Part shown: piece by piece, positions 1 through 64,000 of the stretch
Numbering within the stretch: position 1 is the stretch's first letter
How the letters are laid out: each line of letters starts with the position of its first letter
NCBI GenBank assembly: GCA_046723735.1
Contig: JBKOVB010000056.1
Location: forward strand, 14,776 to 78,775
DNA from: Actinomycetota bacterium
GTDB taxonomy: Bacteria; Actinomycetota; Actinomycetes; Mycobacteriales; SCTD01
Direction of reading: 5' to 3'
Length of the DNA stretch: 64,000 nucleotides
The notes under the pieces: generated by a model
The model's input: the letters and a program-made list of their open reading frames with translations, nothing else
Told to the model about the DNA's origin: nothing
Database searches by the model: none
Position numbers and translations under genes: made by a program

Positions 1-56
1 TCTAGGCTGCTTTTAGTGTCGGGGCTGGTCCGCCCCCCAGTCAACCGGAGGCCGCG

Positions 57-659
57 ATGCGTCACTTCACCTTCCGACCCCCGCTGACCCTTGCGGGTCG
101 GCAGTTCAAGGGGCTTCGCGGCTGGGCGGGCAAGCCGTTCCACCCGCCGCTCACGGACGTGCCTGTCACGGCGTACCTGTTCGTCGCGGTCTTCGACGTG
201 CTGTCGGCGCTGGTGCACGGCTCCCACTTCGAAGTGGGACGGGAGCTCTACCTGGCCGCCACCTGGGTGCTCCTGGGAGGCGCTGCGGTGTCGGTGATGA
301 CCGCGCTCACCGGCTGGGCCGACTGGCATCGCTCGAGCGAGCCCGGAACCCAGGCACGTCGCACCATCAACGCGCACGCGATCACGATGATCACGGTGAC
401 GGTCCTCGTCCTCGTGAACCTCACGCTGCGCGGAACGACCTGGTCCGACCGGGCCTCTGTCCCGGGCCTGGTGCTGGTCCTGTCCGTCGTGGCAGCCCTG
501 CTCGTGTCGCTGGGTGCCACCCTCGGGGGATCCCTGGTCTACGACTACGGCTTCAACGTCGAGACCGCAGGCGACCATCCCGTCTGGCACCCGAGCGAGA
601 GCGACGTGCGCCCCGGCCGCAAGACGCCGGACGAGCCCGCCACGCCGGTCCAGGCATGA
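57..659 (+). CDS. polytopic membrane protein (DUF2231-like)
   Basis: 200-aa ORF with GGAGG 5 nt upstream of the ATG. Several hydrophobic helices (VTAYLFVAVFDVLSALV, ATWVLLGGAAVSVMTALTGW, ITMITVTVLVLVNL, LVLVLSVVAALLVSLGATLGG). Family name recalled from memory, not searched. Confidence 0.7.
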   Translation: MRHFTFRPPLTLAGRQFKGLRGWAGKPFHPPLTDVPVTAYLFVAVFDVLSALVHGSHFEVGRELYLAATWVLLGGAAVSVMTALTGWADWHRSSEPGTQARRTINAHAITMITVTVLVLVNLTLRGTTWSDRASVPGLVLVLSVVAALLVSLGATLGGSLVYDYGFNVETAGDHPVWHPSESDVRPGRKTPDEPATPVQA

Positions 660-1270
660 CGACCTCGGAGCTCCCCGCCTCGGCGCCCGCACGCCCGCAC
701 CTGCGGGTCATCCCGGACGACGGCATCGACCTCGAGCTGGCGGAGGAAGCGGCCGGCACGCTCCTCACCGCTCTCGGTCTCGACCTCGACGACCCGGTGC
801 TCACCGGGACGCCGGGCCGGATGGTGCGCGGGCTCGCGGAGATGCTGCGCCCGAGGGAGTTCACCCTCACGACCTTTCCCAACGAGGGGTACGACGAGCT
901 GGTCCTCGCCCGGGGCATCCCGTTCGTGTCGCTGTGCGAGCACCACCTGCTGCCGTTCAGCGGGACGGCCACCGTCGCCTACCTGCCGGCGGACCGCATC
1001 CTCGGCCTGTCGAAGCTGGCTCGCGTGGTGGAGCTGTTCGCCCGTCGCCCGCAGGTGCAGGAGCGCATGACGACCCAGATCGCCGACTGGCTCACCGAGC
1101 ACCTCGAGCCGTGGGGCGTTGGCGTCGTCCTCGAGGCCGAGCACTCCTGCATGACGATGCGCGGTGTGTCCGCCCGGGGCTCCCGGACCGTGACGTCCGC
1201 CCTGCAGGGCCTGGTGCGGCACGACTCCCGCACGCGCGCCGAGTTCCTGGCGCTTGCCGGTCAGGGCTAA
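656..1270 (+). CDS. folE: GTP cyclohydrolase I (type IA)
   Basis: 204-aa ORF with the FolE hallmarks SLCEHHLLPF and EAEHSCMTMRG. ATGA overlap with the upstream membrane-protein ORF. Confidence 0.9.
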   Translation: MTTSELPASAPARPHLRVIPDDGIDLELAEEAAGTLLTALGLDLDDPVLTGTPGRMVRGLAEMLRPREFTLTTFPNEGYDELVLARGIPFVSLCEHHLLPFSGTATVAYLPADRILGLSKLARVVELFARRPQVQERMTTQIADWLTEHLEPWGVGVVLEAEHSCMTMRGVSARGSRTVTSALQGLVRHDSRTRAEFLALAGQG

Positions 1271-1509
1271 GCCGGCTCGAAGTCCCAGCCGTGGGCCCGT
1301 ACGACGGAAGCCGGTGTGCTCGTCGGCTCCTCCCAGCTCGTGGGCACGGGCCAGCGGGTGATCAGCACGACGCGGTCGTCGTCGGAGCGGAACACCTCGG
1401 CGCCGCTCGCCCCCGCCACGAGCGCCTCGGCCGCCACGGCGTGCGCCCAGGCCACGACCTCGTCGACCTTGCCCTCCTGCGCCCGGGCCTCCCACATCCG
1501 CACCCTCAC
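1267..1509 (-). CDS. small hypothetical protein (possibly ABM/ferredoxin-like fold)
   Basis: Track ORF 1267..1629 trimmed to the GTG at 1509, which forms a GTGA overlap with the tsaD stop. Product [25 protein letters not shown]...VLITRW has a natural composition, unlike the Arg-rich 5' extension. Confidence 0.5.
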
Positions 1510-2516
1510 CGGACCACCACCTCGACCGGCAGCGCGCTGTCGGCCGGCAGGTCCAACGGCGACGGCGGCGTGCCGACGGCGACGAGGCGCTCCCCCAGTG
1601 CGGCCACCATCGCGCCGTTGTCGGTGCACAGGCCCGGGCGCGGCACGCGCAGCACGATCCCCGCGGCGTCACAGCGCTCCTGCGCCAGCGCCCGCAGCCG
1701 GCTGTTCGCCGCCACCCCACCACCGATGAGCAGATGCCCGACGCCCGTGTCCCGGCAGGCGCGCACCGCCTTGGCGGTGAGCACGTCGACTACCGCCTCC
1801 TGGAAGCTCGCGCACACGTCGGCGACCGGCACCGGCCCGTCGTGCTTCTCGACCCAGCGGGCCACCGCGGTCTTGAGGCCGCTGAAGGAGACGTCGTAGG
1901 AGTCGTCGTTGATCATCCCGCGCGGGAACGGGATCGTGGCCCCGCCGTCCCGCGCCGCCTTGTCGACCACCGGCCCGCCCGGGAACCCCAGCCCCAGCAG
2001 CCGGGCGACCTTGTCGAACGCCTCCCCCGCGGCGTCGTCGACGGTCTGGCCGAGCGGCACCAGCGTCTTGGTGACGTCCTCCACGAGCAGCAGCGACGAG
2101 TGCCCCCCGGAGACCAGGAGCGCGACGGTCGGCTCGGGGAGCGGCCCGTGCTCCAGCACGTCGACGGCCACGTGGGCGGCGAGGTGGTTCACGCCGTAGA
2201 GGGGCTTGTCGAGGGCGAGGGCGTAGGCCTTCGCCGCGGCCACCCCGACGAGCAAAGCGCCGGCCAGCCCGGGGCCGCTCGTCACCGCGACGGCGTCCAG
2301 CTCGGCCAGGGTCACGCCGGCCGTGGCGAGCGCCCGCTGCACGGTCGGGACCATCGCCTCGAGATGCGCCCGCGAGGCCACCTCGGGCACCACCCCGCCG
2401 TACCGGACGTGCTCGTCGACACTGCTGGCCACCGCGTCGGCGAGCAGCACGCCGTCGCGGACGATCCCGATCCCGGTCTCGTCGCAGCTCGTCTCGATCC
2501 CCAGCACCAGCGGCAC
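1506..2516 (-). CDS. tsaD: tRNA N6-adenosine threonylcarbamoyltransferase
   Basis: Conserved N-terminus [14 protein letters not shown] and Kae1/TsaD-like sequence throughout. Start moved to the GTG at 2516; the upstream extension of the track ORF is Arg/His-rich junk. Confidence 0.9.
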
Positions 2517-2528
2517 GCCGACCAGCCT

Positions 2529-2540
2529 AGAAGGCCTTCT
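2529..2540. repeat. perfect 12-bp palindrome AGAAGGCCTTCT in the rimI-tsaD spacer (function unknown)
   Basis: Read directly from the sequence. Confidence 0.7.
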
Positions 2541-2572
2541 CCCGACCGCATGTCTCCCGAGATGTAGGTCCG

Positions 2573-2586
2573 GGCATGGCCATGCC
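2573..2586. repeat. perfect 14-bp palindrome GGCATGGCCATGCC in the rimI-tsaD spacer (function unknown)
   Basis: Read directly from the sequence. Confidence 0.7.
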
Positions 2587-2652
2587 GCCGATCCTGAGCG
2601 TGAGTGGTCCTCGCGCAAGCGGCGAGACGGCGATCTCGCAAGACAAGCAGGG

Positions 2653-3084
2653 TCAGGTGCGGGTCATCACGACGGCGTCGACGCCGCCCGGGTAGTAGCC
2701 GCGGCGCAGCCCGGTACGACGGAAGCCGTGCCGCTCGTACAACCGCTGGGCCGACGCGTTGTCGGCCCGGACCTCGAGGAGGACGGGCCTGCCGCGCGGC
2801 GCGTGCGCGAGCAGGTCCTGCAGGAGCAACGCCCCGATGCCCTTGCCCTGCTGCCCCGGTGCGACGCCGACGGTCTGCACGAAGCACTCGTCCGGGTAGA
2901 CGCACAGGCCGGCGTACCCGACCACCTCGTCGTCCTCGACCGCCACCACGTAGTGACGCGTGTCGGTCTGCCCGAGCTCGGACCAGAAGTGGTGCGCGGT
3001 CCAGGGCTCCGGCTGGAACAGCTTCTCCTCGATCGGCAGCACCTGCTCGACGTGCCACCAGCGGAAGCGCTCGATCCTCACCAC
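2653..3084 (-). CDS. rimI: ribosomal-protein-alanine N-acetyltransferase
   Basis: 143-aa GNAT ORF ([10 protein letters not shown] acetyl-CoA motif) in the conserved tsaB-rimI-tsaD context. Start is GTG at 3084 or 3081, overlapping the upstream stop (GTGGTGA). Confidence 0.85.
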
Positions 3085-3629
3085 GAGGCGGGCTCGGTCA
3101 CGGTGCGGCCGTGGCGCACGTCCACGCGGTGCAGGACGTCACCGGCCCGCAGGTGCACCTCCTGGTCCAGCACCCCGAGCCAGACTGACCCGGGCACCGC
3201 GTCGCTCTCCCACGCCAGCCCGTCCGCGTCGTAGGCCGCCAGGACGTCGTCGTCGAGCAGCAGCGCCAGCTCGCCCACCGGTTCGAAGTGCCGCACGGTC
3301 CAGCGGTCGATGCGCCACCAGCGGTCGGGGTCGCGGCTGTCGACGAGGTACGGCGGGCCGCCGGCCGCCACGAAGACCGTGTCCGGGTGCGGCCACGAGG
3401 CCACGAGGTTCAGCCGGCCGGGCAGGTTGTCCGAGGCGAACACGCCGGTCCAGACCGGGCCGCCGAGCGGGGTGATGCGCAGCCACACGCCGTCAGAGCC
3501 ACCCTCGCGACTGGCCCCGGGGTAGTAGACGACGTGGCGGGGCTGCCCGGGCAGGGTGGTGACCCGAAGCTTGTGCTCCTGGACGGCCTCCCAGCTATGC
3601 GGAAAGGCGTCCAGCCACTCCGCGCTCAT
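3078..3629 (-). CDS. hypothetical protein, Trp-rich, no family recognised
   Basis: 183-aa ORF with ordinary amino-acid composition, whereas the overlapping alternative frames are Arg/Pro/Ala junk. ATGA overlap with the tsaB stop and GTGA-type overlap with the rimI start. Confidence 0.7.
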   Translation of the reverse strand: MSAEWLDAFPHSWEAVQEHKLRVTTLPGQPRHVVYYPGASREGGSDGVWLRITPLGGPVWTGVFASDNLPGRLNLVASWPHPDTVFVAAGGPPYLVDSRDPDRWWRIDRWTVRHFEPVGELALLLDDDVLAAYDADGLAWESDAVPGSVWLGVLDQEVHLRAGDVLHRVDVRHGRTVTEPASW

Positions 3630-4213
3630 CGCGCGCTGAGCTCCACCGCGTCGGGGCGCCGCAGGTAGAGCGGGGTGAGCGGGAGCTGCTCGTGCCGCGA
3701 CGCCCGGGCAAGTGCCCCGACCTGCGGGTACCGCGGCTCGGCATCGGTCGCGAACCCGTAGAGCTGCGCCCCGTCGCCGACCACTCGCCGACCGGCCAGC
3801 GCCGCGCGGGCCTCGTCAGGCTTGGTGACGTGCGGTCCGTCGACGCGGCGGGCGTCGTCGTCGTACACCGCCCAGTAGACCTCCTTGCGACGGGCGTCGG
3901 TGACGACTCCGGTCCCGGGAGCCGCGAGGCCGTCGAGCGAGCACACGCCGACGACCGGCAGGCCGCGCGCCTCCGCAAAGGCCGCGGCCGTCACGATGCC
4001 GACCCGGAGCCCGGTGAACGGGCCGGGGCCGACGCCGACGACGACGGTGTCAGGGGTGCCCTTGGTGAGGACGGCCTGCACGTTCAGCGCGAGCAGCTCG
4101 CCGTGCCTGCGGGCGTCGATCTCGACGGCTTCGGCGACGACCGTCAGGTCGTCGAGGTCCACCAACCCGGCGGTGACGGCGGGCGTGGAGGTGTCGAGGA
4201 CGAGGGCGAGCAC
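3626..4213 (-). CDS. tsaB: tRNA threonylcarbamoyladenosine biosynthesis protein TsaB
   Basis: 195-aa ORF with N-terminus MLALVLDTSTPAVTAGLV typical of TsaB/YeaZ. Lies in the t6A gene context. Confidence 0.85.
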   Translation of the reverse strand: MLALVLDTSTPAVTAGLVDLDDLTVVAEAVEIDARRHGELLALNVQAVLTKGTPDTVVVGVGPGPFTGLRVGIVTAAAFAEARGLPVVGVCSLDGLAAPGTGVVTDARRKEVYWAVYDDDARRVDGPHVTKPDEARAALAGRRVVGDGAQLYGFATDAEPRYPQVGALARASRHEQLPLTPLYLRRPDAVELSAR

Positions 4214-4220
4214 GCCTCCG

Positions 4221-4226
4221 AGGCTA
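4221..4226 (-). promoter_or_regulatory. candidate -10 box TAGCCT, 7 nt upstream of the tsaB GTG (possible leaderless start)
   Basis: Minus-strand sequence is CGACTCCCGTC-N12-CTAGCCT-cggaggc-GTG. It matches TANNNT. The same architecture occurs upstream of pepN. Confidence 0.3.
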
Positions 4227-4239
4227 GTCGCGCGGGCCC

Positions 4240-4290
4240 GACGGGAGTCGCGTCACGCCCCGTCCCGCGGCGCGCGAACGGGGCGGCGCA
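4240..4290. repeat. copy A (right arm missing) of the 62-nt nested palindromic element; its inner hairpin is a likely terminator of the acyl-CoA synthetase gene
   Basis: GACGGGAGTCG-cgtc-aCGCCCCGT-(14 nt)-ACGGGGCGg. Arm positions and spacing are identical to the copy at 16870..16931. Confidence 0.6.
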
Positions 4291-4294
4291 CACG

Positions 4295-5833
4295 TCAGAC
4301 CGGGGGCTTGGCGTCCGCCAGCTCGCGCAGGACGTTCTTGGCGACCTTCTCGAGGGTGGCGCGGGGGAACTCCTCGACGACGTACACCGCCCGGGGCACC
4401 TTGAAGTCCGCAAGGTTCGCCGCGCACGCCTCGATGATCTGCTTCTCGAAGACGCTGTCGTCGGGCTCCGCGCCCGGGCCCTTGATGACGAACGCGACCG
4501 GCACCATCGACAGCCACTCGTGCTGCTTGCCCACGACGGCGATCTCCGCGATGCCCGGCACCGTGCGGCACATGTCCTCGACCTCGCGGGCGCTGACGTT
4601 CTCACCGCCGACCTTGATGAGGTCCTTGTCGCGGTCGGTGTAGACGACGTTGCCGCCCTCGACGACCTTGACCATGTCGCCTGTCTTGAACCAGCCGTCC
4701 TCGGTGAACGAGGCGGCGTTCGCCTCGGGGTTGTCGAAGTACTCAAGGAAGAGCTGCACGCCGCGGGTGCCCCGCACCCACAGCTCGCCGGTCTCGCCCT
4801 GGGCGACCGGCTCGCCGGTCTCCTTCGACACGACCAGGCACTCGTAGCCCGGCGTGGGGTGCCCCATCGACATCCGCGGCCAGCCCTCCTGGGGCCGACC
4901 GGTGATCGCGTGCGTCACCGTCTCGGTCATCCCGTAGGCGGCGTAGACCCGCAACCCGAGCCAGGCGTCCACCTCGGGCATGATCATTCCGAAGACGCCG
5001 GCGCGGATCGAGTGCTCCTTCGGCGCCTCAGGCAGCTGGAACGCGCTGAACACGAACGGCATCAGCGAGATGTGCGTGACCTGGTGCTTCTGCACGACCG
5101 GCCAGAACCCGGACGTCGACCACTTCGGGGTCAGCACGACGGTGGCGCCGACGCCGAGCACCGCCCAGATCGACCAGCTCTGCGCGTTGACGTGGAAGAA
5201 CGGCAGGTAGACGAGGTAGATGTCGTCGCCGTTCAGGTCGACGTTCCGCGGGCCGATCCGGCCCGCCCAGACGGCGTTCGCGTGCGTGTGCACGACAGCC
5301 TTCGGCTTCGACGTGGTGCCGCTGGTGAAGAGGATCCCGGCGGGCAGCATCGGCTCGGGCTCGCGGGTCGGAGCGGCGTCGGCGTCGCCGTACAGCATCT
5401 CGAGCTCGTCGGTCGTCACGATCCAGCGCAGCTGCGGTCCCGCCTCGCGCACCAGGTCCGCGTACGACGGCTGCACGACCGCCGCAACGCACTGCGCCTT
5501 CTCGACGAAGTAGCCGACCTCGGCCGCGACCGAGCGCGTGTTGGTCGTGACGCCGACCGCGCCGATCCAGGCGCAGGCGTACCACCCGAGCACCGCCTCC
5601 GGGCAGTTGTCCGCGTGGATCAGGACCTTGTCGCCCTTGGCGATGCCACGCGCGACGAACCCGGCCGCGAGCCGCTTCACGTCGGTGAGGAACGCGGCGT
5701 AGGTCCAGCTGCGGCCCTCGCCCTCGCGCGGCTCCCACACGAGGAACGGGTGGTCGGGCTTGACGGTCGCCCAGTGGGTGAGCAGCCAGGGGATGTCCTG
5801 GCCCTGCATCTGGAGCGCGGCGACGTCGGCCAT
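4295..5833 (-). CDS. AMP-dependent acyl-CoA synthetase/ligase
   Basis: AMP-binding motif ILFTSGTTSKPKAVVHTH, plus GYGMTET-like and GDxV motifs. Start set to the ATG at 5833, preceded by AAAGGA 8 nt upstream. Confidence 0.85.
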   Translation of the reverse strand: MADVAALQMQGQDIPWLLTHWATVKPDHPFLVWEPREGEGRSWTYAAFLTDVKRLAAGFVARGIAKGDKVLIHADNCPEAVLGWYACAWIGAVGVTTNTRSVAAEVGYFVEKAQCVAAVVQPSYADLVREAGPQLRWIVTTDELEMLYGDADAAPTREPEPMLPAGILFTSGTTSKPKAVVHTHANAVWAGRIGPRNVDLNGDDIYLVYLPFFHVNAQSWSIWAVLGVGATVVLTPKWSTSGFWPVVQKHQVTHISLMPFVFSAFQLPEAPKEHSIRAGVFGMIMPEVDAWLGLRVYAAYGMTETVTHAITGRPQEGWPRMSMGHPTPGYECLVVSKETGEPVAQGETGELWVRGTRGVQLFLEYFDNPEANAASFTEDGWFKTGDMVKVVEGGNVVYTDRDKDLIKVGGENVSAREVEDMCRTVPGIAEIAVVGKQHEWLSMVPVAFVIKGPGAEPDDSVFEKQIIEACAANLADFKVPRAVYVVEEFPRATLEKVAKNVLRELADAKPPV

Positions 5834-5857
5834 GGGCGGGTCCTTTCGGAGCAGAAC

Positions 5858-5871
5858 TGAAACGTGTTCTA
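5858..5871. promoter_or_regulatory. KstR-type (TetR family) operator-like palindrome TAGAACACGTTTCA
   Basis: Matches the published KstR consensus TnnAACnnGTTnnA at all 8 fixed positions. It ends 24 nt upstream of the acyl-CoA synthetase ATG. Confidence 0.4.
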
Positions 5872-5920
5872 CACCATCAGTAACTCCGGCGACCACCCCG
5901 CGACCACTTCACCCCGCTGT

Positions 5921-5989
5921 TCATGATCAACAGGACTTCCTGCCCCGACACGCCCGGCGCGTCGTGACCAGAAGTCCTGTTGATCATGA
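5921..5989. repeat. 19-bp perfect inverted repeat (TCATGATCAACAGGACTTC / GAAGTCCTGTTGATCATGA) with a 31-nt loop
   Basis: Read directly. It lies between the fadD-like stop (6010) and the next gene's start (5833), and is AT-richer than its surroundings. Could act as a terminator. Confidence 0.6.
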
Positions 5990-6009
5990 GATGGAGCGGT
6001 CGGCCGACC

Positions 6010-7539
<1,530 letters not shown>

Positions 7540-7607
7540 AGATGCTCCTCGATGCTCGGTGTGACGGCGCCGAGTCTTCCCTGCCGTGCCGTCGCTGGCC
7601 AAGGGTC

Positions 7608-8045
7608 CTACACCCTCCACCGTGGGCCGACACCGGTCACCGTCACGACGCGTACGTCGTCGTCCCGCCGGTCGACCCGCACGTCGAGGTGGCTCTCCGC
7701 GAGCTGCTCCACGACTCCGTCGCCCCACTCGACGACGACGACGGCCCGGTCGAGCTCTTCGTCGATCTCGAGGTCGTCGAGATCCAGGCGGCCGCTGTCG
7801 CGCAGCCGGTAGGCGTCCACGTGCACCAGCGGCAGCGGTCCCGGGTGCACCCGCGCGATGACGAACGTCGGGCTGGTCACCCGCCCCCGCACGCCCAAGC
7901 CCTCGCCGATCCCCTGCGTGAGAGCGGTCTTGCCCGCGCCGAGCGGGCCGCTGAGGACGACCAGGTCGCCGGCCCGCAGCGTCGTGGCCAGCTCACGCCC
8001 GAACGCCCGGGTGTCCTCCACGCTGGGCAGCACCCGCGTCGTCAC
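7608..8045 (-). CDS. tsaE: tRNA t6A ATPase TsaE
   Basis: Walker A motif LSGPLGAGKT and the TSPTF motif. Start at the GTG at 8045, forming a GTGA overlap with the upstream stop. Confidence 0.85.
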   Translation of the reverse strand: MTTRVLPSVEDTRAFGRELATTLRAGDLVVLSGPLGAGKTALTQGIGEGLGVRGRVTSPTFVIARVHPGPLPLVHVDAYRLRDSGRLDLDDLEIDEELDRAVVVVEWGDGVVEQLAESHLDVRVDRRDDDVRVVTVTGVGPRWRV

Positions 8046-8590
8046 GACGCGAGCTCCACCGCCGCGCGCAGGTCCTCGCGCAGCAGCCGCATCGGCTCGC
8101 CCTGCGGACCGCCGCGCAGCGCCGCCGCCGGGTGGTACGTCGGAAGCACCCGCCTCCCGTCCACCTCGTGCACCCGGCCTCGGACCTCGGCCAGCGTCAC
8201 GGACCCCAGGAACCACCGGGTGGCTGACAGACCCAGAGGTACGACGACAGCCGCCTCCACCTGCGCCAGCTGGGCCTTGAGCCACGGTCGGCACGAGGAC
8301 GTCTCGACACGGCTCGGGACCCGGTTGCCCGGCGGTCGGCACTTCACGGTGTTGAGCACCGCCACGTCAGGGCGCGGCATCCCGGCCTCGGCCAGCAGCC
8401 GGTCGAGCAGCTGGCCGGAGCGGCCGACGAAGGGCACACCGTGCGCGTCCTCCTGCGCGCCGGGCGCCTCACCGACGACGAGCAGCCGCGCGGCGGGAGG
8501 GGTCTGGCCCACGACGACCTGGGTGCGCGTGGACGCGAGCCCGGGGCAGCGTGTGCACCCCTGCATCGCGGCGGAGAGCGGCGTCGTCAT
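8042..8590 (-). CDS. uracil-DNA glycosylase, family 4 (Fe-S type)
   Basis: 182-aa product with the GEAPG motif, N-terminal CTRC, and later Cys residues (VKCRPP, SSCRPW). Its ATG forms an ATGA overlap with the hydrolase stop. Confidence 0.85.
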   Translation of the reverse strand: MTTPLSAAMQGCTRCPGLASTRTQVVVGQTPPAARLLVVGEAPGAQEDAHGVPFVGRSGQLLDRLLAEAGMPRPDVAVLNTVKCRPPGNRVPSRVETSSCRPWLKAQLAQVEAAVVVPLGLSATRWFLGSVTLAEVRGRVHEVDGRRVLPTYHPAAALRGGPQGEPMRLLREDLRAAVELAS

Positions 8591-9654
8591 GCGGAGCGAC
8601 GCCGGGGGCTCAGCGCCCGTCGTACCAGGGCCCGCAGCTGCAGCGTCACGAGCGCTTGCCGCTCGAGCATCACCATGTGCCCGGCGCCCTCGAGGACGAC
8701 CAGCTGGGCATGGGGCAGCGCCTCCGCGATGGCCCGGCTGTGGCTGACCGGTGTCATCACGTCCTTGCTGCCCACCAGCACGAGGGTCTCGACGTCCTCG
8801 AGCACCGGCAGGGCTGCCAGCTTGTCGTGGTCGACGAACGTGTCGTAGAACTCCGCGATCACCTCGACCGGCGTGCTGCGGTTCATCTGCTCGGTGAACT
8901 CGACGAGCGAGGGCGGTACGCCGGGCCCGAACGCACCACGCCGGGTGAGCAGGAAGGCCAGGTCCGACCCGACCCGGCGGCCGTGCTCGAACACGTCGGG
9001 CCGGGCGCGCATCCCGCGCGTGACGTGCGGCATCAGGCGGTGGCCGACCTTGGCAGCGAAGGCCGGCAGCCCCACCGCGACCTCGCCCAGCACACCGGGC
9101 GACGTCGCGACCAACGCCACCCCGACGACCCGGTCCCCGAACAGCTCCGGGTGGTGCTGGGCGAGCGCCATGATCGTCATGCCGCCCATGGAGTGCCCGA
9201 CGAGCACCACCTTGCCGGTGGGGGCGCACGTCTGCAGGACCGCGTAGAGGTCGTGCCCGAGCTGGTCGATGGTGGAGCCGTCGTGGCTGCTGCGGCCGCT
9301 CTTGCCGTGCGAGCGCTGGTCCCAGAAGACGAGCTTGCCCGGGTTGTCCTCGGCCAGCGCCTGCCGTTGGTAGTGCCAGGAGGCCGACGTCAGGCAGTAG
9401 CCGTGGCAGAACACCACCGTCAGCGGCGCGTGCTCGGGACCCACCTCCTCGACGTGCAGCAGCACGCCGTCGTCGGCCATCACCTCCTTGACCCGGTCCG
9501 CGGGCAGCTGGAAGAACGGCTCGTCCGCCTCCGGGTCCGGCTCGAGACGGGCCCGGCCGACGGCGTACCGCTCGGCCGCCAGACCGGCGGCGGCGCCCAG
9601 CACCACCGCACCGGCGACGGCGCCGACGAGCCCAGCCGTACGACGCTTGCTCAC
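8587..9654 (-). CDS. alpha/beta-fold hydrolase with N-terminal membrane anchor
   Basis: Nucleophile elbow GHSMGG and oxyanion-region HGY. TM segment LVGAVAGAVVLGAAAGLAA. Start at the GTG at 9654, a GTGA overlap with the alr stop. Confidence 0.8.
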   Translation of the reverse strand: MSKRRTAGLVGAVAGAVVLGAAAGLAAERYAVGRARLEPDPEADEPFFQLPADRVKEVMADDGVLLHVEEVGPEHAPLTVVFCHGYCLTSASWHYQRQALAEDNPGKLVFWDQRSHGKSGRSSHDGSTIDQLGHDLYAVLQTCAPTGKVVLVGHSMGGMTIMALAQHHPELFGDRVVGVALVATSPGVLGEVAVGLPAFAAKVGHRLMPHVTRGMRARPDVFEHGRRVGSDLAFLLTRRGAFGPGVPPSLVEFTEQMNRSTPVEVIAEFYDTFVDHDKLAALPVLEDVETLVLVGSKDVMTPVSHSRAIAEALPHAQLVVLEGAGHMVMLERQALVTLQLRALVRRALSPRRRSA

Positions 9655-10766
9655 GCCTCGCCCCCGCCGACGTACTCGCGGGGCAGCCGCGGCCCCATCC
9701 GGGTCACCACCTCGTAGTCGATGGTCCCCATCGCAGCCGCCCAGTCGTCCGCGAGCGGACCGCCGGGCTCGCCGAACAGCACCACCTCGTCGCCCGGCCG
9801 GACGTCCTGGTCGCCCACGTCGACGACGAGCTGGTCCATCGCCACCCGCCCGCACACCCGGTGTTGCTGCCCGCCGACGAGCACCGGAGCGGTGTTCGAG
9901 GCGGCGACCGGGACGCCGTCGCCGTACCCCAGGGGAACCAGCGCGAGCGTGGTCTCGCGGTCGGTCGTGTAGAGGTGGTCGTAGCTGACGCCCGCGCCCG
10001 CCGGCACCCGCTTCACGAGCGCGACGTGCGAGCGCACCGACATCACGGGACGCAGCCCGAAGTCCTGGTCAGGGACCGGGCGCAGGCCGTAGAGCGCGGC
10101 GCCCGCTCGCACGAGGTCGTAGTGCGTGTCCGGAGCGGTGAGCAGTGCGCCGGAGTTCGCGAGGTGCCGCACCTCGGGACGCAGCCCGTGACCGGCCGCC
10201 ACGTCCAGCGCCTCGACGAAGGCAGTGCTCTGCGCGCGGTTGCTCGGGTGGTCGGGCCCCTTCTCGGAGGAGGCGAAGTGGCTCCACACGCCGACGACAG
10301 CGACGCTGCCGTCGGCCTCCGCCTTGGCCGCTGCCTCGCACAGGGCCGGCCAGTCGTCGGCCGTCGCCCCGCCCCGGGACAGGCCGGTGTCGGCCTTGAG
10401 GTGCAGCCTCGCCGTACGCCCGGTCTGCTCCGCCGCCGCCACGGCCCGGTCCAGCTCCGCGCGGCTGTAGACCCCGAGGTCCACGTCGGCGGCCACCGCC
10501 GGGGCGAGGTCCTCGCCCGGCACGAACAGCCAGCACAGCACCGGGGCGTCGAGGCCGGCCGCCCGCAGGCCCAACGCCTCCTCCAGGAAGGCGACGCCCA
10601 GCCAGCTCGCGCCACCGGCGAGCGCCGCCCTCGCCACCGGGACCATGCCGTGGCCGTAGCCGTCCGCCTTGACGACAGCCATCACGGCGGCGTCGCGGGC
10701 GTGCGCGCGGGCCACGCCCACGTTGTGCACGAGGGCGTCCAGGTCCACACGAGCCAGGGAGCGCAC
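9651..10766 (-). CDS. alr: alanine racemase
   Basis: PLP-site motif AVVKADGYGHG. Start set to the GTG at 10766, 5 nt after the nnr stop; the track ORF's 5' extension overlaps nnr. Confidence 0.9.
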   Translation of the reverse strand: MRSLARVDLDALVHNVGVARAHARDAAVMAVVKADGYGHGMVPVARAALAGGASWLGVAFLEEALGLRAAGLDAPVLCWLFVPGEDLAPAVAADVDLGVYSRAELDRAVAAAEQTGRTARLHLKADTGLSRGGATADDWPALCEAAAKAEADGSVAVVGVWSHFASSEKGPDHPSNRAQSTAFVEALDVAAGHGLRPEVRHLANSGALLTAPDTHYDLVRAGAALYGLRPVPDQDFGLRPVMSVRSHVALVKRVPAGAGVSYDHLYTTDRETTLALVPLGYGDGVPVAASNTAPVLVGGQQHRVCGRVAMDQLVVDVGDQDVRPGDEVVLFGEPGGPLADDWAAAMGTIDYEVVTRMGPRLPREYVGGGEA

Positions 10767-10770
10767 GGCG

Positions 10771-12153
10771 TCAGTCTTCCGCACGCAACGCCCGCAGCAC
10801 GCGTGGCCACGCCTCGATGAGGCCGCCTGCTCCCGGACCGGCGAGCGCGCCCGCCCGCCCGTGCAGGTGCGCCCCGACGCTCGCGGCGTCCAGCGGGTCG
10901 AGGCCCTGGGCGAGCAGCGACCCGATCGCCCCGGACAGCACGTCACCCGAGCCCGCGCTGGCGAGCGCCGGGTTGCCCGTCGTGTTGACGCGCACGCGGC
11001 CGTCCGGGGCGGCGACCACGGTGGCGTCGCCCTTGAGCAGCACGTGCACGCTGTGCTCGGCCGCGAGCCGGCGCGCCGCACCGATCCGGTCAGGGCCGAC
11101 CTCCGCGCCGAACCGTGCGAACTCGCGGTCGTGCGGGGTCAGCACCGTCGGTGCGGTGCGCCGCTGCAACAGGTACGGGTGCTGCGCGCACAGCGTCAGC
11201 GCGTCCGCGTCCACGAGCACCGGCACGTCGGTGCTGAGCACGTGCAGCAGCAGCGGTTCGGCGTCCAGGCCCAGGCCCGGCCCGACCACCCACGCCTGCA
11301 CCTGGCCGGTCTGTTCGAACGTCGAGGTGACGACCGCCTCGGGCCAGTGCGCACGCACCTGCGCGGCCGGCGCGTCGGCGCCGACGTACCGCACCATGCC
11401 GGCGCCCGCGCGGACCGCCGCGCCCACGGCGAGCACCGGCGCCCCCGTGTACGTCGGGGACCCCGCCGCCACGCCCAGCACTCCTCGGGCGTACTTGTCC
11501 GCGGTGGGTGCGAGGACAGGCAGCAGCGCGCGCGCGTCGGCGTCGCTGAGCGCCTCCACGTCCGGTTCCGGAAGGGTCAGCCCGACGTCGACGAGCTCCA
11601 GCTCCCCGACGTGCGACCGGGCCAGCAGCAGCCCCGGCTTGAGCGTCCCGAAGGTGACCGTGAGGTCGGCGCGGACGGCCCCGGGCGAGACCTCGCCGGT
11701 GTCCGCGTCGACCCCGCTCGGCACGTCGACGGCCACGACGTAGGCCGCCCCCAGGCCCGCCACGACCACCGCCGCGGCCGGTCGCAGCGGGCCGCGGCCG
11801 CCGATGCCGACGAGACCGTCGAGCACCACCTCGGCGGCCTCCAGCGCCTCCGGAGTGCCCACCCGACCGCCTGCGCGCAGGAACGCCGCGAACGCGTCGG
11901 GCACCGGGTCGCCGACGAGCACCGCCACGACGGCCGCGCCCCGTCGGGCCAGCCACGCGCCGGCCCAGAGGGTGTCGGCGCCGTTGTTGCCCGCGCCCAC
12001 GAGAAGGGCCACGCGTGCGCCGTACACGAAGGGCAACCGCCGGGCCACCGCGACGGCGAGCCCGGTCGACGCCCGCGCCATGAGCGGTACGCCCGCCGCG
12101 AGCAGCGGCTCCTCGGCGGCCCGCACCTGCGCGACGGTGTGGGCGGCCCTCAC
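10771..12153 (-). CDS. nnr: bifunctional NAD(P)H-hydrate epimerase / ADP-dependent dehydratase
   Basis: 460-aa ORF with a YjeF_N-like N-terminal half (GAGNNGAD) and a carbohydrate-kinase-like C-terminal half (GSGDVLSG). Confidence 0.85.
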   Translation of the reverse strand: MRAAHTVAQVRAAEEPLLAAGVPLMARASTGLAVAVARRLPFVYGARVALLVGAGNNGADTLWAGAWLARRGAAVVAVLVGDPVPDAFAAFLRAGGRVGTPEALEAAEVVLDGLVGIGGRGPLRPAAAVVVAGLGAAYVVAVDVPSGVDADTGEVSPGAVRADLTVTFGTLKPGLLLARSHVGELELVDVGLTLPEPDVEALSDADARALLPVLAPTADKYARGVLGVAAGSPTYTGAPVLAVGAAVRAGAGMVRYVGADAPAAQVRAHWPEAVVTSTFEQTGQVQAWVVGPGLGLDAEPLLLHVLSTDVPVLVDADALTLCAQHPYLLQRRTAPTVLTPHDREFARFGAEVGPDRIGAARRLAAEHSVHVLLKGDATVVAAPDGRVRVNTTGNPALASAGSGDVLSGAIGSLLAQGLDPLDAASVGAHLHGRAGALAGPGAGGLIEAWPRVLRALRAED

Positions 12154-12166
12154 CCGGGCTCCCCGG

Positions 12167-12517
12167 TCATGACTCGGCGACCACGAAGGCAGTGGCGATA
12201 CCGGCGTCGTGCGACAGCGAGAGGTGCCAGCACCTGATGCCGAGCTTCTCCGCGCAGGCGGCGGCCTCGCCGTGCAGCACCAGCGTGGGCTTGCCCGACT
12301 CCTCGGGCACCACCTCGGCCTCGACCCAGGCGAGACCGGGGGCGCCGAGCACCTTGGCGACCGCCTCCTTGGCGGCGAACCGTACGGCGAGCGACTCCAC
12401 CTTCTCGAGCCTCTGCTCCGCCTCGGTGAACAGCCGCTGCAGCAGCGAAGGGGTGCGCTCGAGGGAGCGGGCGAGCCGGGCGACCTCCACCACGTCGACC
12501 CCGACCCCGACGATCAT
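12167..12517 (-). CDS. acpS: holo-[acyl-carrier-protein] synthase
   Basis: Starts [12 protein letters not shown] and contains the FAAKEA motif. Start at the ATG at 12517, 7 nt after the glmS stop. Confidence 0.85.
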
Positions 12518-12524
12518 CGCCCGG

Positions 12525-14354
12525 TCACTCCACCGTGACGGACTTGGCGAGGTTGCGCGGCTGGTCGACGTCGAGCCCACGGGCCCGGGCCACCTCGGCG
12601 GCGAGCACCTGCATCGGCACCAGTGTGAGCAGCGGGGTGAGCAGCGACTTGGTGTCCGGCACCCGGATGACGGTGTCGGCGTACGGCGTCACCGCCTCGT
12701 CCCCGTCGGTCGCGATCACGACGGTGCGGGCGCCGCGCGCTCGCACCTCCTGGACGTTGTTGACGAGCTTCGGCTGCAGCGCGTGCCGGGGGGCCACGAC
12801 CAGCACCGGGGTGCCCGGCTCCACGAGCGCGATCGGGCCGTGCTTGATCTCGCCGGCCGGGAAGCCCTCCGCGCTGACGTAGGCGAGCTCCTTGAGCTTC
12901 AGCGCCCCCTCGAGGGCGACCGGGTACCCGACGTGCCGGCCCAGGAACAGCACCCGCTGCTCGTCGGCCAGGTCGCGGGCCAGCTCTCGGACCGGCTCCA
13001 TGCGGGACAGCACCTCGGTGAGCAGGTCCGGGATCGACTGCAGGTCTCGCAGGTGCGAGCGCACCTCGTCGGCGTCGCGGGTGCCGCGCACCTGGGCAAG
13101 GTAGAGCCCCACGAGGTACATCGCGGTGATCTGCGTCATGACCGCCTTGGTCGACGCGACCGCCACCTCCGGGCCACCGCGGGTGTACAGCGCCGCGTCG
13201 CTCTCGCGCGCGATGGTCGAGCCGACCGTGTTGGTCACTGCGAGCACCTTGGCCCGCTGGGCGCGCGCGTGCCGTAGCGCCTCGAGCGTGTCGGCCGTCT
13301 CGCCGGACTGGGAGATCGCGATGACGAGGGTGTGCCGGCCGAGCACCGGGTCGCGGTAGCGGAACTCGCTGGCCACCTCGATCTGCACCGGCAGCCGGCA
13401 CCAGCGCTCGATGGCGTACTTGCCGACCAGCCCCGAGTAGTACGCCGAGCCGCAGCCGATGATGAAGACCTGGTCGATCTCGCGGACGTCCTCGTCGCTC
13501 ATCGACAGCTCGTCGAGGTGCAGCAGCCCATCCGCGGTGAGCCGACCGCCGAGCGTCTCGCGCACCGCCGACGGCTGCTCCTCGATCTCCTTGAGCATGA
13601 AGAACTCGTGGCCGCCCTTCTCGGCGGCATCGGTGTCCCAGTCGACGTGGTAGCTCGTGCCCTCGGCCACATTGCCGTCGAGGTCGGTGACGACGACGCC
13701 CGTACGACGGAGCTCCACCACCTGGTCCTGGTCGACGGCACGCGCCTCGCGGGTGTGCGCGATGAAGGCCGTGACGTCGGAGCCGAGGAAGTTCTCGCCC
13801 TCGCCGAGCCCGACCACCAGCGGCAGGTTGCGGCGGGCCGCCACGACGAGCCCCGGCTCGTCCTGGTGGGCCACCACGAGCACGAACGAGCCCTCGAGGT
13901 CCTTGCAGATCGACCGGACCGTGGCGGCCAGGTCGCCGTCGTACCGCTCCTCGACGAGGTGGGCGACGACCTCGGTGTCGGTGTCGGAGCGGCGCAGGTG
14001 TCCGCGCTCCTCGAGGCCGGCGACGAGCTCCTCGAAGTTCTCGATGGTGCCGTTGTGCACCACCGCGACCTTCTCGGAGCAGTCCAGGTGCGGGTGCGCG
14101 TTGCGGTCGGTGGGGGCGCCGTGCGTGGCCCAGCGGGTGTGCCCGATGCCGAGCGACCCCGGCAGCGCACGGGTGGCGAGGGCCTTCTCGAGGTTGACGA
14201 GCTTGCCGGCCCGGCGCTCGGTCTGCAGCACGCCCCCGGGGCTCAGGACGGCGACGCCGGCGCTGTCGTAGCCGCGGTACTCCAGCCGCCTCAGGCCGCC
14301 GAGCACGACCTCCAGGGCGTCCTTGTCACCGACGTAGCCCACGATGCCGCACAT
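12525..14354 (-). CDS. glmS: glutamine--fructose-6-phosphate aminotransferase
   Basis: N-terminal MCGIVGY, two SIS domains, and C-terminal KSVTVE. Confidence 0.95.
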
Positions 14355-14363
14355 GGCGCCAGG

Positions 14364-16844
14364 CTAATGGGTTACCTGGGCGCGCAGCGCGCGTCTCAGG
14401 TCGTCGAGCTGCTCGAGGACCACCCTGCGCGCGGCCGGGTGCAGCCCATCGTCCGCGATCAGCCCCTCCACCTTCGTGACCACCTCCGGCTGAACGAGCG
14501 TGGAGGGGAAGCCGAACTGCGTGAGGGCTTGGGCGAGCTGCGGCGACAGCGACTGCCACCAGCCGTCGACGGCGGACAGGTAGGCGTCGACGTACGGCGA
14601 CAGCAGCTCCTCCTGGCCGCGCTGCCAGAAGCCGGCCCCCATGGTCCGGGCCTGCGCGGTGGTGACCTGCCCGGCAGCCAGGGCCTCCCAGGTGCGCCGC
14701 TTGACCTGCTCGTCCGGCAGCGCGGCCAGCGCCGCCTCCGCCTGCAGCTGCCCGCTCGCCGTGCGGTCGCGGGCGAGCTCCTGGGCGACGTCGTCCTCGC
14801 AGAGCAGCCCGAGGGCGGCAGCGCGGCGGACGACGTGCCAGCGCAGCTCGGCGTCGACGACCAGCCCGTCGGGGACGCCGGTGCCGCCGAGCAGCCCGCG
14901 CAGCAGGTCCGCGTCGTGGGTGGCTGCGACCGCGGCCCGCACCCGGACCAGCTGCAGGTCGCTGCCCGGCTCGACCGGGGCGGCCCAGCAGGAGGCCGCG
15001 ATCGTGTCGAGCAGCTCCCTGGACGGGAGTCGCCCTGCGCCCCCGCCAGCCGTCCCCTCCTGGGGCGCACCGCGACTCCCGTCCACGTACAGCGCCGCGG
15101 CGCGGGTGGCCCAGGCGAGCAGCGTCTCGACGAGCGACGGGTCGTGCTCGCTGCCGACCCCGGCGAGCACTGCCCCGACGAAGCCGTCCGCGGACAGCTC
15201 CGCGTCGCGGCACGCGTCCCACAGCGCCGCCCAGCACACCGCCCGGGCCAGCCGGTCCTCCACCTCGCCGAGCGTGGCCAGCACGGTGGCGAGCGAACGC
15301 TCGTCGAAGCGGACCTTCGCGAAGGTCAGGTCGCCGTCGTTGAGCAGCACCAGGTCCGCCGGCGCGACCTCGGTGGCGGTGACCGCGCCGGAGACCTCGA
15401 CCGGCACCCGTTCGCGCAGCCGCAGCGCGCCGTCCACCCGGTCGTAGCAGCCGACCTCGATCACGTGAGGCCGCAGCGGCTCCCCCTCCTGGACGACCGT
15501 GAGGCGTCCGTCGTCCCAGCGCGGACGCAGCGTCGCCACCCCGCTGGTCTCCAGCCAGAGCCGGGCCCAGCTCTGCAGGTCGCGCCCGCTGACTCGCTCG
15601 AGCGCGCCGAGCAGGTCCTCGAGGTCGGTGTTGCCGAAGGCGTGCGCGGTGAGGTAGTCACGCAGCCCCCGGAAGAAGGTGTCCTCGCCGACGAAGGCGA
15701 CGAGCTGGCGCAGCACCGAGGCGCCCTTGGCGTACGAGATCCCGTCGAAGTTGAGCAGGGCGCTGCGCGTGTCGGGCACCGGTCCGGCCACCGGGTGCGT
15801 CGTGGGCAGCTGGTCGGCGCGGTAGCCCCACGCCTTGCGCCCCAGGCAGAAGTCGGCCCAGGCCCCATCGAAACGGGTCGTCGCCTCGATGGTGTGCAGG
15901 CCCATGAACTCGGCGAACGACTCGTTGAGCCACACGCCGTCCCACCAGCGCATCGTCACGAGGTCGCCGAACCACATGTGCGCCATCTCGTGCGCCACCA
16001 CCTGCCCCCGCAGCCGGCGGTTGCCCTCGGTGGTGCGCGACCGGTAGAGGAAGCCCTCGTCGTTGAAGGTCACGAGGCCGGGGTTCTCCATCGCCCCCGC
16101 GTTGAACTCCGGCACGAAGACCTGGCCGTAGCTGTCCCCGAACGGATACCTGCTGCCGAAGTCGCGCTGCTGCTGGTCGAGGCACTGAGCCGTGATCTCG
16201 AGCAGCTCGTCGGCCTCGAGGTGCGGAGCCATGGATGCCCGGCACCAGACCGCGAGCTCGATGCCGTCGTGGGTGCGCGTCTCGCCGTACCAGGGACCCG
16301 CCGCCAGCGTCACGAGGTACGGCGACAGGCGGGCCGTCTCGGCGAAGCGCCACTGCCCGTCGTGCAGCTCCCCGCGGGTGTTCGACAGCACCCGGTGCCC
16401 GTCGGGGGCCGTCACCGACAACCGCACGACGGCCTTGAGGTCGGGCTGGTCGAAGCAGGCGAAGAACCGCTGGGCGTCGTCGAGGAAGGCCTGCGCGTAC
16501 ACGTAGACCTGCTCGTCGGCGGGGTCGACGAACCGGTGCAGCCCCTCGCCGCTGCGGGTGTAGGCGCACACCGCCTCGACCTGCGCGACGTGCTCGCCGC
16601 CGAGCCCGTCGAGGTGCAGCCGGTTGCCGTCCAGGGTGAGCGGGCGGCCGTCGAGGGTCGCGCTGACGAGGCGCACACAGTCCAGCTCGAGGAAGGTCCG
16701 CGCACCCTCCACGGCCGTGAACCGGACCTCCGTGCGGGAGCCGTAGTGCTCGGTCCCCTGCGTCAGGTCCAGCGCCACGTCGTACGACGAGACGCTGACC
16801 GCAGCGGCACGGGCGCGTGCCTCATCCTCGGTGAGGTTCCGCAT
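14364..16844 (-). CDS. pepN: aminopeptidase N (M1 family)
   Basis: GAMEN motif and HEMAHMWFGDLVT...WLNESFAE zinc site. 826 aa. Confidence 0.9.
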   Translation of the reverse strand: MRNLTEDEARARAAAVSVSSYDVALDLTQGTEHYGSRTEVRFTAVEGARTFLELDCVRLVSATLDGRPLTLDGNRLHLDGLGGEHVAQVEAVCAYTRSGEGLHRFVDPADEQVYVYAQAFLDDAQRFFACFDQPDLKAVVRLSVTAPDGHRVLSNTRGELHDGQWRFAETARLSPYLVTLAAGPWYGETRTHDGIELAVWCRASMAPHLEADELLEITAQCLDQQQRDFGSRYPFGDSYGQVFVPEFNAGAMENPGLVTFNDEGFLYRSRTTEGNRRLRGQVVAHEMAHMWFGDLVTMRWWDGVWLNESFAEFMGLHTIEATTRFDGAWADFCLGRKAWGYRADQLPTTHPVAGPVPDTRSALLNFDGISYAKGASVLRQLVAFVGEDTFFRGLRDYLTAHAFGNTDLEDLLGALERVSGRDLQSWARLWLETSGVATLRPRWDDGRLTVVQEGEPLRPHVIEVGCYDRVDGALRLRERVPVEVSGAVTATEVAPADLVLLNDGDLTFAKVRFDERSLATVLATLGEVEDRLARAVCWAALWDACRDAELSADGFVGAVLAGVGSEHDPSLVETLLAWATRAAALYVDGSRGAPQEGTAGGGAGRLPSRELLDTIAASCWAAPVEPGSDLQLVRVRAAVAATHDADLLRGLLGGTGVPDGLVVDAELRWHVVRRAAALGLLCEDDVAQELARDRTASGQLQAEAALAALPDEQVKRRTWEALAAGQVTTAQARTMGAGFWQRGQEELLSPYVDAYLSAVDGWWQSLSPQLAQALTQFGFPSTLVQPEVVTKVEGLIADDGLHPAARRVVLEQLDDLRRALRAQVTH
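15022..15083. repeat. copy C of the 62-nt nested palindromic element, inside the pepN coding sequence
   Basis: GACGGGAGTCG-ccct-GCGCCCC-(18 nt)-GGGGCGC-accg-CGACTCCCGTC. Translated in the pepN frame as VDGSRGAPQEGTAGGGAGRLPS. Confidence 0.65.
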
Positions 16845-16850
16845 CCTCAG

Positions 16851-16856
16851 ACCCTA
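16851..16856 (-). promoter_or_regulatory. candidate -10 box TAGGGT, 6 nt upstream of the pepN ATG (possible leaderless start)
   Basis: Minus-strand sequence is CGACTCCCGTC-N12-CTAGGGT-ctgagg-ATG. It matches TANNNT and has the same layout as upstream of tsaB. Confidence 0.3.
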
Positions 16857-16869
16857 GGGCGTGCGGAGG

Positions 16870-16931
16870 GACGGGAGTCGGCTCGCGCCCCGTGGCGGCG
16901 GGCCGCCACGGGGCGCAGAGCGACTCCCGTC
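16870..16931. repeat. copy B (complete) of the 62-nt nested palindromic element; likely terminator of the S53 peptidase gene
   Basis: GACGGGAGTCG-gctc-GCGCCCCGTGGCGGC-gg-GCCGCCACGGGGCGC-agag-CGACTCCCGTC. Outer stem 11 bp, inner stem about 14-15 bp. Confidence 0.7.
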
Positions 16932-16944
16932 GAGGGCAGGTGGC

Positions 16945-18471
16945 TCAGGCGGCCGTCAGGGCAGCGACCCAGCCCGGCGCCCACGGCGTGCCCCATCCGG
17001 TGGTGAGGTCGTAGCCGCTGGTCGTCGGGTAGCCCGGCACCGGGTCGGGCGTGAGGAAGCCGTCGGCCGTGTAGGCCCACATCCGGTTGCTGTCGAGGTG
17101 CCCGCTCGGCGTCACGCCGTAGGTGTGCGGGACCACGTCGCGCAGCGCCGAGGCGCGGTCGAAGGACCCGCCGTACAGCACCGGGTTGAGGTTGCCGATC
17201 GGACCCTTGCCCGCGGCGTGCCGCGACTGGTTGGCGATCGCGGTCAGCGCCGCCACCTGCGGCGACGAGGCGGAGGTGCCGCCGAAGACGCCCCAGCGCG
17301 GGCCCCCCTCGATGCGCGGGTAGTACGAGATGAAGGTCAGCACGCCGCCGTTGACGGCCGCGTTCCAGGCCACGTCGGGGACGCCGCGGTGGTTTCCGAC
17401 GACCCCGGCCACTCCGTCCTGGTACGCCGGCCGCCCGTACACGGTCGACAGGCCGCCGCCGGTCGCGATCGGTCCCCAGCCCTCGTTCCAGACCGCCTCG
17501 GAGGACCCGCCCGCGTTCCAGTTCCAGTACGCGAGGTTGCGCGAGCCGTCGTCGTTGAACGGCTTGTCCTGCTGCGGGTCCCAGGTCCAGCCGTCCTGCA
17601 CCTGGGTGCCGCCGACCGACGTCACGTACGGCGAGACGTTCGGGTAGCTGACGGACGGGTGGTCGACGGTGGCCGACTGCCGGTGCGCGCGACCCACCCC
17701 GAGCGAACCGTCGTCTCCGGACGATGAGAAGAACGTGTCACCCTTCGCGAGCCCGTGCTTGAAGGTCTCGTCGAAGCGGGCGAACTGGGTGGACGCCGAC
17801 GAGCCGGCAAACGCCTCCTCGCTGGTGCCGAACGACATCGAGAAGACCGTGCCCGCCGGGTAGCGGTCGATGGCCCAGTCGATGGCCTTCATCATGTTCG
17901 GCAGTCCCTGCACACCCTGCGTCTCGGCGGGCTGCACGGCCACGAGCACGATGTGCGCCTTGGGTGCGATCGCGTAGGCCCACTGCACGTCGAGGTTGGC
18001 CTCGCCGGCCCAGCCGTCGGCAGCCGTCGGGCCGGACTGGCCGCTGCCGTTGCCGGGCGGGTTCTTGTAGTCGATCGGTCCCTGCGGGAACACCTGCTCC
18101 ACGTCGGGCGCCGGCCCGCCGAAGGTCTGGGCGAAGAACTGCACGTCGTGGACGGCGGTCGGGCTGCCGTAGGAGTCGACCAGCACGATCGTCTGGCCGG
18201 CGCCGTCGTTGCTGCCCGCGATCGGGCCGAGGCCGTAGAACGCCCGGATCTGGTCCGGTCCGTAGCAGTGGACGGTGGTGGACACCCGGTTGTCGGGCGC
18301 TGGCCGCTGGCACGCGACGCCGAGCGCACCCGGCGAGGCTGCCTGGAAGGCGGACTCGGGCGCCCGGGCGGCGAACGGGTGGACGGCGATCGCGGCGGCC
18401 ACCGGTGCGGTGGCAGGTGCCGACGCCAGCGCCAGGGCCGCGGCAGGAGCGGCCAGGACGAGCTTGCGCAT
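16945..18471 (-). CDS. secreted serine peptidase, S53 (sedolisin)-like
   Basis: Ala-rich signal peptide MRKLVLAAPAAALALASA. Also YGPDQIRAFYGL, SSSGDDGS and GGTSASSPQVAAL motifs. Family call from memory. Confidence 0.75.
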   Translation of the reverse strand: MRKLVLAAPAAALALASAPATAPVAAAIAVHPFAARAPESAFQAASPGALGVACQRPAPDNRVSTTVHCYGPDQIRAFYGLGPIAGSNDGAGQTIVLVDSYGSPTAVHDVQFFAQTFGGPAPDVEQVFPQGPIDYKNPPGNGSGQSGPTAADGWAGEANLDVQWAYAIAPKAHIVLVAVQPAETQGVQGLPNMMKAIDWAIDRYPAGTVFSMSFGTSEEAFAGSSASTQFARFDETFKHGLAKGDTFFSSSGDDGSLGVGRAHRQSATVDHPSVSYPNVSPYVTSVGGTQVQDGWTWDPQQDKPFNDDGSRNLAYWNWNAGGSSEAVWNEGWGPIATGGGLSTVYGRPAYQDGVAGVVGNHRGVPDVAWNAAVNGGVLTFISYYPRIEGGPRWGVFGGTSASSPQVAALTAIANQSRHAAGKGPIGNLNPVLYGGSFDRASALRDVVPHTYGVTPSGHLDSNRMWAYTADGFLTPDPVPGYPTTSGYDLTTGWGTPWAPGWVAALTAA

Positions 18472-18538
18472 GTTTCGACCTCGTGCTTTCCCCGTGGCTC
18501 GTGACCACGCGATGGGCTGATCGGCCGAGATCTTCCTA

Positions 18539-18590
18539 CTCCGTTCGGAGCAGCCTGAAAAGGTGGTCTGCTCTCACCACCCGAACGGAG
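18539..18590 (-). promoter_or_regulatory. structured 5' region of the peptidase gene with mutually exclusive hairpins
   Basis: CTCCGTTCGG/CCGAACGGAG (10 bp) encloses GGTGGT..ACCACC followed by CUUUUC on the minus strand. The alternative pairing is GAGCAG..CTGCTC. Confidence 0.3.
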
Positions 18591-18637
18591 GAGTCACACG
18601 GGAAGGAGCGCACCCAGACCGGTCGACACCCGGCACG

Positions 18638-18660
18638 CGGGGCGGTACGGGACCGCCCCG
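18638..18660 (-). terminator. hairpin immediately after the glmM stop
   Basis: CGGGGCGGT-acggg-ACCGCCCCG, a 9-bp GC stem with no U-tract. Confidence 0.5.
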
Positions 18661-18661
18661 G

Positions 18662-20005
18662 TCAGCCCCCCGCCACGACCGCGGCGAGGCGCTGCGCCAC
18701 CTGCTCGGCCCGTTCCTGCGTCGGGGCCTCGACCATGACGCGCACCAGCGGCTCGGTGCCCGAGGGCCGCAGCAGCACGCGTCCCTCGCCGCCGAACAGC
18801 TCCTCCTCGGAGGCCACGGCGGCCAGCACGTCGAGTGCCGTGGCGCGCTCACGCCCGGCGCGCACGTTGACGAGCACCTGAGGCAGCAGCGTCACGACGT
18901 CCGCGAGCTCGGCGACCGTCTTGCCGCTCTTCACGACGCGGTCCATGACCTGCAACGCGGTGAGCAGACCGTCCCCGGTCGTGGCGAAGTCGGCCAGCAC
19001 GACGTGCCCGCTCTGCTCGCCGCCGAGGCGGTAGTCGTGGGCGCGCATCTCCTCCAGCACGTAGCGGTCCCCGACGGCGGTCGTCGCGACCCGGATGCCG
19101 GCGGCGCTCATCGCCAGGTGCAGACCGAGGTTGCTCATGACGGTGGCGACGAGGACGTCGCTCGCGGGCAGGCCCGCCTCCTTGCGGGCCAGCGCCAGCA
19201 GGCCGAGCACCTGGTCGCCGTTCAGGACGCGACCGGTGGCGTCGACCACGATGCAGCGGTCAGCGTCGCCGTCGTGCGCGATCCCGAGGTCGGCGCCACG
19301 GGCCACGACCTCGGCAGCCAGGCTCGCCGGGTGGGTAGCGCCGCAGCCCTCGTTGATGAGGTCGCCGATGCCACCGCAGTGGATCGGGTGCACCGTGGCG
19401 CCGGCCTTCCGGTACACCTCTGGAGCGATCTCGCTGGCTGCACCCTCAGCAGCGTCCACCACCACGGTGAGGCCCTCGAGAGAGCCGACGGTGAGCAGCA
19501 ACGCGTCGGTGTAGTCCACGACCGGCTGGGGCCAGGCGTAGACCCGGCCGAGGTGACGTCCGGTGACCCGCTCCCAGGGCGTCGCCATCGCGGCCTCGAG
19601 CTCGTCCTCGACAGCGTCGGGCAGCTTCAGACCGCCGTCTGCGAACAGCTTGAGGCCGTTGTCGGGCATGGGGTTGTGCGATGCCGTGATCATCAGGCCG
19701 AGCAGGGCGTGCGGGTCGCGAGCCGTGCGGTGGGCCACGACCGGCGTGGGCACGACGCCGAGAACGGTGACATCGCAACCGGCGCTCGTGAAGCCGGCGA
19801 CCGCGGCGGCCTCCAGCATCTGCCCCGAGGGTCTGGTGTCACGACCGACGACCACCATCGGCCGCTCGAAGCCGTTTCCGGCGGCGCGTCGCTCGGCGAC
19901 GAGGCGCGCTCCCGCCGTACCGGCGAGGCGCATCGCGAGCTCGGGGGTGAGGACGTCGCCGTTGGCGAGCCCACGAACCCCGTCGGTGCCGAACAGCCGA
20001 GCCAC
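18662..20005 (-). CDS. glmM: phosphoglucosamine mutase
   Basis: ARLFGTDGVRG N-terminus and TASHNPMPDNG active-site loop. Start placed at the GTG at 20005, with GGAGG 4 nt upstream; the track start is the TTG at 20020. Confidence 0.95.
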   Translation of the reverse strand: MARLFGTDGVRGLANGDVLTPELAMRLAGTAGARLVAERRAAGNGFERPMVVVGRDTRPSGQMLEAAAVAGFTSAGCDVTVLGVVPTPVVAHRTARDPHALLGLMITASHNPMPDNGLKLFADGGLKLPDAVEDELEAAMATPWERVTGRHLGRVYAWPQPVVDYTDALLLTVGSLEGLTVVVDAAEGAASEIAPEVYRKAGATVHPIHCGGIGDLINEGCGATHPASLAAEVVARGADLGIAHDGDADRCIVVDATGRVLNGDQVLGLLALARKEAGLPASDVLVATVMSNLGLHLAMSAAGIRVATTAVGDRYVLEEMRAHDYRLGGEQSGHVVLADFATTGDGLLTALQVMDRVVKSGKTVAELADVVTLLPQVLVNVRAGRERATALDVLAAVASEEELFGGEGRVLLRPSGTEPLVRVMVEAPTQERAEQVAQRLAAVVAGG

Positions 20006-20025
20006 AGAACCTCCAGACAAAGCCG

Positions 20026-20056
20026 CGAGGCGGCCCCGCGCAGCGGGACCGCCTCG
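20026..20056 (-). terminator. hairpin between rpsI and glmM
   Basis: CGAGGCGGCCCCGC-gca-GCGGGACCGCCTCG, 14 bp with one mismatch. Confidence 0.45.
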
Positions 20057-20069
20057 ACGGTAGGACGAG

Positions 20070-20455
<386 letters not shown>

Positions 20456-20459
<4 letters not shown>

Positions 20460-20899
20460 TGCGCAACCTGCGTGATCTCGAAGGGCACCGGCGACTGGGC
20501 CTGGTGCGGGTGGGTGGGGCCGGCGTAGACCTTCAGCTTGGACAGCATCTGACGGCCGAGGGTGTTGTGCGGCAGCATCCCCTTGACGGCCTTCTCGATG
20601 ATCCGCTCGGGGCGGGTCGCGAGCACGTCGGCGTAGGAGACGCTCTTGAGGCCGCCGGGGTAGCCCGAGTGGCGGTGCACGCGCGACTGCTCGGCCTTGT
20701 TGCCCGTCATCGCGATCTTGCCGGCGTTGATGACGACGACGAAGTCACCGGTGTCGAGGTGCGGCGCGTACGTCGGCTTGTGCTTGCCGCGCAGGAGCGT
20801 CGCCGCGTGGGTCGCGAGGCGGCCCAGCACGACGTCCGTCGCGTCGATGACGTGCCACTGACGGGTCACGTCAGCCGGCTTGGGCTGGTACGTACGCAC
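20456..20899 (-). CDS. rplM: 50S ribosomal protein L13
   Basis: [20 protein letters not shown] and the rest of the sequence are conserved L13. Confidence 0.95.
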
Positions 20900-20977
20900 G
20901 AGTTCTCTTCTCTCGACTAAGTCTCTGCCGGGCAGGGTTCAGCGGACGCGCCACACTGTCACCCACAGCAGCCGACA

Positions 20978-21007
20978 AGACTACCTGAGCCGCTCGTCGC
21001 CCTGCAA
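20978..21007 (-). promoter_or_regulatory. candidate sigma-70-type promoter of rplM-rpsI (TTGCAG-N18-TAGTCT)
   Basis: Minus-strand hexamers were read by eye. The -10 box fits TANNNT. The leader would be about 70 nt. Confidence 0.35.
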
Positions 21008-21060
21008 AGAGCGGGTACGGCGGTCAGCCCCGCACCTCGCCCCCACCGTGATCGTGGGAA

Positions 21061-21088
21061 CGGTGCACCACTCCTGGGTGGTGCACCG
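21061..21088 (-). terminator. hairpin 10 nt downstream of the GNAT gene stop
   Basis: CGGTGCACCAC-tcctgg-GTGGTGCACCG, an 11-bp perfect stem. Confidence 0.5.
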
Positions 21089-21097
21089 AGCCCATGA

Positions 21098-21568
21098 TCA
21101 TGAAGGTCGGGGCAGCCGCATCCGGATCAGATCGCGGCCGTCGATGCCACCACCCGCCGTACGCCCGCCTGTCTCGACGAAGCCGAGCTTGGCGTAGGCC
21201 CGCCGAGCCCGGGCGTTGTCCTCGTGGACGTCGAGCTCGAGCCGGTCCGGCGCAGCCCAGGCTTCGAGCACCTCGAGCATCGCACCGAGGACGCCGTTCC
21301 CGCGGGCGGACGGTCGGACGAAGACGCCGAACACCACCGGCGTACCAGCCTCGTCCCGGAAGGCTCCGCAGATCCCGACCGGTTCGTCGCGGTCGTGGGC
21401 GAGCACGCGCACCCCCGGGCGGGTCCCGCCCGACCGCCACTGCTCGTCGGTGAACAGGACCTCCTCCTCGTAGCGGCGCCCAAAGCCGATGGGGGTGTCC
21501 TGCAGCCCCTCGAGCCGCAGGTCGCGCCACACGCGCCAGTGGTCGGGTCCCATGACCTCAACGCGCAC
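21098..21568 (-). CDS. GNAT family N-acetyltransferase
   Basis: 156-aa ORF with RGNGVLGAML, an acetyl-CoA-binding-like motif. Start is the GTG at 21568 (11-nt overlap with ABC-F) or the ATG at 21553. Confidence 0.75.
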   Translation of the reverse strand: MRVEVMGPDHWRVWRDLRLEGLQDTPIGFGRRYEEEVLFTDEQWRSGGTRPGVRVLAHDRDEPVGICGAFRDEAGTPVVFGVFVRPSARGNGVLGAMLEVLEAWAAPDRLELDVHEDNARARRAYAKLGFVETGGRTAGGGIDGRDLIRMRLPRPS

Positions 21569-23186
21569 GGACGACCCGCCCCTCGTCCCACACCGGCTCG
21601 GGCGCCTCGTACACCTGCCCGTCCTCCCCGAAGACCAGGAACCGGTCGAAGCCGCGCGCGAACCAGCGGTCGTGCGTCACCGCCAGCACTGTGCCCTCGA
21701 ACCCTGCCAGGCCGTCCTCGAGCGCCTCGGCGGACGCGAGGTCGAGGTTGTCGGTCGGCTCGTCGAGGAGCAGCAGCGTGGCGCCGCCGAGCTCGAGCAG
21801 CAGCACCTGCAGCCGGGCTTGCTGGCCGCCGGACAGCGACTCGAAGCGCTGGTCGGCCTGCCCGCTCAGCTCGTAGCGGCGCAGCACCCCGATCGCGGCG
21901 CCCCTGTCGAGGCCGCGCCGGTCACCGTCGCCGCGGTGCAGGATCTCCACAAGCGTCCGGCCGTGCAGCTCCGGCTGGTCGTGGGTCTGCGCGAACCAGC
22001 CGGCCACGACCCTCGCGCCCAACCGGAAGACCCCCGTGTGCCGCACCTCCTGGCCGGCCAGCAGCCGCAGGAAGTGCGACTTGCCCGACCCGTTCGAGCC
22101 CAGGACGGCCACCCGCTCGCCGTAGAACACCTCCAGGTCGAACGGCTGCATCAGCCCGGTGAGCTCGAGCTGCTCGCAGGTCACCGCCCGCACACCGGTA
22201 CGGCCGCCTCGCAGCCGCATCGTCACCTTCTGGTCCACCACCTGCTCCGGCGGCGGCCCCTCGGCCTCGAACCGCTCCAGCCGGGTCTGCATGGCGCGGT
22301 ACCGCGAGGCCATGTCCGGGCTGATCTTCGCCTGCTCGCGCAGGGTGAGCACGAGCTGTCGCAGCCGGGCGCGCTCCTCCTCCCAGCGCTTGTGCAGCTC
22401 CTCGAGCCGCTCGCGCCGGGCCTGGCGGGCGTCGTGGTAGGTCGCGAACCCACCGCCGTGCACCCACGTCCCGTGCGCCTCGACGGTGACGACCCGGGTC
22501 GCCACGTTGTTCAACAGCTCGCGGTCGTGGCTGACCAGCAACACGGTCTTGGGCGACTCCGCGAGCGCCGCCTCCAGCCAGCGCTTGCCCGGCACGTCGA
22601 GGTAGTTGTCGGGCTCGTCGAGCAGCAGCACCTGGTCGGGGCCACGCAGCAGCGCCTCGAGCGCGAGCCGCTTCTGCTCGCCGCCCGACAGCGTGCTCAC
22701 CTTGCGGTACAGGCACTTCTCGTACGCCGTGCCGAGCGCCGCCATGGTGCAGACGTCCCAGACCACCTCGGCCTCGTACCCGCCCGCGTCGCCCCAGTCG
22801 GCGAGCGCCTGGGCGTAGCGCAGCTGGGTCTTCTCCTCGTCGCGCTCCATCATCGCCAGCTCGGCCGCCTCCAGCGCCCGGCCGGCGTCGCGGACCACCG
22901 GGGCGCTCAGATCCAGCAGCAGGTCGCGCACCTCGGTGTCGTCCCGGATCGACCCGATGAACTGGCGCATCACGCCCAGGCCGCCGGCGCGCGCCACCGC
23001 GCCAGACGTCGGCGCCAGATCACCCGCGACGATCCTCAGCAATGTGGTCTTGCCGGTGCCGTTGGCGCCCACCAGCGCGGTCTTGCTGCCCTCGCCGACC
23101 CGGAAGCTCGCGTCGGCGAAGAGCACCCGCCCGTCGGGGAGCACGTACGAGAGGCTTTGCGCGTCGACGTACCCCATGGCGTCCAT
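21558..23186 (-). CDS. ABC-F family ATPase (two ABC domains, no TM domain)
   Basis: Two Walker A motifs (GANGTGKTT, GSNGSGKSH) and two signature motifs (LSGGEQ, LSGGQQ). Start trimmed to the ATG at 23186 (MDAMGYVD), because the 947-aa track ORF runs through truA and rplQ in other frames. Confidence 0.85.
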   Translation of the reverse strand: MDAMGYVDAQSLSYVLPDGRVLFADASFRVGEGSKTALVGANGTGKTTLLRIVAGDLAPTSGAVARAGGLGVMRQFIGSIRDDTEVRDLLLDLSAPVVRDAGRALEAAELAMMERDEEKTQLRYAQALADWGDAGGYEAEVVWDVCTMAALGTAYEKCLYRKVSTLSGGEQKRLALEALLRGPDQVLLLDEPDNYLDVPGKRWLEAALAESPKTVLLVSHDRELLNNVATRVVTVEAHGTWVHGGGFATYHDARQARRERLEELHKRWEEERARLRQLVLTLREQAKISPDMASRYRAMQTRLERFEAEGPPPEQVVDQKVTMRLRGGRTGVRAVTCEQLELTGLMQPFDLEVFYGERVAVLGSNGSGKSHFLRLLAGQEVRHTGVFRLGARVVAGWFAQTHDQPELHGRTLVEILHRGDGDRRGLDRGAAIGVLRRYELSGQADQRFESLSGGQQARLQVLLLELGGATLLLLDEPTDNLDLASAEALEDGLAGFEGTVLAVTHDRWFARGFDRFLVFGEDGQVYEAPEPVWDEGRVVRAR

Positions 23187-23218
23187 CGTCGCGCACCAGC
23201 GCCACCGCTTTGCGCCGT

Positions 23219-24016
23219 TCAGCAGCGCAGGTTGCGGGTCACCTGCTGACGGCTCAGGAGCTCCTGGTCCGGCGGGTACTCCACCGCGACCAGCGTCAGC
23301 CCGTACGCCGGGGCCACCGCCACCTCGGAGGCTCGGGCGCCCAGGGTCAGCAACGAGGCCGGCCAGTCGGCGGCCCGCCGCCCCTCGCCGACCGCGAGCA
23401 GCGCCCCGACGAGCGAGCGCACCATGGAGTGGCAGAACGCGTCCGCCTGGACAGTCGCGACGAGGACGCCCTCGGGGTCGCGCGCCCACTCCAGCCGCAG
23501 CAGGGTGCGGACGGTCGTCGCGCCCTCGCGGCGCCTGCAGAAGGCGGCGAAGTCGTGCAGTCCGAGCAGCTGCCGTGAGGCCTCCTGCAGGGCAGCCAGG
23601 TCGAGAGGACGCGGCCAGGCGAGGGTGTCCCGCCGTCGTACCGGGTCGACGTGCTCCGGCCCGTCGGCGACGCGGTAGCGGTACGTGCGAGAGACGCCGG
23701 AGAAGCGGGCATCGAAGCCCACGGGGGCCCGCGCGACGCGGTGCACGCGCACGTCCAGCGGCAGCAGGCCGTTGAGGCGGCGCAGCAGCAGCGGGTCGCC
23801 GGCGAGGTCGTCCGGGACGTCGACGTGCGCCACCTGGCCGGTGGCGTGGACCCCGGCGTCGGTGCGGCCCGCCACCGTGACGCGCGGCAGGTCGTCGCGG
23901 CGGGCGAGCGTAGCGAGTGCCTTCTCCAGCTCCCCCTGAACTGTCCGCTGGTCGTGCTGGAAGGCCCACCCTGCGAAGTCGGTGCCGTCGTAGCCGAGGT
24001 CGAGGCGCACCCGCAC
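23219..24016 (-). CDS. truA: tRNA pseudouridine(38-40) synthase
   Basis: MRVRLDLGYDGTDFAGW and the catalytic GRTDAGVHA motif. Confidence 0.9.
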   Translation of the reverse strand: MRVRLDLGYDGTDFAGWAFQHDQRTVQGELEKALATLARRDDLPRVTVAGRTDAGVHATGQVAHVDVPDDLAGDPLLLRRLNGLLPLDVRVHRVARAPVGFDARFSGVSRTYRYRVADGPEHVDPVRRRDTLAWPRPLDLAALQEASRQLLGLHDFAAFCRRREGATTVRTLLRLEWARDPEGVLVATVQADAFCHSMVRSLVGALLAVGEGRRAADWPASLLTLGARASEVAVAPAYGLTLVAVEYPPDQELLSRQQVTRNLRC

Positions 24017-24062
24017 GGTGCCGGGCGGCGGCCCGGCCGCGGCAGCGCGGTCCGCGGACGTG

Positions 24063-24099
24063 CCGAGGCCGGCCTCCCCGTCGGGAAGGCCGGCCTCGG
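24063..24099 (-). terminator. hairpin after rplQ
   Basis: CCGAGGCCGGCCT-(11 nt)-AGGCCGGCCTCGG, a 13-bp perfect stem starting 13 nt after the stop. Confidence 0.55.
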
Positions 24100-24111
24100 T
24101 GGCGTTCTTGG

Positions 24112-24762
24112 TTACTTCTCGCCCTCGGTCTCGGGCGTCTCCTCAGCGGCCTCGGCGAGCAGGTCGCCCTGCACCGGCTCCTCGCCGGCCTCGGGAGCCG
24201 CCTCCTCGGCCGCAGCCTCCTGGACGGCTTCGGGGGCCTCGGGCGTCTCGGCCTCCGCAGCCTCAGCCGCGACCGCAGCCGCGGTAGGCGACTCGGCGGC
24301 CAGCTCTTCCGCGGCCTCCTTGGTCGCGCCGGTCGGGGCCTTCCTCTCGGCGAACTGCGTGCCGCGAGCGCGCTCGGCCTCGCCGACCGCCTGCTGGGCA
24401 ACGGTCAGCGCCTCGACGAGCTCGATGATCGCCATGGGCGCGTTGTCGCCCTTGCGGTTGCCGATCTTCAGGATGCGCGTGTAGCCACCGGGACGGTTGG
24501 CGTAGCGGGGGCCGATCTCGTCGAAGAGCGTGTGCACGACGCCCTTGTCGCGGATGACCTTGAGCACCTGCCGGCGGGCGTGCAGGTCGCCCCGCTTGCC
24601 GAAGGTGATCAGCTTCTCGACGTACGGCCGCAGGCGCTTGGCCTTGGTCTCCGTGGTCGTGATCCGGCCGTGCTCGAGCAGGGCGGTCGCGAGGTTCGCC
24701 AGCATGAGGCGCTCGTGCGCCGGACCGCCGCCGAGACGGGGACCCTTGGTGGGCGTGGGCAT
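24112..24762 (-). CDS. rplQ: 50S ribosomal protein L17 with ~100-aa acidic Ala/Glu-rich C-terminal extension
   Basis: Conserved L17 core ([21 protein letters not shown]...GYTRILK) followed by [11 protein letters not shown]...ETEGEK. Confidence 0.95.
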
Positions 24763-24831
24763 TGCTTCTCCGATCAGGAGCGGGAGCGTCGTGCTCCGTG
24801 GGGGCGCCGCGGCGGTCGCCGGGGCCCAGAG

Positions 24832-24862
24832 CCCGGTACGGCGGTCAGCCCGCCGTACCGGG
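24832..24862 (-). terminator. GTAC-core hairpin between rpoA and rplQ
   Basis: CCCGGTACGGCGG-tcagc-CCGCCGTACCGGG, a 13-bp perfect stem 12 nt after the rpoA stop. Confidence 0.5.
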
Positions 24863-24873
24863 GTGGTGCACGT

Positions 24874-25923
24874 CTAGAGCTGCTCGTCCTCGGCCCAGCC
24901 GCGGCCTTCGTCCTCGGGCGTGTCGGAGAACGTCACGAAGTCGTCCGCGCCGTAGCTCGCGACCACCGCGGACGGGTCGAACCCGGGCGGGCTGTCCTTG
25001 AGGCCGAGGCCCATCTGGGCCAGCTTGACCTTGACCTCGTCGATCGACTTGCTGCCGAAGTTGCGGATGTCCAGCAGGTCCGCCTCCGACCTCGAGACGA
25101 GCTCGCCGACGGTGTGGATGCCCTCGCGCTTGAGGCAGTTGTAGGAGCGGACGGTGAGGTCCATCTCCTCGATCGGCAGCGCCAGGTCGGCGGCCAGAGC
25201 GGCGTCCGTCGGCGACGGGCCGATGTCGATGCCCTCGGCCTCCTCGTTGAGCTCCTGCGCGAGGCCGAACAGGCCGACGAGCGTCTTGCCGGCGCTCGCG
25301 ACCGCGTCGCGCGGGCTCATCGAGTTCTTGGTCTCGACGTCCAGCACGAGCTTGTCGAAGTCGGTGCGCTGCTCGACACGGGTGGCCTCGACCTTGTAGG
25401 TCACCTTCAGGACCGGGCTGTAGATCGAGTCGACCGGGATGCGGCCGATCTCCTGGCCGACCTGCTTGTTCTGCACGGCCGAGACGTAGCCGCGGCCCCG
25501 CTCGACGGTGAGCTCGATCTCGAGCCGGCCCTTGCCGTTGAGCGTGGCGATGTGCAGGTCAGGGTTGTGCACCTCCACACCGGCCGGCGGTGCGATGTCG
25601 GCGGCCGTGACCTCACCCGGGCCCTGCTTGCGCAGGTACATGACCACGGGCTCGTCGCTCTCCGAGGAGACGACCAGCTCCTTGAGGTTGAGGATGAGGT
25701 CGGTGACGTCCTCCTTCACCCCCGGGACGGTGGTGAACTCGTGCAGGACGCCGTCGATGCGGATCGAGGTGACCGCAGCGCCGGGGATGGAGCTGAGCAG
25801 GGTCCGGCGCAGCGAGTTGCCGAGGGTGTAGCCGAAGCCGGGCTCGAGCGGCTCGAGGACGAACCGCGAGCGGCGCTCGTTGACGACCTCTTCGGTCAGG
25901 GTCGGGCGCTGTGCGATGAGCAC
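24874..25923 (-). CDS. rpoA: DNA-directed RNA polymerase subunit alpha
   Basis: [12 protein letters not shown]...[23 protein letters not shown]. Start at the GTG at 25923, preceded by GGAAGGA. Confidence 0.95.
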
Positions 25924-26014
25924 GCTGTGTCCTTCCGGGACGTTCCGCGACGTCCGCCATATGACGTCACGTGGTGTGCGAGGGGTGGCGAGGCCCACGC
26001 AGTGGGGAACGTGC

Positions 26015-26058
26015 GGCTCCCGGGCCGGCGGCGGCGAACCCCCGCCGGCCCCCGAGCC
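26015..26058 (-). terminator. hairpin directly after the rpsD stop
   Basis: GGGCCGGCGG-(10 nt)-CCGCCGGCCC, with an outer GGCTC/GAGCC extension. Confidence 0.45.
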
Positions 26059-26685
26059 TTACTTCGAGTAGAGCTCGACGATCAGCTGCTCCTGCACCGG
26101 CGTGTCGATGACCTGCCGGGTCGGGAGGTTGTGCACGAGGACGCGCATCTGGGAGGAGATGACCTCCATCCACGGGGGCGTCCCCCGGTCGCCGGCGGTC
26201 TCGCGGGCGATGACGTACGGCGTGAGGTCGCGGCTCTTGGGCCGGATCTCGACGATGTCGTTCGCGCTCACCCGGTACGACGGGATGTCGACCTTCTTGC
26301 CGTTGACGAGGACGTGACCGTGCCGCACCGCCTGGCGGGCGTGGTCGCGCGACGTCGTGAAGCCTGCGCGGTAGATCACGTTGTCGAGCCGGCTCTCGAG
26401 GATGACGAGCAAGTTCTCACCGGTCTTGCCGGACTTCTTGTTCGCCTCCTCGTAGTAGCCGCGGAACTGCTTCTCGAGCACGCCGTAGATCCGCGCGCAC
26501 TTCTGCTTTTCGCGCTTTTGCAGCAGGTACTCGGAGTCCTTCGTCCGACCACGGCCGTGCTCACCCGGCGGGTAGGGACGGATCTCGATCGGGCACTTCG
26601 GGGACTCGCACTTGCTGCCCTTGAGGAACAGCTTCATCTTCTCGCGGCGGCAGCGCTTGCAGTCCGCACCGGTGTAACGGGCCAT
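26059..26685 (-). CDS. rpsD: 30S ribosomal protein S4
   Basis: MARYTGADCKRCRREKMKLFLKG and the rest of the sequence are conserved S4. Confidence 0.95.
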   Translation of the reverse strand: MARYTGADCKRCRREKMKLFLKGSKCESPKCPIEIRPYPPGEHGRGRTKDSEYLLQKREKQKCARIYGVLEKQFRGYYEEANKKSGKTGENLLVILESRLDNVIYRAGFTTSRDHARQAVRHGHVLVNGKKVDIPSYRVSANDIVEIRPKSRDLTPYVIARETAGDRGTPPWMEVISSQMRVLVHNLPTRQVIDTPVQEQLIVELYSK

Positions 26686-26703
26686 GTTCAGGAGCTCCTG
26701 GTG

Positions 26704-27114
26704 TCAGACTCGACGCCGCTTGGGCGGGCGGCAGCCGTTGTGGGGAACGGGGGTCACGTCGCTGATCGAACCGACCTCGAGACCGGCAGCCTGCAGCGAG
26801 CGGATCGCCGTCTCCCGACCCGAGCCCGGGCCCTTGACGAAGACGTCGACCTTCTTCATGCCGTGCTCCTGCGCCTTGCGAGCCGCGTTCTCGGCGGCCA
26901 TCTGGGCGGCGAACGGCGTGGACTTGCGGGACCCCTTGAAGCCGACGTGGCCGGCGGAGGCCCAGCTGATCACGTTCCCGGACGGGTCCGTGATCGACAC
27001 GATGGTGTTGTTGAACGTCGACTTGATGTGGGCGTGCCCGTGGGCGACGTTCTTCTTCTCCTTGCGGCGGACCTTCTTCACGCCGCCGGGGGCGGTACGA
27101 GACTTGGGAGGCAT
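26704..27114 (-). CDS. rpsK: 30S ribosomal protein S11
   Basis: Conserved S11 ([18 protein letters not shown]). Confidence 0.95.
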
Positions 27115-27124
27115 CGGCGTACTC

Positions 27125-27502
27125 CTACTTCTTCGGCTTCTTCTTGCCGGCGACGGTCTTCTTGGGGCCCTTGCGAGTACGCGCGTTGGTGTGCGTGCGC
27201 TGGCCGTGGACAGGAAGACCGCGGCGGTGCCGAAGACCCTGGTAGCAGCCGATCTCGATCTTGCGGCGGATGTCGGCGGCCACCTCGCGGCGGAGGTCGC
27301 CCTCGACCTTGTAGTTGGCGTCGATCCAGTCCCGGAGCTTGACGAGGTCCTCTTCGGCGAGGTCCTTGACCCGGACGTCGGGCGAGACGCCGGTCTCCTT
27401 CAGGGTCTGCTGTGCGCGGGTACGGCCGATGCCGTAGATGTAGGTGAGCGCGATCTCCAGCCGCTTCTCGCGGGGGAGGTCGACGCCTGCAAGGCGTGCC
27501 AT
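27125..27502 (-). CDS. rpsM: 30S ribosomal protein S13
   Basis: [26 protein letters not shown]. Confidence 0.95.
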
Positions 27503-27646
27503 CGGGCGGGTCGTGCCTTCCTTGTCGGCGGAGGTCCCTAGGCCCGTCCCGTCCCCTCCGCCCGGGAGGGGCCCCGGCCTCCGACCGGGGGTGGTCCGAC
27601 GCGGTGCGCCGGCTGGGAGGGCTCGTTCAGTTGTCGTTCTGGTGGA

Positions 27647-27763
27647 CTAGCCCTGACGCTGCTTGTGGCGGGCGGTCGAGGAGCAGATCACCATGACGCG
27701 GCCGTGGCGACGGATGACGCGGCACTTGTCGCAGATCGGCTTGACGCTCGGCTTGACCTTCAC
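27647..27763 (-). CDS. rpmJ: 50S ribosomal protein L36 (Zn-binding C+ form)
   Basis: 38 codons embedded in a longer track ORF: (V)[40 protein letters not shown] start at 27763. Confidence 0.9.
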
Positions 27764-27774
27764 GGTTCTCGTTC

Positions 27775-27996
27775 CTACTTGTAGCGGTAGACGATCCGGC
27801 CGCGCGTGAGGTCGTACGGCGACAGCTCGACGACCACGCGGTCCTCCGGGAGGATGCGGATGTAGTGCTGCCGCATCTTGCCGCTGATGTGGGCCAGGAC
27901 CCGGTGCCCGTTCTGCAGCTCCACGCGGAACATCGCGTTGGGGAGCGGCTCGACGACCCGGCCCTCGATCTCGATGGCCCCGTCCTTCTTCGGCAT
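27775..27996 (-). CDS. infA: translation initiation factor IF-1
   Basis: [31 protein letters not shown]. Confidence 0.95.
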
Positions 27997-28115
27997 GTCC
28001 TCCGCTAACCGTCGTTGAATGTGGGTGACACTGGTGGTGCTCCGATCGCCCCCGGGCCCCCCGACCCCGCCGGACGGCAGGCGTGCATGGGCGACCGGTC
28101 GCAGACCGACGCATC

Positions 28116-28146
28116 ATCGTACGTCACGCCCGCGCCGACCGTCCAA
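28116..28146 (-). promoter_or_regulatory. candidate promoter of infA-rpmJ-rpsM (TTGGAC-N19-TACGAT)
   Basis: Minus-strand hexamers were read by eye. The spacer is at the long end of the usual range. Confidence 0.3.
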
Positions 28147-28209
28147 CTCGGGCGCCGTGTGATGCCTGTCACCGCGCGCCCGGGCGTGTTGGCACGGCGG
28201 CGCTCCGCG

Positions 28210-28836
28210 TCATGACCCCGAGACGAGGCGCAGATGGGCGCTGGCGGCCGCGTGCTCGTCGTCGCCGGGGAAGACGACCCGCAGGGCACCGCCCGGCAGC
28301 CGGTCGACCACCACGCTCGCGTGGCCGTCGACCAAGGGCGCCTGGGCCAGGCGCTCCCCCGCCACGACGAACAGCAGCACGCCGGTCGCGCTGTCGACGA
28401 GCCGGCCGGTGCCGGCGTCGAGCAGCTCAGCCTCCAGCCGCACCCCCTCGGGGGTGCGTGTCGGGGCAGCCACGGCGACGAGCACGGGCGCCGCGGGCGC
28501 GACCACGACCTGCGGCAGCGGGGCGCTGGACGCCCCCGCGTGACGGCTGTCCCCGTCGTACGACGCGGTGAGGGGGTGGACCCCCGAGGGAAGCCGGACC
28601 CCGCGCAGGTGCGCCCGGCCGTCGGCCTCCATCGTGGCCGAGCCGAGGGGGTGCCCGCCGACGAAGAACGTCACGCGTCCCGTCGGCGTCTCGCCGCCCG
28701 GCCGGACCGCCTGCACGTTGGCTGTGAGGTCGATGGTCTCGCCCTCGGGCAGACCGGCTCGCGAGCTGGACAGCCGCACCAGCGTCGGCGCGGCCCAGCG
28801 GCCGCGGGCGACGATCGGTACGCCGTTGTCGAGCAC
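28210..28836 (-). CDS. tandem Ig-like (Big_3_5-like) domain protein, no signal peptide
   Basis: Two ~90-aa repeats of the pattern GRVTFFVGGHPLGSATM..GRAHL...LPSGVHPLTASYDGD and GVLLFVVAGERLAQAPLVDGHASVVV..LPGG. Start placed at the GTG at 28836, preceded by GGGAGGGA; the track start at 28926 adds an Arg/Pro-rich leader. Confidence 0.65.
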   Translation of the reverse strand: MLDNGVPIVARGRWAAPTLVRLSSSRAGLPEGETIDLTANVQAVRPGGETPTGRVTFFVGGHPLGSATMEADGRAHLRGVRLPSGVHPLTASYDGDSRHAGASSAPLPQVVVAPAAPVLVAVAAPTRTPEGVRLEAELLDAGTGRLVDSATGVLLFVVAGERLAQAPLVDGHASVVVDRLPGGALRVVFPGDDEHAAASAHLRLVSGS

Positions 28837-28937
28837 CCGTCTCCCTCCCGGAGGCCGCGCCTCCCCCGGGGGCGAGCGTCGCTCCTCTGGACGAACCGGA
28901 CAACCGAGATGTCGGCAGCCTGACACTGGCGCCGCGG

Positions 28938-29756
28938 TCAGGTTGCGGTGGCCGCCAGCCCGCTAGCGCCGCCGTCCGCGGCGGTCAGGACCCAGGGCCC
29001 GTCGGGGGTCACGGCCACGGTGTGCTCCCAGTGGGCCGCCTGCAGGCCGTCGGCCGTGACGACGGTCCACGCGTCGTCCAGCACCGTGGTCTCCGGTTCA
29101 CCCAGCGTCACCATCGGCTCGACAGCGAGCACGACGCCCACGTCGAGCGGCATGCCTCGGCCGGGCCCCTGCGGAGCGACGTTCGGCACGTACGGCGGTT
29201 CGTGCATCGCGCGGCCGATGCCGTGGCCGGTGTAGTCCTCGAGCAGCCCGTAGCCGTGCGGCCGCACCACTGCCTCCACCGCGGCACCCAGGTCGGACAG
29301 CCGGCCTCCCGGCCGGGCCGCGCGCAGCGCTGCCCAGAGGCTCTGCTCCGCCACCACGTTCAGGGCCAGCAGCTCGGGAGCGCACTCCCCGACCGGCACG
29401 GTCACCGCCGCGTCGCCGTGCCAGCCGTCGACGATCGCACCGAAGTCGATCGAGCAGAGCTCGCCCTCGGCCAGCACCCGGTCGCCGGGCACCCCGTGCA
29501 CCACCTCCGCGCCCACGGAGGCGCAGATGACCGCGGGGAAGGGCGGCACGCCGTACCCGAGGAAGCTCGATGAGGCCCCGCGGCGCTCCAACACGTCGCG
29601 GGCCACCCGGTCGAGGGCCTCGGTCGTGATCCCGGGCTTCACGGCGGCGGTCATGGCCTCGAGCGCCTCGGCGACCACCACCCCGGCCCTGCGCATCGCC
29701 CGGACGTCGTCCGGCGACTTCAGGGTGACGCCACGGGGCCTGCGCTGCCGGCGCAC
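28938..29756 (-). CDS. map: type I methionyl aminopeptidase
   Basis: Metal-ligand context (SIDFGAIVDGWHGDAA, HGIGRAMHE, LAVEPM, HWEHTV). Start is the GTG at 29756 or the GTG at 29729. Confidence 0.9.
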   Translation of the reverse strand: MRRQRRPRGVTLKSPDDVRAMRRAGVVVAEALEAMTAAVKPGITTEALDRVARDVLERRGASSSFLGYGVPPFPAVICASVGAEVVHGVPGDRVLAEGELCSIDFGAIVDGWHGDAAVTVPVGECAPELLALNVVAEQSLWAALRAARPGGRLSDLGAAVEAVVRPHGYGLLEDYTGHGIGRAMHEPPYVPNVAPQGPGRGMPLDVGVVLAVEPMVTLGEPETTVLDDAWTVVTADGLQAAHWEHTVAVTPDGPWVLTAADGGASGLAATAT

Positions 29757-29759
29757 CGG

Positions 29760-30419
29760 TCAGGTCCGGGGCTGGAGGGGCCGCAGCGCGTCGATGGCCC
29801 GCTGCGTCACGTCGTCCACCGGGCCGGTGGCGTCGATGCCCACGAGCAGCCCGCGGCCCGCGTAGTAGTTGACGAGCGGCGCGGTGGCCTGGGCGTAGAC
29901 GTGGAGCCGGTTCGCGATCGTCTCGGCTCGGTCGTCCTCGCGCTGGTAGAGCTCGCCGCCGTCGATGTCGCACACGCCCGGCACCTTCGGCGGGTCGAAG
30001 TCGACGTGCCAGATGTGGTTGCAGGACCGGCAGGTACGGCGGCCGGACAGCCGACGGATCACCTCGTCGTCGTCGACGACCAGCTCGAGCACCACGTCGA
30101 GCTTGTTGCCCGCCTCGGCGAGCAGGTCGTCGAGCACCTGGGCCTGTGGCACCGTGCGGGGGAACCCGTCGAGCAGGAAGCCCTCGGCCGCGTCGTCCTC
30201 CGCCAGGCGGTCACGCACCATGTCCACGGTGACGTCGTCAGGGACCAGGTCGCCACGGTCCATGTACGCCTTGGCCTTCAGCCCCAGGGGCGTCCCCTGG
30301 CTGACGTTGGCGCGGAAGATGTCACCGGTCGAGATCTGCGGGATCCCGAGGTGCTCCGCGATGTACTGGGCCTGCGTCCCCTTCCCCGCTCCGGGGGGCC
30401 CGACCAGGACGAGGCGCAC
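29760..30419 (-). CDS. adk: adenylate kinase
   Basis: [18 protein letters not shown]-loop, with a Cys4 lid (CRSCNHIW...CDIDG). The GTG start shares 1 nt with the secY stop (TAGTG). Confidence 0.95.
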
Positions 30420-31711
30420 TACCTCAAGAAGCCTTCGTAGTTGCGCAGCATGAGCTGGCTCTCGATCTGCTTCACGGTCTCCAGGCCGACGCCGACGATG
30501 ATGAGGACGGCCGTGCCTCCGAAGGGGATGCGGTTGGCGCCGGCAGTCAGGTTGAACAGCACCAGCGGTAGCACGGCCACGAGGCCGAGGTAGAGCGCGC
30601 CGAAGGCGGTCACGCGCGACAGGATGTAGTCGAGGTACTCCGCGGTGGCCCGCCCCGGTCTGATACCGGGCACGAAGCCGCCGTACTTCTTCATGTTGTC
30701 GGAGACCTCGACCGGGTTGAACGTGATCGCGACGTAGAAGTACGTGAAGAAGATGATCAGCCCGAAGTAGAGCAGCAGGTAGAGCGGATGGTCGCCGCGG
30801 GTGAGATATCGGTCGACGAACTTCTGCAACCCCTCGTTGGTCCAGACGTTGCGGAGCAGGCTGGGCAGGTAAAGCAGCGAGCTCGCGAAGATGACGGGGA
30901 TGACGCCGGCCTGGTTGACCTTGAGCGGAATGTAGGTGCTGGTCCCGCCGTACATCCTGCGGCCGATCATCCGCTTCGCGTACTGCACCGGGATGCGCCG
31001 CTGGGCCTGCTCGACGAACACCACGAGGGTGATCACCACCAGGGCGAGCAGCGCGATCGCGACCAGCTTGAAGCCGCCACGGGGCTGGTGGACGATCCGG
31101 CTCACCTGGGCCGGCATCGACGAGATGATCGAGGTGAAGATCAGCACCGACATGCCGTTGCCGATGCCACGGTCGGTGATGAGCTCGCCGAGCCACATGA
31201 TCACGGCGGTGCCGGCCGTCAGGGTGATGATGATGACGCCGATCCGGACCAGGCTCTCGTCCGGGATGATCTTCTCGTTGCAGCCCTGGATGAGGTTGCC
31301 GGAGCGGGCCAGCGCCACGATGCCGGTCGACTGCAGCACGGCCAGCGCCACGGTGAGGTAGCGGGTGTACTGCGTCAGCTTGGCCTGGCCGGACTGGCCC
31401 TCCTCCTTGAGCGACTCGAGCCGGGGGATCACCACGATCAGGAGCTGGATGATGATCGAGCTCGTGATGTACGGCATGATCCCGAGCGCGAACACGCTCA
31501 GCTGAAGCAGCGCGCCGCCGCTGAACAGGTTGATGAGGCCGTAGAGGCTGTTGTCCTTGACCTGGTCGAGGCAGGTCTGGATCGCGACGTACGAGACACC
31601 CGGGGCCGGGACCACCGAGCCGAGCCGGTAGATGCCGATCATCGCCAGCGTGAAGAGCAGCTTCCGGCGCAGGTCAGGCGTCCGGAAGGCCCTGCCGAAG
31701 GCGCTGAGCAC
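30419..31711 (-). CDS. secY: preprotein translocase subunit SecY
   Basis: 430-aa polytopic protein with a conserved SecY sequence. Confidence 0.95.
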
Positions 31712-31866
31712 GGGTCCTCCTGGCGTGCGTCCCGCGAGCGGGACGGGTCGGTGGGTGAGTGACGGTGCGGTGTCTCGTCCAGGCGTCCGTCCGGGGTGCC
31801 GGACGGCGGCTGCCGTGGCAGGGACTCTAACAGTCGCCGGGTCGAGGGCCGAGCGTCGCCGGGACG

Positions 31867-31904
31867 CCGAGGGCCGTCGTACCGGCTGGTACGACGGCCC
31901 TCGG
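31867..31904 (-). terminator. 17-bp perfect hairpin between rplO and secY
   Basis: CCGAGGGCCGTCGTACC-ggct-GGTACGACGGCCCTCGG. Confidence 0.5.
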
Positions 31905-31935
31905 GCGTCTCAGCGCGGCCTGCGGCCGCTCCGGG

Positions 31936-32382
31936 CTACAGCGTGGTGGCGGACCCGCCGGCGGCCGCGATCTTCTCCTTGGCCGAGGCCGAGAACGCGT
32001 GCGCCGTGATGTCCAGCTTGACGGCCAGCTCGCCGCCGCCGAGCACCTTCACGAGGCTGTTGTCGCGGACCGCGCCCTTGGCGACGAGGTCCTCGACACC
32101 TACGGTGCCGCCCTGCGGGAACAGCTCGGCCACGCGGTCCAGGTTGACGACCTGGTACTCAGTGCGGAACCGGTTCGTGAAGCCCTTGAGCTTGGGCAGC
32201 CGCATGTGCAGCGGCATCTGCCCGCCCTCGAAGGCGGCCGGCACCTGGTAGCGGGCCTTGGTGCCCTTGGTGCCGCGACCGGCGGTCTTGCCCTTGCTGG
32301 CCTCACCACGACCGACGCGCGTCTTGGCGGTCTTCGCGCCGGGCGCGGGGCGGAGGTGGTGGACCTTGAGGGGGCTGCTCAT
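31936..32382 (-). CDS. rplO: 50S ribosomal protein L15
   Basis: Conserved L15 ([21 protein letters not shown]). Confidence 0.95.
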
Positions 32383-32385
32383 CGC

Positions 32386-32568
32386 TTACTCGACCTCCTC
32401 GACCGTCACGAGGTGGGTGACGGTCGCGACCATCCCGCGGATCTCGGGACGGTCCTCCTTGACGACGGTGTCGTTGATCCGCTTGAGGCCGAGCGTCCGC
32501 AGCGTGTCGCGCTGGTTCTGCTTGCCCCCGATCCCCGACTTGACCTGGGTGACCTTCAGCCGGCTCAT
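32386..32568 (-). CDS. rpmD: 50S ribosomal protein L30
   Basis: 60 aa within a longer track ORF: [28 protein letters not shown]. Confidence 0.9.
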
Positions 32569-32570
32569 GC

Positions 32571-33212
32571 TCAGCTCCCTACGGCGGCGGCGGGGGCCGA
32601 CGCCGCAGCGGCAGCCCGGGCCCGCAGCATGGCGGCCGGCGCGACGTCCTCCAGCGGGAGGCCGCGGCGAGCCGCGATCTCCTCGGGACGCACGAGGCCC
32701 TGCAGGGCCGCGACGGTCGCGTGGACGATGTTGATCGGGTTCGACGACCCCAGCGACTTGCTCAGCACGTCGTGGATGCCGGCGCACTCGAGCACGGCAC
32801 GCACCGGGCCACCGGCGATGACACCGGTACCGGGGCTGGCCGGCTTGAGCAGCACGACTCCGGCGGCCGCCTCGCCCTGCACCGGGTGCGGGATCGTGGC
32901 GCCGATGCGCGGCACGCGGAAGAAGTGCTTCTTGGCCTCCTCCACGCCCTTGGCGATGGCGGCCGGCACCTCCTTGGCCTTGCCGTAGCCGACGCCGACC
33001 TGACCCTCGCCGTCGCCCACCACGACCAGCGCGGTGAAGCTGAAGCGACGACCACCCTTCACGACCTTGGCGACGCGGTTGATCGCGACGACGCGCTCGA
33101 TGTGCGGGCTCTTCTCGGGAGCCGCGCCACCACGACCGCCGCGACCGCCCTCGCGGCGCTCGCCCTGGGCACCGCCCTGAGCCGTGCCGCCTCGGCGCTG
33201 CTGTCCGGGCAT
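32571..33212 (-). CDS. rpsE: 30S ribosomal protein S5
   Basis: Gly/Arg-rich N-terminus followed by [22 protein letters not shown] at 33212. Confidence 0.95.
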
Positions 33213-33258
33213 CAGACGTTCCTCTTCTCGGTCTTCTTCACGGGCTGCGTGGTGGTCA

Positions 33259-33633
33259 TCAGAACTCCAGGCCGTTCTCGCGGGCCGCGTCCGCCAGGGC
33301 GGCGATCCGACCGGCGTACTTGTTGCCGCCCCGGTCGAAGACGACCTTGTCGATGCCCTTCTCCTTGGCGCGCGTGGCCAGGAGCGCACCCACCTTGCGG
33401 GCCTGCTCGGACTTGTCGCCCTTCTCCGCCGTACCGCGGATGCTGGCGTCGAGCGTGGACGCGCTGACCAGGGTGTGGCCCTGCAGGTCGTCCACCACCT
33501 GCGCGGTGATGTGCCGCGACGAGCGGGTGACGACGAGACGCGGACGAGCCGGCGTGCCGGACACCTTCTTGCGGATGCGGAAGTGCCGGCGAGCCCGGCC
33601 CAGACGCCGCTGCGTCGAGATGTCAGCCATCAC
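33259..33633 (-). CDS. rplR: 50S ribosomal protein L18
   Basis: [28 protein letters not shown]. Start is the GTG at 33633 (GTGA overlap) or the ATG at 33630. Confidence 0.95.
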
Positions 33634-34181
33634 TTACCCGTCTTTCCGACCTTGAGCTTGATGTGCTCGCCCTCGTAGCGCACGCCCTTGCCCTTGTACG
33701 GGTCGGGCTTGCGCAGCTTGCGGATGTTGGCCGCGACCTCGCCGACCTTCTGCTTGTCGATGCCCTTGACCACGAACTTCGTGGGCGACTGCACCTCGAA
33801 GGTGATGCCCTCTGGCGCCGGGACCGGCACCGGGTGGCTGTAGCCGAGCGCGAACTCGAGGTCGGAGCCCTTGGCGGCGACGCGGTAGCCGACGCCACGG
33901 ATCTCCATGGCCTTGACGTAGCCCTCGGTCACACCGACGACCATGTTGTTGACGAGCGTCCGGGTCAGCCCGTGCAGGCTGCGGCTGGCGCGCTCGTCGT
34001 CGGGACGAGAAACGATCAGCGTGCCGACGCCGTCGTCGCCGACGGTCCTCTCGACGCGGATGGGCTCGCTGACGACGTGCGTGAGCGTGCCCTTGGGGCC
34101 CTTCACGGTCACGGTCTGACCGTCGAGGGTCACCTCGACGCCGCTCGGGACCGGGATGGGCAGGCGACCGATGCGAGACAT
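33630..34181 (-). CDS. rplF: 50S ribosomal protein L6
   Basis: [17 protein letters not shown] is conserved L6. Confidence 0.95.
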
Positions 34182-34193
34182 GTGGCAGGCCTC

Positions 34194-34592
34194 CTAGTAG
34201 ACGTAGGCGAGGACTTCCCCACCCACGCCCCTCTTGTTGGCCTGGCGGTCGGTCAGCAGGCCGCTCGACGTCGAGATGATCGCGACGCCGAGGCCGCCGA
34301 GGACCTTGGGGAGGTTGCCGGCCTTCGCGTACACGCGCAGGCCTGGCTTGGAAACGCGGCGGACGCCCGCGATGGAGCGCTCGCGGTTGGGGCCGTACTT
34401 GAGGTCGATGACGAGGACCTTGCCCTTGTCACCCTCCTCGACGTGCCACGCCGCGATGTAGCCCTCCTGCTGGAGGATCTCCGCAATGCCGGTCTTGATC
34501 TTGCTGTGCGGCATGCTGACGGTCTCGTGGTACGCCGCGTTGGCGTTCCGCACGCGGGTCAGCATGTCCGCGATCGGGTCGGTCATGGTCAT
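34194..34592 (-). CDS. rpsH: 30S ribosomal protein S8
   Basis: [17 protein letters not shown]. Start trimmed to the ATG at 34592. Confidence 0.95.
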
Positions 34593-34658
34593 GTCAGGCC
34601 GGTGGCCTTTCCCGTCGTGGTCCCCCAGCACGCTGGGGCCTGCGACGAAGAGGGATGG

Positions 34659-34844
34659 TTACCAGGAGGACTTGGTGACGCCGGGCAGCTCGCCGGCGTG
34701 CGCGAGCTCTCGCACGCAGATGCGGCAGAGCCCGAAGGCACGGAACACGGCGCGCGGACGGCCGCAGCGGTTGCAGCGGGTGTAGCCGCGCACCTTGAAC
34801 TTGGGCTTGCGGGCCGCCTTCTCGACGAGCGCCTTCTTCGCCAT
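34659..34844 (-). CDS. rpsN: 30S ribosomal protein S14 type Z (Zn-binding)
   Basis: 61 aa: [43 protein letters not shown]. Confidence 0.9.
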
Positions 34845-34846
34845 CT

Positions 34847-35407
34847 CTACTGCTCCTTGAAGGGGAAGCCGAGCGCCCGCAGGAGCGCGCGACCCTCGTC
34901 GTCGGTGGCCGCCGTCGTGACGACGGTGATGTCCATACCGCGGGCGCGGTCGACCTTGTCCACGTCGATCTCGTGGAACATGGACTGCTCCGTCAGACCG
35001 AACGTGTAGTTGCCGTTGCCGTCGAACTGCTTCGGCGACAGGCCGCGGAAGTCGCGGATGCGGGGCAGCGAGAGCGTGACCAGGCGGTCGAGGAACTCCC
35101 ACATGCGGTCGCCCCGCAGCGTGACCTTGGCGCCGATCGGCATGCCCTCGCGCAGCTTGAACTGCGCGATGGACTTGGTCGCCCGGCGCAGCTGCGGCTT
35201 CTGGCCGGTGATGGCCGTGAGGTCGCGCAGGGCGCCGTCGATCAGCTTGGAGTCCTTGGCGGCGTCGCCGACACCCATGTTCACGACGACCTTGACGACA
35301 CCCGGGACCTGCATCGGGTTGGCGTAGGAGAACTGCTCGGTCAGGGCCGCGCGGATCTCGTTGCGGTAGCGCTCCTTGAGGCGGGGCGCAGCGGTGGCGG
35401 TCGTCAT
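34847..35407 (-). CDS. rplE: 50S ribosomal protein L5
   Basis: Conserved L5 ([18 protein letters not shown]). Confidence 0.95.
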
Positions 35408-35408
35408 G

Positions 35409-35750
35409 TCAGATGTCTCCGTTGCAGCGCCGGCAGATCCGGACGCTGTGCGTCTTGCCGTTGGCGTCCGGCTCGCTGCGGCGGTGGCCGACCCGGCTGG
35501 GCTTGCCGCACGAGGGGCACACGACCTGCACGTTGCTCACGTGCACGGGAGCCTCCTGCGTGACGATGCCGCCCTGCTGGGAGCCGCGCGCCGACTGCGT
35601 GATCTTGGTGTGCTTCTTGATGCGGTTGGCACCCTCGACGAGGACCCGGTTGCTCGCGGGGTCGGCCAGGATGACCTTGCCCTTGAGGCCCTTGTCCTTG
35701 CCGGCGATGACCTGGACGGTGTCGCCCTTCTTCACGAAGAGGCCGGCCAT
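35409..35750 (-). CDS. rplX: 50S ribosomal protein L24 with C-terminal CxxC...CxxC motif
   Basis: [23 protein letters not shown] motif. C-terminus is [16 protein letters not shown]...[11 protein letters not shown]. Confidence 0.95.
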
Positions 35751-35752
35751 GG

Positions 35753-36121
35753 CTACAGCACCTCCGGAGCGAGCGAGATGATCTTCATGAACCGCTTGTC
35801 GCGCAGCTCGCGGCCGACCGGGCCGAAGATGCGGGTGCCGCGCGGGTCCCCACCGTCCTTGATGAGCACCGCGGCGTTCTCGTCGAAGCGGATGTAGCTG
35901 CCGTCGGGACGACGACGCTCCTTGACGGTCCTGACGACGACGGCCTTGACGACGTCACCCTTCTTCACGCCGGCGCCCGGGATGGCGTCCTTGACGGTGC
36001 AGACGATGATGTCGCCGATGCCGGCGTAGCGACGGCTGGAACCGCCGAGCACGCGGATGCAGAGGACTTCCTTCGCACCCGTGTTGTCGGCGACGCGCAG
36101 TCGCGACTCCTGCTGGATCAC
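35753..36121 (-). CDS. rplN: 50S ribosomal protein L14
   Basis: (V)[29 protein letters not shown] start at 36121. Confidence 0.95.
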
Positions 36122-36219
36122 TTCTGTCTCCTGGTGTGAACCCCGTATCCCCGTCTCCGGGGACGCGGGCTCTCGAGTGGGTCTAGCGCCTTCGGCGTAA
36201 GGCCGGTGCTGCGGGTCTC

Positions 36220-36501
36220 CTACTTCGCCTTCTCGAGGATCTCGACGACGCGCCAGCGCTTGCTGGCCGACAGGGGTCGGGTCTCCATGAGGAGGACCCG
36301 GTCGCCGATGCCGCAGGAGTTCTGCTCGTCGTGCGCCTTGAGCTTGCTGGTGCGACGCAGCGTCTTCTTGTACAGCGGGTGCTGCACGCGGTCCTCGACG
36401 GCCACGACCACGGTCTTGTCCATCTTGTCGCTGACGACGAGGCCCTCGCGGGTCTTGCGGAAGCCGCGCTCTTCGGTGCTCACGTTCTTGCCCTCGGTCA
36501 T
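36220..36501 (-). CDS. rpsQ: 30S ribosomal protein S17
   Basis: Conserved S17 ([18 protein letters not shown]). ATGA overlap with rpmC. Confidence 0.95.
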
Positions 36502-36722
36502 GCGGCACCGCCCGTACGGACGATGCCGAGCTCGCGCTCGCGCATCACGGTGTAGATGCGAGCGATGTCGCGCCGCACGGTCTGCAGGCGACGGTTGTTG
36601 TCCAGCTGGCCGGTGGCCACCTGGAATCGGAGGTTGAACAGCTCCTCCTTGGCCTCGCGCAGCTTCGTGACGAGCTCCTCGTCACCCAGCTCGCGCAGCG
36701 CGTCGGTCCGGCTGTCGGCCAT
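36498..36722 (-). CDS. rpmC: 50S ribosomal protein L29
   Basis: [20 protein letters not shown]. The ATG at 36722 shares 1 nt with the rplP stop. Confidence 0.9.
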
Positions 36723-37138
36723 CAGTGACCCTCCTCCCGGACGACGAAGCGGCACTTCATCGGCAGCTTGTGCATGGCACGGCGCATGGCCTCACGAGCG
36801 AGCGGCTCCGGCGGACCCGCGAGCTCGAACAGGATGCGCCCCGGCTTGACGTTTGCGACCCACCACTCGGGCGAGCCCTTGCCGGAGCCCATGCGGGTCT
36901 CGGCGGGCTTCTTGGTGAGCGGGCGGTCCGGGTAGATGTTGATCCAGACCTTTCCACCACGCCGGATGTGGCGCGTCATGGCGATACGGGCCGACTCGAT
37001 CTGGCGGTTGGTCACGTACGCCGGCTCCAGCGCCTGGATGCCGTACGTGCCGAACGCCAGCTCGGTGCCGCCCTTCGACACGCCGCTGCGGTCCGGGTGG
37101 TGCTGCTTGCGGTGCTTGACCCTGCGGGGGATCAGCAT
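36722..37138 (-). CDS. rplP: 50S ribosomal protein L16
   Basis: [13 protein letters not shown] is conserved L16. Product is 138 aa. Confidence 0.95.
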
Positions 37139-37140
37139 GG

Positions 37141-38024
<884 letters not shown>

Positions 38025-38025
<1 letters not shown>

Positions 38026-38432
38026 TAGAGGGCCCCGCCCTTCGTGTTGCCGGCGGCGGCAGAGGCGACAGCGCTCTGCACGACGACCGTGATGTGGCTG
38101 GTGCGCTTGCGGATGCGGTAGGCCCGCCCCTGCGCCCGGGGGCGGAAGCGCTTGAGGGTCGGACCCTCGTCGACGTAGGCCTGCGCGACGAACAGGTCAC
38201 GCCGGTCAAGGTTCTTGTTGTTCTCGGCGTTGGCCACCGCGGAGGCCAGCACCTTGGCGACCGGCTCGGACGCGGCGTGCACGTCGAAGCGCAGGATGTC
38301 GAGCGCCTCGTCCACCGGCAGGCCGCGGACGAGGTCGACGACACGGCGGCACTTCATCGGCGTCATGCGCACGAAGCGGGCCGTCGCCAGCGCGGCGTTC
38401 GGCGGCAGGTGCCGGGTCTTGTTCTCAGCCAC
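38025..38432 (-). CDS. rplV: 50S ribosomal protein L22
   Basis: [20 protein letters not shown]. Start placed at the GTG at 38432, an 8-nt overlap with rpsS. Confidence 0.9.
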
Positions 38433-38706
38433 GACGCGACCGCCGATCTTCCTTGACGTGCCCACGGAAGGTGCGGGTGGGCGCGAACTCGCCGAGCTTG
38501 TGGCCGACCATCGCCTCGGTCACGAAGACCGGGACGTGCTTGCGGCCGTCATGGACGGCCAGCGTGTGGCCGAGCATGTCGGGGATGATCGTGGAGCGAC
38601 GCGACCAGGTCTTGATCACGTTCTTGGTGCCCTTCTCGTTCTGCGCGTCCACCTTCTTGAGCAGGTGGTCGTCGACGAAGGGCCCCTTCTTCAGGCTGCG
38701 CGGCAC
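38425..38706 (-). CDS. rpsS: 30S ribosomal protein S19
   Basis: [18 protein letters not shown]. Confidence 0.95.
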
Positions 38707-38715
38707 GTCGTTCCC

Positions 38716-39549
38716 CTAGCGCTTCTTGTTGGTCTTGCGACGGCGGACGATGAGGGCGTCGCTCGCCTTGCGACGACGCGTGCGACCCTCGGGCTTGCCG
38801 GCGGGGTTCACCGGGTGGCGACCACCGCTGGTCTTGCCCTCACCGCCACCGTGCGGGTGGTCGACCGGGTTCATGGCCACACCGCGGACGGTCGGGCGCT
38901 TGCCCTTCCACCGCATGCGGCCGGCCTTGCCCCAGTTGATGTTGCTCTGCTCGGCGTTGCCGACCTCGCCGACGGTGGCGCGGCAGCGCAGGTCGACGTT
39001 GCGGATCTCCCCGGAGGGCATGCGCAGCTGTGCGTAGGGACCGTCCTTCGCGACGAGCTGGACGCTCGTGCCCGCGGAGCGCGCGATCTTGGCGCCGCCC
39101 CCCGGACGGAGCTCGATGGCGTGCACCACCGTACCGGTCGGGATGTTGCGCAGCGGCAGCGCGTTGCCGGGCTTGATGTCGGCGTTCGGGCCGCTCTCGA
39201 CGACGTCGCCCTGCTGCAGGTTGCGCGGCGCGATGATGTAGCGCTTCTCGCCGTCGGCGTAGTGCAGCAGCGCGATGCGCGCGGTGCGGTTGGGGTCGTA
39301 CTCGATGTGCGCGACCTTGGCCGGCACGCCGTCCTTGTCGTTGCGCCGGAAGTCGATGACCCGGTAGGCGCGCTTGTGCCCGCCGCCCTGGTGCCGCGTG
39401 GTCACACGCCCGTAGTTGTTGCGGCCGCCCTTGTTGTGCAGGGGCCGGACCAGCGACTTCTCGGGGGTGTCGCGGGTGATCTCGACGAAGTCGGCCACGC
39501 TCGAGCCACGACGGCCCGGGGTGGTCGGCTTGTACTTGCGGATGCCCAT
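38716..39549 (-). CDS. rplB: 50S ribosomal protein L2
   Basis: [15 protein letters not shown] is conserved L2. Confidence 0.95.
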
Positions 39550-39592
39550 GTGGTTTACCAGCCAGTCTCTCGTCTGATTCAGAGCCCGGCCG

Positions 39593-39892
39593 CTAGGCGA
39601 CCGGCCCCCCGAAGATCTCGATGCGGCCCTCGCGCAGCGTCACGACCGCGCGCTTGCTGTCGGCACGCTTGCCGTAGCCCGCACGGGTGCGCTTGCGCTT
39701 GCCCTGACGGTTGAGGGTGTTGACGTCGCTGACCTTCACGTCGAACGCCTTCTCAACCGCGATCTTGATCTGGGTCTTGTTGGCGTCCGGGCGGACGATG
39801 AACGTGTACTTGTTCTCGTCGAGCAGGCCGTAGCTCTTCTCGGAGATGACCGGGGCGAGCAGGATGTCGCGCGGGTCGGTCAGGTCGGTCAC
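39593..39892 (-). CDS. rplW: 50S ribosomal protein L23
   Basis: [19 protein letters not shown] at 39892 forms a GTGA overlap with rplD. Confidence 0.9.
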
Positions 39893-40608
39893 TGGCCGGC
39901 CTCCTCGTTCTCGGTCTCGCTGGACGACGCCACGGCCTTGACCGTCTTGCCCGTCGCGGGCCCGGCGATGAACGCCAGCAGCGCGCCCTCCGTGAACACG
40001 ACGTCGTCGCTCACGAGCACGTCGTAGGTGTTGAGCTGGCCGGGGGCGAGCAGGTGCACGGTCTCGGCGTTGCGCAGCGACTTCCACGTCAGGGTGTCGG
40101 TCCGCTCCGCGACGACCAGCACGTTCTTGCGAGAGCTGAGGCTCTCGAGCACCTGCACGGCCGACTTGGTGGACGGCGCGTCCCCCGTGGCCAGCGCGTC
40201 CACGACGTGGATGCGCTCGTGCGCGGCCCTGTCGGACAGGGCACCGCGCAGGGCGGCGGCCTTCATCTTCTTGGGGGTGCGCTGGGCGTAGTCACGCGGC
40301 ACGGGGCCGTGGACGGTGCCACCGCCGGCGAACTGCGGTGCCCGGGTCGAGCCCTGGCGGGCGCGGCCGGTGCCCTTCTGGCGGTACGGCTTGCGCCCAC
40401 CGCCGCGGACCTCGCCACGGGTCTTCGTCTTGTGCGTGCCCTGGCGCGCCGCCGCGAGCTGGGCGACGACGACCTGGTGGATCAGCGGCACGTTGACCTG
40501 GACGCCGAAGACGTCGGCCGGGAGCTCCACCGTGCGGCCGGTGGCGCCGTTCGCGCCCTTGACCTCAACGGTCAGGCTCTGGGTCGCGGTCGTGTCGGTG
40601 ACCGTCAC
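39889..40608 (-). CDS. rplD: 50S ribosomal protein L4
   Basis: [23 protein letters not shown] at 40608 forms a GTGA overlap with rplC. Confidence 0.95.
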
Positions 40609-41300
40609 TTGGCGACACCACCCTTCGCGAGGCCGTTCTTCACGGCGGTACGGACGAGGACGAGGCCGCCGGTCGGGCCGGGGACGGCGCCCTTGATGAG
40701 CAGCAGCCCCTTCTCGGCGTCGACGGCGTGGACCGTGAGGTTCTGGGTGGTGGTGCGGGCGGCGCCGTGGCGACCGGCCATGCGGGTGCCCTTGAACACG
40801 CGCGCGGGAGTAGCGCACGCGCCGATGGAACCGGGCGAGCGGTGCTTGCGCTGCACGCCGTGACCGGCGCCGAGGCCCCGGAAGTTGTGCCGCTTCATGA
40901 CACCCGCGTAGCCCTTGCCCTTGCTCGTGGCGACGACGTCGACCTTGAGCGGCTTCTCGCCCTCGGTGGCGAAGATCTCCGCGGTGATCTCCTGGCCGAG
41001 CGCGTACGACGAGGCGTCCGCGGTGCGGATCTCGAGCGTGTAGCGGCGCGGCGGCACCCCGGCCTTGGCGAAGTGCCCGGCCTCGGGCTTGTTCACCTTG
41101 CGGGGGTCGATCGCGCCGTACGCGATCTGGACGGCGCTGTAGCCGTCGTTCTCGACGGTGCGGATCTGGGTGACCACGCACGGCCCGGCCTTGACGACGG
41201 TGACCGGGACGATCCGGTTGTTCGCGTCGAAGACCTGGGTCATGCCCAGCTTCTCACCCAGGACGCCCTGGACGATGCGGTTCGAAGTGGTGGCAGACAT
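40605..41300 (-). CDS. rplC: 50S ribosomal protein L3
   Basis: [13 protein letters not shown] is conserved L3. Confidence 0.95.
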
Positions 41301-41309
41301 GTCCGATGC

Positions 41310-41618
41310 CTAGAGCTTGATCTCGATGTCGACGCCCGCCGGCAGGTCGAGACGCATGAGCGAGTCGACCGTCTTCGGCGTGGGGTCGAGGATGTCGATG
41401 AGGCGCTTGTGCGTGCGCATCTCGAAGTGCTCGCGCGAGTCCTTGTACTTGTGCGGCGAGCGGATGACGCAGTACACGTTCTTCTCGGTCGGCAGCGGCA
41501 CCGGGCCGGCGACCTGCGCACCCGTACGCGTCACCGTCTCGACGATCTTGCGCGCCGAGCTGTCGATGACCTCGTGGTCGTAGGCCTTGAGCCTGATGCG
41601 GATCTTCTGTCCCGCCAT
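41310..41618 (-). CDS. rpsJ: 30S ribosomal protein S10
   Basis: [19 protein letters not shown]. Confidence 0.95.
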
Positions 41619-41675
41619 GGTGGCTTTCGTTCCTGTCTGCTGGTGGTGCTGCTGCGTTCCTGGGAGTTCGTGCTC

Positions 41676-41718
41676 CGCGGTACGGCGGCCGAGTGCTGGA
41701 CCCGGCCGCCGTACCGCG
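41676..41718 (-). terminator. GTAC-core hairpin between tuf and rpsJ
   Basis: CGCGGTACGGCGGCC-(13 nt)-GGCCGCCGTACCGCG, a 15-bp perfect stem. Confidence 0.5.
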
Positions 41719-41726
41719 TGTGGGGA

Positions 41727-42920
<1,194 letters not shown>

Positions 42921-42992
42921 CTGGCCTGTCCTCCTGTGTGCGGTGGTCGCCGTTGACGCTTGTCGCGGGCCGGGGTGGGACTTCCGGGTTCT

Positions 42993-45110
42993 TTACTCGC
43001 CCCGGACCTTCGCGATGATCTCCTTCGCCACGTTGCCGGGCACTTCGGCGTAGGAGTCGAACTGCATGCTGTAGCTGGCCCGGCCCTGCGTGCGCGACCG
43101 GAGGTCACCCACGTAGCCGAACATCTCCGACAGCGGCACCAGGGCGCGGACGACGCGGACGCCGGCCCGCTCGTCCATCGCCTGGATGATGCCGCGACGG
43201 CTGTTGAGGTCGCCGATGACGTCGCCCATGTTCTCCTCAGGCGTGGTGACCTCGACGGCCATCATCGGCTCCATGAGCGCGGGGTCGCCCTTGCGCGCGG
43301 CCTCCTTGAAGCCCATCGAACCGGCGATCTTGAAGGCCATCTCCGAGGAGTCGACCTCGTGGTAGGCGCCGTCGAGCAGGGTCACCTTGACGCCCACGAG
43401 CGGGTAGCCGGCGAGCACGCCGTGCTGCATGGCCTCCTGGCAGCCCTGGTCGACCGCCGGGATGTACTCCCGCGGCACGCGACCACCGGTGACGGCGTTC
43501 TCGAAGACGTAGTTGCCCTCGGTCGCCGTGTCGTGGATGGGCTCCAGCTTGAGCTGCACCTTGGCGAACTGGCCCGACCCACCCGTCTGCTTCTTGTGGG
43601 TGTAGTCGTAGCGGTCCACGGTCGCGCGCAGCGTCTCGCGGTAGGCCACCTGCGGCTTGCCGACGTTCGCCTCGACCTTGAACTCGCGCTTCATGCGGTC
43701 CACGAGGATGTCGAGGTGGAGCTCGCCCATGCCGGCGATGATGGTCTGGCCGGTCTCCTCGTCGGTGTAGACCTTGAAGGTCGGGTCCTCCTCGGCGAGA
43801 CGCTGGATCGCCGTACCCAGCTTCTCCTGGTCGCCCTTCGTCTTGGGCTCGATGGCGACCGAGATGACCGGCTCGGGGAACGTCATGGACTCGAGCACGA
43901 CGGGCGCGTCGGGGTCGCAGAGCGTGTCACCCGTGGTGGTCTGCTTGAGGCCGATGACGGCGCAGATGTCGCCCGCCTTGATCTCGCTGATGTCCTCACG
44001 CGAGTTCGCGTGCATCTGCATGAGACGGCCGATCTTCTCCTTGCGGTCCTTGGTCGAGTTCACGACCTGGGAGCCGGAGGGAAGCGTGCCGGAGTAGACC
44101 CGGATGTAGGTCAGCTTGCCCACGTGCGGGTCGGTCTGGATCTTGAAGGCGAGCGCGGAGAACGGTGCGTCGAAGTCGGGCTCGCGGGTCTCCTCGATCG
44201 ACTCGTCCTTGACGGACGTGCCCTTGACCGCGCCGATGTCGAGCGGCGAGGGGAGGAAGTCGACGACGGCGTCGAGCATGGGCTGCACGCCCTTGTTCTT
44301 GAACGCCGAGCCGCACAGCACCGCGGTGACGGTGTGCTCGGGGGTGGAGGCGAGGACCGCCCGGCGCAGGCCGGCCTTGATCTCCTCGACGCTGAGCTCC
44401 TCGCCCTCGAGGTACTTCTCCATGACCTGGTCGTCGGACTCGGCCAGGGTCTCGAGCAGCTTGTGACGCCACTCCTCGGCCTGCTCGGCCAGCTCGGCCG
44501 GGATGTCGACGACCTCGAACTTGTCGCCCTTGCTCGACTTGTCGTCGAGCGGCCACTCGAGCGCCTTCATGCTGATGAGGTCGATGACGCCGCGGAACTG
44601 GTCCTCGGTGCCCCAGGGCAGCTGGATGACGATCGGGGTCGCGTTCAGGCGGCTCACGATCATGTCGACCGTGCGGTAGAAGTCCGCGCCGGTGCGGTCC
44701 ATCTTGTTGACGAAGCAGATCCGCGGCACGGAGTACTTGTCCGCCTGGCGCCACACCGTCTCGGACTGGGGCTCCACGCCGGCGACCGAGTCGAACACCG
44801 CGACGGCACCGTCGAGCACGCGCAGCGAGCGCTCCACCTCGACGGTGAAGTCGACGTGGCCCGGGGTGTCGATGATGTTGATCCGGTGGCCGTTCCACTC
44901 GCAGGTCGTCGCGGCGGACGTGATCGTGATGCCGCGCTCCTGCTCCTGGGCCATCCAGTCCATCTGGGCAGCGCCCTCGTGGACCTCACCGATCTTGTAG
45001 CTCTTGCCGGTGTAGTACAGGACGCGCTCGGTGGTGGTGGTCTTGCCCGCGTCGATGTGCGCCATGATCCCGATGTTGCGGGTCTTGGCGAGGATCGCGT
45101 TGCTGGCCAC
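42993..45110 (-). CDS. fusA: elongation factor G
   Basis: [19 protein letters not shown]. 705 aa, GTG start. Confidence 0.98.
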
Positions 45111-45188
45111 TGCTTCGTCTCTTCTTCCGGGTCTCGGTAGTGCTGGGGGGAAGGGGGCTGGGGTCGCGCGGGAGGCGCGCGGTGTGAC

Positions 45189-45659
45189 CTACCAGCGGTA
45201 GTGGGCGAAGGCCTTGTTGGACTCGGCCATCTTGTGGGTGTCCTCGCGCCGCTTGACGCTCGCGCCCAGGCCGTTGCTGGCGTCGAGCAGCTCGTTCATC
45301 AGGCGCTCGGTCATGGTCTTCTCGCGGCGGGCGCGGGAGTACTGGATGATCCAGCGCAGCGCGAGGGTGGTGGCGCGGCCGGACTTGACCTCGATCGGCA
45401 CCTGGTACGTGGCGCCACCGACGCGGCGGCTCTTCACCTCGAGCGTCGGGCGGACGTTGTCCAGCGCACGCTTGAGCGTGATGACCGGGTCGGTGCCGGT
45501 CTTCTCGCGGCAGCCCTCCAGCGCGCCGTAGACGATGCGCTCGGCGACGGAGCGCTTGCCCGACAGCAGCACCTTGTTGATGAGGCTGGTGACGATCGGC
45601 GAGCCGTAGACCGGGTCGGTGACGACCGGGTGCTTCGGGGCGGGACCCTTGCGAGGCAC
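45189..45659 (-). CDS. rpsG: 30S ribosomal protein S7
   Basis: (V)[12 protein letters not shown]...NKAFAHYRW, 156 aa. The GTG start shares 1 nt with the rpsL stop. Confidence 0.95.
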
Positions 45660-46033
45660 TACGCCTTCTCCTTCTTCGCGCCGTAGCGGCTGCGAGCCTG
45701 CTTGCGGTTGCGGACGCCCTGCGTGTCGAGCGAGCCACGGATGATCTTGTAGCGGACGCCCGGCAGGTCCTTCACACGACCGCCGCGCACGAGCACGATC
45801 GAGTGCTCCTGCAGGTTGTGACCCACACCTGGGATGTAGGCGGTGACCTCGATGCCGCTGGTCAGTCGGACACGCGCGACCTTGCGAAGCGCCGAGTTCG
45901 GCTTCTTGGGGGTGGTCGTGTAGACGCGCGTGCACACGCCGCGACGCTGCGGGCTCCCCTTGAGGGCCGGCGTCTTGGTCTTCTCGACCTTGTCCTGCCG
46001 GCCCTTGCGGACCAGCTGCTGGATCGTGGGCAA
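45659..46033 (-). CDS. rpsL: 30S ribosomal protein S12
   Basis: [12 protein letters not shown]...[12 protein letters not shown] start at 46033 with AGGAG 6 nt upstream. The track ORF is 5'-extended. Confidence 0.95.
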
Positions 46034-46203
46034 CGCGTCTCCTGCCGTGTGCTGCTGCTGATGTGGTGCTTCTCCGCCCCCCGCGGTCGGGCGTGTCGCC
46101 GTGTCGCGGTTCCGGGCGCTGTGCTGCAACGCTCGGATGGGGTGGTTCCAGGGGGCCCGACGGGCGCGCCTGACGGCCCGGGTCGCCCCAGGCACAAGGG
46201 AAC

Positions 46204-46232
46204 ACCTTACCCGTGCCCCCGGTGAGGGTCAA
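46204..46232 (-). promoter_or_regulatory. sigma-70/HrdB-type promoter of the rpsL-rpsG-fusA-tuf operon (TTGACC-N17-TAAGGT)
   Basis: Near-consensus -35 box, 17-nt spacer, and a -10 box fitting TANNNT on the minus strand. Implies a ~165-nt 5' leader. Confidence 0.55.
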
Positions 46233-46395
46233 AAGCGAGCCGCGTCACACCGGACGCGTCCCCGACCCGGGAGCCGAGCGGTGCGGGCGCTTCCCCGCGC
46301 CCGCCACCGTCGAGCCTGCCACCCGCGTCGCGTGCACGCCCGCCCGACACGCCGTACGACGGACCCTCCGCGTCGAAGCCTCACCGCTGGTTCCA

Positions 46396-46413
46396 CCCGG
46401 TCGCGCGACCGGG
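46396..46413. repeat. perfect 18-nt palindrome CCCGGTCGCGCGACCGGG in the rpoC-rpsL spacer
   Basis: Read directly from the sequence. Confidence 0.7.
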
Positions 46414-46448
46414 GGCTCGAACGGGGACCCGGGGCCCGGGCACGGCGA

Positions 46449-46475
46449 AGGGCCGCCCCTGCCGGGAGCGGCCCT
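46449..46475 (-). terminator. hairpin ~20 nt after the rpoC stop
   Basis: AGGGCCGC-(11 nt)-GCGGCCCT, an 8-bp stem. Confidence 0.4.
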
Positions 46476-46493
46476 CCTCCGTCGTACCGGGGA

Positions 46494-50363
<3,870 letters not shown>

Positions 50364-50422
50364 GGTGCCTTCTCTCTTGTTCGGCTAGCTCAGGAAAGTC
50401 TGTGGGTGGGGGCGAGGGGCCT

Positions 50423-50461
50423 GGCCGGTACGGCGGGCAGCAGGTGCTCGCCGTACCGGCC
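50423..50461 (-). terminator. GTAC-core hairpin between rpoB and rpoC (possible attenuator)
   Basis: GGCCGGTACGGCG-(13 nt)-CGCCGTACCGGCC, a 13-bp perfect stem starting 6 nt after the rpoB stop. Confidence 0.4.
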
Positions 50462-50466
50462 GGCCG

Positions 50467-53895
<3,429 letters not shown>

Positions 53896-54160
53896 GAGTG
53901 GGTCCTTCCGAGGACGCCAGTGATCAGCCGGCGTCCGGTTGCGGTCTCAGCGGCGCACGCACACTCGACCGGCTGCACCGAGCATCGGGCTCGTGCAGGT
54001 ATATGACGGGAGGCAGCGCAACAAGGAAGTGTACGTGAAAGGGCAGCCGCCTGTCGAGGCGGGGCCAGCGTCTCTCCCGTCACAGCGAGTGCACCACAGT
54101 GATGCCTCGTGCGGTCCCACGTCAAGGGCTCTCGTCCGCGTGGCGAAGGACGTTCCCGGT

Positions 54161-55105
54161 TCAGAACGCCCGGATGTCCTCGATCAGCCAGTGCCCGTTC
54201 TTCTTGACCAGGGTCATCTCGAGCCGGCTCTGCGTGAGCTTGGAGCCCGAGACCAGGCTGCTCGTCGACTGCTGGTCGACGAAGGCGAGCACGGTGACCC
54301 GCCCCGGCTTCGCGCGGACCACACCGGCGTCGCTCACGTCCGCGACGACCACCGCCTTGTAACGCGGCGCGACGTCCTTGATGATCTTTCCGGTGGTCCG
54401 CTCGTACTCGCTGCGGAACTGGCCGGTGGTGGCGTCCTTGCCGGCGGCGATGTCCTTGTCGAGGTGGCGGTAGTCGTAGCTGAACACGGCCCGGGCTCCG
54501 GCCCGCGCGGCGTCGAGCGCCCCCTCGCGGTCGTCCTGCAGCGAGGTGGCCCAGGGCAGCTTCGGCCAGAACAGCAGCGCGAGCAGCACGATGCCCAGCA
54601 CCGCCAGCACCGCGACCGCGCCCACGAGCAGCCCGAGCCCTCGACGACCACCGGGTACGGCGGCGGCCGGCTCCTCGGCAGGTGGCGCCTCGTCGATTGG
54701 GGGCTCCGGCTCCTCGACGCGCTCCGGCTCCTCGACTGGTGGCGCCTGCTCGATGGCGAGCTCCGGCTCCTCGGGCTGAGCCTGCTCGACCGCCTCCCGT
54801 TCCGGCTGCTGCGACTGGTCCTGGGCGGCGAGCGCCGCGGCCACGAGCGGCTCCTGCGCCTCGGCGCTGAGCGGCTGCTCCTCGAAGGCCTCGTCGGGCT
54901 GCTCGTCACGTGCGTCGTCCTCAGCACCGGCCAGGTCGGCGGGCGCGTCGGCCGGGCGGTAGCGCGGGTCGTCGTACTCCGGGTCGTACGGCGGCTCGTC
55001 GGGCAGCGGCACGTCGTCGTGCGGCGCAGAGGCGGCCGGGGGCGTCGGCGAGGCCGGTCCCCAGGAGCGCTCCGGCTCCTGCTGCGGGTTCTCGGGGATC
55101 GTCAT
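54161..55105 (-). CDS. Mce-associated membrane protein with long acidic Pro/Glu-rich N-terminal region
   Basis: ~150-aa disordered N-terminus, one TM segment (LGLLVGAVAVLAVLGIVLLALLF), and a C-terminal ~140-aa domain. Lies directly after mceF and a paralogue. Confidence 0.75.
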   Translation of the reverse strand: MTIPENPQQEPERSWGPASPTPPAASAPHDDVPLPDEPPYDPEYDDPRYRPADAPADLAGAEDDARDEQPDEAFEEQPLSAEAQEPLVAAALAAQDQSQQPEREAVEQAQPEEPELAIEQAPPVEEPERVEEPEPPIDEAPPAEEPAAAVPGGRRGLGLLVGAVAVLAVLGIVLLALLFWPKLPWATSLQDDREGALDAARAGARAVFSYDYRHLDKDIAAGKDATTGQFRSEYERTTGKIIKDVAPRYKAVVVADVSDAGVVRAKPGRVTVLAFVDQQSTSSLVSGSKLTQSRLEMTLVKKNGHWLIEDIRAF

Positions 55106-55107
55106 CC

Positions 55108-55650
55108 TCAGCTCACCGGCTGCAGGTCGGCGACGAGCCAGCGCCCGCCGTGCTTCTCGAGGTCGACCTTCCAGCGCTCGTTGACCACCTGCCCGCCGGG
55201 CGTGGTGGCGTCCCTGACCGTGCGGTCGGTCGCGACGAGCACCGTCGCGGAGCTCGCGTCCACCCTGACCACTGCGGCTGACAGCACCTTGGCGCTCGAC
55301 GCCGTCCGGTGCTGCTTGATCAGGCCCTTCAGGTCGTCCTGGGAGCGCCGGAACTGGTCGCGGAACGTCCCTGTCGCACCGGAGAGCACGGCCGCCAGGT
55401 CACGGTCGATCGTGGTCGCGCTGAGGCTGTCCAGGTTGACGATCTCCTGCCGGGCGGCGGCCACGGAATCCGCCCGCGCGGCGTCCAGGTCGTTGTCGTG
55501 CTTGCGGTCGACGAGCCAGAACGCGGCCAGCACGGCGTCCACGACGAGCAGCAGGGCGACGAGCACGACAAGCACCGTCGTACGACGGGAGCGGGGCTGG
55601 GCCGGCTCGACCACGTGTTCCGTGTCGAGCTCCGGGGAGGTCTCGGTCAC
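55108..55650 (-). CDS. Mce-associated membrane protein
   Basis: 180 aa from the GTG at 55650 (GTGA overlap with mceF). TM segment VLVVLVALLLVVDAVLAAFWL. The C-terminal domain is paralogous in layout to 54161..55105. Confidence 0.75.
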   Translation of the reverse strand: MTETSPELDTEHVVEPAQPRSRRTTVLVVLVALLLVVDAVLAAFWLVDRKHDNDLDAARADSVAAARQEIVNLDSLSATTIDRDLAAVLSGATGTFRDQFRRSQDDLKGLIKQHRTASSAKVLSAAVVRVDASSATVLVATDRTVRDATTPGGQVVNERWKVDLEKHGGRWLVADLQPVS

Positions 55651-56999
55651 GAGTGCCGCAGCGGGTCCATGAGCAGCCACTGCCACGAGCTGGTGCCGAA
55701 CACCGACGCGACGCCCATGGTGCTGCCGACGGTGTAGCGCTGCCCGTCGCTCGTGATCGCGTGCCCGGTGGCCGGGTCGAAGTCCGCGAACATCGTGGTC
55801 CATCCTGCCTGGCTCGAGAGCCCGGCACCCTTCACGGTGGTCGAGCTGCCGCCGCCCGCGTCGTTCGGGAAGGGCCGCAGCCCCTCGGCGCGCGGCGCGT
55901 TCGCTGCACCCCGCACGTCGACCGTCGAGCCCTTCGACAGCGAGCAGTAGGCGTTGAAGTTCGACGTGCGCGAACGGGTGTCGTCGGGGTCACGCCGCTT
56001 CGTGCCAGCGTAGCCCTTGTCGCTTGCGGGGCACACGGCCGGCGACTGAGACGTCACGAAGCCGAAGTGCGCGGTGCCGTCCCCGGGCGTGACGGTGAAG
56101 CCACCGGCCACGACGTTGGGGTAGGTGACGAGGATCTGCCGCAGCGCGGGGATGCGCACCGCCTGCACCTGAGCCACGAAGGCCAGGTTGCCGAGCAACG
56201 GCGGCAGGGTGGTGCGAGTCGCGTCGAGCAGCGAGGTCGTGGTCGCCGCGGCGTCCGCACCCGTCCTGAAGAGCTTGCGGAAGTCCGGGTCGCTGGCGCG
56301 CAGCTGCGTGCTCAGCTGGGCCAGGTCGGCGCTGTAGGAGCGCAGCGCCGAGCCGACCTGGAGCTGAGTGGCCAGCACCGGACGGCTCTGGTTGATCAGC
56401 GCCAAGGTCTGGGGCAGGTTCTGCGACGCGGTGGTCGTGAGCTGGTCGCTCGCGTCGATGAGGCGCTGCAGGTCGTCGTCGGCGCCGTTGACCGCCGTAC
56501 CCAGCTCGTCCAGGACCGTGGTGAGGTCCTCGAGGTCGACGCTGCGCACGAGGCGGTCGAGGTTCACCACCAGCTGGGTGGGCTGGATCGGGATGGCGGT
56601 CCGCTCCACCGGGATGACGTCGCCCGCGGTGAGGTAGTCGGTGCCGTCGTTCTGCGGCTGCAGGTCGACGTACTGCTCGCCGATCGCGGAGCGGTTGGCG
56701 ACCACGGCCTTGGTGGGGCTCGGCACCTTCGTCCCGGGCCGCAGCCGCAACGCGACGCGCACCCCGTCCGGCTGCAGCTCCAGCTTCTCGACCCGGCCGA
56801 CCGGCACGCCGCGGTAGGTGACCTCGGCGCCGACGAAGATCCCGCCCGAGTCGCGGAAGTCGGCCTTGACGAGGTAGCCCTTGTCGTAGCCCGGCACGAA
56901 CCGGCCCAGGTTGGCGTAACGCGCGCCGGCGTACACCACGCCCAGGGTCGCGATGAGGAAAAAGACCAGCAGCTGCAGCTTGGTGGACCGGGTGATCAC
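55647..56999 (-). CDS. mceF: MCE-family substrate-binding protein (sixth of six)
   Basis: N-terminal TM segment plus an MCE domain (FRDSGGIFVGAEVTYRGVPVGRVEKLEL). GTGA overlap with mceE. Confidence 0.85.
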   Translation of the reverse strand: MITRSTKLQLLVFFLIATLGVVYAGARYANLGRFVPGYDKGYLVKADFRDSGGIFVGAEVTYRGVPVGRVEKLELQPDGVRVALRLRPGTKVPSPTKAVVANRSAIGEQYVDLQPQNDGTDYLTAGDVIPVERTAIPIQPTQLVVNLDRLVRSVDLEDLTTVLDELGTAVNGADDDLQRLIDASDQLTTTASQNLPQTLALINQSRPVLATQLQVGSALRSYSADLAQLSTQLRASDPDFRKLFRTGADAAATTTSLLDATRTTLPPLLGNLAFVAQVQAVRIPALRQILVTYPNVVAGGFTVTPGDGTAHFGFVTSQSPAVCPASDKGYAGTKRRDPDDTRSRTSNFNAYCSLSKGSTVDVRGAANAPRAEGLRPFPNDAGGGSSTTVKGAGLSSQAGWTTMFADFDPATGHAITSDGQRYTVGSTMGVASVFGTSSWQWLLMDPLRHS

Positions 57000-58240
57000 G
57001 ACAGGCCTCCCAGCAGTAGCCGCACCAGCCCGGTCGGGTCGTCGCCGACCACCTGGCTGACGGGCACGGTCACCGTGCCGCCCAGCGGCAGCGACGGCAG
57101 CGACGGGAGGGGCAGCGGCTTGGGCGTGCTCGTCGAGCCCGGCACCTTCGGGGCCTTCGGCAGCGGCGCCAGCGACGGGAGGGGTAGCGGCAGCCCCCCG
57201 GTGCCCCCGCCGGTGAGGTTGTCGAGCAGGTCGGTGACGCTCGTGTCGATCGTGATGTAGAGGTTGGCGTAGTCACCGCGGATGCCGCCCCGACCCTCGG
57301 GCGAGGCGACGGTCTTCGGGAAGGGGTACGTCGTGAGCAGCTCGAGCGCGTTCGGCAGGTCGTTGCCGGCCCGGGCAAGCTGCGACAGCACGGGCTCCAG
57401 CGCCTTGAGGTCGGCCACCGTGGCCTGCTGGGTCTGCTCGATGACACGCGTCGCGACGGTGCCGAGGTTGTTCAGCCCCTTGAGCACCTTGGTGAGCTGA
57501 GCCCGCTCGTCGGCCAGGACGGCCGCGCCGCGGGGCAGGTCGCGCAGCGCGACGTCGAGCGTCTGCCGACGTGCGGCGAGCCGGCTGCTGAGACGGTCGA
57601 GCCCGTCGAGCGCCGCGGTGATCTTGCCCTTCTGGGCGTCCAGGCCGCCCATGAAGGCGGTGAGCTGACGCAGGAAGTCGCGGACCTGCGGCTCGCGACC
57701 GGTGAGGGCCTTCGCGAGCTCGCTGTTGATCACCTGGAGCTGCTCCAGGCTGCCGCCGTTGAGCACCAGCGAGAGGGCGCCGAGCACCTCTTCGATGTCG
57801 GCGTTGCGCTGGGTGCGGCGCAGGTCGATGTACATGCCGTCGCGCAGCCGCCCGACGGGGGTCGCGGGCCGCTCGAGGCTGACGAACTTCTCGCCGAGCA
57901 GCGAGGTCTGGCGCAGGCTGGCCGTGGCGTTCTCGGGCAGCACGACGTCCTTGTCGATGCTCACCGTGACGAGGGCGGTGTAGCCGTCCTTGGTGAGCTC
58001 GATCTTGCGGACGGAGCCGACCGTGACGTCGTCGACCTTCACCGCCGACTGCGGCACCAGGTCGAGGACGTCGGTGAACTCGATCTTCACCTGGTAGCCG
58101 CCGCCCCCCGCACCGCCGGGGAGGGGGAAGCTCGCGGCGCCCTTGAAGGTGCACCCGGACAGCACCAGCCCGACCGCGAGCGCGGCGCCCGCCGTACGGA
58201 GGAACCGGCCGCGCGCACCGCGGCCGCTCGCGGCGCTCAT
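56996..58240 (-). CDS. mceE: MCE-family lipoprotein (fifth of six)
   Basis: Lipobox LVLSGC. MCE domain VKVDDVTVGSVRKIEL. Pro-rich C-terminus. Confidence 0.85.
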   Translation of the reverse strand: MSAASGRGARGRFLRTAGAALAVGLVLSGCTFKGAASFPLPGGAGGGGYQVKIEFTDVLDLVPQSAVKVDDVTVGSVRKIELTKDGYTALVTVSIDKDVVLPENATASLRQTSLLGEKFVSLERPATPVGRLRDGMYIDLRRTQRNADIEEVLGALSLVLNGGSLEQLQVINSELAKALTGREPQVRDFLRQLTAFMGGLDAQKGKITAALDGLDRLSSRLAARRQTLDVALRDLPRGAAVLADERAQLTKVLKGLNNLGTVATRVIEQTQQATVADLKALEPVLSQLARAGNDLPNALELLTTYPFPKTVASPEGRGGIRGDYANLYITIDTSVTDLLDNLTGGGTGGLPLPLPSLAPLPKAPKVPGSTSTPKPLPLPSLPSLPLGGTVTVPVSQVVGDDPTGLVRLLLGGLS

Positions 58241-59370
58241 CGGGACACCTCCAGGATGCCGCCGAGCGTGAGGTCACGGCCCACCGGCGCCGTCGGCGCG
58301 CGGCGCGGGGCGGACGGCGCGGACGACACGTGCGGCAGGCCGCCGCCGAGCAGCGCGTTGCACTGCGTCACGGACTGCCCGGCGATCGCCAGCAGGTTGC
58401 AGAGCACGCCGGCAGGGCCGCCCTGGGAGCCGCTGTTGTCGCGGGTGTCGAGCGTGCCCGACCCGGAGTTGTAGGCCAGCTGCAGGTTCGACAACGCGGT
58501 CGGAGCGGTGTCGAGGAACTCCCGCAGGGCGCGGCGCTGCTTCACCAGCACGCCGGTGACGGAGGCCAGGTCGGCGACGTTGGCGGTGATGCTGTCCTTG
58601 TTCTCCTTGACGAACGCGGAGACCTCGGCGAGTGCCGACGCGAGCTGCCGGATCGCCCGTGCGAGGTCGGTGCGCTCGCCGTTGAGCTGGTCGGCGACGG
58701 CGGCGAGGTCGAGGTTGAAGGCCCGCACCGCGGCGTCGTTGGCCGCCAGCGCGCTCGTGAGCTGCTGCAGGTTGCCGATCGTCCCGAACAGGTCGCTGCG
58801 GTTGTCGGCGAGCGTCTTCACGGCCGTCGACAGACTCGTCAACGTGGTGTTGAGCCGCTGTCCGTTGCCGTCGAGGTTGGCCGCGCCGACTGAGATCAGG
58901 TCGGACAGGGCGCCGTTCTTGTTAGCTCCGTCCGGGCCGAGCGCCTGGTTGAGCTTGTCGATGTTGGCGTAGATCTGGTCGAGCTCGATGGGCGCCGCGG
59001 TGCGGTCGAGGCCGAGGTGGGAGCGGTCGGCGAGCGTCGGGCCGGCGGTCCAGACGGGGGTGAGCTGGACGTACCGGTCGCTGACGATCGACGGGGCGAC
59101 GAGCACGGCCTTCGCGTCGGCCGGGATCTTGTACGACGCGTCGTAGGTCATGTCCAGGCGCACCTTGGTGCCCTGGGGGGTGATCTTGGTGACCTCGCCG
59201 ATCCGCACGCCGAGCACGCGGACGTCGCTGTGGACGTACACGCCGACGGCGCGGTCGAAGTCGGCGGAGAACGTCTTCGTCGAGCCGCCGCCGAGCAGCC
59301 CGCAGCCCGAGGCGGCACCGGCCGTGGCGAGGAGCGTCAGGAGCGCCAGCAGGCGCGTGCGCAGGCGCAT
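58237..59370 (-). CDS. mceD: MCE-family protein (fourth of six)
   Basis: Start at the ATG at 59370 (MRLRTRLLALLTLLATAGAASGC, lipobox-like). MCE domain VRVLGVRIGEVTKI. Confidence 0.85.
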   Translation of the reverse strand: MRLRTRLLALLTLLATAGAASGCGLLGGGSTKTFSADFDRAVGVYVHSDVRVLGVRIGEVTKITPQGTKVRLDMTYDASYKIPADAKAVLVAPSIVSDRYVQLTPVWTAGPTLADRSHLGLDRTAAPIELDQIYANIDKLNQALGPDGANKNGALSDLISVGAANLDGNGQRLNTTLTSLSTAVKTLADNRSDLFGTIGNLQQLTSALAANDAAVRAFNLDLAAVADQLNGERTDLARAIRQLASALAEVSAFVKENKDSITANVADLASVTGVLVKQRRALREFLDTAPTALSNLQLAYNSGSGTLDTRDNSGSQGGPAGVLCNLLAIAGQSVTQCNALLGGGLPHVSSAPSAPRRAPTAPVGRDLTLGGILEVSR

Positions 59371-60350
59371 CAGAAGCTCCCAGGGCCGAAGCCGGACGGG
59401 TTCGTCAGGTTCCACACGTAGGTGTCGAACCAGCGCCCGTTGCCCAGGTTGTTGGCGAACAGCCGGACGAAGGCCGCCATGCGGGGCAGCGCGACGTCGA
59501 GGTTCTGCTGGTTCTTCCGCAGGACCGCGGCCACGCCCCGCAGGCTGTCCAGGGCCGGCTTGAGGTTGGCCCGGTTCTCGCGGACCAGCGCGGTGAGCTG
59601 CTCGGAGAGCTCGGTCGTGGTGACGAGCAGGCGGTGGATCGCCTCACGCCTGGCCTTGACCTCCTGGAGCACCAGGTCGGCCTCCTTGAGGAAGGCCACC
59701 AGGTCCTGGTCACGGCTGGCCAGCACCGCCGTCACGCCGCGGGCGTGCTGCAGGAGCGCCCGCAGCTTCGCGTCGCGGGAGGCGATGGTGGACGACAGTC
59801 GGGACAGACCGACGAGCGAGGCCTTGACGTCGGGCGGAGAGGCACGGAAGTCGTCAGCGAGAGTCGAGAACGACCTGGCCAGGAGTGTGGTGTCGACGTC
59901 CCCGATGGTGCTGGCGAGCTGCTGGAACGCCGGAGAGATGTCGAAGGGCGCCGACGTGCGCGAGACCGGGATCGGGGTGTCAGGGTCGAGCGTGCCGGGA
60001 CCGTCCGGCTCCAGCGCGACGTACTTGCGGCCCAGAACTGTCTTGATCTTGATTGCGGCACGCGTCTCGGTCCCGAGGTGAACCCCCTTGACGCGCAGCT
60101 TGACTGCGACGTGGTCGCCCTCGAGCGAGATGCCGACGACCTTGCCGACCTTCACGCCGGCGACGCGCACCTCGTCCATCTTCTGCAGCCCGGCGGCCTC
60201 GCTGAAGTCAGCCTCGTAGACCTTGCCGCTGCCCACGAAGGGCAGCCGGTCGCTCGCGAAGGCGGCTGCCACCAGCGCGAGGATGACGGCGATGCCGACC
60301 GCGCCGATCACGGTCTTGTTCCGCTCGCGGAACGGCGTCACTGGTCGCAC
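59370..60350 (-). CDS. mceC: MCE-family protein (third of six)
   Basis: TM segment plus MCE domain (VRVAGVKVGKVVGISL). Confidence 0.85.
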   Translation of the reverse strand: MRPVTPFRERNKTVIGAVGIAVILALVAAAFASDRLPFVGSGKVYEADFSEAAGLQKMDEVRVAGVKVGKVVGISLEGDHVAVKLRVKGVHLGTETRAAIKIKTVLGRKYVALEPDGPGTLDPDTPIPVSRTSAPFDISPAFQQLASTIGDVDTTLLARSFSTLADDFRASPPDVKASLVGLSRLSSTIASRDAKLRALLQHARGVTAVLASRDQDLVAFLKEADLVLQEVKARREAIHRLLVTTTELSEQLTALVRENRANLKPALDSLRGVAAVLRKNQQNLDVALPRMAAFVRLFANNLGNGRWFDTYVWNLTNPSGFGPGSF

Positions 60351-60354
60351 CCCC

Positions 60355-61341
60355 TCACTTCTGGCACCGCGCTGCGCTGTTCACGACCTGCACCCCGTTC
60401 ACCTGCACGCCGCAGAGGTAGAAGTTGAACCAGCCGCCGTACGTCGCGGTGGCCACGATGCGGTTGAGCTTCTCGGGCAGCCGCTGAAGGACGCCGTCCA
60501 CCACCGGACCGTTGTCGTCGAGCGTCTTGGCCAAGGTGCGCAGGGAGGCGATGTCGCTGCGCACACCGGGGCGGATGCCCGCGAGCAGCCCGGCGGTCGC
60601 GTCGGTGAGGTCGCCGATCCCCGCGATCGACTGACCGATGCTGGTCCGGTCGGCGGCGAAACCGGCGCTGAGCCGGCGCAGCTGCACGATGAGACTGGAC
60701 AGGTCGGCATCCCGCTGGTCGACGGTGGCGAGCACGGCCGTGAGGTTGTCGACGACGCGTCCGATCACCGCGTCCTTGTCGGCCAGCGAGTTCGTGAGCG
60801 ACGCCGTCCGCTGGAGCAGGGCGTCGACCGTGCCGCCCTCCCCTTGCAGCGTCTTGACGATCTCGAACGACACGTCGTTGACCGTCTTCGGGTCGAGCGC
60901 CTGGAACAGCGGCCGGAAGCCGTTGAACAGCACCGTCAGGTCCAGCGCCGGACGCGTGCGCGACACGGGCACGGTGGCACCGGACTTCATGGTCGCCGTC
61001 GAGCCGGTGCCCTCCTCGATGGCGAGGTAGCGCTCGCCGACCAGGTTGCGGTAACGCAGCTGCAGGACGTTGCCCTCGGTGAGGTGCCGATTGCCCTCGA
61101 GCTGGAAGGTCACCTCGGCGGTGTCACCCTTCAGGCCGATGCCCTTGACGGTGCCGACCTTGACGCCCGCGATCCGCACCTCGTTGCCGGGCAGCAGCCC
61201 GGTGACGTCGGTGAACATGGCGTGGTAGCTCGTCGTCGCGCCGACGCCGAAGTTGCCGATCGTGGCAGCCAGCACGAACGTCAGCATCGAGGTGACCACG
61301 ATGAAGACGATCAGCTTGACGAGCGCGCCCGTGGTCTTCAC
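60355..61341 (-). CDS. mceB: MCE-family protein (second of six)
   Basis: TM segment plus MCE domain (VRIAGVKVGTVKGIGL). Confidence 0.85.
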   Translation of the reverse strand: MKTTGALVKLIVFIVVTSMLTFVLAATIGNFGVGATTSYHAMFTDVTGLLPGNEVRIAGVKVGTVKGIGLKGDTAEVTFQLEGNRHLTEGNVLQLRYRNLVGERYLAIEEGTGSTATMKSGATVPVSRTRPALDLTVLFNGFRPLFQALDPKTVNDVSFEIVKTLQGEGGTVDALLQRTASLTNSLADKDAVIGRVVDNLTAVLATVDQRDADLSSLIVQLRRLSAGFAADRTSIGQSIAGIGDLTDATAGLLAGIRPGVRSDIASLRTLAKTLDDNGPVVDGVLQRLPEKLNRIVATATYGGWFNFYLCGVQVNGVQVVNSAARCQK

Positions 61342-62600
61342 GACAGCCCCACCGTGTTCCCTCCCGCGAGCGGTCCGAGGAGCAGGCCGACCACGTCGGG
61401 GACCTGCGCCGCCGGGACGTCGAGCAGTGGCGCCGACACGACCGCGAGCGCGGGGTTGGTGGTGAGCAGCCGTGCCTGGGCGCTCTTGGTGGTCGACGTC
61501 TGGTAGCCGTCGTCGAAGCGCGCCTCCGGCATGGGGACCTTCGGGTGCGGCAGCCCGTCGCAGTACGGCGCGCGCGCGTCGCGGTACTTCGGCTCCTGGC
61601 CCGGCGCGTAGCCACCCTGGTCGAGGATCGCCTCGACAGTGATGTGCAGGCCGGCCTGCTTGCCGCCGAAGGCGTTCTCGAGGATGGGCTCGTAGCTCGA
61701 CAGGCCCTTGAGGAAACAGGGGTACTCGGGCGCGTACCGCGCGAACAGCCCGAGCACCGGCTCGGAGCTACGGGACAGCCGCACCAGGCTCTGCTCGTTG
61801 CGCGCCACGACGGTCTGGGCGGTCTGGGCGAACCCGTCAGTCGAGGTGAGGAACCGCTCGAGCGCGGTCCGCTCGGCCACGATGCTGCGGCTGCTGGCCG
61901 CGAGGTTGTCGAGCGTCGTCAGGAGCGTGGGCGACGCGGCCGCGAGGTTGTCGCTCACGGCGCCGAGGTCGGCGAGGTCCTGGCCGATCGTCGGGACCGA
62001 CGGGTTGAGCCGGCGCAGGTAGGCGCCCGTGCGCACCAGGCTCGTGCCCACCTTGTCGCCCCGGTCGCGCAGCGCCGCCGACAGGGCGTGCAGCGTGAGC
62101 GAGAGCTGGTTCGGCCGAAGGTCGCGCAGCAGCGGCAGGATGTCGTCGAGGACCTGCTCGGTCTCGAGCGCCGTCGAGGACCGGTCCTGCGGGATGACGT
62201 CGCCGGAGCGCAGGTGTTCGCCTGAGGGCTGCGCTGGCGGCACCAGCTCGACGTACTTCTCGCCGAACAGGGTCTTCGGCAGCAGCTGCGCCTGCACGTT
62301 GGCCGGGATCTCCGCGACCTTGCCCGGGTCGAGCGCGAGATCGATCGTCGCGCCGTTGCCGGTGGAGCTGACCTTGCGCACCTCGCCCACGACCAGGCCG
62401 CGGAGCTTTACGTCGGCCGGCGCGGAGAGCTGGTTGCCGATGTGGTCGGTCTTCAGCGTCACCTTCACCACGGGGGTGAAGGCCTTCTGGTACAGCAGCA
62501 CAGTCAGCCAGACGAGCATCGCGAGCACCGCGAGGAACGCGACGCCGGAGATGCGGCGGCGGACCAGCGCGGTGCCGGTGGCGGGAGCGAGGGAGGACAC
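61338..62600 (-). CDS. mceA: MCE-family protein (first of six)
   Basis: TM segment plus MCE domain (VKLRGLVVGEVRKVS). Confidence 0.85.
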   Translation of the reverse strand: MSSLAPATGTALVRRRISGVAFLAVLAMLVWLTVLLYQKAFTPVVKVTLKTDHIGNQLSAPADVKLRGLVVGEVRKVSSTGNGATIDLALDPGKVAEIPANVQAQLLPKTLFGEKYVELVPPAQPSGEHLRSGDVIPQDRSSTALETEQVLDDILPLLRDLRPNQLSLTLHALSAALRDRGDKVGTSLVRTGAYLRRLNPSVPTIGQDLADLGAVSDNLAAASPTLLTTLDNLAASSRSIVAERTALERFLTSTDGFAQTAQTVVARNEQSLVRLSRSSEPVLGLFARYAPEYPCFLKGLSSYEPILENAFGGKQAGLHITVEAILDQGGYAPGQEPKYRDARAPYCDGLPHPKVPMPEARFDDGYQTSTTKSAQARLLTTNPALAVVSAPLLDVPAAQVPDVVGLLLGPLAGGNTVGLS

Positions 62601-62601
62601 G

Positions 62602-63477
62602 TCAGCCTGCGATCCGCACCGTCGTCGTCGCGCCCCAGATGGCGAGGCTCAGGAAGAAGTCCACGAGGTTGATGGCCACGATGGCCGTGCGGACCGCGCG
62701 GCCCACTGCCACGCCGACGCCCGCCGGACCGCCCGAGGCGTAGTAGCCGTAGTAGCAGTGGATGAGGATGACGATGACCGCGAAGATCATCACCTTGCCG
62801 AAGCTGTAGAGCACGTCCACGGGTGGCAGGTACTGGCGGAAGTACTGGTCGTAGGTGCCGGTCGACTGGCCGTAGAAGCCCGTGGTGATCGTGCGGGCCG
62901 CGAAGTACGACGACATCAGGCCGATCACGTAGAGCGGGATGACCGCGATGAACCCCGCGATCATCCGCGTGGTCACGAGGAACGGCAGCGACGGGACGCC
63001 CATGACCTCGAGGGCGTCGATCTCCTCGGAGATCCGCATGGCGCCGAGCTGCGCCGTGAAGCCGCAACCCACCGTCGCGGACAGCGCGAGGCCCGCCACG
63101 AGCGGCGCGATCTCGCGGGTGTTGAAGTACGCCGAGAGGAAGGCCGTGAAGTTGGCGGTGCCGAGCTGGTTGAGCGCGGCGTAGCCCTGCAGACCGACCT
63201 CGGTGCCGGTGAAGAAGGTGAGGAACGCGATCACGCCGATGGTGCCGCCCACCATCGCCAGCGCACCCGAACCCAGCGCCACCTCGGCGAGCAGCCGCGC
63301 GACCTCGCGCTTGTAGCGCAGGAAGACGCGGTAGGTCCAGCCGAAGGAGCGGCCGTAGAACGAGAGCTGCGCGCCGAGGTCGTCGAGGGACCCGAGCAGG
63401 CTGTCGCTCACCCGCCGACCCCAGCGCAGCGGGGCCGCGAGGACGGGAGGCACCGGGGTGCCGGAGCTGACAGCCAC
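62602..63477 (-). CDS. yrbEB: Mce ABC-transporter permease (MlaE/YrbE family)
   Basis: 291-aa polytopic protein with EIDALEVMG and other MlaE-type motifs. Confidence 0.85.
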   Translation of the reverse strand: MAVSSGTPVPPVLAAPLRWGRRVSDSLLGSLDDLGAQLSFYGRSFGWTYRVFLRYKREVARLLAEVALGSGALAMVGGTIGVIAFLTFFTGTEVGLQGYAALNQLGTANFTAFLSAYFNTREIAPLVAGLALSATVGCGFTAQLGAMRISEEIDALEVMGVPSLPFLVTTRMIAGFIAVIPLYVIGLMSSYFAARTITTGFYGQSTGTYDQYFRQYLPPVDVLYSFGKVMIFAVIVILIHCYYGYYASGGPAGVGVAVGRAVRTAIVAINLVDFFLSLAIWGATTTVRIAG

Positions 63478-63478
63478 C

Positions 63479-64000
63479 TCAGCCGCCCTTCTGCGGGACG
63501 ACCTGGAAGTAGATCGCCGTGATGATGAAGTTGGTGAGGAACAGCAGCATGAAGCTGATGATCACGGTCTGGTTCACCGCGTCGCCGACGCCCTTCGGAC
63601 CGCCCTTGGCGTTGAGGCCCTTGTAGGCGGCCACCAAGGCGGCCAGCATCCCGAAGATCACGGCCTTGAGCTCCCCGACGTACAGGTCGGGCAGCTGGGC
63701 GAGGGCGGTGAACGACGCGAGGTAGGCGCCGGGGGTGCCGCCCTGGAGGATCACGTTGAAGAAGTAGCCGCCGAGGACGCCGACCACGGCGACCATGCCG
63801 TTGAGGAAGAACGCGACGAGCATCGAGGCGAGCACCCGCGGCACCACGAGGCGCGCCAGCGGCGAGACGCCGAGCACCTCCATCGCGTCGATCTCCTCGC
63901 GGATCTTGCGCGAGCCGAGATCGGCGCAGATGGCCGAGCCGCCGGCGCCGGCGATGAGCAGCGCGGTCACGATCGGGCTCGCCTCGCGGACGACACCGAG
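63479..64000 (-). CDS. yrbEA: Mce ABC-transporter permease (MlaE/YrbE family), 5' end outside the window
   Basis: EIDAMEVLG motif. The reading frame stays open to the window edge (..LGVVREASPIVTALLIAG..). Confidence 0.85.
   Translation of the reverse strand, partial: LGVVREASPIVTALLIAGAGGSAICADLGSRKIREEIDAMEVLGVSPLARLVVPRVLASMLVAFFLNGMVAVVGVLGGYFFNVILQGGTPGAYLASFTALAQLPDLYVGELKAVIFGMLAALVAAYKGLNAKGGPKGVGDAVNQTVIISFMLLFLTNFIITAIYFQVVPQKGG

Follow-up and report, generated by a model that had tools for sequence, protein, structure and literature searches.

A relative of putative RHS toxin immunity proteins is encoded between tsaB and rimI in an uncultured actinobacterial lineage

In the alr-tsaE-tsaB-rimI-tsaD(-groES-groEL1) operon of Mycobacterium tuberculosis, tsaB is followed directly by rimI, and the genes from alr to tsaD are joined by 4-bp overlaps (PMC5335608). 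The DNA analyzed here, a window of 64,000 nucleotides from an actinobacterial genome, has the same gene order and the same 4-bp stop/start overlaps, but an additional small gene, which we call X, lies between tsaB and rimI. What does this gene encode, where did it come from, and does its product act on the machinery among whose genes it lies?

Gene X and its operon

A preliminary description of this DNA had reported a Trp-rich reading frame of 183 codons between tsaB and rimI. We found this frame on the minus strand, a detail that had been left unstated. Its translation includes ..WWRIDRWTVRHFEP.. and ..LAWESD.., and the protein is acidic (pI 5.0) and all-beta, with 11 Trp residues (6.0%). The features of the locus are as follows.

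1506..2516 (listed ORF to 2618), minus strand: tsaD; TIGR03723, 3.7e-122, residues 38-344
2653..3084, minus strand: rimI, GNAT N-alpha-acetyltransferase, immediately downstream of X; TIGR01575, 1.3e-32; PF00583
3078..3084, minus strand: GTGGTGA junction of X and rimI, in which the start codon of rimI (GTG) overlaps the final Trp codon and the TGA stop of X
3078..3629, minus strand: gene X, ATG start, 183 aa (ORF listing)
3626..3629, minus strand: ATGA junction of tsaB and X, in which the X ATG overlaps the tsaB TGA (plus strand, TCAT)
3626..4213, minus strand: tsaB, t6A complex dimerization subunit, immediately upstream of X; TIGR03725, 1.2e-41; PF00814
4295..5896 and 6010..7728, minus strand: two AMP-binding genes of acyl-CoA ligase type; PF00501/PF13193
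7608..8066 (listed ORF to 8342), minus strand: tsaE; TIGR00150, 4.3e-25; PF02367

The start of tsaD is likely a GTG near 2516, as the family match opens at residue 38, and the true start of tsaE is probably near 8066; its match spans residues 106-237 of the 244-residue listed ORF. Gene order in the window is nnr-alr-hydrolase-tsaE-...-tsaB-X-rimI-tsaD. All four genes of the tsaE-tsaB-rimI-tsaD cluster named in the preliminary description are therefore present, although tsaE is separated from tsaB by the two acyl-CoA ligase genes, a second difference from the M. tuberculosis operon. That tsaB normally stands directly before rimI agrees with the M. tuberculosis arrangement, which marks X as a lineage-specific insertion. 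In a related locus (L003) a single AMP-binding gene occupies the same place between tsaE and tsaB, and loci L001 and L003 run on into groES-groEL. Rfam models had no match over the whole window. A scan of positions 1400-4400 found no promoter or terminator, although such a scan is uninformative for high-GC actinobacteria.

Both gene overlaps described earlier can be read in the sequence (plus-strand positions 3078-3084 are TCACCAC), and both recur in related loci. A 4-nt overlap joins tsaB to X in 32 of 47 loci, with independent gene calls in agreement for L001-L003, and X overlaps rimI in 34 of 49, by 7 nt in 21 and by 4 nt in 13. For TsaB and RimI, the earlier suggestion that X is produced together with the t6A machinery is a sound deduction from these overlaps.

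The ORF listing of this high-GC region contains many spurious long frames, and X might itself be open only by chance in DNA of such composition, or be an untranslated insertion in decay. Third-position GC content argues otherwise: it is 0.95 in the frame of X (tsaB 0.92, rimI 0.97, tsaD 0.97), and at this place the level is confined to that frame, as three alternative ORFs that overlap it reach 0.49-0.73. The dN/dS ratio of X is 0.20-0.34, compared with 0.21-0.62 for TsaB and 0.30-0.44 for RimI; such purifying selection indicates that X has a function. X has close homologues (n = 179), its length and sequence are kept across 45 species-level genomes, the recurring start and stop overlaps point the same way, and the protein has a confident predicted fold (see below). 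We consider the chance that X is not a gene to be negligible. As far as computation allows, we conclude that X is translated and has been inherited vertically.

Distribution and history of X

Phylogenetic profiling of the insertion, as proposed in the preliminary description, confined X to one uncultured Frankiales/Mycobacteriales lineage, in which it always precedes rimI. Its carriers are 45 species-level genomes, all of them uncultured MAGs, found with a pattern-based scan from the X-clade alignment, which very divergent copies in cultured taxa may escape. X-related genomes are labeled Frankiales, Frankiaceae, Frankineae, Mycobacteriales, or with a broader actinobacterial name only; the earlier mention of Propionibacteriales was not borne out. 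The doubt that the frame might lack conservation in relatives is answered by the same 45 genomes. In an exhaustive HMMER search, only 6 representative clusters matched X at E <= 1e-30.

Related loci all retain the order tsaB-X-rimI-tsaD as far as their contigs allow. In every carrier whose contig extends far enough, rimI follows X directly, and tsaB lies upstream of X in every locus whose contig extends, including the deepest member at 47% identity. The adjacency of X and rimI is never broken, whereas that of tsaB and X is broken in one sub-lineage. Apparent X-RimI fusions (P0127, P0129, P0138, P0146, and P0262) were considered as Rosetta-stone evidence and rejected as frameshifted or chimeric metagenome gene calls.

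The evolutionary distances of X correlate with the distances of TsaD, TsaB, and RimI, each at r about 0.7. In mirror-tree comparisons the partial correlations all fall between 0.33 and 0.40 (RimI 0.34, TsaB 0.40), and neither RimI nor TsaB stands out. The mean distance is 0.38 for X and 0.54 for TsaB, so X is the slower-evolving protein. Contigs of the X clade have 70-76% GC, and the GC3 of X is fully host-like. A single copy of X entered the ancestor of this lineage between tsaB and rimI, gained stop/start overlaps on both flanks, and then stayed in place.

Relatives of X and their link to RHS proteins

The product of X had been called unrecognized. This holds for curated families, as X gave no match at E <= 1 in Pfam and NCBIfam, whereas its neighbors strongly matched TsaB, TsaD, and TsaE; X thus shows no homology to any subunit family of the t6A machinery (TsaB/TsaD/TsaE/TsaC), although it is linked to tsaB and tsaD in the operon of this one lineage. 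Relatives do exist, however, in a broad family encoded behind RHS toxins. A phmmer search against 1.84 billion representatives, clustered at 50% identity, returned 374 matches with E values up to 1e-3, of which 77 reached 1e-10 or below; most are 180-195 residues long. X is matched at 3e-36 by an HMM made from 100 distant family members. X shares the family motifs YYPGA..GG.DG, W.G.FA, and G.GY.V. Pfam gave no consistent match among 50 family members, NCBIfam no meaningful match for three, and the family profile found only noise among PDB sequences (best E 0.1). For X and three family members, PHROGs had no match, and PADLOC reported only a sub-threshold SduA match for P0252 (E 0.043).

The AlphaFold2 model of X is confident (pLDDT 94.1) and contains 17 strands. 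In agreement with the preliminary description, we found neither a TM-like segment (maximal 19-residue Kyte-Doolittle value 0.88) nor a signal peptide, lipobox, or hydrophobic N-terminus. X is a cytoplasmic protein with about four propeller-type blades. In the Foldseek comparison suggested earlier, searches with X against PDB and BFVD, and with the toxin-linked member P0135 against PDB, matched only generic propellers (TMq <= 0.53), and no solved structure or viral model covering the whole of X was found. The best PDB matches were to BamB (3q7m and 3p1l; E 6e-5 to about 1e-4, TMq 0.51-0.53), and one family member has a weak Pfam match to PQQ_2 (0.017), which could indicate a BamB- or PQQ-type assembly factor or enzyme. 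X shares the blade architecture of BamB and of PQQ and WD40 propellers, but it is half the size of BamB, with about four blades instead of eight, so that about half a propeller aligns (TMt only 0.30) at 18% sequence identity and with no sequence-family match. The matches are moreover generic to any propeller (WD40, PROPPIN, AztD), and X has no signal peptide or lipobox and belongs to a Gram-positive actinobacterium. On the basis of size and localization signals we rejected this assignment as highly improbable.

In 15 loci identified with an iterated HMM, a family gene lies -3 to 26 nt after the toxin domain of an RHS protein. This domain, of ~90 residues, is the common C-terminus of these RHS proteins and has the pattern FHNFP...YEIG...HRFF with invariant H/E/H. 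The genes of P0135 and of a 2152-residue RHS protein upstream of it share one base, which ends the RHS stop codon and opens the P0135 gene. P0270 begins 17 nt downstream of the gene for an RHS protein of >1993 residues with SpvB and TcdB_midN domains; the C-termini of these two RHS proteins are homologous (blastp 1e-10). The proteins upstream of toxin-linked members bear RHS Pfam repeats. Remnants of the toxin domain occur in L055-57 and L065, and P0315 belongs to an array in which RHS fragments occur together with DUF1963 and DUF2019. Across about 86 loci examined, the 15 loci and the remnants make the toxin domain a common one in soil metagenomes. Scans of individual sequences with Pfam and NCBIfam and PDB searches with a single sequence and a profile gave no match for it. 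We take its H/E/H residues to resemble the signature of metal-independent nucleases (RNase T1/barnase-like), in which case the family would comprise barstar-like inhibitors.

From the position of their genes, the members of this family can be regarded as putative immunity (antidote) proteins of RHS toxins. The toxin domain and the ~190-residue propeller-like putative immunity protein are defined here as a pair, which neither Pfam nor NCBIfam contains. X matches P0135 with significant full-length homology (phmmer E 7e-17), and the modeled 17-strand topology recurs in a toxin-linked member (pLDDT 96). This homology to proteins in immunity position suggests that X has an origin unrelated to tRNA modification, and we consider it very probable that X descends from this immunity-type family. 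The preliminary description had held that a match to a well-characterized family unrelated to tRNA modification would count against a role of X there; the family does seem unrelated to tRNA modification, but it is itself uncharacterized.

Immunity proteins of RHS and other polymorphic toxins (RhsI-type) were cataloged by Zhang et al. 2012 (PMC3482391). Like them, the X family is encoded directly downstream of RHS proteins with a common C-terminal toxin domain and consists of small, acidic, cytoplasmic proteins without an enzymatic motif, and some members lie in orphan cassette arrays or beside the remnant of a toxin 3' end. Unlike them, the family is outside Pfam and NCBIfam and has a propeller-like fold, a class reported absent from immunity proteins in the 2012 census (PMC3482391). 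X itself departs further, in that the gene upstream of it is tsaB, no toxin partner is nearby, and it is a slow-evolving, strictly syntenic member of an essential housekeeping operon.

The X clade also differs in sequence from the toxin-linked members, in which LSWDG and G.AWD are strongly conserved. Throughout the clade the first of these motifs is replaced and the second deleted, while the N-terminal and middle motifs are retained. The clade has invariant residues of its own and a conserved 11-letter C-terminal tail, kept despite synonymous codon changes. Both groups are acidic (median pI 5.2 and 5.0). Outside the X clade, in other phyla, family members adjoin unrelated housekeeping genes: they follow gltX or pyk or precede relA/spoT. 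In all, settlement of the family beside housekeeping genes has occurred in at least three separate clades.

Possible roles of X

We tentatively favor exaptation of X in the Frankiales/Mycobacteriales lineage, and give it slightly less than an even chance. X would bind or block another protein tightly and in a one-to-one manner, as its relatives presumably do; it would have lost a guard role against a fast-changing toxin and would now bind a conserved endogenous partner, while translational coupling would set its output in fixed proportion to TsaB and RimI. Several observations support exaptation. The toxin-domain HMM had no match in the window or in ~50 X-clade loci, which also contain no second family member. 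Toxin-linked members were seen on contigs of 46-65% GC and none above 65%, compared with 70-76% for the clade. The clade lacks LSWDG and G.AWD and has its own invariant residues and tail, and X evolves more slowly than TsaB, unlike characterized orphan immunity genes, which are described as rapidly evolving (PMC12247911). As the partner of X, RimI would be likelier than TsaB, since only the adjacency of X and rimI is never broken. The only pointer from X to t6A synthesis is the position of its gene. To our knowledge, the t6A and RimI systems of all other bacteria manage without an X-like protein, which counts against exaptation.

The main alternative, which we regard as possible but rather doubtful, is that X is a retained orphan immunity protein that still blocks an RHS-type toxin, either incoming or encoded elsewhere in the genome; the essential, constitutively expressed operon would then just guarantee its permanent supply. 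Orphan immunity genes are established in Serratia Rhs systems (PMC10539506) and in the rAID arrays of Bacteroidales (PMC12247911), where their products act against non-self effectors. X resembles them as an immunity-family gene without a cognate effector at its locus, and it could likewise guard against non-self toxins. Its full-length homology and shared predicted fold with toxin-linked members, the acidic pI kept in both groups, and the abundance of the toxin domain in soil metagenomes all fit this reading. The relatives beside gltX, relA/spoT, and pyk fit it as well; the parking of orphan immunity genes behind constitutively expressed genes would be one shared and more economical explanation for them than several separate exaptations. 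Overlapping codons in an essential operon would also hinder clean deletion of X, so that synteny is weak evidence of a functional link. However, the described orphan immunity genes are fast-evolving and belong to variable arrays or islands, whereas X is single, coupled to tsaB and rimI, fixed over about 45 species, and has a dN/dS ratio like that of its neighbors, which is not an arms-race pattern (PMC12247911). The toxin of the FHNFP...HRFF type is absent from the window and the ~50 clade loci, and X is without the two motifs conserved in toxin-linked members. The GC range of the toxin-linked contigs also tells against retained immunity, as do Gram-negative markers (PEP-CTERM, LptD, and OEP) on one of them and on contigs of other members outside the X clade; delivery of such a toxin into an actinobacterium is hypothetical.

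X could also inhibit or regulate another endogenous protein, such as a ribonuclease, outside the operon, its gene position being a historical accident. Immunity-type proteins are binders, purifying selection shows that X is functional, and the likeness of the toxin H/E/H residues to a nuclease signature would suit barstar-like inhibition. This reading is without a candidate target, the nuclease idea is without support from Pfam, NCBIfam, or the PDB, and the two-sided overlaps in most loci argue for selected co-expression with the neighbors; we think it improbable.

The WD40 protein Hat2 serves the GNAT Hat1 as a substrate adaptor or regulator. A more specific idea, which we hold to be unlikely, is that X is an antidote turned lineage-specific accessory subunit of core translation-related machinery; it would either serve RimI as a substrate adaptor or regulator or join the TsaB-TsaD-TsaE t6A complex as a fifth partner. 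A related and likewise unlikely idea is that the H/E/H toxin acts on tRNA or on the machinery of translation, which would explain why orphan members recur beside tRNA-linked genes (tsaB/tsaD, gltX, and relA/spoT).

Exaptation of X would provide a clear bacterial example of a protein from a conflict system joining an essential housekeeping operon, and it would hint at a further level at which RimI or t6A synthesis is controlled in widespread uncultured soil actinobacteria. Whatever X does, the new pair of toxin and putative immunity protein and the settlement of the family beside housekeeping genes stand. There is discussion of TsaB and TsaE as antibacterial targets; lineage-specific partners would matter for these organisms only, and the practical value is modest.

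Position, junctions and coding status of X

We examined X, the 183-aa ORF between tsaB and rimI, together with the genes around it.

3078..3629, minus: X, ATG start, 183 aa (ORF listing)
3626..4213, minus: tsaB, upstream of X (TIGR03725, 1.2e-41; Pfam and NCBIfam search)
2653..3084, minus: rimI, downstream of X (TIGR01575, 1.3e-32)
1506..2618, minus: tsaD, after rimI, probable true start near 2516 (TIGR03723, 3.7e-122)
7608..8342, minus: tsaE (NCBIfam/Pfam match)

Both overlaps claimed in the preliminary description are present. The coding-strand ATGA (plus-strand TCAT at 3626-3629) sets the X start over the tsaB TGA, and GTGGTGA (plus-strand TCACCAC at 3078-3084) sets the rimI GTG over the final Trp codon and stop of X. 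On the same strand, farther upstream, are a pair of AMP-binding ligase genes, one alpha/beta hydrolase gene, and alr, nnr, glmS, and pepN. The layout is the actinobacterial one, alr-tsaE-tsaB-rimI-tsaD, known from M. tuberculosis, in which 4-bp stop/start overlaps run consecutively from alr to tsaD; there, however, rimI directly follows tsaB, whereas X separates them in the window (PMC5335608).

The two AMP-binding genes (acyl-CoA ligase type; 4295-5896 and 6010-7728, minus) separate tsaE from tsaB and, like X, are a lineage-specific addition to the alr-tsaD operon. At L003, a locus from a relative, the same interval holds one gene of this type and a 143-aa ORF. The rimI stop and the probable tsaD start are ~137 nt apart (spacer 2516-2653, minus), in an operon that has overlaps elsewhere. 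M. tuberculosis has a strong tsaD promoter inside rimI (PMC5335608); a sigma-70 consensus scan, uninformative for high-GC actinobacteria, found no promoter in the spacer. Directly 3' of tsaD is a 120-aa ORF (1267-1629, minus) with a lower GC3 of 0.80 and no Pfam match at 1e-5. The groES-groEL genes follow tsaD in L001 and L003, but not in the window. An Rfam gathering-threshold scan of both strands (1-64000) gave no RNA family match.

Long open frames arise in all phases of high-GC DNA, and the ORF listing contains many in this region. In X, GC at codon positions 1/2/3 is 0.76/0.49/0.95; GC3 is 0.92-0.97 in confirmed neighbor genes and 0.49-0.73 in three alternative ORFs overlapping X. Pairwise dN/dS against seven relatives is 0.20-0.34 for X, compared with 0.21-0.62 for TsaB, 0.30-0.44 for RimI, and 0.13-0.23 for TsaD. 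An AlphaFold2 model built from a 50-sequence alignment is all-beta, with 17 strands, pLDDT 94.1, and pTM 0.88. Taken together, the neighbor-like codon composition, the dN/dS values, and the confident model establish X as a real gene under selection. The protein (pI 5.0) is Trp-rich, as originally described, with 11 Trp (6.0%), and likewise contains no hydrophobic segment that could serve as a TM helix (19-residue hydropathy maximum 0.88).

Family and predicted fold

X has no match in Pfam, NCBIfam, PADLOC, PHROGs, or any PDB sequence. The original remark that it carries no recognized motif thus holds for curated libraries, but phmmer against 1.84 billion representatives revealed a broad family: 374 proteins at E<=1e-3, 77 at E<=1e-10, and only 6 at E<=1e-30, indicating that the X clade is narrow within it. 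Family members are about 180-195 aa long, are 25-40% identical to X, and align with it over the motifs YYPGA..GG.DG, W.G.FA, G.GY.V, and A.G..G..W; 50 of them gave no consistent Pfam match. P0132 (371 aa), P0214 (522 aa), and P0267 (703 aa) continue at their C-termini into additional fused domains that Pfam does not match; immunity proteins often form tandem fusions.

The Foldseek search of an AlphaFold model proposed in the preliminary description returned generic propellers. BamB was best in the PDB (3q7m, 3p1l; E about 1e-4, TMq 0.51-0.53 over about 150 residues, TMt 0.30), followed by WD40, PROPPINs, and AztD propellers, and BFVD gave the same sort of match. X is thus modeled as about four propeller-type blades, and no solved structure matches it over its full length. 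Superposition is better with half of an eight-bladed propeller (rmsd about 5 Å) than with four- or five-bladed proteins (12-14 Å), from which we infer that the blades form an open arc, not a closed ring. The model of P0135, a relative adjoining an RHS protein, has the same strand order (pLDDT 96.2) and generic propeller matches alone. A 2012 census by Zhang et al. reported the propeller fold class absent from immunity proteins (PMC3482391).

Relatives beside RHS toxins and housekeeping genes

We gathered contexts for about 86 family members outside the X clade by look-ups and a metagenome scan. A 2152-aa RHS protein precedes P0135, whose gene begins on the final base of that protein's stop codon, and P0270 lies 17 nt 3' of an RHS protein of >1993 aa with SpvB, TcdB_midN, and FG-GAP domains. 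These otherwise different RHS proteins share a C-terminal domain of ~90 aa (blastp 1e-10). An iterated HMM placed it -3 to 26 nt upstream of a family gene in 15 loci, and it always has such a gene <=26 nt downstream.

L004:5664-5975: toxin domain
L053:6729-6998: toxin domain
L063:6179-6451: toxin domain
L080:1610-1921: toxin domain
L066-68, L071-72, L075, L081, L083-84, L086, L099: toxin domain (11 further loci)

RHS repeats occur in the upstream proteins wherever sequence suffices, and P0315 is part of an array in which RHS fragments stand alongside DUF1963 and DUF2019 genes. Short remnants from the last 20 residues of the domain precede orphan family copies at L055-57 and L065. Judged by context, the arrangement is the classic one for a polymorphic RHS toxin and its immunity gene. 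The toxin domain is undescribed, with no Pfam, NCBIfam, or PDB-sequence match. Its alignment (A5) shows invariant His, Glu, and His in FHNFP ... G.[YF]E[IF]G ... H[RWY]FF.P, and a guess from this residue pattern alone would make it a nuclease. Toxin-linked loci are all 46-65% GC and X-clade loci 70-76%; the Gram-negative markers PEP-CTERM, LptD, and OEP occur on contig L004, which is toxin-linked, and on those of other members outside the X clade. A distant member (P0252 ENA contig; L007:2142-4516) lies 266 nt 3' of an RVT_1 reverse transcriptase gene, with a 72-aa ORF between them and DUF6615 and an S24 peptidase nearby, in what may be a defence island.

Other members have no toxin upstream and adjoin core genes, on contigs of 56-65% GC.

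L085, L087, L089 (L089:5364-7549): 21 nt after gltX
L070, L076, L077 (L077:5892-9891): between an RDD-family gene and relA/spoT
L138-140 (L138:5160-7432): after pyruvate kinase (pyk)

In a rough neighbor-joining tree without support values, toxin-linked members are scattered across the family, and the X clade, the gltX/relA group, and the pyk group form separate clusters, a pattern suggesting that family genes moved from toxin loci to housekeeping loci several times independently.

Descent and present role of X

A 90%-clustered protein collection contains 179 X homologues at E<=1e-3; the best 120 are 61-100% identical, and those named by their source are all "hypothetical protein". As a conserved hypothetical protein, X is ordinary. 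Phylogenetic profiling, also proposed at the outset, located X at 45 loci when each GTDB species was scanned through a single genome, all in uncultured MAGs with no isolate among them. The carriers are named Frankiales, Frankiaceae, Frankineae, Mycobacteriales, or more broadly Actinomycetota, Actinomycetes, or Actinomycetales, with one of the 45 labeled just "uncultured bacterium".

The tsaB-X-rimI order is kept where contigs reach. By tblastn with the window proteins, rimI is directly 3' of X on every contig long enough, tsaB lies upstream wherever the contig extends, and tsaD follows in most loci; P0126, the deepest clade member (47% identity), has the same neighborhood. The tsaB/X overlap is 4 nt in 32 of 47 loci, and X overlaps rimI by 7 nt in 21 of 49 and by 4 nt in 13 of 49, the other junctions being gaps of 4-26 nt except at two loci affected by artefacts of assembly or alignment. 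One sub-lineage has an insertion between tsaB and X that encodes a ~230-aa protein with a signal peptide at its N-terminus (L023:4054-4941, L036:4177-4935, L040:733-1446, L021 about 1240-2000); it interrupts tsaB-X coupling and leaves X-rimI adjacency intact.

Descent of X from an RHS-toxin immunity family is well supported; X is an immunity-family protein, orphaned or exapted. What is unusual is this conflict-system ancestry, its fixed, coupled place between two core genes throughout an uncultured lineage, and its membership in a toxin-immunity pair held by no curated library. Immunity proteins act through tight one-to-one binding. We tentatively favor exaptation, in which X would be a former immunity-type binder whose present partner is endogenous. 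The toxin-domain HMM found no toxin in any X-clade locus. Of two motifs strongly conserved in the family, LSWDG is replaced and G.AWD deleted in the clade, which has many invariant residues and has gained clade-specific ones and a conserved C-terminal tail; synonymous variation in the codons ahead of the final TGGTGA indicates that it is the protein sequence of this tail that is conserved.

A less probable reading is that X keeps its ancestral antidote role as an orphan immunity protein. Its fold and acidity are retained, and the recurrence of relatives beside unrelated housekeeping genes makes a single explanation more economical. Overlapping codons in an essential operon would also hinder loss of X, which makes its position a poor guide to function. 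The missing toxin and motifs argue against this reading, as does the pace of evolution. Distances for X correlate at r about 0.7 with those for TsaD, TsaB, and RimI, a pattern expected under vertical descent, and mean divergence is 0.38 for X, 0.54 for TsaB, and 0.36 for RimI. X thus evolves slowly and vertically, much like its neighbors, whereas orphan immunity genes are reported to evolve rapidly (PMC12247911). This slow vertical evolution, the coupling conserved on both sides, and the unbroken X-rimI adjacency add to the case for exaptation.

As to the partner, gene position offers a candidate link to t6A synthesis or RimI. X may by now have become a subunit accessory to RimI or the t6A complex, or the toxin family may act on tRNA-linked processes, but this reading is rather unlikely. 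Binding to another endogenous target is also unlikely; artefact or other explanations make up the remainder.

Follow-up and report, generated by a model that had tools for sequence, protein, structure and literature searches.

A palindromic repeat translated within pepN of an actinobacterium, and its probable place among REP/REPIN-type elements moved by Y1 transposases

The 64-kb stretch of actinobacterial DNA analysed here (referred to as the window) has a G+C content of 70.7 % and contains three sites that share an 11-nt core, GACGGGAGTCG. One site lies within pepN and the other two lie between genes. The sites, numbered as copies 1 to 3, and the genes next to them are as follows.

3626-4213, minus strand: tsaB-like gene (Pfam TsaD family), downstream of copy 3
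4240-4290, no strand assigned: copy 3, a half element (putative REP singlet) made up of the core GACGGGAGTCG, 4 nt and the inner stem ACGCCCCGT...ACGGGGCG
4295-5896, minus strand: acyl-CoA synthetase (AMP-binding) gene (Pfam AMP-binding and AMP-binding_C), with copy 3 directly 3' of it
14364-16844, minus strand: pepN, encoding an aminopeptidase N of 826 aa (Pfam Peptidase_M1_N, Peptidase_M1 and ERAP1_C), the host of copy 1
15022-15083, no strand assigned: copy 1, a complete 62-nt doublet, in frame inside pepN (residues 588-608)
16870-16931, no strand assigned: copy 2, a complete 62-nt doublet and near-perfect palindrome (30-nt arms, 2-nt centre) in the spacer between the peptidase gene and pepN
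16945-18471, minus strand: gene for an S8/S53-like secreted peptidase of 508 aa (Pfam Peptidase_S8, E 5.6e-8), with copy 2 directly 3' of it

When both strands of the window are counted, the exact 11-mer occurs five times, at 4240, 15022, 15073 (minus), 16870 and 16921 (minus). The expectation from shuffled sequences is 0.32 ± 0.57, and none of 100 shuffles reached five. Extending the pattern to GACGGGAGTCG-N5-CGCCCC still gives an exact match at each of these five arms. Allowing one mismatch gives nine occurrences in the window where 6.4 are expected, which is not significant, and the signal therefore resides in the exact copies. The arms form two complete 62-nt hairpins and one half element, and the sequence at all three sites is exactly as had been claimed in an earlier reading of the DNA made without database searches (the sequence-only reading).

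Copies 1 and 2 have in common a 22-nt unit (core + N4 + GCGCCCC) that is present twice in each, as an inverted pair around a centre of 16-18 nt. The centres are unrelated, and the inner stems are found at identical offsets from GACGGGAGTCG. Self-complementarity inside the core is limited to GAC-N4-GTC, and the unit ends are GACG/CGTC. The order in copy 1 is GACGGGAGTCG, 4 nt, GCGCCCC, an 18-nt non-palindromic centre, GGGGCGC, 4 nt and CGACTCCCGTC; its palindrome continues for another 2 nt in both directions (66 nt in all, 15020-15085), beginning with TG and ending with CA. The two full copies are identical at 45 of 62 positions. As the spacers and the whole of the centre differ, neither can have been copied recently from the other. 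The centre of copy 1 is indeed non-palindromic, as had been noted, but that it has lost an earlier self-complementarity goes beyond the observation, as non-palindromic centres are seen in related elements elsewhere, too.

Both full copies fold as strong hairpins (z -7 to -10). The RNA fold of copy 1 has energies of -47.0/-54.8 kcal/mol (z -7.1/-7.3) and that of copy 2 -63.1/-62.6 kcal/mol (z -8.1/-9.6), with z-scores for single-stranded DNA of -6.6 and -10.0, respectively. The fold of the half copy at 4240-4290 is unexceptional (z +0.2/-2.4). Searching the whole window against Rfam gave no match above the gathering threshold.

The segment of PepN that corresponds to copy 1 (16-19 residues) is missing from all 23 orthologues aligned (58-83 % identity), including the one that is 83 % identical. 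PepN homologues are 804-823 aa long, and relative to the DNA of the closest orthologue copy 1 represents a net gain of 54 nt. The spacer between the peptidase gene and pepN is 100 nt in the window and 27 nt in a relative (L198), in which the flanking peptidase gene is orthologous (79 % identity); the peptidase orthologue is absent from L192, L196 and L197. No copy of the core was found in four syntenic loci from relatives (74 kb), where there was one single-mismatch match only. Since the segment is missing from 23/23 PepN orthologues and the relative has the shorter spacer, at least two of the copies are lineage-specific insertions. The orthologue alignment thus settled in favour of a lineage-specific segment the question that the sequence-only reading had left to it. 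L197 and L198 were also considered as empty sites for copy 3 and rejected; because a sigma/anti-sigma pair and only one AMP-binding gene are present there, the junction is not orthologous.

Within pepN, copy 1 is translated in frame as V-DGSRGAPQEGTAGGGAGRLPS (residues 588-608), and all six reading frames of the element are free of stop codons. In the AlphaFold2 model of PepN, residues 591-604 have a pLDDT below 50 and form a coil between the helices at 569-586 and 608-621. The insert is, according to this model, probably a disordered loop between two helices that the protein tolerates.

The two intergenic copies lie 13 nt (copy 2) and 4 nt (copy 3) past the stop codons of co-oriented genes. 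From the end of copy 2 it is 25 nt to the pepN start, and a CCTAGGGTC motif directly downstream of the copy is conserved in relatives. A 4-nt direct repeat (plus-strand GAGG) surrounds copy 2; there is no direct repeat at the ends of copy 1. Copy 3 has no second outer arm, and a manual comparison for a decayed right arm matched at 4/11 positions in the best register, with none recognisable.

Outside the window, the arrangement GACGGGAGTCG-N30-60-CGACTCCCGTC was found in at least 120 metagenome contigs, and 90 of 127 metagenome copies extend to GGGGACGGGAGTCG. The left arm of copy 2, GGGACGGGAGTCGG, shares 14 nt with the units flanking a transposase gene in one of these contigs (L085). The likeness between window and metagenome copies is confined to 11-14 nt: interiors are unrelated, and comparison of the window with 120 metagenome loci revealed no nucleotide similarity beyond the arms. 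The repeats on the flanks of the metagenome copies are inverted (GGG...CCC), not direct. Seven of the 127 (~5 %) are in frame inside genes with Pfam domains on both sides, and one of these, in a methylmalonyl-CoA mutase gene, is common to several orthologues that are 79-84 % identical and missing in others. Read as protein, the paired arms of the family give DGSR...RLP, (G)TGV...DSR and RES...TPV. The proposal of the sequence-only reading that a mobile repeat has entered both intergenic DNA and an ORF is supported by the orthologues that lack the segment and by the arms in at least 120 metagenome contigs.

Among 185,579 GTDB species-representative genomes, which do not include the source genome, no second genome had the combination of arms and inner stem. 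Searching for one arm with the inner stem gave 71 single matches in unrelated taxa; as the partner arm was missing from all of them, these are at chance level. Plasmid sequences gave only insignificant partial matches to copy 2 (blastn, E ≥0.05), an Rfam search of 14 metagenome loci bearing the element gave no matches, and the arm sequence was found in the literature only in unrelated primers. Two other identities were considered and rejected. Integron attC sites were considered for metagenome contigs with two copies ~800 bp apart, and were dropped because the intervening ORF encodes a Y1 transposase. A tRNA origin of the arms was considered as two loci (L083 and L107) contain ...GGGTTCGACTCCCGTC; ARAGORN finds no tRNA, and this class was treated as unrelated.

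In five metagenome contigs (L141, L122, L147, L087 and L085), hairpins are found on both sides of an ORF of ~230 aa, and a core-flanked gene of this type is likewise present in L199. The ORF product matches Pfam Y1_Tnp (E 9e-9) and the TnpA-REP structure in PDB 4ER8 (E 1e-6), and its best NCBIfam match is REP_Tyr_transpos, at 69 bits, below the model cut-off of 80. Neither the HUH motif nor the catalytic Tyr varies among these core-flanked transposases, which also have an MxRRxR N-terminus, an NP(L/V)RAG(L/M)V...WSS block and a long C-terminal extension ending in RGRPxKK. In named Pirellulales and Planctomycetia MAGs, GGGGACGGGAGTC (AAAGGGGACGGGAGTCATT / AATGACTCCCGTCCCC) adjoins the same transposase gene, and a transposase of this kind is also encoded in GCA_050175055.1. 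Specificity is indicated by paralogous transposases in L141 and L081, 50 % identical, which have a different repeat, AATTACCCCAGGGGTAATT, on their flanks, and by more distant members, which have variant cores. The named taxa among the best 120 transposase matches are Pirellulales, Planctomycetia, Terriglobia and Nitrospiraceae, and none is actinobacterial. Homologues of the transposase number more than 8,000. A tblastn search of the 64-kb window found no Y1 transposase. That the same 11-14-nt core lies beside transposases only ~50 % identical suggests a fixed recognition site, which would be biochemically testable.

We consider it likely that the three sites are non-autonomous elements of the REP/REPIN type that were moved by a Y1 transposase, with the pepN copy tolerated in its disordered inter-helix loop. 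Each unit would consist of the core GACGGGAGTCG and an inner stem, N4-GCGCCCC(G), that is specific to the lineage. The 62-nt hairpin, a REPIN-like doublet, would be made up of two such units, inverted and with a short variable spacer between them, and the site at 4240 would be a singlet. The elements would be moved in trans by a RAYT/TIRYT-type Y1 (HUH) tyrosine transposase, encoded by a single-copy gene, that would recognise the folded unit on single-stranded DNA, then cut and rejoin it with no target duplications. We infer that the source genome has, or once had, a transposase of the core-flanked clade and that this enzyme moved the copies. One doublet would have entered pepN where it encodes an inter-helix loop of variable length in the C-terminal ERAP1_C domain, adding ~18-21 residues that are probably disordered. 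The gene would have stayed open because the element is stop-free in six frames and the net change is +54 nt. Copies 2 and 3 would occupy the usual places of REPs, a few nucleotides 3' of a stop codon, where they would be transcribed and may act as 3' hairpins.

An unlikely alternative is that these are host hairpins (3'-end structures, terminators or attenuators) whose local spread was due to recombination or template switching, as from the spacer upstream of pepN into pepN itself, with no dedicated transposase involved and the likeness of the arms to the transposase-flanking core elsewhere a coincidence. In its favour, just 1.8 kb separates the two full copies, which enclose most of pepN, each intergenic copy comes directly after a stop codon, no transposase is present within the window, and the likeness to the metagenome elements is only 11-14 nt. 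However, on neither strand is copy 2 or copy 3 followed by a T-run, and neither canonical intrinsic terminators nor terminator-like sites were found in 14000-17500. The full copies also differ in their spacers and entire centre (45/62 identical), and 10.7 kb separates the third copy from the closer of the two. An inverted pair of arbitrary 11-mers was estimated to give only a few chance matches in a collection as large as the one searched, and the pair seen here matches a large family of repeats flanking Y1 genes.

That the copies are classical MITEs derived from an IS with a DDE transposase, with the 11-nt arms as terminal inverted repeats and target-site duplications at the ends, is very improbable. 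Conserved ends around a variable interior, the GAGG repeat around copy 2 and the TG...CA limits of the pepN palindrome would all fit such an origin. However, there is no direct repeat at the ends of copy 1, the flanks of the metagenome copies are inverted (GGG...CCC), 62 nt is far under the usual sizes of MITEs, and the sole transposase found beside the arms is a Y1 enzyme, of a class that does not generate duplications. Finally, that nothing has moved and the pepN stretch is ordinary coding sequence, alike through high G+C content (70.7 %) and codon constraints, can be set aside, for although the core is not over-represented with one mismatch allowed, there are five exact arms against 0.32 expected, the hairpin z-scores are -7 to -10, and the orthologue alignment refutes it, the segment being missing in every orthologue including that at 83 % identity.

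REPIN-RAYT systems (Nunvar 2010; Bertels and Rainey 2011, PMC3116915; Ton-Hoang 2012) are among the closest known systems, and 4ER8 is the structure of the E. coli TnpA-REP. The number of REP/REPIN copies per genome is typically tens to hundreds; three sites were seen in 64 kb. The window elements resemble REPINs in having two inverted short units and a less conserved spacer in one hairpin, in occurring also as singlets, in units that flank a single Y1/HUH transposase gene (here in metagenome contigs), in being mostly just 3' of genes (two of the three in the window) and in the lack of target duplications. They differ in that classical REPs have a GTAG tag and a palindromic unit of ~14 bp, whereas the window unit has no GTAG, a GACG/CGTC end and a 3-bp internal dyad. 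REPINs are ~100 bp, and the window doublet is 62 nt with one copy translated. The metagenome transposases are longer (~230 against 165 aa), and their NCBIfam RAYT scores stay under the cut-off. The window also comes from an actinobacterium, and no REPIN family was found described in that phylum.

REPs are typically located just 3' of genes (PMC3733652), and both intergenic window copies are 4-13 nt past a stop codon. REPINs have been called 'almost exclusively extragenic' (PMC3116915), and intragenic REPs that are read in frame are already on record from bacteria other than Rickettsia (Di Nocera et al. 2013, PMC3733652). The same survey describes TIRtrons (TIRYT), RAYT-like genes with flanking inverted repeats that contain GGGGWSAS, are moderately repeated and are often dimers, from Acidobacteria, Rhodopirellula and Stenotrophomonas, with no actinobacterial example (PMC3733652). 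The metagenome and MAG transposases have the N-terminal, WSS-block and C-terminal motifs of the TIRYT protein sml 4509, and the window core GGGGACGG fits GGGGWSAS at 7/8 positions, with the window showing the repeat half only. The exact repeat GACGGGAGTCG does not appear in Di Nocera et al. 2013 or its supplements (PMC3733652). In CGTC-tagged REPs, among them RPE-4 and RPE-6, the stem is 8-9 bp long and begins with A/T pairs, the loop measures 4-5 nt, the CGTC tag is unpaired, there is a CCA tail, and no transposase is associated (PMC3733652). The window element shares with them the CGTC end, with its complement GACG at the start, as well as head-to-head dimers, and their intragenic dimers encode 20-30 residues. 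However, its 11-bp arms are G/C-rich, its CGTC is paired, A/T pairs are lacking, and in other genomes it is accompanied by a transposase.

Rickettsia palindromic elements (RPEs), reportedly described by Ogata et al. in 2000 and 2002, are ~100-150 bp, AT-rich and known only from Rickettsia. Like copy 1, they are palindromic repeats found in frame in conserved protein genes, where they add a surface peptide, with other copies intergenic. There is no sequence relation and the host here is not Rickettsia, and the analogy is functional only. The parallel with RPEs drawn in the sequence-only reading holds for the in-frame behaviour. It is less special than was implied because in-frame intragenic REPs are documented outside Rickettsia (PMC3733652), and the class is REP/REPIN or 'TIR repeat', tied to Y1 transposases. 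The pepN case is a new example of a known phenomenon and not a new kind of element. The same reading knew of no described actinobacterial counterpart; we also found none, and 'Actinobacteria' is absent from the REP/RAYT literature texts searched.

On the reading as REP/REPIN-type elements, the pepN copy would add an actinobacterial case, tied to an identifiable transposase clade, to the short list of palindromic mobile repeats that enter proteins without destroying them. With ~5 % of the sampled copies in frame in conserved genes and one inherited across related species, the family may be a natural system for gauging the frequency with which mobile DNA makes new protein loops. For annotation, the extra PepN segment should not be taken as an assembly error, nor should such hairpins in G+C-rich MAGs be called terminators by default.

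A broader proposal is tentative, and we judge it possible but somewhat improbable. It is that one RAYT/TIRYT clade keeps a nearly fixed core of ~14 nt, GGGGACGGGAGTCG, across Planctomycetota, Acidobacteriota and, via the window, Actinomycetota, and that its hairpins have repeatedly been inserted in frame in conserved housekeeping proteins (PepN, methylmalonyl-CoA mutase, UvrD, MiaB-like and MacB-like proteins) and have persisted through speciation. If true, new protein loops would arise from a pan-bacterial source that resembles RPEs and has a transposase that can be identified, and palindromic repeats with GACG/CGTC ends would gain their first dedicated transposase.

The 11-nt core GACGGGAGTCG occurs exactly five times in the window, counting both strands (at 4240, 15022 and 16870, and on the minus strand at 15073 and 16921), against an expectation of 0.32 ± 0.57, and none of 100 dinucleotide-preserving shuffles of the window reached five. 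The longer pattern GACGGGAGTCG-N5-CGCCCC matches exactly at those same five arms. When one mismatch is tolerated, the 11-mer shows no enrichment in the window (9 versus 6.4 expected), so the element family there consists of three sites only. The window thus contains a repeated hairpin element, and the sequences first described at the three sites were recovered exactly on re-reading. The copies and the two adjacent genes are as follows.

Element copies and adjacent genes
15022-15083, copy 1: in-frame within pepN, encoding residues 588-608; local palindrome of 66 nt
16870-16931, copy 2: begins 13 nt past the peptidase stop codon and stops 25 nt short of the pepN start
4240-4290, copy 3: one outer arm and inner stem; 4 nt separate its end from the stop codon of an AMP-binding gene
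14364-16844, minus strand: pepN, 826 aa (Peptidase_M1_N, Peptidase_M1, ERAP1_C)
16945-18471 (8438-9973 in the relative L198): S8/S53-like peptidase gene, between glmM and pepN

Copies 1 and 2 are both 62 nt long and identical at 45 of 62 positions. Each forms a long hairpin, and the folding suggested in the sequence-only reading gave z-scores of −6.6 to −10.0 for this complete pair (−7.1 to −9.6 as RNA; −6.6 and −10.0 as single-stranded DNA). Copy 3, incomplete as had been claimed, is not exceptional as a fold.

Alignment of PepN with 23 orthologues (58-83 % identity), the comparison proposed earlier, revealed a gap of 16-19 residues precisely at the element in all 23, which refutes a coincidence of coding constraints. 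Between anchors, the pepN DNA measures 80 nt in the window versus 26 nt in the closest relative, so that the window is longer by a net 54 nt, equal to 18 codons. On these alignments, copy 1 is a lineage-specific in-frame insertion. Since 62 is not divisible by three, a few bases must also have been gained or lost in the event, and the junctions are not exactly fixable because loop length varies among the orthologues. Neither full copy has a stop codon in any of the six reading frames, so any frame-preserving insertion would be read through. In the AlphaFold2 model of PepN (mean pLDDT 81), residues 591-604 have pLDDT values under 50 and are modelled as a coil that links helices 569-586 and 608-621 in the helical C-terminal domain. 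This predicted coil is the sort of site that would tolerate an insertion, and the pepN copy may well be neutral or nearly so.

This neighbourhood has the conserved ribosomal-protein/rpoBC/glmM-pepN-glmS order, with every gene on the minus strand. The window and L198 share the S8/S53-like peptidase gene (79 % identity; no precomputed Pfam match for the L198 product). It is absent from the corresponding loci of three other relatives, L192, L196 and L197, and is therefore a variable insert within an otherwise conserved gene order. As L198 has the orthologous peptidase and a peptidase-pepN spacer of 27 nt, versus 100 nt in the window, copy 2 is also an insertion. In the four syntenic loci of relatives (74 kb), the core GACGGGAGTCG has no copy and a single one-mismatch match. 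Gene order at the copy 3 junction is different in the relatives compared, which therefore offer no valid empty site for this copy. On these comparisons, two of the three copies, 1 and 2, are insertions relative to the relatives, and the original reading, a mobile palindromic repeat in both intergenic DNA and an ORF, was essentially right.

In the window (~16850-16860, minus strand), and likewise in each of the four relatives, a CCTAGGGTC motif stands 5-7 nt before the pepN start codon. This motif probably serves as the −10 element (TAGGGT) of a pepN transcript with a short leader or none; in the window, copy 2 was inserted just upstream and left it undisturbed. The intergenic copies would be transcribed as 3′ hairpins of the genes upstream. 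In L197 (11401-14360) and L198 (18727-21658), a sigma-70/anti-sigma-like pair, preceded by a promoter-like GGAACC-N17-CGTCTT motif, lies between the AMP-binding gene and tsaB. The window (3626-5896) has no such pair; its place is taken by a second AMP-binding gene, as in L196. Copy 3, a REP singlet, is located at the junction where the window and L197/L198 differ.

Genomes of 185,579 species (one per species, the source genome not among them) were scanned for one arm plus inner stem. The 71 single matches, in unrelated taxa, are at chance level, with no partner arm beside any of them, and no representative genome carries the exact unit of the window. The two-arm pattern GACGGGAGTCG-N30-60-CGACTCCCGTC matches in at least 120 metagenome contigs. 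Among the contigs listed there are 127 elements of 52-82 nt, with interiors of several unrelated classes; the arms are longer (GGGGACGGGAGTCG...CGACTCCCGTCCCC) in 90 of the 127, with TTT next in 80. These contigs have G+C contents of 41-74 % and share no similarity with the window apart from the element. In one subclass (L075, L086 at 127-183, L096, L109, L157, L185 and L187), the arms are tandem heptamers, (GGGAGTC)n/(GACTCCC)n, with more GGGA/TCCC-GACGGGA repeats in the flanks; the core thus seems, from its sequence, able to expand by slippage. A perfect 64-nt palindrome (L083 1039-1102/L107 576-639; 41 % G+C contig) has arms like a tRNA T-arm/acceptor end (...GGTCATGGGTTCGACTCCCGTC). ARAGORN found no tRNA there, and this palindrome is probably unrelated, a T-arm-like sequence that fitted the pattern.

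In several contigs, two element copies 650-900 bp apart enclose an ORF of ~230 aa for a Y1 transposase (Pfam Y1_Tnp, E 9e-9). Its top NCBIfam match is 'REP-associated tyrosine transposase' (69 bits, under the cut-off of 80), and it matches the E. coli TnpA-REP structure 4ER8 (E 1e-6). Both the HUH motif (HWH) and the tyrosine of RYVERNP are invariant among the homologues, and those in L141, L122, L147, L087 and L085 (51-76 % identity) have hairpins on both sides. Two paralogues with 50 % identity (L141 8497-9159; L081 5654-6316), second transposase genes in the same contigs, are flanked by another palindrome, AATTACCCCAGGGGTAATT, so repeat and enzyme go together, a clean case of such pairing within one genome. 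The C-termini ...NGDGSRF (L122 856-1545 and L147 2240-2917, both minus strand) and ...TGTGVVFT (L141 4836-5528, plus strand) are repeat-encoded, and the 3′ repeat therefore overlaps the end of the transposase gene. The family is very large (at least 8,000 homologues at E ≤ 1e-10), and labelled members among the best 120 belong to Pirellulales, Planctomycetia, Terriglobia and Nitrospiraceae. In one Pirellulales MAG and one Planctomycetia MAG, AAAGGGGACGGGAGTCATT and AATGACTCCCGTCCCCTTT border the gene, and members further removed have the variant cores GGGGACGGGAATCA, GGTCGGGAGTCT and GGTGTCAGGAACC. These flanks show the core of the window beside Y1 transposases of other phyla as well, repeat and enzyme being specific for each other. 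The arrangement is that of a REPtron/TIRtron, a lone tyrosine transposase gene between short repeats that it presumably mobilises.

REPINs, two inverted REP units and a spacer, are mobilised by a single-copy RAYT and are reported as 'almost exclusively' extragenic (10.1101/2021.07.10.451892). Across eight phyla, Di Nocera et al. 2013 (PMC3733652) recorded REPs tagged with GTAG or with CGTC; for the CGTC group they found no transposase. Intragenic REPs are also described there, with dimers that code for 20-30 residues and a frequent location in repair genes, uvrD among them. The same authors named 'TIRYT' the RAYT-like genes between inverted repeats bearing a GGGGWSAS motif, and dispersed families of these repeats occur in Acidobacteria, Rhodopirellula and Stenotrophomonas (PMC3733652). 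The metagenome transposases resemble long TIRYTs such as sml 4509 in their MxRRxR N-terminus, their NPxRAGxV...WSS block and a C-terminal end of RGRPxKK. Both translated palindromic repeats and the association of repeat with transposase are thus already published. The REP/RAYT literature whose text was searched for Actinobacteria does not mention the word, and the arm sequence was not found in any relevant paper.

In-frame copies are recurrent in the element family, as 7 of the 127 metagenome elements listed lie inside long ORFs with coding-type third-position G+C and Pfam domains on either side.

Hosts of in-frame metagenome copies
MiaB-like radical-SAM enzyme
UvrD
LuxR/TPR regulator
Methylmalonyl-CoA mutase (insert in L120 911-2488, minus strand, and in database proteins P0242, P0243, P0245, P0254 and P0349; Acidobacteria-like organisms)
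GHL10 hydrolase
MacB/FtsX permease
HD-domain protein

The peptides begin GTGVVS, DGSR or RES and finish DSR, RLPS or TPV, corresponding to the three reading frames of the arms. The mutase insert, GTGV[VF]S...[NT]DSR with a variable centre, is common to several orthologues (79-84 % identity) and missing in others, so such inserts can be old and inherited. It ranges from ~12 to ~39 residues with the ends GTGV.S and.DSR kept, and the arms appear, on this alignment, to outlast the centre even within a protein.

We conclude that an actinobacterial MAG carries here a REP/REPIN-type (TIRYT-type) repeat, one copy of which has become part of PepN. By analogy with IS200/IS605 and TnpA-REP enzymes, the transposase would recognise the folded unit on single-stranded DNA and move it without target duplication, and the source genome presumably has or had a transposase of this clade. 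Local recombination of a hairpin made purely by the host is a less likely origin: it leaves the coincidence of the arms with a transposase-linked core unexplained, and the full copies differ too much for one to derive recently from the other. A DDE-type MITE is unlikely, given the lack of consistent target duplications, a length of only 62 nt, and flanks that are inverted, not direct, in copies elsewhere. A canonical terminator is unsupported, as there is no T-run. What is notable in the REP/REPIN-type repeat is the actinobacterial host, the near-identical core in common with Planctomycetota and the ~5 % in-frame rate among the elements listed.

Other repeats are present in the window. A second palindromic family, CCGGTACGGCGG-loop-CCGCCGTACCGG, is found at 24833-24861, 41676-41718 and 50423-50461, with a variant at 31867-31904 and a single unit at 21013-21030. 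Its members are located immediately past tuf, in the rpoB-rpoC spacer and in further spacers of the ribosomal-protein cluster. With at most one mismatch, CCGCCGTACC occurs 53 times in the window (14 exact) versus 10.8 ± 3.5 expected, and the second-family motif is also in the glmM-pepN spacer of L192. This could be another REP-like family or shared terminator hairpins. An inverted repeat with 34-nt arms, TCATGATCAACAGGA...TCCTGTTGATCATGA (5921-5989), separates two AMP-binding (acyl-CoA synthetase) genes. A relative with 74 % identity (L196 ~20975-21050) keeps it in the corresponding place, and it resembles an operator or a regulatory hairpin more than a mobile repeat.
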